From Eledone cirrhosa (Eukaryota): DNA of 64,000 nt. Below the pieces are notes generated by a model that did not search any database, was not told where the DNA came from, and saw only the letters and a program-made list of their open reading frames with translations. The stretch spans positions 37,572,001-37,636,000 of the forward strand of contig OZ024741.1 in assembly GCA_964016885.1 (NCBI GenBank), given 5' to 3'. Positions 1 through 64,000 of this stretch are shown piece by piece (position 1 is the first letter of the stretch; each line of letters starts with the position of its first letter). Made by a program: the position numbers and the translations under genes.

Positions 1-264
1 AGTGAAGAGAGCTATGCCACCACCCACACCAGCATCACAGAAAAAGACTACACAACACCCCAAAAATTCACACCACCTCCACACATACAAATCACTCGCA
101 TCACACAGAAAACGTACACGACACTAAAACAAAAATTCCCCAAGGACATCGGAGACTTCCGACAAACACTCCCCAGGAGGATTTATAAGGACATCCTTCC
201 GGAGGAGGCCACAAGCAGTGAGAAGGATGGAGAAACCATCCTTCCTCTACGAGAAGTGAGGTAA
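1..264 (+). CDS. C-terminal end of Tx1 ORF1 (partial, T/P/K-rich, ...GETILPLREVR*)
   Basis: Frame 1 is open from base 1 to TAA at 262-264, 35 nt upstream of the ORF2 ATG at 300. Assigned by position only. Confidence 0.65.
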   Translation, partial: SEESYATTHTSITEKDYTTPQKFTPPPHIQITRITQKTYTTLKQKFPKDIGDFRQTLPRRIYKDILPEEATSSEKDGETILPLREVR

Positions 265-299
265 GTGGTCTTTCCCATCTTTTTCTACTCCTTTTCAAC

Positions 300-3200
300 A
301 TGACCTCACTCAGAATAGGCAGCATAAATGTGCATGGCCTGGGGTCGTCATGGAAGCAGGGCCACCTACTCAATGACCTCAGGTCACTAAACATAGATGT
401 GGTGGCCATCAGCGAGACCAGAATCTCTGAAGCACGAGCCTTCACACCGATCTTTGGCGGCTACGATGTGTACACATCTCCCAGCCATCCTGGATCGGAG
501 GGAGGAGTTGCTGTGCTTTTTCGGAGAGGTTTGGATCTCGCCAAATGGGCCATCTTCCTGGACCCAGAAGGTAAGTTGGTGGTGCTGGACGTGACCAGCG
601 GAGACGGGCAAGCTTTCAGGCTAGTGGCCGTCTATGCCCCGACAGAGGCAGGGTGGCCTGATTTCTTCCGGTGTCTGGAGATCTTTCTTGGAACGTCCCG
701 CTCTTTAGTATTAGGGGGCGACTGGAACGGGATCTTAGATGCATGCTGGGACTGTGTGGGATTAGCGGATAGGGGAGGAGGGTGTAAAAGCCTCGCAAAC
801 CTACTCAGACGGTTTCCACTGTCTGACAGGTACCGTCTGGATTTCCCAAATGTGCCAATGTGGATATGGGCAAACCGCATCGGGTCATCCAGATCATATC
901 TAGATAGGGTATTTTGTAGAGTCCATTAGGTTTAGTAAGGCTTTAGCAATAGAGAAAAATAGAGCAGAGGGAGAACTAGTTAGAAAATTAGACGAGGCAC
1001 TTAGTAAAGGCATCGCGACCGACGTACTTGCGGAGAAATTGGCCCTTGACCAATTCTTCAATGCAAAGCACGAAGGCTGCATTGTCAGATCTAGGGTGCG
1101 TGCTCTCAGACACAGGGGAGGAAAGCCGTTCAATGGGCCTGAGTGGCGGAAGCGTGTCGTGGCAACAAAGCCACGATCTGGTCTTTGGTGGACCACGATG
1201 GGCGCATGCTACTCGATCCCGGGCAGATGTGTGAAGCTTTTCAGCGACACTTCGCTCAGCTGTTCAGGAACAGCGGCGGGTCTGATCGAGGGATGGACTT
1301 TAGTGCCTACCTCGACGGACTTCCGCGGCTCTCGACCACTGAGGCAGAGTGTTGCGAAAAGCTGATAACAGCCGCTGAAGTACGGGAGACAATGAATGGC
1401 TGCACAAGGGGTAAATCGCCTGGTTTGGATGGTCTGCCCTATGAACTTTACGTACAGATGCCAGACTTGTTCGGAGGCACCTTGGCGGACGTCTACTGCA
1501 ACTGGCACCAGAACGGGAGAATTCCCAGCTCTGTGAGCCGAGGAGCGGTGGCGCTGCTGAGAAAAGTTCCGAACAAAGGGGATAACATAGATAATTTCAG
1601 GCCCATAACTCTGCTAAACACAGAGTTCAAGATTTTGACCAAGGTGCCAGCAGACATGCGCCATTCCAGACAGATCCATCCACGACAACCTCCACCTCAT
1701 GCGATACATCGTGGAGATGGTAGCTAGGGAACCTGGCATGGGCGGGTCCTTGATCAATTTAGATCAGTCGAAAGCTTTCGATAGGGTCGACCATCGTTAT
1801 CTGGCGGCAGTCCTGAGGGTGGCTGGCTTTGGGCCCGTCTTCTGAGGCTGGATCGCTGCCATGCACAGCGACATCTGCTCTGTGGTGAGAGTGAACGGTC
1901 ACCTTTCGGAACCGTTCAACATCATGCGTTTGGTCCGCCAAGGATGTCCCCTCTCATCCCTCTTGTACGTATTGACTCTCGAGCCATTACTGCACAAACT
2001 GGAGACGTTGAGGGGGGTCCCGTGCGAACTAGGATGCGGAAGATCCGTGTCAGCACATGCGGACGATGTCACCGTAATGGTGTCCAACGCCAAACACATC
2101 GAGGGAATCGGCACTACACTAAGAAAATACGAAGCGGTGACAGGAGCAATGATCAACCAGGAAAAGTCGGTGGGCCTGCAGCTCGGCACCTGGAGAGGCA
2201 GGTCCATGCTGTCCAACAGCGTCGTCAGGCGCTGGACGGATGGATTGGTTAAATTGCTAGGGGTCTGGTTCGGTCCGGACCTTCACACAGACAAAAACTG
2301 GGATGAGGTGACAAGCAGGGTGGCTTCTCTCACCCAGAAATGGGCAGAGAGGAAGCTATCCCTGAAAGGTCGAGTGGAGGTGGCGAATGCGTACATCGCG
2401 TCCGTCATCTACTACCGCCTGACCGTCGTGCCTTGTCCTAAGCTTTGCCTGATTGCGCTGGAGCATTTGCTCTTTCGCTTTTTGTGGAAGGGAGGCGCTC
2501 CGATGGTCAGGCGGTCCATCTGCTCTCAACACCCGCTATGTAGAGGGCAGGGCATGCCGTGGCTGATGATGCGCAGACACGTGCTCAGGCTACGACATCT
2601 CCACCTCTTCCTCGATGGTGATCAGGTGTGGTCGCCGTTTGCTAGACGCGTGTTTCCCCAGCTCATCTCCTTGATGGAGCTGCAGTCCTGGGTCAAGCAA
2701 AAACTGAGAGGGAGCGCGTGGAGACTGGAATGTCTTCAGGCGCTCACAGCCCTCGACCAGTCGGGCAATGTGATCGGTGGAAACTCCACCTTGGCGTTCT
2801 ATAGAGGATTAGTGGAGGGGAAGAGCGACGACGTACTTGGGGAAACTCTAGGTGTCGACGAAAATTAACTAGCCAATCTCTTCGGAAGAACTTTCGGACC
2901 TGGCAGTGCTACCGAGGAGCTTTGCCAGTTCGGAATAAATTCTACAGGCATGGAAGTGCCGTCATGGAAGTGTCCGAGATGCGCGCAGGGCGAGGAAACC
3001 GTCCTGCACGCACTTGTCCAGTGTCCGAGCATTGGTGACTTGTGGTTTATGTCGAACACCTGCTGCCACGTGTAGGATGGATCTGGCTATCAGCTGAGTC
3101 CATCATGAGGATTGCCCCGCCCTCTTCTTTTAGCCGGGAAGGGCAGGCAGTTTTTATCTGTTTGGTGGCCATGGCGAAAGAGATAGTATGGTGGACGCAT

Positions 3201-3386
3201 TTGAAAGGGCTGAAGACGAACACTTACCTCTTCAGTGATGCCCTGATTAACTTTTTCAAATTTCATTTGGAAAGGAAAATCAGTGTAGAGAGGGAAGTGC
3301 TCTCTTCCCAGCATTTTGTTGAAAGATGGGTGAGAGAGGCAAGAATGGCCCGTGTGAATGATCCCACTCTGAATATGTGCCTGTAA
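300..3386 (+). pseudogene. Tx1 ORF2 (APE endonuclease - RT - CCHC), disrupted
   Basis: EN motifs SINVHGL, ISETR, VYAP, GGDWN, SYLDR (300-929). RT motifs KSPGLDGLP, NFRPITLLN, KAFDRV, VRQGCPLS, HADD (YADD mutated), LLGVWF. CPRC..EETVLHALVQC at 2971-3024. Frameshifts or deletions near 926, 1120, 1650 and 2905; stops at ~1843 and 2866. Confidence 0.92.
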
Positions 3387-5264
3387 ATTGAAGGTAGAAA
3401 ACTGGGAGAGGGCACTTGCCCTGTTGGTCAGCGTCACCGTGGATTTTTTAATGGGTTTTCTCCATGAATCTCCCTCGAAAGTCTGCCCCCTATTGGGGAA
3501 GTTTTCATTGTTTCTTTTTTTGTTACATCCTCTTTTTTTTTTTTTTACACGCAGAAATGCCCATTTGTACCATCCTGTATTGTCCTGTACTGTCCTTAAT
3601 GTCTACTTTATGTAATCCCTTGTGGTTAATAAAGAAAGCATTATTATTATTATTATCATCATACTAGTAGCTAATTCATGGAATTCGGTTACTATTCCCT
3701 TCCTTTTAAAGTTATGTATTAAAACATTTTCCTCTGAAGGAAGTAGCATATATTAATCTCTAACGTCTCAGAATTTTAACGAGCCTCATTATAGTTATTA
3801 TCACATAGTATGTGCCAGTTATTTAATTAATAGCTTCTCCATGTTTGTATCATTCTTTATCATGTTCATTTTCTAAAGTTGTACATGGGTAAGTGTGGAA
3901 GCTTGGGGGCATCATCAAAGTGGAACTAAACTACTGTAATGGGGTTAAGTTTCTGATCTGAAGGCACTCCCAGACCCCTCTTTCACTAGAAAATGTGATC
4001 ATGTATCTAAATAAAACATCAAAAATGTAAATAATTAAATGATAAATTGGTTGAGTCATGGTATTCTTATCTAAATTATTATCACACTTAATATGTTTTT
4101 ATATCCATACTTGCATAGTTTCGATAATTGTGCAAATTCACATATTTGCACAAATTTTTTCATGTTCTTCTAATTGTAGGCCGTGAATTGGCAAAATTGT
4201 TCAGGTATTGGATTAAATACGTTGCAGCATTTGTTCTAGCTCTCTGCACTCTGAGTATAAATTCCATTGAAGTTAACTTTACTTTCATCCCTTTGGGGTC
4301 AACAATTAAAGGTAACACTGTGAATAAGCCATTAAACTATGGGACAAAATGCATTGCATACTCTCTATATTCTGAGTTAAAACTTTACTGAGGTCAACTT
4401 CACCTTTCATCCTTTTGGGGTCAATAAATAAAGTACCAGTCCAGAATTATCAATGTGTCAGATGGGATACTTTATCATATCTGTCATGGCTCTATCTGTT
4501 CTGAGTTCAAATACTGTTTCCTGTCACCAAAATGCAGTGACACTTCCCCAACAGTTGGAAACAGCAGATAGTATCAGCAAATGAGAAGATCAATGGAAAC
4601 AGTTTCTTTGGTCCAATCTGATGATCAGCTTCTTCCTTTTCTTTCCTAACACTTAGCACTCATCTGCACAGTAGGACTAGGCTGTTTTGATATAACTAGA
4701 GAGTAATATAGTTTTGTAGGGTTTTACTTTTGCATCTGTAGCTACAATTTACAATGCAGTACTTTAACTATTTTGCTACTATACTTCTATTTTATAAATA
4801 TATACCGCATATATTCTAGGATAAGTCATAACTTTTTATTTAACAAAGTGGATGCAAATAACTGCATGCAGTGTATTTATTTACCTTGCTCTAGGCTTAA
4901 AATCTGCAGCACACACACATCCAAACCCATATACACACACGTGCATATGCATATGCATACAAATGCACATAGATGCACTCACACATGCACATACATATAG
5001 AGGCTCTGCAACAGAAGTTAAGAACCTGCTCCTCCTTAGCCTAGCTTGATTACTGCTTAGATGCTCTGAAATTTTGTATTTATTTAATTAAAGTAGCAAT
5101 CTTGTATTAAAATGAAAGCCAAGCCATATGACCTGGACATTAAAGCAATTTCAAATCAGATTCAAAGCCCAAAATTGAATTGGGTAAGAAAAAAGTTTCC
5201 TAAATTCATGTTTTTTCTATGTATTTATATTCACAATAAATTATACTGCTGCAATGTTCTCTTA

Positions 5265-5272
5265 TTCTTCTT

Positions 5273-5348
<76 letters not shown>
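5265..5348. repeat. (TTC)n(TTA)n microsatellite
   Basis: direct reading. Confidence 0.95.
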
Positions 5349-5898
5349 GATAAAAGTGTCTCTTCAAATTGAAACGATTCCCCACCCCTACACTACATGT
5401 TAACCTTATCTGATCTTCTGCTTTTAAAGAGTTAATTGGTGATCAGCTAACTACTCAATTTAGTGTACTAAACTGCCTTGTGAATTTGCTTGTTACTGGT
5501 AGAGTCAAAAAAATAAATGAATAAATTTAAATGTACACATAATCAACATAGTAAATATGGCAGTTTCTTGGATTAATTAGAATTATCGATTCCATGTATG
5601 CTAGTCAATATTTTTTAGGGGATTTTTCACTTTCATTTTAATAAACTCTGACATAGGTATGTGGTTAAGGAGATTGCTTCACAGCCATGTGATTTCAGGA
5701 TCACGTCTGCTATGTGGCACCTTGGGCAAATGTCTTCTACTATAGTTTGGAGTTGATCAATACCCTGTGTACCTAAGTCCCATAACTTTGTGGTTTGGCA
5801 AAAAAATAAATAAAAAAAATAAAAAATAAAAAATAATCAATAAAAAAAGTACCAGATTTGAAAAAAATAATTAATGGGATTCATATGATCAACTTTAA

Positions 5899-6117
5899 CC
5901 CTTTAGCATTTAAATCAGCCATAACCAGCCATAATTCTCTCACTTCTTTCTCTCCAAACTGGCTGTAACCAGCTGCTCATACTTATGTTAAGATATTGTT
6001 CTCAAAACAAACAATATCAGAATCTCATAGATTCGATATTATGTGACATAAAGTGTTTACAGTGAAAATACAATAGTAAATATAGATTAATTAAATATAG
6101 ATATAAATACTAAAGGG
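5899..6117. mobile_element. piggyBac-like MITE, family A, inserted in an old CORE-type SINE (~5655-6170)
   Basis: TTAA|CCCTTTAGCATTTA ... TAAATACTAAAGGG|TTAA. Confidence 0.8.
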
Positions 6118-6392
6118 TTAAAGTAGTGATCCAGCTTAGCCACAGCCTAATGACTGAGACTAGTAAACGATTCATATATGCTAGTCAATAATTTTTGCTT
6201 TCAACATCAATTGCTGGACCAGCTTTTTAAAATCTTAAACATCTTCCGCAATGTTGCTGTTTAATTGATTTATTGTATTGCAGAAATGTAGCATTTTTTA
6301 GAATATTTGTTATTTGTTAATCTAATTTAATTTAGCTGTTCATAGTTGATTAGGCTTGCTGTTCTCAATGTTGACATTTTAGAGTTTCACTG

Positions 6393-6790
6393 TATATATA
6401 TATATATATACATATACACACTCACATACATACACACATACATACACACATACATAAACACACACACATACATGCATATATGCATACATACATACATATA
6501 TACATGCAAACATACATATATGCATGCATATATGCATACATACATACATACATGCATACATACATATATGCATACATACATGCATACACACATACATACC
6601 CACATACATACCCACATACACACATACATACACACATACATAAACACATGCATGCTATACATACATGCATACATATTTACATACGTACATACACACATAC
6701 ACACACACATCTACATACACATACATACGGGCACACATGCATACATACATGCACACATAGATAAACACATACACATCCATACATATATAT
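6393..6790. repeat. Degenerate (TACA)n microsatellite
   Basis: direct reading. Confidence 0.9.
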
Positions 6791-6792
6791 AA

Positions 6793-7345
6793 ATCATCAT
6801 CATCATCATCATCATCGTTTAACGTCCATGTTCCACGCTTGCATGGGTTTGGACGGGAGTTTTCCCACTTGAGGCAAGAGTGGTTGTCATTGCTCGCATA
6901 GGACTGTCTGGCGAGTTTTCTACAGCTGGATACCCTTCCTAACACCAACCACATTTACAGTGTGGGGCTGGGAGGTTTTTACTGTGTTGCCTACACGGCC
7001 ACATTACAGCGTGGACTGTCTGGCAGGTTTTCTACAGCTGGATGCCCTTCCTAACACCAACCACATTTACAGTGTGGGACTGGGAGGTTTTTACCGTGTT
7101 GCCTACACGGTCACATTACAGCGTGGACTGTGTGTTTTTTTGTCGTGACACCTACACGATCTCATTTGTTTCGGCCTGGATGTTGTGGCACCAACATAAC
7201 TTTACATTGAAAGGGGCGGTGTGGATGGGGTGGGGGTGGTGGGACGGGGGTGTATTTTGTTAGAGATGCCTACTGACTGTAGTAGGTTTTACTTTGTATT
7301 TAGGTAAGGCGGGTCTTCTCTATTACTGAGTACCGCCATAGGTCT
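6793..7345 (-). mobile_element. RTE 3' terminal fragment with duplicated 3'-UTR module
   Basis: Matches 23363-23800; (GAT)n tail abuts a (TACA)/(TA) microsatellite. Confidence 0.85.
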
Positions 7346-7762
7346 CGGTCCAGTGACATTGTCTTGAATATTTATATGTATGTGGAAACAGACGTAAAAT
7401 GATGTTGATATAGATATGTATGGGATATTTCCTTGTTGGTATACCAGAGCTTTTTGTATTTTTCTCAAATCATTCTGTTGATGATATACTTCCAGATGTT
7501 GTACCTGGATCTCCAAGAAGATATAGTGATCTACAGGTGTTTTACAAACTGTGGTGTTACATTGAGCAATTTATATTTCCTTAAAGAATCAGAGTTGCCA
7601 GTAGATTTCTTCTCTTTTGTTGTCACAAAACCATTTGAGTGGAAGATATGTCGCCTGACTTTGGGATGTAATGCATTGGTGTATCTCAAGTAATATGTTT
7701 ATAAGTATGGTTGGTTGTGTAGGCATTGTAGTTGTCTGTAGTCCTTGGTAGTGAGGATTGAG

Positions 7763-7916
7763 GAGTTCGCTCCAGCATAGCTGTATACATATAAGTATGT
7801 GTATTTTTTAAATTCATAGCTAAAGATGTTCAACTGTTTATTCCTAAACAAACCATATAACTACTCAATATACAAAATACATACTTACATGTATACAGTT
7901 ATGTTGGAATGAACAC
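7763..7916. repeat. Diverged inverted repeat, ~45-bp arms
   Basis: GAGTTCGCTCCAGCATAGCTGTATACATATAAGTATG.. vs ..CATACTTACATGTATACAGTTATGTTGGAATGAACAC. Confidence 0.75.
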
Positions 7917-8059
7917 CTTACTTCTATTTCTTGTTCAGGCTGAGCCAGCCAACAGCACCGTATGCAAATGTGGATAATCAGCCATGTACATAGGCATCAA
8001 AACTATATGTTTGCGCCTTTATTGAATTCCAGCAGAAAGTGAGGTAAAGGGGAGCATTC

Positions 8060-8360
8060 CTTTCACTGGGATTTCTTGGCACTTCTTTACCCAACAATCA
8101 TCATTAATGCACTTCACATGCCTGAACCAATGCAGTCTTCTCTCTTGCACACCACTTCAGATTCCTGTTGAACCCAGTTCCTCCTTCAGTTCATCAAAGC
8201 TTTTCTCTCACATTGCACATCCAATGAAGCATGGCTGCTTCATTTCTCTCCAGTCTATGCATGTCCTCTGGAGTTACTGCCCATGATTCACTACCATGCA
8301 GCATTGCACTTCACACACAGGTGTCATACAACTGTGCTTTTGTATGCAGGGAAAAACCCA
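8060..8360 (-). mobile_element. Old RTE C-terminal fragment
   Basis: Similar to 11870-12165. Confidence 0.65.
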
Positions 8361-9539
8361 TATCTTTGTTTTAAATTGTCTAATCAATGAATTTTCTTCA
8401 TACCAAAAACTTTAAACTCTTTCAGTCAATCTGTGATTAGGTAGTTTTGATGGGTTTTACTTTACTGAGGAAGGACAATAAAATCAGCATGTATCTTAGT
8501 TACCAAAGATCTGACTCCCCTCCCTCGTAGCATGACATTTAATTAAATTTAATTTGTTACCATTTGAAATTTTGTGAGTTCTCTATTTTGACACTTGTGA
8601 GAATAATTTCCAGTTTATCTAGATTTTGAAATTTCATATGATGTTTATATGATTTTATATGAAGTTTATATTGTAAGTACAGTATATCTTTGTGTGTCTT
8701 AATAGGTAACTAAAAGAGTTGGCATTAAGATGAGCATCTGACCATAAAACATTGCCTCAAAAAAGATACCTTGATCAATATGAAGCTTGTATGTTGCTTT
8801 AGAAGGGAAAATAGCATTAAAATGCATATTGTTGTTGTTTATGATTTCAGAGGTTATACACTTATGGGGTGCAATTTTAAGTGGTTTCAAACATTTTCAA
8901 TGTTGACGTTTGTTTTAAGGGTTTTTAGAGATATTTTAGTGAGAGTTGAAGTATTTCAAATGTTTTCAAGCAGTTTGGATTGATGGTGAGTTGATGGTGG
9001 CCTCATGAAACTGTAATTATTGAGCTCATTTCGAGTATTCTCAGTTGGTTCTCAGATCATTTTTGTGCTTTGGTGTTGTTTCAAATATTTTCATGCAGTG
9101 TGGAGATTGTTTCAAGTGCTTTCAATTGATTTCAATGACATTTACATGGTTTCATATATTTTTATTTTTGTTACTGAAAGATAAAAAAGTCTGAGTGTTT
9201 TTTATGAAATAACAATACAGACCTGCATGATGAAAAGCCACATCCTACACAAAGTGACTCTAATATGGCTATCATAGGATAGTCTAGCAGAACAGGTTGG
9301 ATCTAGAGGAGTAAACTTTGATAAAAATCCTGCTTGTGTTAGCTCATGTGATGATCATCAGTTTAATTAGATGAACTTGGCATCATGAACACCAGTGGCT
9401 CTGCAGATGATCGACCATTAATTCAACAATAGGTTGGCACAACTATTCCTATTAACAGAGAAATCTATGAGTATGCAGGTGTGGTGAGCCACACATATTC
9501 TAGCCATTAGAAAAAGCAAAGTGAATGCTTCGTCTTCAA

Positions 9540-10130
9540 TGGAGGGATATATATATTGAGAGAGAGAGACTGAGCATAAGAGGCATCAAATGTTGTGTGT
9601 AGGAGAGGAGATTGCGTTGGTATGGAAATGTGATGCGTATGAAGGACAACAGCTGTATAAAAAAGTACAGAACGATCAAAATTGATGGAAGCTACGGAGT
9701 GAGTAGGCCCAGAAAAACCTGGGATGAGGTGATAAAAACTGACCTTGCTCGCTTACACCTCTCTGAGACAATGTCACTGGATCAAGATCTTTGGCGCTAT
9801 GGAGTAATACAGAAGACCTGCCTCCCTTGCATACAAACCTAAACCTACAGTCAGTAGGCACCTCTTAATCCAATATACACCCCTACTCCATCCTCCCACT
9901 TCCGTCCACTGTAAAGTGGTCATGTAGGAGATGCAGTAAAACGGCTCCCAGTCCACACTGTAAATGTGGTTGGTGTTAGGCAGAGCAGGGCATCCAGCCA
10001 TAGAAAAGCTGCCAGAAACAGTTCTGTATGAGCAATACACGGTCTCTCAACTAATCTTGCCTCAAGTTGGACAAAACCACCCAACCCATGCTAGCGTGGA
10101 AGATGGACGTTAAATGATGATGATGATGAT
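9540..10130 (+). mobile_element. RTE 3' fragment
   Basis: LRWYGNVMRM...SRPRKTWDEVI...WRY..IQKT, then the 3' UTR module and (GAT)n. Confidence 0.85.
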
Positions 10131-10823
10131 ATATATTTAAGTGTAAATGTTCTACCAGATATGTTTTAGCTGAATGGTGCTTTCTAATCTGCTTTTATAC
10201 TTCACTTGTCATGCTGACAACTTATGCTTGATGTGGAAAGTGAGCAGCAGAATCTATAGCACTGCTGATATCTTCCATAGATGTGGTCTTAGGACCATAC
10301 TTAGAATGTGGAGGTCATGGAGAGGGCCAGGCAGAGTAATTTATAGATTATCATTACTGTCATGTGCTATGCATACCCATGAAGTGACCAGTAAGAACCT
10401 CTCTTAAGTAAAAAATAGACAGTGGAGGACCATATGAAGCAAGGCAGACCTACCGTGACCTATTTGAGGAGGACCTTGTAGAAATGGGTCTGGCCTGGAC
10501 ATAAGCTCCTAACAGGGTTTACAACTCTGCTGAGAGGAGATCTTGTTGCCTGAAGCTTTATACAAAACATAAGGAACAAAATAACAAAAATAATTTAGCT
10601 ATTTATGAAACACTATCAGAATCAACAGATCTCTTTGGAATAAGTCAATCACAATCTCTGGCCACTTGTATCTTGAAGTTTCTCAGGGGAACGTTAAAAA
10701 TTAAAAACACACAGCAGTGAGTATTCTACTCTGCCATATTATTCAATAGCAGGTTTATATTTAATGTTTGGCTGACCTAATAGTTTTCACTACCTTCACC
10801 CATATGGGCTGTCAGGTGTTTTC

Positions 10824-11000
<177 letters not shown>

Positions 11001-11671
11001 CATGTATGTGTAATAGTAGTTATAGTAATTAGTAGTAGTCTAGATTCTTACACTGTAGTTAATGTTATATTATCTATTTTAATATTGTTTTAAAGATAAG
11101 AAACTAACAGAATTGGTAGAGTGTCAGACAACAAAATGCTTTACAGTATTTGTCTCAGATCTATGTATTCTGAGTTCAAATTCCGCAAACATCGATTTTG
11201 TCTATTATCTTTTCAGAGGTTGGTAAAATAAAGTCCCAGTCAAATACTGGGTAAATGTAATCATCTAATCTCTCTCCCTTTTGTAATGTCCCATTTCTTG
11301 TGCGCCCTTGTAGCAAATAAAGAAATATATCTATGTAATCTTACTCTGGTAACGATAGCATGCATATGCATACATACACATGCACACACACATAAATGAG
11401 TGTGGCCAAGTCATTAGGGTGCTGACCTCATAAGGTCATGGGTTTGATTCTGAGACTGTGTTATGCATTACACCCTTGAGCAAGGTATTTCATTTCACAT
11501 TTGTTCTAGTATGAAAAACCAGATGTTTACCAATAGCTCTAACTCATATATATATATATATACTTTACCCAATTTTTACAACTATTATTTGTAGTGATTG
11601 ACTATTATTATTGTCATTTACATTATGACACACATGTTTCATATTTCATTATATAAATATATATACTATCA

Positions 11672-14400
11672 TCATTGTTTTTATATCTGTTTTTCTATGC
11701 TTGCATGGGTTGGATGGGTCCTTCTCAGCACAGCAACTCTCCACTCACCCCATTCCTTCGTCATCTCCTCATCAGTTTTAACCACTATGCAGGTTACTAG
11801 TTTGACTCTGGCTTCTCCCAATGCCTTTAGCATCTCAGCTCTCACCACCTCTACTGCGGCTTCCATCCACTAGGATTTCTTGGCACTTTTTCACCCAGCA
11901 ATCATCATCCATGCAGATCACATGTCCGTACCAATGCAGTCTTCCCTCCAGCACATCACCTCAGATGAACTGAGAGAACAGAGGAATCCAAGCTCTGCCT
12001 TTCTCTCACACTTTTCATTGCACATCCAATGAAGCATAGTTGCTTCATTTCTCTCCAGTCTACATATGCCTTTATGCAGTCACTGCTCATGTTTCACTAC
12101 CATGCAACATCGCACATTGCACACAGGTGTCATACAGTCATCCATTTGTACATAGGGAGAAACCTTTTGTTGTCAAGAGTGGGTGTAGCTCTCTAAGCTT
12201 CTTCCATTCTATCCTTATTCTAGCTATTATGCTCTCAGAGCACCCTCTTCCACTACTAATTAAGTCACTTATATAGCAGAAGCTATCAACCACTTCTATG
12301 GACCCTTCATGTGATTGGAAAAAGTTTATATCATTGGCACTCTTCCTCTCAATTACTTCTATTCATCTTCTACATGCAAAGTTCTCCCTTCCTGTTAGTC
12401 TACTTGTTATCCCACTACATCTTTTGTGTGCCCAAGATTTACATTGTTTACATTGTAAGGTGTTTATGCCTACTCCTTTTCTACATATTGAGCAGGGCCA
12501 CTTCCCTGAAGGAATCTGGATCCTATTTTCTTTCCTACTCACTAGCACTTTGGCTAAGTTTACTCTTTAGACTTTATGATTCCAAATTCAGTTACCATAA
12601 TCAGAACTTATTTTCTAGTTCTTTTTTGGTTTCAGCTATAAGGATCAAATCATTTGCACACAGAAGTTCCCATGGACAGCCCATTTTAAACTCCTGTTAT
12701 GGCATGGAGAACTATGATGAACAGCAGTGGACTAAAAACTGAATCTTGAACTCTTACTTGTACCTTCACTAAACTCGTTTTCTACTCTCACTTTACTGAC
12801 AGCTCCTCTGTACATAGCTTGCACTGCTCTCACAAGCCATTCTTCTACACATATTTCCTTAGGGACCACCAGCTACTACATCAAGGTACTCTGTCAAAGG
12901 CTTTTTCTAAATCAACAAATGCTAAATATAGTAGCTTAGTTTTGGCTTGGAACTTCTCTTGTAGTTGCCTCACTAGGAAGAGGGTCTGTAGTACTTTTCT
13001 CAGGCATGAAACCAAACTGCATCTCAACTATTTTGACTCTTTCCCTAATTAACTGCGCTATAACTCTTTCTGTCACTTTCAGAACTTTATCCATTAGTTT
13101 TATTCCTCTATAGTTGCTCCTCTCTAGAGCATCACCTTTGCCCTTGTAGCAGTTTATGATTGTACTACTGTGCCAGTCATTGGGTATGACTCTGTCATGA
13201 TTATTTGAGTGACTATGCAGGTTACTAGTTTGACTCCTACTTCTCCCAATTTTTCAGCATCTCAGCAACTATTTCTGATGGTCCTGCAGCTTTAGCATTT
13301 TTCATCTCTGTGATTGGAGGCACATGGCTTAGTGGTTAGAGCATTGGCCTTACAATCGAAAGGTTGTGAGTTCAATTCTCAGACCGAGTGATGTGTTGTT
13401 TCCTTGAGCAAGACACTTTATTTCACATTGCTCCAGTTTACTCAGCTGTAGAAATGAGATGATAGGGACTGGGGTCCCTATCATTCCACAGCAAAGTGGT
13501 CGTGGAGGTGCCACAGCAAAAAAGCACCCAACCCACACTGTAAAGTGGATGTGTAGGCGCCACGGAAAAAAAAGCACCCAGCACTCACTGTAAATGAGGT
13601 TGGTGTTAGGAAGGGCATCCAGCTGTAGAAATCAAGCCAGAATCAGTTCCCGTCCCACCCTTGCAAGCAGGGAAAAGCGGACGTAAAATGATGATGATGA
13701 TTGCGTCTTTGACCCTTTAACTGTCAACTTCAATAGCTGGCCCTTTCTTTGGCTAAGTTGGGGGTAGTTTCTCTTCCTCCCATTCATTCTCTACATTCAT
13801 CAATCTCTCATAGTAACATTTCCAAGCCCTTCTTTTGGGCACTAGGGGTGCTAAGTGCACCAGTGTCATTTCTAACACATTTTTCCCCATAACATCTCGA
13901 TATACACTAACACACTATCTTGCAATAGGGAACACTTCATGTCCCTAGTCCTCATGTCTCGAGACATTGGCAAATTTACTTTCTTCAGCCTCTCTCTGAT
14001 CTGTGTATAACTGATGCCTACCTTTCTGAGCTACTTTGTACCAGTCTCTGTTACCTCCATTCTTCCAGTCTTTCCATGTTTGTCTCTTGGCTTTAATGGC
14101 TCTATTCCCTGTGCTGCTTCACTAATAGGTCATTCTCTGTCTGCCTGGCAATTTACTCTAGTCACAATTCTCATCAATATTTTGCAAAAGGTTGTCACAT
14201 AGGTATTTCCAGTTGTACCTAGCTCATCACTCCTCTTATCTAATGCATCCTGTATAGCCTTTCTAAAACTATATTTAATTGAAAGGTCCTTTAGCTTCCA
14301 AACTCTGTCTCCATATTTTGTATCTTGTTCTGTCTTGTGTTTATTTTGTAAACTAACACTAATTTGTATTGGACAGTGCATTCTTCCCCAGGGAAGGCCT
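11672..14400 (-). mobile_element. Older, decayed RTE relative (same PHD-RT architecture), interrupted by a SINE at 13316-13701
   Basis: SGKWPCSICRKGVGINTLQCKQCKSWAHKRCSGI..FACRR (12363-12548); collinear similarity to 24000-25390; many stops. Confidence 0.85.
13316..13701 (+). mobile_element. tRNA-derived CORE-type SINE with RTE-shared 3' end
   Basis: A box TGGCTTAGTGG, B box GTTCAATTC, CORE-like TTCCTTGAGCAAGACACTT, hairpin ATGATAGGGAC-TGGG-GTCCCTATCAT, (GAT)n tail, candidate TSD TGATTG. Confidence 0.9.
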
Positions 14401-14823
14401 TAGTGTTTATTACAGTCTGCAATATATACTTCAGAATGTAGCCACACAATATGCATTGGATTCTCCACTTGGTATCACTTCTATATTTTATTCTTATCTC
14501 TTAATCTTTTCTTTTGTTATTCTACTTTGATAAAAGGTTTCACCTAAAATCATAGACTTCTACTTCACACAATTTTGTACAAATATTTTGTCAACCACAT
14601 ATCCACTTTTTTCACAAGTTTTTCATTTTTATTTTTGTTTATAACATTTATGTATTAACTCCATGTTTTTTATTTTGTCTTTTTTTTTACTTCCTGGCCT
14701 ATCTCACCTATATATATAGTGGTAAGAAACTCTCATGAGGGCTGGACAGCAAAAGATCTTCAGAGAAGACCCTCCCCCCAGCAAATGTTTTGGCCCTTAA
14801 CTTCCAAGCTAACACACACACAT

Positions 14824-14908
<85 letters not shown>

Positions 14909-15352
14909 CTGCACCTATTTAGTTAACATGTTTTTAAAAAATGTATCACCTTATCTAGTGGATTTCATTATCTAATCGGTAGAGGGTCGGACGCCATGCT
15001 TTGACACATAGAGTTACTGCCCTTGCCATTCTGAGTTCAAATCCCGCCGAGGTTAACTTTGCCTTTCATCCTTACTGGGTCGATAAAATAAAGTGGGTAA
15101 TTGCTGGCCTTGTGCCAAAAAGTAGAAACAATTATCTAATAAGGAAAATATTTTTTTCATTATATTCTTATTGTTGTTTTATGACTTTATTTTACATTGT
15201 GACTTTATTTTACATTGTATAAAGATGATATTGAAAAGATCTATTGAAAAATCTACATGGCCCTGCATCTTACACACAAAAAATTGGTTCTTTCCTCCAC
15301 CCCACACACACCTGATTTAAAACCTGGGTATGTTCAAAACTACACGATTTAA

Positions 15353-15575
15353 CTCTTTCATTACCATATTTCTAAAGAAACTGTCTATGATTTTAAAATA
15401 ATTTTGACAATAATCAAGAATTTGGAGTTATTTAGTAATATAACTAACTTTCTCATAATAAAATTTTTACATAAAATTATGACAAAAGGTTTTTAGATAA
15501 ATGTAAACACTTTAAAACAACATGCTTTGTATCATAGCATGAGGGGCAGTTTTAGGTGGTTTGGTATCAAATGGT
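15353..15575. mobile_element. AT-rich TTAA-flanked MITE, family B (other copies ~20420-20877, 32040-32202, 33834-34335, 46340-46560, 49918-50153, 50570-51038, 51445-51650, 52325-52512)
   Basis: Recurrent TTACCATATTTCTAAT...TTTTGAAAATAATCAAGAATTT...TTTAGTAATATAAC core, with degenerate CCCTTT/AAAGGG termini next to TTAA. Confidence 0.65.
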
Positions 15576-15878
15576 TTAACACTACAGAGGATGTAGGTGT
15601 TCTGTGCAATCTTATAAGCTTCAGTCCTCAAATTTATGAGCTCTGACTGAATAAAAAAAGTCAGGCAATTTATTCAAACAAGAGAAATGACAATTTCCAA
15701 AAGGTTATAGAAATTGCCACATTCCAAGATGATGTGTGGAAATCTTAAATCATCTTACTGCCTCTCTAAATGAAAAGATGTTAGCTGAAGTAGTTCAAGG
15801 GTATATCTAAATTTGCAGGAGGAGAGGGGGCTTAGTTAGAGTTTTCTCACGTTAGGTAATGTAAGATTAGGACATTAA

Positions 15879-16098
15879 CCCTTTAGCATTTACATTACTC
15901 TACATATACTATTATAATTTTGTGGCAAAATCTTTACCTTACATTATTATCTCACATAATTACGAATATATAAGATCTTGATCTCATTTATTTTGAGAAC
16001 AATACCTTAATATCAGTATCAGTGGCCAGTTACAGCCAGTTTGAATAGAAAGAGTGAGAGAATTCTGGCTGGATACAGCCAGTTTAAATGCTAAAGGG
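15879..16098. mobile_element. piggyBac-like MITE, family A (opposite orientation to 5899)
   Basis: Perfect 14-bp TIR CCCTTTAGCATTTA/TAAATGCTAAAGGG, TTAA on both sides. Confidence 0.85.
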
Positions 16099-17801
16099 TT
16101 AAGAGTATTACAGCTTTTTTAAATTAAAAAAAATATTTTCTGACACATATATTCAATGCTGCACTATTTAAAACTGTGTTAGATGCAAGGTCACTACATT
16201 TCCATAATACCTAGTTTTAAGTTTTTCTTCCTACTAAAGTGGATATTAGGAATTCATGGATTTCTTTCCTGTACATTTTATAGTTGGTATAAAGAACATG
16301 GTGTATTGGCAAAGCCATTAGGATGTTGAATAGAATACTTTGTGGTATTCATGCCAGTTCTCTGTGCTTGAAGTTCAGCTCATGCTGCAGTCAATTTTAC
16401 CTGCTGTCCCCCCCCCCCTTCTTCTGTAAATGATGATACTCCTATGACTCCATTCACTGTTATGTGCTCAGTGATTATAAAAGGTGGAATCCATTAACAC
16501 AGCAATAAAAGAGATGTAGCCAATCAAATCAAGTTTAATAATTGTTTCTACTTTAGGCACAAGGCCAGAAATTACCCAGTACATTACTGGTAGTTTATTT
16601 TATCGAACCCGTAAGGATGAAAGGCAAAGTTAACCTCGGCGGGATTTGAACTCAGACTGTAAAGGGACGTAACTATGCTAGAAAGCATGGCGTTCAACCC
16701 TCTACCGATACTGCCAATTCACCGTTTAATAATGTTATTAAAAATATGTCTATCGTGATAATTAGAAGCATTGTAATAATTATGAAATGTACCAGGTTTC
16801 AGTGAATTGCCAGAGTCATTAGCTTCCGATTAAATACCTTGGTATTTTTCATCTATCTGCATTCTATGTTCAAATACTGCCGAAGTCAATTTTGCCTTTT
16901 ATCCTTTAGTTCAAAGGTTCTCAAATGTTTTGAGCCACCACCCCCATCCTCATGGCCATGTAATACCCTCAGTTCCCCCACCCATATTTCCAGAGAGACC
17001 TGCCTACACGCATATTGTAAATAATATATAATAAATAAAATCATTAATTTATATATAATAAATTATATATATACTATGTATAAATAAATATTATATATTT
17101 TTTATTTTACTATATTTATATATATTGATATTTAATATACTATTATATCATCTCTATTGCCCCCAATGCCCCCTGGATCTTCTTAATGCCCCCCCCCCCC
17201 CCCCCCCCCGGTGTGGCAGTAGTGTTCACTTTGAGAACCTCTGCTTTAGTTGGTTGGTAGATTGTCAGAATTGTTAAAGAGTTGGACAGGATGATTTGCA
17301 GTATCTGCTTGGGTTCTGTATGTTATAAGTTCAAATCCTGCCTCCTGTCAACAGAAAAGCTGTAACATTTCTGTCAAGAGTTTCAACCAACAGATAGTAT
17401 CAGTAATGGAAAGACCTATGGAAACATAGTTTTATTAGTATTACCTGACAATCAACTTCTTTTTTTTTCTTTTTTTTCTCTTCAGTATTGTTCTGATATT
17501 TGATTGATAGTATCATTTATTTAATTTTGGAATAGTAGTTGCAAAAGACTTGTTCTTACTGGTGGTACCAGCTGGCCAATCCTACTAGGATGACTGCAAC
17601 ACTTTGCATATCTATGCAGAAAAGGACTAAAACATTTTCTATTATTACTTTCTTCTCTTTTGGTTGAGCTGTTTGTGACAGGTGTCATTGGAATTGACAA
17701 AAATATCTTTGGAGTCTCTTGCTTGATAAGTCTTGTCAGCTACTTGATTTTCAGGTAGAGTTGTGTTGAAGTACATTGTTTATTCCTGAAAACACACACA
17801 T

Positions 17802-17984
<183 letters not shown>

Positions 17985-20900
17985 GAAAGAGGAGAGTGTG
18001 TTTGTGTGTTTTCGTCCTAAAAATGTTTTAGAGTGATAGGTGGTGTGAGGCGGAGAGAAGAGAAGGGAGTTATAGGTTGAATGAAAACAACAACAACAAC
18101 AACAGCAATGACAATTAAAGGAAAGGAAAAAAGAGGAGAAAGGGTGTTGTGGGGGAAGCAGAAAAGAAATCCAGTATGTAAGAGAATAGGAGATTATTAG
18201 TAAAAAGAAATGTAGGAAGGAGAGAATGAGATAAAAGAGGACAGAAGAAAAGAATAGAATAAAACAAAAGATGAGAGAAAGAAAGAAAAAGGTTGGACGG
18301 TGGGGGGTGGTAAAGAAGAAAAGAAGCTCTTAGAGTATGTAAAAGAAGTAGGAAGAAAAAAAAGCAAAGGAATAAGAAGAAAACTGAATAGAGATAATCT
18401 ACTCAATTTAGTTAGAGTTGACCAGTCTTCTGATTTACACAATGTTGGATTTTTAAGTCTATTATTTTTATTATAGCGTCAGACACCACGCTTTGCAGCA
18501 TAGAGTTATGGCCCTTTGCGTTCTGATTTCAAATCCTGCCGAGGTTAGCTTTGCCTTTGATCCTTTCGGAGTCGATAAAATAAAGCACCAGTAATGCACT
18601 GGGGTAATTACTGGCCAGAACCAATTATTAATATAGTATTTGCAGTGGATTGGTAGAATTGTTAGAATGTTGGGCAGAATACCTTAAGGTATTTAGTTAT
18701 GATGTTTTACTTTCAGAGTTCAGTTTCCCACCAAGGTCAACTTTACCTTTCGTTTTTCTAAGGTCAATAAAATAAATACAAGTCTAATACTGAAGTTGAT
18801 TTAATCACTCCACCCCCACTCTGTGACCTAAATTTCTGGCCTTGCGCTTAAATCAGAATTCACTATTCTACAATTTTAAAAACACAACATATTTTTATGA
18901 TCTAAATCAGAGGAGGAAGTGCAGTAGCCATCACCTTTTCTTGCTGGGCCTCCAAGGCTGGTGGGAAAAATTGAATATTTTTGATATCTCTCAATCAGAG
19001 ACTTGGTTTGTATATTTGCAGCAGAGTTGGTGTATATCTTTAAAGACATCTAAGAGCCAAGTGCTGTTGGTAAACTGGACTGTAGTTTAAGTCTACAACC
19101 CAAGAATAGGTACAGTCTATCTGACAAGCTTCTACATAGTTTCTTTGCATCCAATTCCCCTCACAAGGCTTATTATATCAACCTGAGATTATGGAACTTT
19201 CAAACTTCTTAACTGCAAAGCTTTTGTTGTTACACTTCATACTGATGTAGATTTAGCTAGCTTTCTATAAAGTTGCCTCTCATAAGAGGATTCTTGAGTT
19301 TTTTTAATGATATAGACTCTAATCCAATCATAAAAAGATCCCCCTCCTCCTCCAAACTGGATGCCAGTTTGTTGCAGGGGTTAACTTTTTTTAAAACTGA
19401 GTAGACTTGAGTAATGTGAAATGAAGCATCTTACTTAAGTTCACAACACAGTCCAGGAATTGAACTCACAACCTCATGATCCCATGTCCAACACCCTAAC
19501 CATTAAGCCTTCTCACAAGGCTATGCCTGCCTTCATATGATGCATAAACGCGAGAAGAAAATCATGACTATAGCTTCACTATTACATGTGACATCTCGCT
19601 ACTTACACAGAATACATTAAACCCTGCTACTTCTATTTCAAAATAAGCAGAACCTGTGTTGCTCTCAAAGTCAATTTGTAATTTCATCTTTCTACCCATT
19701 AAGTCTTTTGACATGAATCCTCAAGGAACCACCTAGAGTTTTGTGATACAAAGTGTTCATATTCAAACCTTTCATTATCATTTTATGTAAGAAACATTTA
19801 TTATGTTCAACTGGACTAAGGACAATGAGTATCCAAATGTTGTAATGAAGTAGCACTAGGGACATGACAAGACACACACAGACTACCCTGTAAAATAGTA
19901 GTGCTGATGCAATGACAAAAAGCACCCAGTCCACCCAGTAAGATGGTTGTGCTAGTGCTGTGACAAAAAAAAAACAACAAAAAACATCCACTCTTCCCTG
20001 TAAGGTGGTTGTGCTGATGCCATGAAAATAACTCTCAGTTTATGCTGTAAAGTGAATGGCATTAGGAAAGGCATCCAGCTGTAAAAAACCAAGCCAAAGT
20101 CAGAGGAACATATGAACAAGACATGGTCATATAACCTAAGAATAACCCATGCAAACATGTATTTTATAAGAGATATGGTCATAAAAGGATTGATAAAATA
20201 AGCAGCAGTAAATCTATGTTGAATATACAAATGACAAGTGTGAAACTCACATTTCAAAGTATGAGTGTCAATATGTTTACATAGGTTTCTTTCAAGCCAC
20301 CTATTGAAAAAGAAAGAAAACAAATATTTACAGAGATTTTTAAAGTTTTATTTTACAGGGAAACTTCCTTGTGCATTTGTCTGTATGTGGTGCATGTGTG
20401 TGAATGCACACATACATGCCATTGACTCTTTCATTACTATATTTCTAATAAAATACACAGCCTGTGATTTTCAAATAATTTTGAAAATAATCAAGAATTT
20501 GAAGGGCTTTAATAATGTAGCTAACTTTCTCATATTTAATATATTTTAAGAAAGGTTCTTCATAAAAATTATAATTGAATATTTTAGCTAAATATAAAAA
20601 GTTTAAACTTTTCATTACCATATTTCTAATAAAAACTACTGCCTATGTACTTGAAATAATTTTGAAAATAATCAAGAATTTGGGAGTGATTTAGTAATTA
20701 TCTAACTATCTCATTAAACATATCTCATTATTAAGCTAGTGTTTGGAACATAACTTAAAAGTCCTTACGTAAAATTATGATGGAAAGTTTTAAAATAAAT
20801 GTAAAGACTTTAAAACAAACAGTTTTATATCATAGAACCAGTGGTAGTTTCAGGTGGCTTAGCAACAAAAGGGTTAACAGTGTGTCAAGCCAGTGATTTA

Positions 20901-23362
20901 GTTGAAAAAGTCTAATCCGTGTAGTTTTAGGCTTAAGTTTTGTCATTGAATATTATATGTGAAAGAAGATAAAAGTAAAATCTCACAGGAAGGTATAACA
21001 ACCTGAGGCAAGAGGTAGCAAGAGGGTTAATCCTATTCATGTAAAAGTATTTATAAAATTCTTATCAATCTTGAGCTTAGGAATAGCTTTAAACTCCAAA
21101 ACACATGATATTGACTTAACAAAATGCTTTTTTTTTTCTTTTGATTTTAATCTCTTTACTTGTTTCTGTAATTAACTACATGAAAAGATATTGGCATGGC
21201 TGAGTGGTTCAGAAGTTTGCTTTATAATCATGAGGTCCTAGGGTCGACCCAAATTGTGAGTGAAATAAGATACATAGAAACTGTATGGAAGCCTGTTGGA
21301 TTGTACCTGTAACATATAGTGTAATTCTGATTCTACTTGAAATTATGTTATGGGTACACATGTGTGTAGAATCGGGAACCTTTTAGTTGTTAATTCCTGA
21401 GTTGATCAAACAACTCATTGCTGATTGTTGAAACTGACAGAGGATCTACCATGATCATCTTAATCATCATTTGAAAAAATACATGGAAATTAATTTTCAT
21501 TATGTTTTACTGTTTAGTCAGGGATGGAAATGAATGCTCATCATCACTCTTTCAGGGCCGTTGAGATTATTGGGATGGATGAATGAAAATATCAAATTGG
21601 AGATCTGACTCAAATACTTTTACAACAGAGTGGATATTGGCTTTGTTTTCATAATGTATCTGTAGTCTTTATAAGAGATTACTAAATGTGGTGGCAACAG
21701 GAAAGGTAAGACATTACCTCAAAAGGGCCACCATGAAGTTTTGTTATTGGTTATCATGATTTATTTTTCCTTTTTCTTTTGTTTTTAGCTAGTTATTTTT
21801 GACATTGGTAACATTCTGGACAGAATCCCATTGAGGTTAGCTTTGCCTTTCATCCTTACAGGGTCGATAAAATAAACCACTAGTAATGTACTGGGGTCGA
21901 TTTAATCGACTTTCCCCTCCTTTTCAAATTGTTGGGCTTGTGCCTAAAGTAGAAGCAATTATTATTAATGAGAGCAGTGGATTGCCAGATGCATTAGAGT
22001 CTTGGACAAATGTTTTTTGGTACTTGCTCCGGCCCTTTAAGTACTGTGTTCAAATCCCACCAAAAACAACTTTTCCTTTCATCCTTCCTAAGTTGATAAA
22101 ATAAAGTACCAGTGAAGTACTGGGGTTGATAGAATTGACCTTCTCCTTTCCCAAAATTTCTTCTTGTGCCTAAATTACAAACAATTATTATTATTCAATG
22201 TTTTTTGTTTTGGCATGGGCTAAATACACCTTGTATTAGAATAACTCTGGAAAAATTCTGATATTCGATTGACATTTGTTACTGATTGATATTTGTTACT
22301 GATTGATATTTGTTACTCAATTTTACTGAATAAATTGCTATGACTACATATAGAATATTGGATGGATGTACATATATTGTTCCTGGAAATATGCAGAATT
22401 TGATTGGCTATAAATTGATGAAACATAGTTCCACTGTTATTCCTAGATAATAATGTCATATAATAAATGGCACACCCTTTTCTCATATTGTAATATTTTA
22501 ATTTCAGCCTTGCTAATTTTTATCATACAGCATGGCAGTTTTTGCCTCTCAAATCATACAACTCAACATCGTTGTAGTTGTCATTGTTGTAATCATCATC
22601 AGCATTATCATTATTGTTGTCATCATCATCATTATCATTATTACCATCATCATCACCATTGTCATCATCATTGTTTTTACATTTGTTATTTTTGTTTCCA
22701 TGTTGACATGGATTGGACAAGACTTCTTGAGGCAGTTTTTCTATGGCAAGATGTCTTGCCTGGTGTCAGACAACACTTTATTTATAAGTATGGTATATAC
22801 GGCTCATCTTGGTCAAATCATTACTCTGCAGGAGGTATTATGTATGCAGCACATAAATAAATGTCACTATTCGCTTTAATTGTTTCCAATGTGAAGACAC
22901 ATGTACTAAACTGACACACAAACACACACACACACATACACTTATATATCAGCATTTTTACATTTGTTTTTCCTCACTTAAATGTGTTGTACAATGATGA
23001 TAATTGTAAGCTGTGCTTATCATAGTTTTAACATAGTTTTTCTGGCCTGGTGTCCTTCCTATTACCAACCACATTACAGCATAATCTGAGTGCATTTATT
23101 ATGGTTTACAGAATCTACATCTCTCCCAGACAAGTATTTGTTTGGAGATACTGCTCTCCTAGATGGGTTGCCTTTGCTATAATGTGTTTGACTGGTTTGT
23201 CTAAAAAACACATTCATCTCATGTTCTGAATTAAAAACTCATATATTGTATATAACCAATGGTTACTGTTTACTTCATAGTTTTACTGATGTTACTAGCC
23301 TATTTAAATAGCGATCATTGATAAATATTATATATATATATATTTATATATATATATATATA

Positions 23363-25392
23363 TCATCATCATCATCATCATCATCGTTTAACGTCCATCT
23401 TCCACGCTTGCATGGGTTTGGACGGGAGCTCTCCCACTTGAGACAAGATTGGTTGTATTGCTCGTATAGGACTGTCTGGCGGGTTTTCTACGGCTGCCCT
23501 TCCTAACACCAACCACGTTTACAGTGTGGACTGGGAGGTTTTTACCGTGTTACCTATACGGCCACATTACAGCGTGGACTGTGTGTTTTTTTTCGTGACA
23601 TCTACACGACCTCATTTGTTTCGGACTGGATGTTGTGGTACCAACATAACTTTACATTGAAAGGGGTGGTGTGGACGGGGGGGGGGTGTATTTTTGTTAG
23701 AGGTGCCTACTGACTGTAGGTTTCGCTTTGTACTTAGGCAAGGCGGGTCTTCTGTATTACTGTGTAGCGCCAAAGATCTTGGTCCAGTGACATTGTCTTG
23801 GAGAGGTGTAAGTGTGTGAGGTCGGAATTTATCAAGTCGTCCCAGGTTTTTCTGGGTTTGCTTACTCCATGGCTACCGTCTATTTTTATCACCCTGCACT
23901 TTTTATACAGCTGTCGTCTTTCATGCGCATCACGTGACCATACCAACGTAGTCTTCTCTCGAGTAAACAACATCTGATTCCTCTTATTCCTAATTTCTCC
24001 CTTAGTTCATTTATGCTTTGCCGTTCATGTATATTACTATTACACATCCAACGGAGCATGCAAGCTTATTCCTCTCCAGTTTGCATATATCCTCTGCACA
24101 CAATGCCCAGGTCTCACTGCCATGTAACATTGTTGTTCGTATGCAGGCATCATACAGCCTGCCTTTCATTTTTAGAGAGAACCCTTTAGCGGCCAATAGT
24201 GGTATAATCTCTCTGAACTTTTTCCATCCTGTTCTGACTCTGGCTACTGTACTCTCGGAGCACCCGCCACCACTGCTGATTTTGTCACCCAGGTAACGGA
24301 AGGTGTCCACTATTTCTATAGAACCATCTGTGCAATGGAATGAGCTAGTATTCTGTGGGCACTTGCTGCTACTTGTTGCACCTGAGCACCGGCCACATAT
24401 AAAATCTATATTCTTAGTTAGCTTACCTGTGATCCCACTACATCTTTTATGCACCCATACTTTGCATTTGGGACATAAAATGGAGTTTCTGCCTACTCCT
24501 TTCCTACACACTAAGCATGGCCATTTCCCAGATGGGACCAGTGCCCTATTTTCCTTCCTACAAACTAGTACTTTAGTCTTAGACAGGTTAATTTTAAGGC
24601 CTTTTGATTCTAGGCCATGCTTCCATGTTTGGAATTTCTTCTCTAGTTCAGCCATTGATTCAGCTATGAGCGTTAGATCATCTGCGTATAGAAGTTCCCA
24701 TGGGCAGCCAGTCTTAAACTCCTCTGAAATAGCCTGAAGGGCAATAATAAATAGTAGGGGGCTAAGAACGGAGCCCTGATGAACACCAACTTTTACGCTA
24801 AACTCTTCACTATATTCGTTGTTAATTCTAACCTTGCTGACTGTTTCTTTATACATGGCTTGTATAGCTCTCACAAGCCATTCATCAACACCTAGTTTTC
24901 TAAGGGCCCACCAGATAATCGAGTGGGGTACTCTGTCAAAGGCTTTCTCCAAGTCAACAAAAGCTAAGTATAGGGGTTTACTTTTAGCTAGGTATTTCTC
25001 CTGTAGTTGTCGTACAATGAAAAGAGCGTCTGTGGTACTTTTACCTGACACAAACCCGAACTGCATTTCATCTAGATCAATTCGCTCTCTGATTAATTGC
25101 GCTATTACTTTTTGCCCTGGTTAATTAATTTAATGCCTCTATAGTTTCCCCTATCTAGGGCATCTCCTTTGCCCTTGTAGCAGTTAATGATGATGCTGCT
25201 GCGCCAGTCCTTCGGAACGACCCCATTCTGTATGACTTGGTTTACTATCCGGGTGACCATAGTGTGTCCCACCGTTCCAGATGCTTTCAGCATTTCAGCA
25301 ACTATTTCCGAAGACCCAGCCGCCTTGCCCGTCTTCATGTCTTTGATTGCCTTACTTATTATACTACCTTCAACTTGCACCGCTGGTCCCAT
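23363..25392 (-). mobile_element. RTE-clade LINE, 5'-truncated, RT with internal PHD-type finger; 3' UTR ends in (GAT)n
   Basis: Frameshifted ORFs 25105-25392, 24011-25066 and 23734-23973: NYRGIKL, QFGF..GKSTTDA, FVDLEKAFDRVP, GVHQGSVLSPLLF, LYADD, FRYLG, LHGSETW, KPRKTW. Confidence 0.93.
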
Positions 25393-25424
25393 TTATTCTC
25401 CTCATATATATATTTATTCATTAT

Positions 25425-25610
25425 TAGTTGGCAGTATCGGTAGAGGGTCGGACGTCATGCTTTGATGCATAGTTACCTCCCTTGCCATTCTGAGTTCAAA
25501 TCCCGCCGAGGTTAACTTTGCCTTTCACCCTTACAGGGTCGATAAAATAAAGTACCAGTAATACACTGGGTAATTGCTGGCCTTGTGCCAAAAGTAGAAA
25601 CAATTATTAG
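25425..25610 (+). mobile_element. Nin/Deu-domain-like tRNA SINE (close copies 14975-15135 +, 16538-16725 -, 47250-47432 -, 18480-18630 +; older copies near 4180, 11110, 18640, 21825, 21975, 34515, 37295, 45110, 46590, 50710, 58540)
   Basis: GAGTTCAAATCCCGCCGAGGTTAACTTTGCCTTTCA.CCTTAC.GGGTCGATAAAATAAAGTACCAGT, ending in AACAATTATTA. Confidence 0.85.
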
Positions 25611-25672
25611 TACAGATTAAAGTTTAAACAAAGAATTTCTGCTTTCACTCTATAAGGGATCTTCTGAAAGTC

Positions 25673-25710
<38 letters not shown>

Positions 25711-25770
25711 CCTCTCACTCTCTCTCTCCCTCTCACTCTCTCTCTCTCTCTCTCTCTCTGTATATATATA

Positions 25771-25981
25771 TATTTAATTAGAAAGTGAACAACACAATAT
25801 ATAACTACTCCATTACCAAAGGTTTCAGGACGCTAGACAATATTAATATATGTCTAGTTCGTTCATCAGACAGAGATGTAACATCATGAATGAACTAGAC
25901 ATATATTAATATTGTCTAGGGTCCTGAAACCTTTGGTAATGGAGTAGTTATATATTGTGTTGTTCACTTTCTAATTAAATA
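25771..25981. repeat. Inverted repeat: 96-bp arms, 19-nt spacer, 2 mismatches
   Basis: 25771-25866 vs 25886-25981. Confidence 0.95.
25808..25875 (-). ncRNA. Type I hammerhead ribozyme within a fold-back insert
   Basis: Minus strand: CTCTGT-CTGATGA-acgaaCTAGACA...TGTCTAGcgtcct-GAAACC-ttt-GGTA-ATGGAG; base of stem II imperfect. Confidence 0.7.
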
Positions 25982-26037
25982 GCTCTGTTCTATACATAGA
26001 GCACTCTTTTTTCCTTTGCTTTTCCTTTGGAATTACC

Positions 26038-26127
<90 letters not shown>

Positions 26128-26929
26128 GTGTATATACATAGACACACACATGTGAGAAGCTTCATTAAACCTGATAGCAAAATCAACTCTGACAGAATTT
26201 ACAAATGTGAAACACTGAACTAAGTTATTCTAAGGCATTTAATATCACTGTGTATCATTTTACCAACAACAGTGCCAATAACTCAATATGATTTCTTAAT
26301 TAGATATAATGCCTCAAGGAAGTAGACTTAATGTTCATTGCCTTCAGACATAAATAATAATTGCAATACAGTTAATACCTTAGATGTGTGATCATTGTTT
26401 CTCTAAATAATCTTATCTTAATTTCTTCATTACGTATGAAGACAAAGATTTATAGATAGTGAAATTGTTATAAAATTGTAACATACATTCCTCTCTTTAC
26501 ATCATTGTTGATGTCAGAAAGAAATGATGGGTTTCACACAGCAGAAGTTATAATGATGATCAACACAAAAAGGGATCAGTTAGTCAATGCCTGGTATTTG
26601 GTCATCTTCTGCTGCTCTGCATTGTAGATGGTAGTCTCCAGGTTTCCTGCTGAAGTGATGAGGTTGACACAGGGAGAAAGTGTAATAACACGTATTGTTA
26701 GAGATTTATGTTCAATAATTATTTTAATATTATCAGGATCTTCTTAAATTGAATGATAACGATGTTTAGATTCTGAACCCAGGATTCACTGCATTCATTG
26801 TTGTTGTTGTTGCTGTCATCATTTTACATCCTCTCTGCATGCTGTCATGAATTGTCATACTTAGAGAACCTCACTTTGTTCATGCATTTTTTTTTACATT
26901 GTTTTTATGTGTGGATTTCCTTCCTATTG

Positions 26930-27882
26930 TCAACCACTTTACAGAGTGTACTGGGTGTTTTTCTACTGTGACACCAGCATTAGCTCTTTATAGAATGTAC
27001 TCATGGCATCAGCACTGTCACTTTATAGAGTGTACTGGGTGCATTTATTGTGGCACCAGCACTCACTTCACAGACTAAATTAGGTGCATTTTATCGTGGT
27101 ACCAGTACTACCACTTTACAGTGTATACAAGATGCATTTTTCCGTGGTACCAACACTACCACTTTACAGTGTATACAGAGTTCATTTTATCATGGTACCA
27201 GCACTACCACTTTACACTACATACAAAGTGCATTTTATAATGGTACCAACACTACCACTTTACAGTGTATACAGGGTGTATTTTATCATGGTTCCAGCAA
27301 TACCACTTTACAGTGTATACAGGGTGTATTTTATAATGGTACCAACACTACCACTTTATAGTGTATAGCGGGTGTACTTTATCTTGGTAAAGCACTACCA
27401 CTTTGCAGTGTATACAGGGTGTATTTTATAATGGTACAGCACTACCACTTTATAGTGTATAGCAGGTGTACTTTATCATGGTACCAGCAATACCACTTTA
27501 CAGTGTATAGCAGGTGTACTTTATCATGGTACCAGCAATACCACTTTACAGTGTATACAGGGTGTATTTTATCATGGTACCAGCAATACCACTTTACAGT
27601 GTATACAGGGTGTATTTTATAATGGTACCAACACTACCACTTTACAGTGTATAGCGGGTGTACTTTATCATGGTTCCAGCAATACCACTTTGCAGTGTAT
27701 ACAGGGTGTATTTTATAATGGTACAGCACTACCACTTTATAGTGTATAGCAGGTGTACTTTATCATGGTACCAGCAATACCACTTTACAGTGTATAGCAG
27801 GTGTACTTTATCATGGTACCAGCAATACCACTTTACAGTGTATACAGGGTGTATTTTATCATGGTACCAGCAATGCCACTTA
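26930..27882 (+). repeat. 48-bp minisatellite, ~20 units, derived from the RTE/SINE 3' module
   Basis: Unit CCACTTTACAGTGTATACAGGGTGTATTTTATCATGGTACCAGCAATA; 287-bp higher-order duplication (27398 vs 27685). Confidence 0.93.
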
Positions 27883-28589
27883 ACTAAGTGAACTGCATTC
27901 TATAAAAAACAAAACAAATATCTTCATATAGTTACTTTGAATAATGTATTTGTCATTTTCCTCTCTAACTGATTCCTGGCTAACAATATGAGTGAAGTGT
28001 ATATATTATTAATGCTTTATTTTAAATAGGGAATTGTTCACTTATTTATGGCTAAAAAACAAATAAACAAACCAACAAGCAAAAAAAACAATTGAAAAAC
28101 TATGGGACATTTTTTTTTGTTTGTTTATGCTTTGTTTAACCCTTAAACTTACTTCAAAAAGAAAAGATTTACTGCAAATCTTAAAGAATGTAATAGACTG
28201 TTCCGAATGTAATTTTTGGCATGATGAAACATGTTTTATCATGTTGATGCTTAAAGGCTATTGCAAGACACAAACAAGAGAGAAGAATATTGAAAACAAA
28301 ATCTTCATTACACCTATTCAACTTGAATTGCTATACCTCTCTTCTACTCCCCCATCTCTCTCTAATTTTCCTCTTAATTTATCTATGTATCTTCTAAAAC
28401 AGACTGTTCTTCCCACCATCATTTCACATCGCTTACATCTTTTCTATCTGTCTATCTATTTGTTTTTACATATATGATTTTCTTTTCACTCCCCATTCTG
28501 TCTCTACATCAGAGCCCTCTCTTGGAATTATTTAATACCAAGAAGAACAAAACCATTAATCAGATGATAGCTACCAACAGCATCATGCA

Positions 28590-28623
<34 letters not shown>

Positions 28624-28680
28624 CACATACATAGATGAGATGTTACTAGATACTTAAACAAAGTAGTGTGTAGATATTAT

Positions 28681-28736
28681 TATAGGGATTCTTTTCCCAT
28701 TGACTAAATTTAGCCATTGGGAAAAGTACCCCTATA
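28681..28736. repeat. Imperfect 56-bp spacerless palindrome next to a TA repeat
   Basis: TATAGGG..CTTTTCCCA..CTAAA|TTTAG..TGGGAAAAG..CCCTATA. Confidence 0.75.
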
Positions 28737-29038
28737 TATAATATTCATACATAGATCCATATATATATAATGTAGGAAAATGGACATTAAACGGTGATGA
28801 TGATGATGATAATGAAGATGATTTATATGTATATATATATATACATATATATATATATCATCATCATCGTTTTACGTCCATTCTTCCACGCTAGCATGGG
28901 TTAGACGGGTTGTCCTGTTGTGGGCAGTGTCCAGTCAGCTGACCTTGTCTTGCTCATACGGGAACTGATCTATATATATGTGTATGTATATATATATATA
29001 TGGCTATGGAGGCACATGGCTTATATATATATGGCTAT

Positions 29039-29364
29039 GGAGGCACATGGCCTTGCAATCGAAAGTTTGTGAGTTCAATTCTCAGACTGGATGATGTGTT
29101 GTTTCCTTGAGCAAGACACTTTATTTCACATTGCTCCAGTTTACTCAGCTGTAGAAATGAGATGATAGGGACTGGGGTCCCTATCATTCCACTACAAAGT
29201 CGTCGTGGAGGTGCCACGGCAAAAAAGCACCGAGCACTCACTGTAAATGAGGTTGGTGTTAGGAAGGGCACCCAGCTGTAATCAAGCCAGAATCAGTTCT
29301 CGTCCCACCCTTGCAAGCAGGGAAAAAGGGGACATAAAATGAAATGATGATGAAAATGAAATGA
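29039..29364 (+). mobile_element. CORE-type SINE copy with rearranged 5' head
   Basis: Near-identical to 13316 copy; the first ~30 nt are duplicated and the A box is lost. Confidence 0.88.
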
Positions 29365-29647
29365 TATATATATAAAAGTAAACGAGATATCGTTTAGGGT
29401 TATCTAATGTAAGGTTACGAGTAAGCTGTACTGTGGAATATTTCAATGTCTAGCATTGGTTGTTTACTTAGTTGGATGTTTTGGATGGTTGATTCCGGAA
29501 AGTTCCGAGGTTAGTAGTTCTTGGAGTATTAATAATGCATAAATAATGATTAACACTGATTAGCAATACAATAACAATACAAAATGTTTTAGCAATACAA
29601 AATGTTTTATCACTTAGTATCATAGTATGCATGCAAAGGATTGAATA

Positions 29648-29691
<44 letters not shown>

Positions 29692-29880
29692 TATATATAT
29701 ACTCTACTACCCTAAGTATCGAGTACTCTGGTGCGTTATGGTCCACCTGGTTTCTTACCACACTTCCTTCGTTATATATATATATATATATAAATGAAAT
29801 GTATAGAAAGTATTGTAGCAAGAAGCCAACAGTATTCCATAATATAATATATATATAATATATATATATATAATATATAT

Positions 29881-29953
<73 letters not shown>

Positions 29954-30294
29954 TCATTATTATCATCATCATCATCACCGTTTAATGTCCATGTTTCCAT
30001 ACTGGCATGGGTTATCCTGTTGTGAGCAATGCCAAGTCAGGTGACCATGTCTTGCTAAAGGAATGCGGCAAGCAGAGAGATGTTGTGCTGAAAAGGACAC
30101 ATCCAACCCATGCAAGTGTGGAAATACGGGCATAAAACGATGATGATGATGATATATATATATTTATATATATAAAGGATCCAGAATGTCATTTATTACC
30201 ACATCAATTAAGGTATATGTACTTGGGAAGAAATTTATTCCCAAATTGTAATTAATACTGAAAGTCTACATACAAAGAATCCTTTTAAATATTC

Positions 30295-30740
30295 TTCTTT
30301 TCCCTCGTTTATTCCAGGAAGGATTGTAGGGACAGAGTACTCAACTATGCCATCCTGTCAGAAACAACTGTCCCCAATTGATCTGGCTGGATCCCCAAGT
30401 GAAACCATCTTGTTTTGGGTCTACCGCTGGGTCTTCTGCTTGTTGGTTTTGCCCATAAAATCTTTAACGATTCTTCCCTGAGACATTCTGACAACATGTT
30501 TGTAGTATTGCCGCTATGATCTCTTAATTTAGAGAAGTAGCAGCGCTTCATGGAGCAACTCACTGATCTCCAAGCTATGTACTCTATCGAGTAACATTAC
30601 TCTGAAGACCCTTCAGAGGAACCCCATTTCAGCTGCTTGTATTTGCGATTGTATTCTTTTGGTCATTACCCAAGATTCATGAAAGTTGGTATGAATACCG
30701 AATTGAAGATAGCAAGTTTGATTTTCACACCAACCTCCCT
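30295..30740 (-). mobile_element. Expander/Rex3-like RTE 3' fragment
   Basis: HESWVMTKRIQSQIQAAEMGFL and RRPSGRPKTRW. Confidence 0.75.
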
Positions 30741-33299
30741 TCTGATTACTGAATACTAGCAGTACCAGTGTGACACAATATGTGATAAGACACGCACTTT
30801 GAACTACATGTACAATCCATCCAATGGTTTTCCACACATTTTCTTTCTACTCAATTTCAGCCACAAGGTTTCGGTCAGTCCGAGGTTACGGTACAGTTAC
30901 TTGCAGTTCAGTATAGGTACACTATTTTCTTGCAAATTAAGAGGTGACTAACAGGGCATCCAGCTGTAAAACATTTCTTAAACAAGGATTCCATGATGAA
31001 TATGTAGCTTGTCATGTAGCCCACTTCACCAGGGAAGATGACTTTAAAATACTTGTTGTACTGTTGTGTACAGACAGTCTTAGAAACCTAGCAGACAAAT
31101 AATAGTACCTAGAAACTATTCTAAGTGAATGGTAGACATAAAAAATGGTAAACTGATTTCTTTAAAAAAGAAAAATCTGTTGAAGATTGATTAGTTACTT
31201 ATCAAAGTGGAGCAAAATGTAATCAAGTTAGCAAGAAGTTTTTGAAGTTAATGATTTTCTGTCTATAAGCAAGTTGATGAATGTTCTTGTAATGTGTTGT
31301 GTTGTTGTTGTGTTGTCTTGTAAGAATCTATGTTAGTTATTTTACAGTAAGGTGTAAATGGTGTTGACATAGTGTTGCAGATCAGATCATATTATGATAG
31401 AAGCTTTCAAAAAGCCAAAGTGTTTTAAGAGAAGGATTGCTGTGAATTATTTAATATTCAATTTAAAAAAAAATTATTTACCCCTTTTGATAACAAACTG
31501 CCTGAAACCATCTCTAGTTCTATGATACAAAGCTGTTTGTTTTTAAATATTGACACATGGCCTAGTGGTTAGGGTGTTGGGATTCTGGTTATAAGGTCGT
31601 AGATTTGATTCCCAGGTTGGGTGGCACATTGTGTCCTTGAGCAAGGCACTTCATTTCATGTTGCTCAAGTTTGTCTGCAACATTACTGATGCCAAACTGA
31701 ATCAGCCTTTACCTTTCCCTTAGACAACAATGGATGGTGGTGGGGACAGAAGAGATTAAGTGGAAATAAATTTCAATTAGGTCACAAAATACAGAAAAGG
31801 AACTTTGCTTTGTGTATTTGGTTTAGAATAGTTACATCTTATTCCTGTATATCGTAAGAGGCAACTAAAAGAGTTGACACCAGGAGGGGCATCTGGTTGT
31901 AAAAGATTGCTTCAAAAAGGACCCTATAGTGAGTATGAAGCTTGTCTTGAGGCCCGTAAGTTTAACTCCTGCTTTAGCCTTAAAACTGTTGAATATATGT
32001 GTATCTGATTTAAAATAGGTGCAAACCCATGGTCAATCTACCATCATAATTTTATATAAAAAAAACCTTTATCCTAACAACAGCTTAATAAAGAGAAAGT
32101 TATTTATGTTACTAAATCCATTCAAAATCTTAATTATTTTCAAAATTATTTGAAAACTGTAAGCACTGTTTTTCATTACAAATATGGTAACGAAAGGGTT
32201 AATCAACCTTGAACTGGTGATGGTATTTACCAAAGTTCAGTAACACAATAGATAGCATTGTTGGATCTATAAATAGCTATATAAATATACATTACAGCAA
32301 TGCTGTGACAAGTTGGGGATGAAGTCATCAAATAAACCTTGCTTCCATCTATAGATTAAATATATCCAGTTTAAAATAAGTACACCATACCTCTACATGC
32401 CATAAGAGGTGACTAAAAGAACTCTATAACGAGTATGAAGTCTATCATGAGGCTCACAAAGCTAACTCCTGCTTCAGCAGGTAAAATGGCCTTAAAATGC
32501 TTTATGTTGTTGTTTGTAACTTTTAAATTTATATGGATTTATATTGTTAAATAAACATTTGTTGATTAGTGTCAACAAGAACAAGTTCTTAGGATCCTAT
32601 ATATAATATAATAGCAGGATGAAATAAGATGGCAGTTTTGTATGTATTGTGGTTGTTTAAGCTCACTCCCGTGTTGGTTTAGCTTACTTCCTGTGAGAAT
32701 GCATCTCAAAGAAGGTTTCTAGGGTGTTTTAATATTAGGGACCTCCAGTCCTGTCATGAAAAGCAACAAGAAATGAAGTATCTTGCTCAAGAACACTACA
32801 TACATGAATCCAGAAATTAAACCCATGGACTTATGTTCATGAATCCAACATTTTAACCACTAGGCAGGCCATGCACCTTCACATGTGTCATTGGACACAG
32901 AAATTGTGAAGAAACTGTATTGATTATACACATATGGTTTCTGAATGAAAAATAACACCCTATTGTCGATTTAGTGGAAATCATCACATTCCAACAATTC
33001 TACTGGCTATCAATTCTAGTGAGAGGAGGAGATGGAAATAGATATAGAGAGAGGGTGAGAAAGAGAGAGAGAGGAGGAGAAGAAGGGAGAGAGAAAGAGC
33101 TAACAATCATTGTTTTAGTTTGTCCATATTTTGATGCAGTACACTAGTGGCTGTTGTGGGATTTCTTGAATCAATTCTCTGGCAAATCTAAATTTACAAC
33201 AACAGTCATATAGTTTATCGTGGCCATAAAGCTATATCGGAGTTATTAAAACATTGAATAGAATGCAAGTATGGGGCTTCAATGATGAAATAATTACAT

Positions 33300-33650
33300 G
33301 AGGCACATAGCTTAGTGGTTAGAGCATTGGCCTTGCAATCGAAAGGTTGTGAGTTCAATTCTCAGACCGGGTGATGTGTTGTTTCCTTGAGCAAGACACT
33401 TTATTTCACATTGTTCCAGTTTACTCAGCTGTAGAAATGAGATGATAGAGACTGGGGTCCCAATCATTCCACTGCAAAGTGGTCGTGGAGATACCATGGC
33501 AAAAAAGCACCCAGCACTCACTGTAAATGAGGTTGGTGTTAGGAAGGGCATCCAGCTGTAAAAATCAATCCAGAATCAGTTCCCGTCCCACCCTTGCAAG
33601 CAGGGAAAAAGCGGACGTAAAATGAAATGATGATGAAAATGAAATGATGA
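33300..33650 (+). mobile_element. CORE-type SINE copy
   Basis: Near-identical to 13316 copy, with one fewer 48-nt module. Confidence 0.9.
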
Positions 33651-34017
33651 AATCTTTACTGCTCAGAAGTCACCCCTCTAGACTCTCTCCCTACTCATCT
33701 TACCAAAAGAAGTGGACTTGCAATAGTTTAAGTGGGACATAGATGGCATCAAGTTCTATTGTGTTGGAAAGACTGTGATGGCCATGCACATAGCCTCTTA
33801 CTCCAGGCCTACAAAGTAGAAAAGAATAAGACTAACCCTTTTTAGACTATGTCACCTGAACTCGCCCATTGTTCTACGGTAAAAAAATTATTTGTTTTAA
33901 AGTGTTTATATTCATCTTAAAACTTTCCATTATAATAAGAACCTTTGTTAAGCTATGCTCCAAACACCAGCTTAATAATAAAGTTAATTATAAATTGAAA
34001 TAGAAATATGACATAGT

Positions 34018-34151
34018 ATTTGACTAAATAATATAGTCTAATAACAGGATGTATAAATCCACTGAATGGAAATAGATGTATATCGACTCCTGTGTTTTTC
34101 CATTCAGTGGATTTATACATCCTGTTATTAGACTATATTATTTAGTCAAAT
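34018..34151. repeat. Inverted repeat: perfect 55-bp arms, 24-nt spacer, plus outer 16-bp arms (33993-34008/34169-34184)
   Basis: 34018-34072 vs 34097-34151. Confidence 0.92.
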
Positions 34152-35299
34152 GTTACAGCAAAGCCTTCTATTTCTATTTCAATTTTCAAACTTCACTCAC
34201 TACTTTCTATACATACTTCCAAAGTTAATTATATTGCTAAATCCTTCCAAATTCTTGGTTATTTTCAAAATTAATTGAAAATCATAGGCAGGTTTTCAAA
34301 ATATATTTTTAGAGATATGGTAATGAAATGCTAAATATTCTTAAGAGTTATCTCCTATACTTCTGTACAATATTGTATGTATGGTCCTGTAACTCCTGAT
34401 AGAGTCGTAGGGGCGTTGTATTGATATACAGTGTTTCTTGGGCATTTTAAGCCTGGCGGAGCCCATCCCTCTCCAGGCCTGAGTACAGCGGATTTCTTCC
34501 AGAGAAAGCTAGAAAGGGAGAGAGAGGAAATGAGAAAGATATATAGAGGAAGAATCGACCTCAGTACTTGACTGGTACTTTTCTTTATCGACCTCGAAAG
34601 GATGAAAGGCAAAGTTGACCTCGGCAGGGTCTGAACTCAAAGAGCAGAGAGCTGGAATGAATACCATAAAGCTTTATATCTGACATTCTAATGACTCTGC
34701 CAATATGCCGCCTTTGTACAATATTAATCTTTGATAATTATTGCTTTGGGAATTTTTCTTTTGTGTTAATGTTCTTTCAATTATTTAATTTCTAAACAAT
34801 CCATGAATCAATTTTATAGTCTTCTGCATAATTTGTTGTTTCTAGAATTTTCAAAGTAAGAAGTTTGGTCCACAAAAAGGTCACCAAGTAATTTAAAGCT
34901 GTGTCTAATAATATTGGTTCTAGAGCGGCTTAAGTTTTCTTATCTCCAGTTGAAAAAAAAATTCATAAATTTTACTTCCAGATCTTTTTAACTCCTCAAC
35001 TGAACCAGCTTTCTAAATAATTTGAAGAGACTTAAAGTAGTACCTACCAAATCCACTGTCTCTCCTCTTACTAGTAACACCAAAGAACATCAACTACAGC
35101 CTACTATCACACTCAGTAACATAAACACACACACACAGAAGACAAAATTACTAGGTCACAATACAACACCTCTACAACACGCATAAGAAACAGTAGAGAA
35201 AGCAAAGCAATGCACAAACATACTTAGAGTGTTTATAGGAACCACTTTTGGCCAACAGAGAGAAATAAAACAATGATGTACAAACAAATAAATTACACC

Positions 35300-35520
35300 A
35301 AACGTGGTCTATGTCACGCTTACCTCAGCCTCCAGTTTCTTTATAACATTATCATTGGATTGGGCAAATTGTCTGGGCCTATTCCACACTCTCTCTCCAG
35401 ATGTCCCTGTCCTCCATACCTGTTTTGTCAAACCAACATCTTTAGTCAGTTGGTTGATATAAGTCATCTGAAGATATCCAATGTGAGAGTGTCCATGGGT
35501 TGGTATCCACAAAGGGAGAC
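35300..35520 (-). mobile_element. Decayed RTE C-terminal fragment of another family
   Basis: LWIPTHG....G....TYINQL.KDVG resembles RTE ORF C-termini. Confidence 0.5.
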
Positions 35521-36479
35521 TTCATAACGAACCACAATAAACCACTAAGTAGACAAAACAATGCACTTTGCATCATAACAGTTTGTTTACAAATCACACC
35601 CATAGACGCAGCAAAATAAAAACACTAAAAAGGAAAAGCCACTTTGAAATGCAAGAACAGTTTATTGCTGTAACAATCTTCAACCTTAACAGTCCCATAA
35701 GGAACCACCTCCAAACTCATAGTCACATACACAGCACCACTATATCTCTCCCACCTTGCCTAAACAATCATATAAACTAACAGGTATCACAGAGATGCCA
35801 CATTAAAATAGAATCACTCTCCTCAAACACTGTGTTGAGATGAACACCATCAACAGTATGTGAAGAAGAGCTCTGATAAAGTCCACCTTAACTACCTTTG
35901 CTGTGGTTATCATCAAAATCTATGGGTACACAGCGATAGATGGAACAGTAGAGGAAGTGCAACATGTCTAAACTAATCATGCTGCAATCTATCACTGCTT
36001 GTTACATTACGCAATGATTGTTGTCAACTAGACAGTGATATGGTAGACATGGAAAGATGCATCTGTTGATTACACCTTGTAGTTCTAATTTGGCCAACTA
36101 CCTGTGTGGTGCAGAACTAACTTGGGTCAATAAAACATTAACAGGACCAAGAGGAGAATGAGATATTAAGGCAGCAGTTGGGTGGGAATTTTCAGACTTA
36201 AGAGTTGATAATGCTGATACACACACACACATCACAGAAAAATAGGCAGATAGATAAACAGTTTGATAGTTGGAGAGCAAGAGAGTGAACAAAAGAGATG
36301 CTAAAGTATTTGTAAACCAGAAATTGTAATAGAACTATGTTCCCATTCTTGCCACTTAGCTATATAATATGGACACTCCAGGTTCGATAAAATAAAGTAC
36401 CAATCGACTTTCCCCTTCTTCCAAAGTTCTGGTCTTGTGCCAGTGATAGAAAGAATTATTTTTTAATTACTCATCAGAT

Positions 36480-36750
36480 TGCATGCAGAAATATCAAACA
36501 GTTCCATTAATCATCAAGATATCAGTAATAACATTAGTTATCTTTTCCAAAATATTTTTCTTTCTCCTCTCACAGTAGGAGTAGTCTTTGAAACATGCAT
36601 TACATCTATAAATATCTTCTTTGCAGGAAAACTATTTACTGAACAATGCATGGTCAAACAGTGTTTATTTAAAGTCAGAACATGTCACAGCCAGATAACT
36701 GTTCCCAGAACTAGACCACCTTATGTTATAAAATATTTTTCTCTTCAAAG
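36480..36750 (-). pseudogene. Decayed hAT-like transposase fragment
   Basis: Minus-strand WSSSGNSYLAVTC ... EKITNVITD resembles hAT D.WTS...YL.VT.H and KI..I.TD blocks; internal stops. Confidence 0.45.
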
Positions 36751-37505
36751 GCAGCAACAGTTGGAAGAGAAAGCTCAAAGTGCTGATGTGACAAAAATGA
36801 AAGGTTTCATACTAAAAACATATTCTACTAGTTTTTTTGTTTGTTTTGTTTTTGTGGGCAGGGTTGGGTGTGAAACATCTGTTGGTCATATGCAAAAGAA
36901 TTTCAACAAAAGAAACTTGCTCCACAAAACTTAGGTACAGAAAGAATGAAGAATAAAGCAAAGTAAATAAATGAATAAATAAGTAAATATATATGTAGAA
37001 GGAGAGATAGATATATATGTACCAGACAAAGCTAGCTCAAAGTAGATATAACATGACAGTCATGTTTTATTATATATCCAAAGTAAACTAAAAGATATGG
37101 TATAGTGTTTTTGTAACATATGTCTCATGAAAAAGACACTGTCGATAATTTTCAAATGATTTTAAAAATAATCAAGTAATAATATTATTTAGTACTATGA
37201 CTAATCTTATTATTATTAAATTGGTATTTGGAACATAATTTAACTAGCACTTTCGTATATTAAAAATTACACAGAAAACAAATTAACACAGAGGTTTCTG
37301 ATTTAAGCACAAGGCCAACAATTTGGGGTAGGAAAAAGTCGATTAAATCAATCCCAGTACTTTATTTTGTCGACCCTGTAAGAGTGAAAGACAAAGCTAA
37401 CTTTGATGTGATTTGAACTCAGACCATAAAGAGCCAGAACAAATACTACTAAGCATTTGTCTAGCAATTTAATGGCTCTGCCAATCCACCACTCGCGCAC
37501 GCGCA

Positions 37506-37581
<76 letters not shown>

Positions 37582-37692
37582 AAATTAGAATTTTATTTCT
37601 CACACTAGCACAGTTGATACATAAATGTATGTATGCACACGTATACACACATATATATACACACATATTTATATATATACATATATACACAT

Positions 37693-37870
37693 ATACACAT
37701 ATGTACGTATGGGTTATATCGAACATTAATAATAATGTTCGATTCGTTTGTAAACAAACAGGTGACGATCGGTCACCGGCACGGCACATCTTCGAATTGG
37801 GCCGTTTGTTTACAAACGAATCGACCATTATTATTAATGTTTGATATAACCCATACGCACATATGTGTAT
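37693..37870. repeat. Inverted repeat: 67-bp arms, 44-nt GC-rich structured spacer, 3 mismatches
   Basis: 37693-37759 vs 37804-37870, embedded in TA/TG-rich simple repeat. Confidence 0.92.
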
Positions 37871-37925
37871 GTATGTATGTATGTATATATATGTATATAC
37901 ATAAATGTGTATGTATAAATATATG

Positions 37926-37959
<34 letters not shown>

Positions 37960-38525
37960 TATAAATGTGTATATATATATATGTGTATATGTATGCATAC
38001 TTGCATTTATTTATATATATATATATATGAGACCCCAGCAGACAACTGAAGAGGGGGACCTGTCCCTTGTTTGTGATTTCCTTTTATTTCTAAATACACT
38101 TTATCAAGTAACCACTCAGCCCCTTGTTCCTTCTAAATGTTTATATATATATATATATATATATGTATCACCATTTAATGTCAATTTTTTTCCACACTGG
38201 CATGGGTTAGACAAGTTATCCTGTTGTGAGCAATGCTAGATCAGGTGACCATGTCATGCTCATACAGAACCAATTTTGGCTTGGTTTCTACAGCTGGATG
38301 CCCTTCATTGTGCCAATCTCATTTATAGTCAGTGGTGGGTGCTTTTTGTCGTGACACCTACTCGACTACTTTACAATGTGGACTGGGTGCTTTTTGTCGT
38401 GACACCTACACGACCACTTTACAGTGTAGACAATGCTCAAACCACTGAGCCATGCGCCTTCACTATTATATATATATATTTAATACTTAATCTCTATATA
38501 TAATGTGTGTGGGTTTTTTAAATAC

Positions 38526-38559
<34 letters not shown>

Positions 38560-38680
38560 AGGTGAGTTTTATTGTAGTACAATAAAGCAATGCAGATATC
38601 GGATAATAAGCACTCTACAGTTTGTAGGACTGGAGTATTCATAATATATAAGAACAAAAGATGGTTAAAAGAGTTCCATG

Positions 38681-38751
38681 TATTTTATTATGCGCATTTC
38701 AAAAACAAATATCATCATGCAATAATATTTGTGTTTTCATCAGATAAAACA
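38681..38751 (-). ncRNA. Mirror-image type I hammerhead ribozyme in the left palindrome arm
   Basis: Exact reverse complement of 38871-38941. Confidence 0.85.
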
Positions 38752-38870
38752 TGAAGACATGATATGAAGGTTAAAAAACACTTGTGGATAGTTCAGTTTT
38801 AAATCAACATATTGTTGATTTAAAACTGAACTATCCACAAGTGTTTTTTAACCTTCATATCATGTCTTCA

Positions 38871-38941
38871 TGTTTTATCTGATGAAAACACAAATATTAT
38901 TGCATGATGATATTTGTTTTTGAAATGCGCATAATAAAATA
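38871..38941 (+). ncRNA. Type I hammerhead ribozyme, intact core
   Basis: Stem I TGTTTTAT/ATAAAATA; CTGATGA (38879-85); ~16-bp stem II; GAAA (38922-25); stem III A-T,T-A with palindromic loop (ATGCGCAT); cleavage triplet AUA. Confidence 0.85.
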
Positions 38942-39089
38942 CATGGGACTCTTTTAACCATCTTTTGTTCTTATATATATATATATATATAATGAAAAAT
39001 TGAACAGGGACAGAACAGAGAGGCAGTACGATAAATGTTTATTAAATTCACGCTCAGGAGAGTGGGGGGGGGGGGGGGTAGGTGGAGGA

Positions 39090-39125
39090 CGACGTTTCGG
39101 GCATAAGCCCTTCTTCAGGTGAGAG
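39090..39125 (-). ncRNA. Minimal hammerhead motif in the PLE 3' pseudo-LTR
   Basis: CTGAAGA-aGGGC-ttat-GCCC-GAAACGTC; stem I weak. Confidence 0.7.
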
Positions 39126-40443
39126 TTCAAAAGGTGTGTAGGGGAGTGGTGGAGAGACATATAGCGAAAGGAAACGGTGCGAATGAAAAATTAACAAATA
39201 AAGACAAAAATATAATAAATAATAAATAAAAATAAAGCATGATCAAAATACAAGGAATGAGAAAATTTAAAAATAAAGGCATGATCAAAATAAACTGAAA
39301 TTAAAAGGGGGGTAAACGGGTGGTGGAAGGGTGTGGGGTGGGTGGTGGCGGGTGGAGTGGGGAGAGGGAGACGGGGTGTCCGAGCGGGGAGGGCTGAAGG
39401 TGGTGTGTGTGGTTAGGTGTGTGTGTGTGTGTATGTGAAAGTGAGGGTTGGGGGAAGAATGGGGTTGCATGTTCAGGAAGGTGTGTGTGGGGGGTGTTTT
39501 TGTGGGTCGGAGGGTCTGCGCGTGTGTGGATAGGGGGGTGGGGGGAGAGGAATCAGGGAGCTGAGGGTGTAAATATGTGGTGGGAAGCACGTGTGTGTGG
39601 TTTAAGCGTGTTGTGGGTGTGGGTGGCGTGTGGATAAAAAAAATTGTTTTGGGATGTGTGTGTGGGTGAGTTATATAGGTGATGGTGTAAGAGGATGGTT
39701 GAAAGTGGTAAGTTACACGGATGTATGGAGATTTTGGTTGGAAGTCAAAACGCGTGTGGGTAATCCAAGAAGCGGTGGTCGGAAGAGGAGAGATGTGGGG
39801 TGCGCGCGCAACAGGAAGTGGTCAGCAGTGGAAGTGCTGTGGTCAGTTGGTGCTGAGGCAGTGGTCGGAAGGGCATAGTAGCAGTCGGCGGAATGGTAGG
39901 GAGGCGAGGATGGGTAGGTGTGAGAGTTGGAGTGAGGAGGGTGTGTGTGTGTGTGTGTGTGTGTATTAGTAGGGGTGTTAGTGGGATGAGTGAGTGTGGA
40001 GTGGGGAGAGAAGGGTGTGTGTGGTTCTATGGAGGGAGTGTGGTGTACTGGTGTGTGTGTAGTTTGGTGAGGAGGTGTTAGTGGGTGTTAGTAGACGGGA
40101 GGTGGGGAGGGGTGGAATGCAGGTGTGAGTGGGGGTTAGTGGGGGTAGGGTGTGTAGAGTTGGTGGTGTACGAGGGTGTGTGGGTACGTGTGCGTGGGGT
40201 TGGAGGGTGTTAGTGATGTTAGTTGCGTGTGGGGTGGGTGGTGTAAGTGTGTGCGTGTGATAAGGAGGGGGAGGAGGAGAAGAGGGGAGGGAAGGGATGT
40301 TAGTATGTTAGTTGGGGAAGGGTGGTCAGATGAGGGGTGGAGTGGAGGTGTTAGTATTGTTAGTGTGGGGTGGGCGGTGAAAAGGAGGGGTGTGTTAGTG
40401 GTGTTAGTGGGGGATAAGTGGGGGGGAGGGGGGCGGTCGAACG

Positions 40444-41799
<1,356 letters not shown>

Positions 41800-41800
<1 letters not shown>

Positions 41801-42119
41801 TGATTAGTGGTTAGAGCATTCGCCTTGCAATCGAAAGGTTGTGAGTTCAATTCTTAGACCGGGTGATGTGTTGTTTCCTTGAGCAAGACACTTTATTTCA
41901 CATTACTCCAGTTTGCTCAGCTGTAGAAATGAGATGATAGGGACTGGGGTCCCTATCATTCCACTGCAAAGTGGTCGTGTAGGTGCCAAGGAAAAAAAGC
42001 ACCCAGCACTCACTGTAAATGAGGTTGGTGTTAGGAAGGGCATCCAGCTGTATAAATCAAGCCAGAGTCAGTTCCCGTCCCACTCTTGCAAGCAGGGAAA
42101 AGCGGACGTAAAATGATGA
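41800..42119 (+). mobile_element. CORE-type SINE copy
   Basis: Same family, immediately after the long (TA)n. Confidence 0.9.
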
Positions 42120-42187
42120 AAAAAAATATATATATATATAAACTCATGCTAGCGTGGAAGATAGACGTTAAACGATGATGATGATGA

Positions 42188-42230
<43 letters not shown>

Positions 42231-44479
42231 GTATGTATATGTGTGGGTGTTTTAAATATTTATTTAAAGATACTCAGTTAAGCTTGTGATGAATAGAACT
42301 GATTAAAATCCTGCTATTGTCCTGGTAGGAAGAATGTTTCTTCTTAAAGGTAAAAAAAAACTTCATGACTGATAAAACATGTTTTATCAAAATAAATATA
42401 TAAATAAAAATCTTTCTGAGATGAAATCTTTTAATTGATCCAATTAAATTGTCAGAAGGGATTTTGTTATGTTTTTCTGGCTGTTGTAATATATTTTTAC
42501 TTTTTACTTATGATTGAATAGAACTGTTTATATTACTGTCAGTAAATGTCATTATATTTCACAGTTATCATAATATAGATCTTTCACCCCCACCAATTCT
42601 TCAGAGAATTTCTAGACATATTAATTGCTTCTATAGCTGACTAAGAATTTTGATTACTTCTGTTTTATTTAAAGTTCTTCCAAATTTTTAATACCATTAT
42701 TGTGCTATATTTACTAATAAGAATTTAGTGCTCAGTGAACCAAGTTACTTAAATTATGATGAGTAAAGGGAATATTTTAGAGTCATTGTCATCTGAATTT
42801 CCACATTGGCATGGGTTGGACAGGTTATCATTGCCTGAGATGAATCAGGTTCAAGAACCACATCTTTGACATGGTTTCTACAGTTGAATGCCCTTCTTAA
42901 TGTCAATCACTTTACAGAGTGTACTAGATTTATTTTAACATAGTACTACCACTACAACTTTCCAGATTGTACTGGATGCAGTTTAGCATGGCACTAGCAC
43001 TACCATTTTACAGAATGACTGGGTGTACTTTATTGTTGGCATACATGAAAATGTTTGACTTTGTATTAAAGCTTTAACAAAACTTTAGTAGAGTCTACAC
43101 AAATGTTAAATATTACTTTTTTAAAGTGCCTTCAAAAAGATCTTATATTTTAGATCAACATTTAGATCAACATTTTTATGTTAATTTCCATTCATTAAAA
43201 TATTAATATTGTGTAGTGTCACAGAAATGGGCTAAAGCAATAAAATGGAAGCTGCAATATTAGAATAATATTAATATTCCTAATATTCATTAATGGACTC
43301 TGTAAAAACATTCCATGTGCATATATTTGGTGCCAAGATAAAAAGTATTTCGTCCACACTGTGATGTGATAGGGGAGAAGAAAGGTTTCCAGACATAGAA
43401 ATCAAGCCAAAATACAGATCTGTATGAGCAAGATGTGGTCTCCTGACCTGACTTGTCTCATAATGTGTCAACCTGTCTAAGACATGCATGTGTGGAAAAT
43501 GGGCATTAAATGACGATGATGATGATGATGATAATAATATATACACACACTAGCAGAAATCTTTTGTTAGTATATAGTATATTTCTGCTAGAGTATGTTT
43601 TTGAGTGTTCATGTGTTTCGTAATGTAAACAAATGTATGAAAAAGAAAAACTACATTTTTTGACATTCAAAATGGTGACCCCCTAATTCATTAAGTAGTA
43701 ATAAGCAGAGGCATTATTGAAACAGTCCAGCTTAGCATCTCTGATGAGATTTAAATGTTTACCAATTTTCAACTCTCAGAGACAATGAGTCTCTATTCTA
43801 GGAAATTGCTTATAGTGAAAATTCACAACCTCTTTTGTGATGGGATAACAATACGAACTCGCAACAACATTTTATTTTGCAGTTCATTTATTTTAATACA
43901 TAAGTACAACCTTTATATTTGCCATCAGTGTTCATGGTGACACTGCAAAAAGCGCCCAGTCCATACTGTAAAGTGGTCGTGTAGGTGTCACAACAAAAAG
44001 CACCCAGCCCACACTGTAAAGTGGTTGTGTATGCATCATGACATAAGCACCTAGTACTCACTGTAATGCGGTTGGCATTAGGAAGGGCATCCAACTGTAG
44101 ATAACAAGCCTAAATCAGTTCTGTGTGAGCAAGTCATGGTCACCTGATCTAGCATTGCCCACAACAGGACAGCTCATCTAACCCATGCTAGCGTGGAAAA
44201 ATGGATGTAAAACAGTGATGATGATGATGATGAGTGTTGCCAGTATTGTCTGTGTGTATGTGTGTGTAAAGCCATGCAGTCCTATAAACAGAAATTCACA
44301 TTTATTATAGATATGTGTGTGTGTAGAAATAATCAACAAGTGGAGAGAGAGCTAATATTTATTAATTACATAATGGTATTATGTAATAGGTAACCATTGG
44401 GTCCACACTGGTTACCTATAGAGGAGTTCATCAGATGTGGTTATGTTTATATATGGCTCACTCCAGATATTGCAAGATT

Positions 44480-44627
<148 letters not shown>

Positions 44628-45356
44628 AGTTCCACAACAAATTAGCAAACCATACTTGAGGATGTGCATTTCACCGATAGTTTTTCAACGCATGTATGGC
44701 TGCAGTGAGACACACACATATGCATACATATCATCATCATCATATAATTATTTTTAAATGGATAAAATGATAATTAACCACATAGCATAGATGCATTGAA
44801 CTTTAGATAAGCCAAAATATCTATTCAGGTCCTTTAATAGCTAATCCTAACTTAATAATTATTCCTGCACCCATGTGATAAATATAATCAAGTACAAGAT
44901 ATTTTAATGATTAGATTAATTAATGAGTGATCAGCCCGTTGACACTTCCCTCATCCCTGTTCCTATGGTGCCTAATTGTGCAGTGTAGAATACAATTTAC
45001 TCTACCAACACATAGCATGAAATGGCTACAGTGAATTCCAACTCCCAATCTAAGGGTAGGATGATTCCTTCGATTGCTGTTTGGACAATTTTCTTTCAAT
45101 ATTCAATAATAATTTCTAAATTAGGCATAAGGCCAGCAAATTTGGAGGAAGGTTATCGATCCCTGAATGTCAAAAGGCAGAGTTGATCTCAGCAGGATTT
45201 GAACTCAGAGTGTAAAGAAACAGAACAAATATTGACCTCAAATATATGTCAACCCCAATACCTTGTCTCATCTTTCTCAGCTTATACACACGAATCTATA
45301 CAATACTTCAGCAGGGAAAATCTTTTAATAGGGGAATACTTTTAATAGGGTAATAC

Positions 45357-45690
45357 AGAGTACCCGACCTCCCATGGGTACAAGCTGAAGCATATAGACA
45401 ATATTCCTCCACACCCCCCACCGCAAGGTGGTCGTGGAGGTGCCACGGCAAAAAAAGCACCCAGCCCACACTGTAAAGTGGACGTGTAGGCGCCACGAAA
45501 AAGCACCCAGCACTCACTGTAAATGAGGTTGGTGTTAGGAAGGGCATCCAGCTGTAGAAATCAAGCCAAATCAGTTCCTGTATGAGCAAGGCATGGTCAG
45601 CCGACCAGACATTGCCCACAACAGGACAACCCATCTAACCCATGCTAGCGTGGAAGAACGGACGTAAAACGGGGATGATGATGATGATGA
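45357..45690 (+). mobile_element. RTE 3'-UTR fragment of a sister subfamily (similar at 62480-62815 +, 43935-44232 +, 61515-61845 +, 38167-38430 -, 19850-20160 +)
   Basis: 48-nt modules + GGTTGGTGTTAGGAAGGGCATCCAGCTGTAGAAA + ACCCATGCTAGCGTGGAA..GGACGTAAA(GAT)n. Confidence 0.75.
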
Positions 45691-45705
45691 GGGGAACTGC
45701 TTTAA

Positions 45706-45915
45706 CCTTTTAGCATTTAAACTGGCCATATCCGACTAGAATTCTTTCACCTCTTTCTGTTCAAACTGGCTTCTCATACTTATGTTAAGGTATTGTTCTC
45801 AAAATAAATGATATCAAAATCTCATAGATTGAATATTATGTGAGATAAATATTTAAGATAAAGCCTTTGCCACAAAATACAATTGTATATATAGAGTAAT
45901 GTAAATGCTAAATGG
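45706..45915. mobile_element. piggyBac-like MITE, family A
   Basis: TTAA|CCTTTTAGCATTTA ... TAAATGCTAAATGG|TTAA; interior matches 5899-6117. Confidence 0.8.
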
Positions 45916-46825
45916 TTAACAGGGAAAATGCTTTTGTAGGAATAATAGAAAATGGCCTTAATATGCGTGTTATTGTTGTTGTTTCCAAGAATGTATTACA
46001 CTATGTAACCCAATGTCATGCTGTAATAATAGAGTCAGTGCCCTCACACATCATTCAGTGCAACATTGTAGTTGAGTCATTGTTCTACAATGATCCAGAC
46101 ATAACCACTAAGACGTGTACAATCGTATGATTCCTTTTCCTGTCTTTACATCCGTGATGATACTTTTGAAATATTTCAGTTCCTTGGTCTAAGATTGATC
46201 ACTTGAGTTTTTAGTGGTTTATCCTTAACTATATCTATATTTAGTATGTATTTCAAGTGTTGTCTTCTTATCATATTAACATTGTTCGCGAATTGTGCCT
46301 TGTCATTGACTTGTGTAAATAAGTGTAGATTCATTGTTTAACTCTTTTGTTATTGTACTTCTAATAAAATATACTACCTATGTGTTTCAATTGATTTTCA
46401 AAATAACCAAACATTTGGAGGAATTTAATAAAGTAACTAAGTTTTTTCCACAAGTAAACTTGATGTTTAGAACATTATTTGAGAAAAATTTCTAATATAA
46501 AATTATGATGAAATGTTTTAATATAGGGATAAATATTTCAATTGAGCAGTTTTATATAATAAAAAAAAATGTTAAAGTACAAATATTTAATGCTTTGGCA
46601 TGAAAGGGGGGCTGGGTGATTAAGGAGGAGAAAAGTTGATTGTAATAACAATAGTATTTGACTGGTACTTTATTACATTAAACCAGGAAAAATAAATATC
46701 AAAATTGATCTCATTAGCATTTAAACCCAGAATGTAATGAGCTGGAAGAATATTTTCTGACACTCTAATGATTTTGCCAATCCATCATCCTTATGACAGT
46801 GATGATGATTATAATAATAATAATA

Positions 46826-47210
46826 CTAGTCAAAGACCACAAAGAAAAAAAGCCCTCTAATTGATGTATCAATCCCCACAGTCGATACTACATCTACCAA
46901 GGAAATGGGGAGACTATCCAAATATAAAGAACTAGAGATAGAAATAACCTGAATGTAGATGATGAAAACAGAAACCATACCTGTATTAGTAGGTACTCTG
47001 GGAATGGTAAAAAAAACGCAAAGACAAATACATAACCAAAACCCCAGGACTTACCTATATATATACAACATACAAAAAATAGCACTACTAGGTACTGCAC
47101 ACATATTATAAAGAATACTCTCAATACAATAGAAACACCACCACCAAAACCTATACCGTACATACCCAAGGTGCACAGAACTGTGTTTGGTAATGCAGTG
47201 ACAAAGTGTA
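46826..47210 (+). mobile_element. Dong/R4-clade LINE 3' end (restriction-like endonuclease) in (TAA)n
   Basis: Decayed LIDVSIP..KE....KYKELEIEI...TIPV.VG.LG...IQK.ALLGTAHI; (TAA)n on both sides. Confidence 0.8.
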
Positions 47211-47438
47211 ATAATAATAATAATAATCATAAATGATGATGAATAATAATAATTGTTTCTACTTTTGGTACAGGGCTAGCAATTACCCAGTACATTACTG
47301 GTACTTTATTTTATCGACCCCGTAAGGATGAAAGGCAAAGTTAACCTCGACGGGATTCAAACTCAGCCCGTAAATGGACGTAACTATGCTGGAAAGCATG
47401 GCGTCCGACCCTCTACTGATGCTGCCAAACCACCTTAC

Positions 47439-47471
<33 letters not shown>

Positions 47472-47539
47472 CTGGAGCCCTTGGTGTAATAACAAAAAAA
47501 ATCCAAAATTAGGTCTCAAAGATTAGTGTAAAAGTTCTG

Positions 47540-47928
47540 ACTGAGCTGAAACATGAAAAACTATCAAAGAGTAGAGAGATAGGGTTTACAATCTATTAAA
47601 GAAGTGGAAGAGGAAAGTTACAAGTACCTGGGAGTCTTTGAATTGGATAAGATCAAAGAGAAAGATATGAAGGAGATGTTAAAAAAAGAATACCTCAGGT
47701 GGGCGAGAATTGTATTGTCATCTAAAATGAATAAGATCAAGGCAACGGATACATCGGCTGTGTTTCTTATGCAGTATGGGGCAGGAGTTATCATATGGAA
47801 GAAAGATAAATTGGAAAGTATTGATAGGAAAACTAGGAAATTGATGACAGTACATAAAAAACTCCACCCAAAGAATAATGTCACAAAATTTCATAAAGGA
47901 AGAAAGAATGGTGGTAGAAGACTGGTCC
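47540..47928 (+). mobile_element. Dong/R4-type RT C-terminal fragment
   Basis: SYKYLGV.E...KKEYLR..R.VL.SK..NKIKA..T.AV....YGAGV..W...L..IDRKTRKLMT.H..LHPK...RK.GGR.L. Confidence 0.8.
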
Positions 47929-48420
47929 GCAGTGGTTCTGCTAAGGTTCATTTGCATGTCTTTAGGAGGATGGTTGCGAATCCATCAGGGTCAGCAGCTA
48001 AATTTATTGTAATTTCATCTATGGTTAATATTACATCATCTTGCTTAATGTTTATATAGTTGATGGTTGCCATTTCAACTCATCTGGCTTATTTATTTGC
48101 ATGTGCCTCATTGGGGGTGTGGAAACACTTTTGTCTTGCCTTTCATCTCTTTGAGGTTGATAAAGTACCACTCTAATACTCTCGCTCAAAGAAATTTTGA
48201 TTCCCAGCATGGAGAGGAATGGGTTCCATCAGGTTTAAAATACACACTGTGAGTCAGGATGGAACCCCTACATCTCCATCAACAGTTAAGCCCTATACCT
48301 TTCATCATCATCATTTTACATCCGCTTTTCCCTGCTTGCAAGGGTGGGACGGGTCCTATTCAGCACAGCATCTCTGCACTTGTCACGCTCCTTTGTCATC
48401 ATGAGTTTTAGCGATCTATA

Positions 48421-48746
48421 TTCATTTCATTCATTTCATTTTACGTCCGCTTTTCCCTGCTTGCAAGGGTGAGACGGGAACTGATTCTGGCTTGATTTCT
48501 ACAGCTGGATGCTCTTCCTAACACCAACCTCATTTACAGTGAGTGCTGGGTGCTTTTTTGCCGTGGCACCTACACGACCACTTTGCAGTGGAATGATAGG
48601 GACCCCAGTCCCTATCATCTCATTTCTACAGCTGAGTAAACTGGAGCAATGTGAAATAAAGTGTCTTGCTCAAGGAAACAACACATCACCCGGTCTGAGA
48701 ATTGAACTCACAACCTTTCGATTGCAAGGCCAATGCTCTAACCACT
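48421..48746 (-). mobile_element. CORE-type SINE copy (a partial copy lies at 55178-55340 +)
   Basis: Reverse complement of the family sequence. Confidence 0.9.
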
Positions 48747-48997
48747 CCATTTATATATATATATATATATGCCTCCATTTATATATATATATATATATAG
48801 ATAAATCTACCAAGAGTTTACGGTAGTGTCCAATCCGTATGAAGAACTCAATGTAATCCGGATATCATGGAAAGAAGAGATGCAATGAAAAATCACTTTC
48901 GGTGAAAGATAAACGGAATACAGAGTCAAGATAAAATATTAAAAAAAATAATAATGAATAAAACAATGAAACAGTTCCTTATATTAAACAAAAAAAG

Positions 48998-49151
48998 TTC
49001 ATTATTTAACGATCGTTTCTAGGATATATATGTGTTAGAATTGGCATGCATATTCAACAGATCTATGTACAAAATTATACAAAATTATACAAACTATCAA
49101 AATTAAATATACATACCAACACATATATATGCCGTCTTCAGAAATAATGAA
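48998..49151 (-). ncRNA. Type I hammerhead ribozyme with ~114-nt stem II domain
   Basis: Minus strand: TTCATTATTT-CTGAAGA-cggcATATATATGTGTTGG...CTAACACATATATATccta-GAAAC-GATC-GTT-AAATAATGAA. 10-bp perfect stem I, palindromic stem III (ACGATCGT). Confidence 0.8.
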
Positions 49152-49523
49152 ATATATTTATTGATAATAACAACAATTCAAAATTACAGGTCTGTTTGGG
49201 AACAGAGTTCAAATTGACCAATGAAAACACAAAAAGTTTATACAGTTAGGTGTGTGTATATATGTAAGTAACTTCGTTCACAGATATGCATAAAAATATA
49301 TGTTCACATGCATACGCATGCCGAAAAGATGTATGTAAATACAAAAATTCAAGGCTAATGTCTCTGTATGTTTATAATCTACAGATAAAATACGTATACT
49401 CATATAAACATATAAATATAAAAATAAAAAAATAAATATATACACACATTCATATACTCACACATATACGTACATTCACACACACATGCGCGTATATGCA
49501 TAAACATACACACAACCACAACC

Positions 49524-49554
<31 letters not shown>

Positions 49555-52154
49555 CATACATACACATATATTTATTTACAGTTCAGAGGAAAATGAGGTT
49601 ATCACTATAACCTTTTATGGTTGACTCTTGTAGACTGAGACTACTTTAATTCTGTTTAATTAATTAAAAGCAATTTTTCAAACTTGTCATTTGTTAGTGC
49701 TTATTGCCTTGTAAAACAATAACAAGGAATATATATTATTTTACATGACTGTTTCCATACAGGCCTGTGTTGCAAGATTAAAATTTGAAGTTTTGTACTC
49801 AGTAATTTAATATTTTCATCTTACACTCACTGAACTTACCATTTTCATTTGAATTTTTCTTTTAATAATCTATATTATTTTCTTGTTTATATTTTTTTTA
49901 ATTGAAATTTAGATTTTTAACCCTTTCCTGGTCATATTTCTAATGAAATACAATATATTTGAATTAATTAATGAAGAATTTAGAAGGATTTACTAAAATT
50001 ATTAATTATTTCATGATAAGGATGTTATTTGTAACATAACTTCACAAACAAGTTTCTACGTCAAATTTTGTTGGAAGATTTTAATTTTAAAATGATTGGG
50101 TTTACTTCATACAACCAGAGGCATTTTTGGCTGAGGTGGTGTCAAAAAGATTAAGGAAATAAATATGACAATGTGTTATGATATCTAGCTATTGTCCTTC
50201 TGGTTAAGGAGTTCAATTCACAACCATGTTGTTTTCTGTTTGGTCTCATATTTTGGTACATTGGCCATCTTCTACTATAGCCTCAGATTTATCAGTGATG
50301 GTTGGTATACAGAAACTGTGTGGATGCTTGTACATGTATATGTGTCTCTGTGGTTGTTTATATCTTCTAACCTAGCAGCAGTTCAACAAATACAGATTAA
50401 TAAAATAAATAGCAGACTTAACCAAAATAACTGAATATGATCAACTAATTCCCATCTTTTAGAAATTTATCAAATAAGCTGAGTTATTTTAACTCTATTA
50501 TAGTTATATCATACAGTTACATAGTTTGTTATGAAAGATGTTTTGTTTGAAAATAGGAATTAAACTCTGATATATTTCTAATTTCATATTAAAAAACATT
50601 GCCTAGGATTTTTCAAAATTTGGAAAGTAATCCAGAATTTAGATGGATTTAGTAATATAACTAACTTTATTATTATTAAACTGGTTCTTTTATATATTTA
50701 TTTTTTTTGCTCTATGTTCTGAGCTCAAATCCTGCTGAGGTCAACTTTGCCTTTCATTATTCTGAGGTTGATAAAATAAAGTACCATTCAAGTACTGCAG
50801 TCAATATAAATGACGTCCCCCAACTCCATGGAAAAAAACTCAACAAATTAAAAAATGACTCTTCTTGAGCCAAAATTTAGAAACCATTATTAAACTAGTG
50901 TTTGGAAGATAATTTAACAAAGGTTTTTTATGAAATTATGTTGGAATGTTTTTTTTATAGATATAAATTTTAAAAACAAACACCTTTGTATCATAGAACC
51001 CTGAGTGATTTTTGAGTGTTTTCTATTAAAGAGGGTTAAAGGTAATTTATGAAAAAAAAAAAAATTCTTTTTTTTTTTTTTTTTATAAAATTTGCCTGTA
51101 ATTTATAAAATTGGCAGTCTTTCGATTATATTTTCAATAATTCAGACTGAAAATATGATGCTATGGTTTTTCAGTTGATGATAACTTGTTGAATTATTTA
51201 TTCTTTCACTGACTTGTCATATAATACAGAGGTAATAACCTTAAGAATGGCATTGTAAATGTTTGCTTTAAATTTATGTTATATATATATATATAGAAAG
51301 CATTTTTTTGCTTTTCTCTTTATTTTCCCGTCTACCTTGTTATTATTTAACATTCAGACACAAAATATTTATATTCTCCAATTTTCTTTAAACACACCTT
51401 GTTCATTTGTAAAATTGATTCTAGTTTTGTTGAAATTCATGGCTTAACCATTTTGATACCAAACCACCTGATAATGTGCCTGGTTCTACAGTAAAAAAAC
51501 CAACTATTTTAGTGTTTTTATTTCTCAAAAACCATACATCATAATTTTTATGTAAAAATCTTTGTTAAGCTAGGTAATGTCACAGTTATATTACTAAATC
51601 TTTCAAAGTTCTTAGTTATTTTCAAAATTATATATTAGAAATGTGGTAATGATTGTGTCAAATATTTGGTTATATAAACTTGCATCTGGAATAGCTATTA
51701 TATTTATACAACAACAATTTTTGAAGCCATTTTTCCTTTTTAAAGCCATGTGGGCCCTATGACATATTTAATCACACTCACTAGGAAGTCCTTTTTAAAG
51801 CAATGTTTTACAGTTGGATGCCCTTCCTAGCACCAACCCTTTTAGATGCCTCTTACAACATCCAGGTATGCAGTATACCTATTCTAAACTGAATAAACAA
51901 TGTATATTTATATTTATAACATATTTATACCTGCTATCTTCTCTGTAGCATTGAGTTCAGTTTTTTATATTAATCTGTGTCTTCTGTAGTACTTGTCCCT
52001 AATGTCTTTCCATCAATCCAGATTGCATCAAATACAGATTGCATTTATATCGTAATAAAAGGATTAATCAAATATTTCATTTTAAAGTACATTTAAATCT
52101 ATATTTTTTAAACAATTTTTTTTAAATGTATTCCTCTAAAATTTTGTTTTCCAG

Positions 52155-52223
52155 GTTTCTTCTTTATCATCAGCGAGCCGTCCACGATGTAGACTTTAGT
52201 GAATTACTAACCAATATATTTAG
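52155..52223 (+). CDS. Candidate internal coding exon of an unidentified host gene (FLLYHQRAVHDVDFSELLTNIF)
   Basis: TTTTGTTTTCCAG acceptor, AG|GTAAAT donor, 69 nt, phase-symmetric, open frame, CpG retained in AT-rich unique sequence. Confidence 0.65.
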
Positions 52224-53133
52224 GTAAATGATTTCTTTCAGTTAAAATTGCTTTTGTTTTATTTCTTTTTAAAAGGCAATCAGATCATTGAAGCTCTTTG
52301 TAATTTAATGCTTATAGCTATCAAATTAACATAAAAAAAAAACCTTCCATCATAATTGTTTAAGAATCTTTGTTAGGTTGTGTTCGAAATACCAACTTGA
52401 TAATAAGAATGCTATGTATATTACTAAATTCTTCAAAATCTTCATTATTTTCAAAATTAATTGAAAACCATTGGCTCTGTCTTTCATTAGAAATATAGTA
52501 ACGAAAGGATTAATTAATGAATTCAAATACAGAGTATGTCATTAGAAATATAATCACAAAAACGTTAAGATAAATATTTAAATCTTCTTGTTTTATTTTT
52601 CTTATTTCCTTGTTCCTAATTAATCGTTATTCATTTACTCTTCCAGTTTATTTTATTTTTCTAGACCATAATTATTTCTGAAATATAATTCCTAATGTGT
52701 GTGGGTTTGTTGGTCTGATGTCACATTTAACAACATATTGAGATGGAGTAGGAGAGTAAAAGAGAGAAAATTAATGTATGGGTTGATGGGGAAGTATATA
52801 TACTGAATGTTATGGCAAGCAAAGAGTGAGAGAGATAGAAAGGAAAAGAAATGCTATACCGGAGCACATGCACTCACACATACATGCACATACACACACG
52901 CATGTGCACACATACACATACATGCACCCCCTCCCTCACTCATAAGTCATTGTCTGCTGAATGTTATCTTTCACCCTTCATTCTTTTTGACAAATGAAAT
53001 ATGTATATATGAAATTGTATATTCCTTTCCGCAATTTCTTTTCTTTCCTGTTTCTCAAATAGATGCTTTCTTCCACCTTGAAAATATAATGATTTAGCAG
53101 AAAATATCTAAAAATGGGTTTGTTAGTTCAAAA

Positions 53134-53287
53134 GGTTTATACTACCCTTACCAGTGGTTTATACTACCCTTACCAGTGGTTTATACTACCCTTACCAGTG
53201 GTTTATACTACCCTTACCAGTGGTTTATACTACCCTTACCAGTGGTTTATACTACCCTTACCAGTGGTTTATACTACCCTTACCAGT
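53134..53287 (+). repeat. Perfect 22-bp tandem repeat x7
   Basis: (GGTTTATACTACCCTTACCAGT)7, no spacers. Confidence 0.95.
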
Positions 53288-54179
53288 GGATCAGTATGTA
53301 AATTGGCAACATTAGCAGAAAAAACTTTCATAGTTAATGTGATGCTGTCACTTTTCAAGAATGTCTTCCTATAATGGGTAACTTTAGTAATTATATTGTG
53401 CAACAGCAGCAGATATTTTATTGTTGCATCTTCCAATGTTCTATCCTGTTACTTCATTGCAAAGTAGAGCCAATTTTGTCTCTTTTGGTGCAAATCACTT
53501 AAGTCAGTGTTTGTGTTATTATCACTGACTTTTTAGGTAATAAAAATGTCACTCCAGTCTTTGAAAATATGAAAATTACCCACAGTTGTTGATGGATTGC
53601 CACTCCTGTCATGGCAGCTGTTTCCAGCTTGAGTTTCCTCATGCCTGCTTGTCAGAATGGATTTGGCTCTCTTTCTAACTTACTACTGTTTCAATGTCAC
53701 ACCTGGGGAGGTTAGTTCTAATTTAATTACAAAATATGCTGAAAACTGTTGCCGCTAGCTTGTTATGTGAAGAACCAGTGGTAAAATAATCTCAGTGAAG
53801 GTGTCTGTTGCTCCTCTGTTAATGCTTTCATTACCATATTACTAATGAAAGATACTGCCTGTGGTTTTTAAATCATTATGAAAATAATCAAGAATTTTAC
53901 GAAATGTTGTAATATAACTTTCTCATTATTTATTTGATGGATGGAGCATAACTTAACCATGTCGTTACCATATTTATAATGAAAGCTATTGCATGTTATT
54001 TTCAAAATATTGAATGGAGCAATGTGAAATGAAGTGTCTTGTTCAAGAAAATAACACACTGCCCCATCAGGGAAGCAAATATACAGCCTTATGATTGTAA
54101 TCCCAACTCCTTAGCCTTATGTTACCATATTTCTCGTAAGAGACACTGTGTGACCCCCCCCCCCCACACACACACTTAC

Positions 54180-54230
54180 AGAGTATCTGAAGAAGAGTCA
54201 CTCTCATTGAAACTATGAAGTCACTGCCAC
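54180..54230 (+). ncRNA. Degenerate hammerhead motif (PLE pseudo-LTR remnant between microsatellites)
   Basis: CTGAAGA-AGAG-tca-CTCT-catt-GAAAC-tatgaa-GTC; stem I not clearly formed. Confidence 0.45.
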
Positions 54231-54311
54231 CTTTTTTTTCAGCAAATAAATCTTATAAATAATTGACCATTCTATGAATGCATTTACATAACACACCCCT
54301 TTAGTATATAT

Positions 54312-54347
<36 letters not shown>

Positions 54348-54365
54348 ATATCATTATATATAAAC

Positions 54366-54432
<67 letters not shown>

Positions 54433-55654
54433 GTATATATGTATAAAAACAGTCCTTAGGAAGCTGAAACTCTGTGGCAGAGATTACAAAGGACTGCAAT
54501 AACTGAAGACATATGGTACTGGAGAAGACTCGACTACCAGTATAAGAATGTGAATATATCCTCACCCATTCACTCACCTCTAGCATTGCTCCTTAGTAAC
54601 TATCTCTACCATTACAGCCAGGGCTGGATTTAGACCTTGGGGGACTCCTCATACACAAAAAATTACAATACACATCACCCCCCTCCCCATCCCCCAAATG
54701 ACCAGACTAATGTGTTCCTTTAAACACTATATTGTCTCCATTCGATTGCCAAACACTGAAGCTGCCGATCTCTCACCACACTTACTTTTAGTGTTCCACT
54801 ACTTGTACTAGTGGGAATATCTTTTGTATTATGTCATATCAATCAGCTCTGTCCTGTGTCATCTCCTTTGTCGGGTTCCTTTTCTTGATGTCATTCATTA
54901 CAACTTCGTCCCATGTTTTCCTTGATTTTCCACTTGAAGTGTTTGGCACTTTTTTTTTATACCACTCTCACTCTCCTTTTGTACCACATGTCCATATCAG
55001 CACAATCATCACTCTTACACAGTACATTCAACTAACATTTTTTCTCAGTTTAGGTCTGTCGTTTACATAAACTACTATTGCACATCCAGTGAAGCCACTG
55101 CAAATATTCTGACCAGTTATACATAAATCTAACAACATAATTATAAAAATAGAGACATATTGAAGCATATAAAATATGAAGGCATGTGGCTTAGTGGTTA
55201 GAGCATTGGACTTGCAATCGAATGGTTGTAAGTTCAATTCTCGGACCAGGTGGTGTATTGTTTCCTTGAGCAAGACACTTTATTTGCTCCAGTTTACTCA
55301 GCTGTAGAAATGAGATGATAGGACTGGGGTCCCTATCATTAAATCACCCAGGACACCTCCAATGAGATATACCTTGGAGGAGGCCAGCTAAACCTGCATA
55401 GGGTGAGCTGTAAAACGACAACAACATAAAATATGCTTATGTCTAACATACATAAGTCTCACTTTGATTATGTCAAAGCAACCTCAGTAACTACATGAGA
55501 ACACCAAATGTTACAGGGATGCTCAGTTCTTTGAGGACATCTCTTTTGATAGCTCTAACTTTTTTCTAACCTGTTCTGATTATCACAGTAAGGGTGTCCT
55601 GCCAGTTGGTTTTGCTCGTAAAATCTGTCCGGCAATTCTTTTCTGAGACATTTA

Positions 55655-57024
55655 CATCATCATCATCATCATCATCGTTTAATGTCCATCTTCCACGCTT
55701 GCATGGGTGTGGATGGGAATTTTCCCACTTGAGGCAAGATTGGTTGTCTTGCTCGTATAGGACTGTCTGGCAGATTTTCTACGGCTGGATGCCCTTCCTA
55801 ACACCAACCACGTTTACAGTGTGGACTGGGAGGTTTTTACCGTGTTACCTACACGGCCACATTACAGCGTGGATTGTGTGTTTTTTTTGTCATGACTCCT
55901 ACATGACCTCATTTATTTTGGACTGGATGTTGTGGTACCAACATAACTTTACATCGAAAGGGGTGGTGTGGATGGGGTGGAGTAGTGGGACGAGGGTGTA
56001 TTTTTGTTAAGAGGTGCCTACTGACTGTAGGTTTTGCTTTGTACTTAGGCAAGGTGGGTCTTCTATATTACTGTGTAGTGCCAAAGATCTCGGTCCAGTG
56101 ACATTGTCTTGGAGAGGTGTAAGTGTGTGAGGTCGGAATTTATCAAGTCGTCCCAGGTTTTTCTGGGTCTGCCTACTCCGTGGCTACCGTCTATTTTTAT
56201 CGGCCTGCACTTTTTTATACAGCTGTCGTCTTTCATGCGCATCACGTGACCATACCAACGTAGTCTTCTCTCGAGTAATCAACATCTGATCCCTCTTATT
56301 CCTAATTTCTCCCTTAGTTCATTTATGCTTTGCCGTTCACATATATTACTATTACACATACAACGGAACAAGTAAGCTTCGTTCCTCTCCAGTTTGCTTA
56401 TATCCTCTGCACACAATGCCCAAGTTTCACTGCCATGTAACATTGCTGTTCATATGCAGGCATCATACAGCCTGCCTTTCATTTTTAGAGAGAACCCTTT
56501 ATTGCACCTGAGCACCGGCCACATATAAAATCTATATTCTTAGTTAGCTTACCTGTGATCCCACTACATCTTTTATGCACCCATACTTTGCATTTGGGAC
56601 ATAAAATGGAGTTTCTGCCTACTCTTTTCCTACACACTGAGCATGGCCATTTCCCAGATGGGACCAGTGCCCTATTTTCCTTCCTACAAACTAGAACTTT
56701 AGTCTTAGACAGGTTAATTTTAAGGCCTTTTGATTCTAGGCCATGCTTCCATGTTTGGAATTTCTTCTCTAGTTCAGCCATTGATTCAGCTATGAGCGTT
56801 AGATCATCTGCGTATAGGAGTTCCCATGAGCAGCCGGTCTTGAACTCCTCTGTTATAGCCTGAAGGGCAATAATAAATAGTAGGGGGCTAAGGACGGAGC
56901 CCTGATGAACACCAACTTTTACGCTAAACTCTTCACTATATTCGTTGTTAATTCTAACCTTGCTGACTGTTTCTTTATACATGGCTTGTATAGCTCTCAC
57001 AAGCCATTCATCAACACCTAGTTT
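55655..57024 (-). mobile_element. Second copy of the same RTE family, 5'-truncated, ~187-nt internal deletion at ~56500
   Basis: Near-identical to 23363-24900. Junction GAGAACCCTTTA|TTGCACCTGAG lacks the segment equal to 24189-24375. ORF 56485-57048 has GVHQGSVLSP, LYADD and the PHD motif. Confidence 0.92.
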
Positions 57025-59907
57025 ACGTTGCTGATATAAACTCCCCATACATAATGACCTTTATTCATTTAGTTGAAATATATTTTTTGTGAATCTTGTT
57101 AGAAGATTAGTGAATACACACATGGTTTTCAGAGTTAAATCAGGATACATTATAATTTACTATTTAGGTTCCTCTCTGCACTTCACTTTACCTTTTATTA
57201 GTCTTTTAGTCAATAATAACTAATAACATACAAAAAAAAACAATTTAGTCATCCCCCCCCCACACACACACACACATTCCCCACACACACACACACACTC
57301 CCCACACACACACTTTTCCTAATTTTGTTTTATATCTAAGAGAGAAATCTAAATTAGTGTTTTGGAAATGGATGATTTTTATTTTTGTTATTTTAACTGT
57401 TACTTTTTGGTCTAGCACTGAGATGTAAATATATGACTAATATTGTTTAATTGTTCAACATTCTGATGATGATGAGGGGGGGGGGGGGGTTAAATAACAA
57501 CATCAGCGTACATCTAATAGAGAGTTGAAGTTAGTGCTGAGAGAAATTTTATGAAGATACTTTATAACACTGAGTTCATTGCCTCATTGTTCTGAATTTA
57601 AATCATTTATTTGGACTATATATATATAAATATATATATTTTTTTCATCATTCTGGTGTTATAAAGTAAATAATATTCTTAGGTTGACTCAATCCTGACC
57701 TCTGTATGTTTGTATACAAAATCAAGCCTATTTTTCTCTGCTAAAGCAGCGGGTTAGCCTTACAGACCCAATGATAAGCTTCTCCAGCTTGCTCTATTCT
57801 CTGCATTCCCTCTCTTCAAACCCCTGACTTTCATTTCCTCTTCTATAATCTTTAGCCTTGTCTTTCTTGATCTTCATCATCTTCTTTCCACATTCATTTC
57901 CTTCACTCCTCATACCCAGTCACTTTCATCTTTCTTCAACACATGACCCAACTGTCTCATTCCATTTCTTTTCACAACATTCATCACTGGTTCTATTCTC
58001 ACCATCCTCTACAATATATTGATTGTTTTCCTTCTCTCTTTGTTTCTGTCTACCAAATCTACTCACAAGGCATTATTCAATCCAAAACTAGAGTAAAAAC
58101 ACTTGCCCAAGGTGTCACACAGTGGGATAGAACTCAAAACCAAGTGGCTGTAAAGCAAAGATTTTAACCACATAGTCATGCCTGCATCTATATATATATC
58201 ATTTAAAATTATGTTGCTATTCTTTCTGAGGTTGGCATTTCTGTTTTCTACTGTTTAATCAAAGAGAGGAGGTTGTACCCATGTCCTTTTTCAGTTTCTC
58301 TAAAACTGGTGGGAGGGAGAGAGGAAAGTATCCTCAAACTGGCGACCCTGTCTGATTGTCTACAAGAAAGTAAACTCTTCTAAAGACATCAAGAGACAAA
58401 TAATGCTTTAAAACAGGAGATTGATTAAGTCCACCTCCCATCTAGGTGATGGTGGGATACAAAGAACCAAAGAACCAAAATGATGCTCAAGGTATCTTGT
58501 CTTGTGCTCCTCTAACAATTACCCTAATCCAGCTGCCTAGATTGGTAACGTTATTTATCAAGTCCTGAAAGGCTGAAAAACAAAGTTGACCTCAGTCAGA
58601 TTTGAATTCAGAATGTAGAGAACTGGAATCAGTACAAGACATTTTGCCATATGTGCTAATGACTACCAATTTGTCATATTTCCAAAGAAGAAACATTACC
58701 TATGAATTTCAAATAATTTTGAAAATAATCAAGAATTTGGAGAGATTACTTTACTGGGTGCATTTTATTATGGAACCTACAGTAAAGAGGTTATCATATA
58801 CTTGACAAGACTGAAGAGTCCTCTCTACCCTATATTTTCTCTGTTTGGTCACCAACCACTTTACAGTGTGTACTAGGTGGGCTGCCACATATTTCCATCT
58901 TCCAAATTTCTCTCACAAGGCATTGGTCAATGGGTAGAAAACATTATCCCAAGATACCATAGAGTGGGATTGAACCTGAAACACTGTGGTTGCAAAATGA
59001 ACTTTAACCAGACAGCCATGCTTGTGCTTATATGAATTGTGATAAGAGAAATGTTGGACTGTTGTATAAACAAAGTATAACTTACTCTCTTATCTCACAA
59101 GGAACCTAAACAAAAAATGGCACATCCTGGTTTTGATATTGCCAAACTGTATAATTAGAGACAAGATTAGTAATTATGATGTTAGTATGTTTGACTATTG
59201 ATAGTAGCTAAAGATGTCAGATGGTTGCAGAATATACTGTTCTATAATGTATATATATCGTGTATGCATGTATGTATAATAAACACATTATACTAGCCTG
59301 TAATCTCTGAATACTGAGCATGTGTGCATGTGTGTGTATATACAATAAATACAATATACTAGCCTGTGATATATGAATAGTGAGCATGTGTGTGTATGTA
59401 TGTATAATAAATACAATATACTGGCATGTAATGTATGTATAATGTATACATAATACATTATATTAGTCTGTAATGTATAATGTATTGTATGTACACATAC
59501 AATACACTGACCTGTGAAATATATACAATGTCATCATCATCAACATCAACATCATCATCATCGTCGTTGTCGTCATCGTCATCATCATCATTTAATGTCC
59601 ATTTTCCTCTGCTAGATGTATTGTTACAGAGCAAGACAGTACTCAAATGGAACTACATACATCTCTGACGGATTGGAGTGCTGCTACATCTCACATATGT
59701 TCCCATACTCTACCAAGTGCATTTTATCTTAGAATCAGTATTGGGGGAGTTGTCATGTCTGATACAGCTGAAGAGTCCTCCTCACCTTTCATTTGGCAGG
59801 TGTTCTACAGCTGAGTGCCTTTCCTAACACCAACTACTTTAAAGATTGTACAAGGTGCATTTATTTATCATGTAGATCATTGTATGTATGTATAATTTAA
59901 TTTTATA

Positions 59908-60264
<357 letters not shown>

Positions 60265-60643
60265 GCCTCAAGGAAAAGATTTGAACTCCAGAGTGCAGAG
60301 AGCTGGAACCTCTCCACCTCTCTATTTCTCTCACTATCTGATACCACTATTAATTCTTGAAACTATATTATACTATAGCTATATAATAATAGGTCTTCTC
60401 TTACTGATTGAAGTAAAGTAAAGCAGCAGTCCATAGCCTCTAGAAGTGGAAATTCAATGGCGCTGTATGTGGAATTTAACTACATTTTTTTCTTATGCAC
60501 CTTGTAATTGCATTTTTTCTATAACATTGAGTTTGTGTATAGATGTGCATATTTGTGTATGTGTGTGCACACACTCACAGACTTACACACACACACACAC
60601 ACATATAGAACCAGTTATATGCATGTGTGTATGTGTATATATA

Positions 60644-60697
<54 letters not shown>

Positions 60698-60818
60698 GTA
60701 TATATATATATATATAAAGAGAGAGAAAGAGAAAGATATATACATACATTTATCATCATTTTATATGCCATCATTTTATGTGTTTCGTACATCCACACTT
60801 AGACACACACACTCACAC

Positions 60819-60863
<45 letters not shown>

Positions 60864-62812
60864 TATCGAGAAACACATTTCGGCCCACGAAATAACAAAA
60901 AACAAGCTCCGAGTTGTGTGGCAAGTGCTCAATGATTCAGATGAACCAGAGCTATAACAAACGTTAAAGGCCAAACACACTGAGACGATGGTTAAACAAT
61001 CATCCGCATAGCCAAAAAAAACGATGAAGTAATTCGGGTCAAACAAATAAAAAATATCTGTGATATATATATATATTTATATATATATACCAGTGAATTA
61101 GTAGCTGTTATAGTATCAGATAGAATGCCTTAAAGCCTTGTACCTATTAAATGCCACCACCTAATTTCTGCTATACACTTATGTCCCTTCCCCACTCCTA
61201 TGTCTAATGCATTCTCTGTGCTGATGTGACCTGACCCATTCATATTCAATCTCCCTAACAGCACCACCACCATTGCCCTTCAGTATTTTTTTTTTCACCT
61301 CACCCCCTTCATTCTATAATACATTACTGTGCTACAAACATGTAGCAGATATGACCTAGTGGCCATCCATATAAACCCTTTCTGTCACTTTTTAGTACCT
61401 ATTCTCATCAACACTGTAACCTTCCGTTTAATCTGAGATCACACTGCCTCTTTTCTCCCTTGCATTACACTATTACATCCCACCGCAACTAGAATACACA
61501 TGAAATCATAAGCACCAAGTCCACACTGTAAAATGGTCATGTAGGAGTCAGGATAAGAAGCATCCAGTCCACACTGTTAATTGGTTGTGTAGGTAACATG
61601 ACAAAAAGCACCCAGTACACATTGTAAAGTAGTCGTGTAGGTGTCATGACAAGAAGCACCCAGTCCACACTGTAAATGTGGTTGGCATTAGGAAAGGCAT
61701 CCAGCCGTAGAAACCAAGTCGAACTCAGTCCTGTGTGGGCAAAACATGGTCCTTCAATCTGGCTTGTTTCACAACGGGACAGCTTGTCTAACCCATGCTA
61801 GCATGGAAGATGGACATTAAACGATGATGATGATAATGATGATGTTTCCCCTTCCCATTCTTATCCTCTATCCAGTCAATGACTAACAACCTTCCTAGTG
61901 CTGGTGCCATGACAAAATGCACCTAGTAGATTCTGTAAAGTGGTTGGCATTAAGAAGAGCACCCAGCTGTAAGAATCATGTCAAAAGAGTTGATAGGATG
62001 TCTGAGTCACATTATGGTCACAAAAATCTCTCTCATGCTGATGCCACAAACAATGCACCCAGCACACTCTGTGAAATGCTTAATGTTAGGAAGGGCATCA
62101 AGCTGTAGAAATAGTGCCAGAAATGGATGTTAAATGATGATGATAATATATATATGGAGGCACTCGGTCGGTTACAATGACAAGTGTTCCAGTTGAACAA
62201 TGAACAAAAATGCCTGTTTGTAAAATTAACATGAGTGGCTGAGCATTCCATAGACACACATACGCTTAATGTAGTTCTCAAGGAGATTCAGCTTGACACA
62301 GAATATGACAAGATTGGCCCTCCGAATTACAGGTATTACTCATTTTTGTCAGCTGATTGGACTGGAGCAACATGAAATAAAGTGTCTTGCTCAAGGAGAC
62401 AACATGTCGCCAGGAATTAAACTCATGGCATTATGATTGTAAACCGAATACTTTACCACAAAGCCACGTGCCTGTTACCTCTGGTGTCATGCAGTAATAC
62501 AGAAGACTCGACCCCCCGAAGCTGAAGCATACAGACAATATGCCCCCACCCCCTCCCACGGCAAAGTGGAGGTGCCACGGCAAAAGAGCACCCAGCCCTC
62601 ACTGTAAAGTGGCCGTGGAGGCGCCATGGAAAAAAAGCACCCACCACTCACTGTAAATGAGGTTGGTGTTAGGAAGGGCATCCAGCTGTAGAAATCAAGC
62701 CAAAATCAGTTCCCATATGAACAAGACAAGGTCAACCGACCGGACACTGACCACAACAGGGCAACCCATCTGTGGAAGAACGGACGTAAAATGGTGATGA
62801 TCATGATGATCA

Positions 62813-62857
<45 letters not shown>

Positions 62858-63099
62858 CACGTTTGTGTATATATATATGTATGTATGTGTGTGTATGTAA
62901 GTTTGCATATATGTATGTACATATGGATGGGTTGTTTAAATCATTACATACCTTACCTTCCTGTGTTATGATCCTCTTACTGCTACTCCCTATACAGTAT
63001 TTTGTATTTGTGATTAGAAGCTAAACCATCTTATATTATTTTCTCTATCTTTCTTTCTCTCACTTTCTTGCTCTCTCTCTCTCTCTGTCTCTCTCTCTG

Positions 63100-63173
<74 letters not shown>

Positions 63174-63284
63174 GGGAAAAGTGGATGTAAAATGATGATG
63201 ATGATGGTGATGATGATTATATATATATATATATATATATATTATGTATAGAATAAGAAAATGTGAAGTAGTTTCATATATATG

Positions 63285-63324
<40 letters not shown>

Positions 63325-63621
63325 GTATATATAATATACACACACATACATACACACACACATACACACATACATGTATTTATATTTCTTCAATTTTGTT
63401 ATTGGCAGTAAAAAGTAGATATTAACAAACATCTTTTCTTCATGAATATTATTATCTCCTAAAAAAATGTTTCTACTGCTCTTTAAAATCTCTTGGGTAT
63501 ACCACAACTGGAGCAGTAATGGACTTCTGGGGTTTTACTCCAATGAACAGTTGTAATAGATTTTTTAAAATTTTCATTATCAATTATTTCAAATACTAAT
63601 ATTTAAAAAAGAAAGAAAACC

Positions 63622-63622
<1 letters not shown>

Positions 63623-63667
<45 letters not shown>
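63623..63667. repeat. (TAA)n
   Basis: direct reading. Confidence 0.95.
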
Positions 63668-64000
63668 GCCCTAGGTGTCAGGAAGACAGTCAGCATATAT
63701 CTCAGAAACAATAATGAAAGAAAATAAAAATGACAATAATAATAGTAATAATGGTAATAAAAATAATGATGATGATGAATGACTGCTTTTACCTATCATT
63801 TTAGCGTGTAAGTGTAAAAGGAAAATTTATTTATAAATAATGAAAACAAATTTTTTCTGAAATATATTTTTTCAGTTAACTGATGTATTAAATCCCATTT
63901 TTCTTCACTCTCTCTCTTTCTGCATATATATATATATATATCATCTTCCGTATTCCCAATCTTTGCTCCCAAATACAGGAAGCCCTCAACCAATTCTAGC

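Follow-up and report, generated by a model that had tools for sequence, protein, structure and literature searches.

A palindrome in the 64,000-nucleotide stretch of Eledone cirrhosa DNA analyzed here (the window) is the last ~257 nt of a Hydra-type Penelope-like element (PLE), a pseudo-LTR (pLTR) with a hammerhead plus a tail, joined to an inverted, tail-less copy and set in a (TA)n repeat. This hammerhead-bearing 3' end and its inverted partner were probably assembled at insertion from two cDNAs, both halting where a short capped RNA would start, at the centre of the palindrome. The parent element, two fixed 3' ends 88 nt apart, a fixed centre, an extra G at that centre and the concordance of the two arms are all observed directly; the fixed centre, shared by at least 1,824 loci, is what is unusual in comparison with known PLE units.

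The unit, its parent element and its neighbors

The whole insertion unit (38555–38978, minus strand) covers q1–q258 of the 3' end of the parent, where q1 is window position 38812 and q positions are counted along the minus strand. It consists of an 88-nt tail (q170–q258, ~38555–38643, minus strand), unpaired, present on the left side only and bounded by two putative start sites of reverse transcription; a tail-bearing sense arm (q1–q169, 38644–38812, minus strand); and a tail-less inverted arm (q4–q169, 38813–38978, plus strand). As paired, the arms (38644–38809 and 38813–38978) are 166 nt each, 99% complementary and separated by a 3-nt spacer, and the lone mismatch between them, at 38947, is private to the window copy among 30 copies aligned. 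At the centre junction (38808–38814) the parent context is TC followed by ATATG, with q1 a putative capped transcription start. An AATAAA in the tail (38568–38573, minus strand, q240–245), 13 nt before the element end, is a possible poly(A) signal of a short RNA. The (TA)n target lies at 38530–38557 on the left and at 38972–38991 on the right, and target-site duplications are unreadable inside it. The initial annotation had described a palindrome between two (TA)n tracts with ~85 nt of one-sided extension on the left, and this description stands, with the extension at 88 nt.

The unit matches the 3' end of its parent PLE at 98%. Long copies of the parent have a ~700-nt 3' UTR and an ORF of ~780 codons, broken in all translated copies, with DKT, YRDD, CNCPIKNKC, a GIY-YIG-like LIY..YFG, and C-terminal CxxC and CxH around E and N; there are 25 homologs at E ≤ 6e-22, which have most of these motifs in common, and the parent has RWI where they show RWK, RWR or RWA. 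A Pfam scan of one 527-aa parent piece matched 0 families, so the assignment as a reverse transcriptase (RT) with a C-terminal GIY-YIG domain rests on motifs and homologs; a solved-structure search with the parent returned nothing under E 0.2. In one tandem arrangement (L090) the tail runs on into a ~85-nt leader and then a start codon, so both 3' ends lie inside RNA. A 4.4-kb inverted pair (L089) has the same two ends, and pLTR sequence lies upstream of the leader in most of 30 full-length loci. The features of an EN+ PLE unit are thus found here: a link to the ORF, a partial-tandem pLTR, an adjacent inverted copy, a one-sided tail and a hammerhead motif in the pLTR. The suggestion in the initial annotation of a very short inverted PLE insertion was therefore right in kind, and its parent PLE has now been found.

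The architecture itself is that of a known PLE unit (PMC8557442; PMC8969392). EN+ PLE insertion units share with it the head-to-head inverted copy, the one-sided tail, the pLTR hammerhead and the microsatellite target; they differ in having tails of 30–40 nt, rather than 88, and random truncation, whereas many copies here stop at one fixed point with an extra G (PMC8557442; PMC3846280). The Hydra clade, as defined in section 11 of PMC8557442, has in common with the parent the DKT motif, a CxCX5C linker, CxxC and CxH around E and N, a (TA)n target (46/49 loci here) and a hammerhead; placed by motifs alone, the parent departs from it in having RWI for RWK and a unit of ~3.5 kb, with a longer 3' UTR, rather than one under 3 kb.

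None of 30 full-length copies begins at q1 (one begins at q-3, and five apparent 5' ends near q-280 may be alignment limits); q1 as a general 5' boundary of full-length copies was accordingly rejected, and an RNA starting there may be short. Many full-length copies (L108, L112–L114, L116, L117, L119–L121) have a tail-bearing inverted 5' piece, the mirror of the short-copy layout. A sequencing run under another organism label (X4) contains arm, tail and read-through sequence, so the element family is not confined to the Eledone cirrhosa label.

Next to the palindrome, at the same TA tract, is a 5'-truncated PLE of another clade (38992–41608, minus strand) with a YIDD RT, a CxxC linker, a YVG endonuclease and a frameshift, and with a minimal hammerhead of its own (39118–39088, minus strand). 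The initial annotation saw no similarity between the palindrome and the pseudo-LTR of this PLE, and this is confirmed: there is no DNA match, the proteins are 24% identical over 168 aa, and a link between them was rejected, only the TA tract being held in common. A second, unrelated palindromic PLE-type stub at 25770–26045 has inverted arms, a ~70-nt one-sided tail and TA/CA flanks; the genome has 2,003 candidate members of its family, most copies bearing hammerhead motifs, although the plus arm of the window copy has lost its CTGATGA core. This family has several preferred 5' ends, more spread than those of the q1 family, and a G before the main end in 8/14 arms vs. 0/8 read-through arms, some of these Gs possibly being shared with the other arm. 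Elsewhere in the window, 54187–54222 (plus strand) contains a hammerhead-like CTGAAGA...GAAA motif, and a 48-nt tandem repeat with tRNA-like SINE fragments flanks the TA tracts at 38336–38431 and 41810–42000, the same SINE lying beside many of the fetched loci.

A fixed centre with rebuilt arms

A search of the 3.0-Gb genome with the 417-nt unit gave 950 candidates, of which 40 were scored, all at 93–100% identity and most at full length. All of the 30 best-matching loci fetched have the same two ends, in (TA)n; having been chosen by full-length match, they are biased toward a shared centre. Because of this bias a second search used the tail and outer arm only, and all 40 scored copies (nine also among the first 30) were mapped on a natural parent copy. 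Breakpoints were read by hand, and for two ends that self-match had lengthened in BLAST the position was taken from the junction text instead. Among these tail-picked copies, 12 read past q1 into the 3' UTR and RT-GIY-YIG ORF of the parent, with breakpoints scattered to q-2133, 10 have shorter arms, and 18 have an arm ending between q-1 and q3 (p = 2e-10 under a generous null). In three of the 40 (L063, L075 and L081) the inverted arm stops at q64–65, the start of hammerhead stem I, a possible site of RT pausing or microhomology.

Genome-wide there are at least 1,824 palindromes centred on q1 (an exact-pattern count, hence a lower bound) and 2,286 arms reading through it (an undercount, with one subfamily's upstream variant missed). 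The two outcomes foreseen by the initial annotation, a discrete family with one centre or variable inversion points attached to full PLEs, therefore both occur: some copies are variable and tied to full PLEs, and at least 1,824 loci have the fixed centre. For 49 q1-centred loci, sampled in order of position, the tailed arm ends at q257 in 48 and the other arm at q167–172 in 42; TA-rich sequence flanks both sides in 46.

Comparison of the arms used 46 of these 49 loci, three having been dropped for too short an arm. Variants that mark subfamilies are found on both arms in 198 cases and on one in 24; private variants show the opposite distribution, with 10 on both arms and 80 on one. Arm distance is 2.65 within a copy vs. 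9.42 between copies (n = 46), and in the first 30 loci subfamily variants were on both arms in 33 cases and on one in 13. The 49 loci have 22 junction types, the commonest (19 loci) being a 4-base overlap at the self-complementary ATAT. The arms are thus rebuilt for each copy, not inherited. They need not be of equal length or of one subfamily: in 7/40 of the tail-picked copies the tailed arm begins only at q10 or beyond although the tail-less one extends to q1, and in 3/40 the reverse holds; one locus (L145) has arms from different subfamilies, with 20 differences, and another (L013) has two sites with arms of different subfamily type. More complex arrangements are also present. At L077 (1030–1632, tail-oriented) a single insertion consists of four joined pieces, all bounded at or near q1 and of older and younger subfamily types, and at L012 (1030–1920) two copies from different subfamilies share a single TA tract in tail-to-tail orientation, and the older of them has a small additional hairpin of upstream parent sequence at its centre.

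The base before q1 differs from that of the parent in many short copies. In the genome-wide counts, which cover G and C only, it is G on both arms in 127 loci, some of them junction duplications, vs. the parental C in 19, of which ~6 show parent sequence (by eye). The parent base at this position is C in 55/55 read-through arms examined (duplicates included). G is present at 10/18 arm ends with multi-base junctions, and G/G copies span at least three subfamilies; the window copy's own centre is without the extra G. The context of q1, TCA(+1)T, resembles the initiator consensus. At some ten centres the start of the arm is repeated as a templated duplication of 6–11 nt, as might result if the end of one cDNA had been extended on the other and had then re-annealed. 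An extra 5' G is a mark of cap copying in L1 insertions (PMC11702581), and Penelope of D. virilis has an internal, TATA-less promoter (PMC2377424); q1 would on these grounds be a capped transcription start. A look-up of RNA records containing the element listed none, which is neutral as to its transcription.

Hammerhead motifs

Each arm contains a type I hammerhead motif, at 38873–38939 on the plus strand (cut predicted after 38933) and at 38683–38749 on the minus strand (cut predicted after 38689), with CTGATGA at 38879–38885 and 38743–38737, respectively, and GAAA and ATGCGCAT on each strand. A complete hammerhead per arm had been claimed; the motif is there on each strand, with helices other than described: in the window copy stem I has 6 bp rather than 8, with another 4 possible beyond a bulge, and stem II has 15 bp with one mismatch rather than 16. 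The stem III palindrome is 8 bp. The loose hammerhead motif has 19 matches in the window, several overlapping, vs. 6.8 ± 4.1 in shuffles, and so is weak evidence alone; Rfam scans gave no hammerhead match, and over the palindrome only microRNA-type hairpins below gathering score; fold z-scores for the isolated arms are only -1.3 and -0.7. By themselves, motif counts, Rfam and fold z-scores do not lift the motif above chance. Across 28 distinct copies the three-helix fold is kept in 99.1% of cells (42–64% when slid), mostly via wobble changes and with covariation not above that of shuffles, and the core is intact in 86/92 arms of other copies.

Palindromes centred on q1 (at least 1,824) far outnumber those centred near the predicted cut, at q113–127 (at most 96, a count without a matched control position). 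Of 50 of the latter listed, ~17 are centred on the stem III palindrome and ~15 have an arm end at q124–126 (by eye); the 12 cut-site-centred loci fetched are real miniature units starting at or beside the cut, where there is also AT microhomology. Since q1 sits 124 nt upstream of the cut, the templates would mostly have been uncut.

A transcript of the full palindrome would fold as a single hairpin (-269 kcal/mol), far more stable than the ribozyme fold. The initial annotation saw the RNA as forced into either a 166-bp duplex or a self-cleaving fold. If the source RNA begins at the centre and contains a single arm, as in the two-cDNA reading, that choice plays no part in the spread of the element, and it would arise only in host read-through RNA.

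Two cDNAs, the alternatives and their implications

A possible sequence of events is as follows: a promoter in the pseudo-LTR would start a capped RNA at q1, short (~260 nt) and perhaps ended by the AATAAA at q240–245; the element's RT-endonuclease, likely as a dimer, would nick both strands of a (TA)n tract; one cDNA would be primed at q257 and the other at q~169, on opposite target strands; both would run to the cap, often copying it as C; and their 3' ends would anneal by the self-complementary ATAT, or by short added bases, and be filled in to give the head-to-head join, with the hammerhead carried along passively. Parts of this scheme have biochemical counterparts. In vitro, a Poseidon PLE from Anolis (PAc) cuts and extends both strands, is a predicted dimer, initiates reverse transcription internally, at the two sites that delimit the tail, and works with uncut RNA, hammerhead cleavage being unneeded (PMC11167929). 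The two internal starts, the AT-rich target and the dispensable cleavage are shared with the present family; the joining of two cDNAs and the capped 5' end, suggested here by genomic copies, are not described for PAc in the available portion of that account (PMC11167929). Twin priming of L1 likewise joins two RT events at opposite target ends by microhomology and leaves a cap-derived extra G, with the difference that L1 cDNAs copy adjacent parts of the RNA, while here both would copy the same part, giving a palindrome (PMC11702581).

Two cDNAs are preferred over one because the tail-less arm is the longer in 7/40 copies, because G is found on both arms and because the two arms can come from two subfamilies. 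If instead a single cDNA ran from the tail to the RNA 5' end, folded back and copied itself as a hairpin, with the endonuclease trimming the second strand at a TA-like site near q169, arm concordance and variable junctions would be explained as well; for PLE palindromes self-priming was put forward earlier (PMC3846280), and for the tail, resolution by a nuclease has been suggested (PMC8557442). With such a snap-back the tailed arm should extend no less far at the 5' end than the tail-less one, an expectation that agrees with the asymmetry of 3/40 copies and is contradicted in 7/40; a snap-back cannot place G on both arms unless a loop of workable length is present, and the commonest centre has no loop; nor can it give arms of two subfamilies, and we regard it as improbable. 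The two-cDNA reading has difficulties of its own. It cannot fully explain why RNA from q1 seldom gives full-length copies. Clear two-template copies are rare (1/46), and the mixed arms of L145 could instead reflect conversion after insertion, or a second insertion event, as even the closest relative of its tailed arm differs from it by 14 changes. An identical perfect overlap at 19/49 centres could also come from a single master, and later central deletions could mimic the arm asymmetry.

Another possibility, about as doubtful as the snap-back, is that the short palindromes act as their own masters: transcription from an internal promoter would run outward from the centre, and the tailed-arm RNA would be mobilized in trans, as a SINE-like PLE passenger, the arms still being rebuilt at insertion. 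The very high number of short copies, the initiator-like context of q1 and the 0/30 full-length copies starting there are all in keeping with this, as is the internal TATA-less promoter of D. virilis Penelope (PMC2377424). Yet both subfamilies examined, a young one and a second chosen as seemingly short-only, have long as well as short forms: among the first 100 matches of the latter ~17 pairs are tight and 15 are long, and read-through was confirmed, so that it was rejected as a short-only candidate and a short-only lineage was not found in these two. It is very unlikely that a retrozyme-like or MITE-like unit is copied as a whole palindrome, its duplex shielding it from its own ribozymes. 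The single-hairpin fold of the full transcript and the fixed ends and centre of the best-matching 30 loci would suit such a unit, but those loci were chosen by full-length match, and if whole units were copied, variants specific to one arm should be passed on together with a single junction, which is the reverse of what is seen; the comparison of arm variants largely refutes it. A retrozyme-like unit, the other reading offered in the initial annotation, fails on this rebuilding of the arm in each copy and on the absence of tandem same-strand hammerheads. Non-LTR retrozymes resemble the present units in being short, non-coding and PLE-related, with a type I hammerhead, but they are direct tandem repeats cut to monomers, whereas here there is an inverted pair with one hammerhead per strand and a 5' end 124 nt upstream of the cut, and retrozyme identity was rejected (PMC7229834; 10.64898/2026.07.22.740005); the available main text of the latter paper makes no mention of palindromes. 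Palindromes beside simple repeats, as this one is, are prone to sequencing and assembly errors. A fold-back artefact has nevertheless a negligible chance of being the explanation, given 1,824 loci, diverged subfamilies and private arm mismatches; in addition, the centre is spanned by short reads from two further samples and by contigs from a third run, with joints running into it from varied places, so the structure, as a class, does not stem from assembly error.

The origin of inverted pLTRs and tails in PLEs has been described as unresolved (PMC8557442), and searches of the main texts in an open-access library turned up no description, for PLEs, of a capped end at a fixed point or of the joining of two cDNAs. 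With more than 1,800 natural junctions sharing a fixed RNA end, snap-back and two-cDNA joining become separable by counting, and a cap-derived G on both arms favors two cDNAs from sense RNA over the earlier proposal of self-priming on an antisense template (PMC3846280). A bolder generalization, unlikely to hold in full, is that PLE insertion consists of two reverse transcriptions whose products are joined head to head, and that the 260-nt capped pLTR RNA has become a self-renewing, SINE-like passenger, each short palindrome carrying the promoter both ways and having its second arm rebuilt at each jump, a condition that would have arisen at least twice here. The family also marks a likely promoter and short RNA, and repeat finders could misfile such palindromes as MITEs. 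The genome would also hold thousands of ~165-bp perfect hairpin templates, which may be sources of dsRNA if read through.
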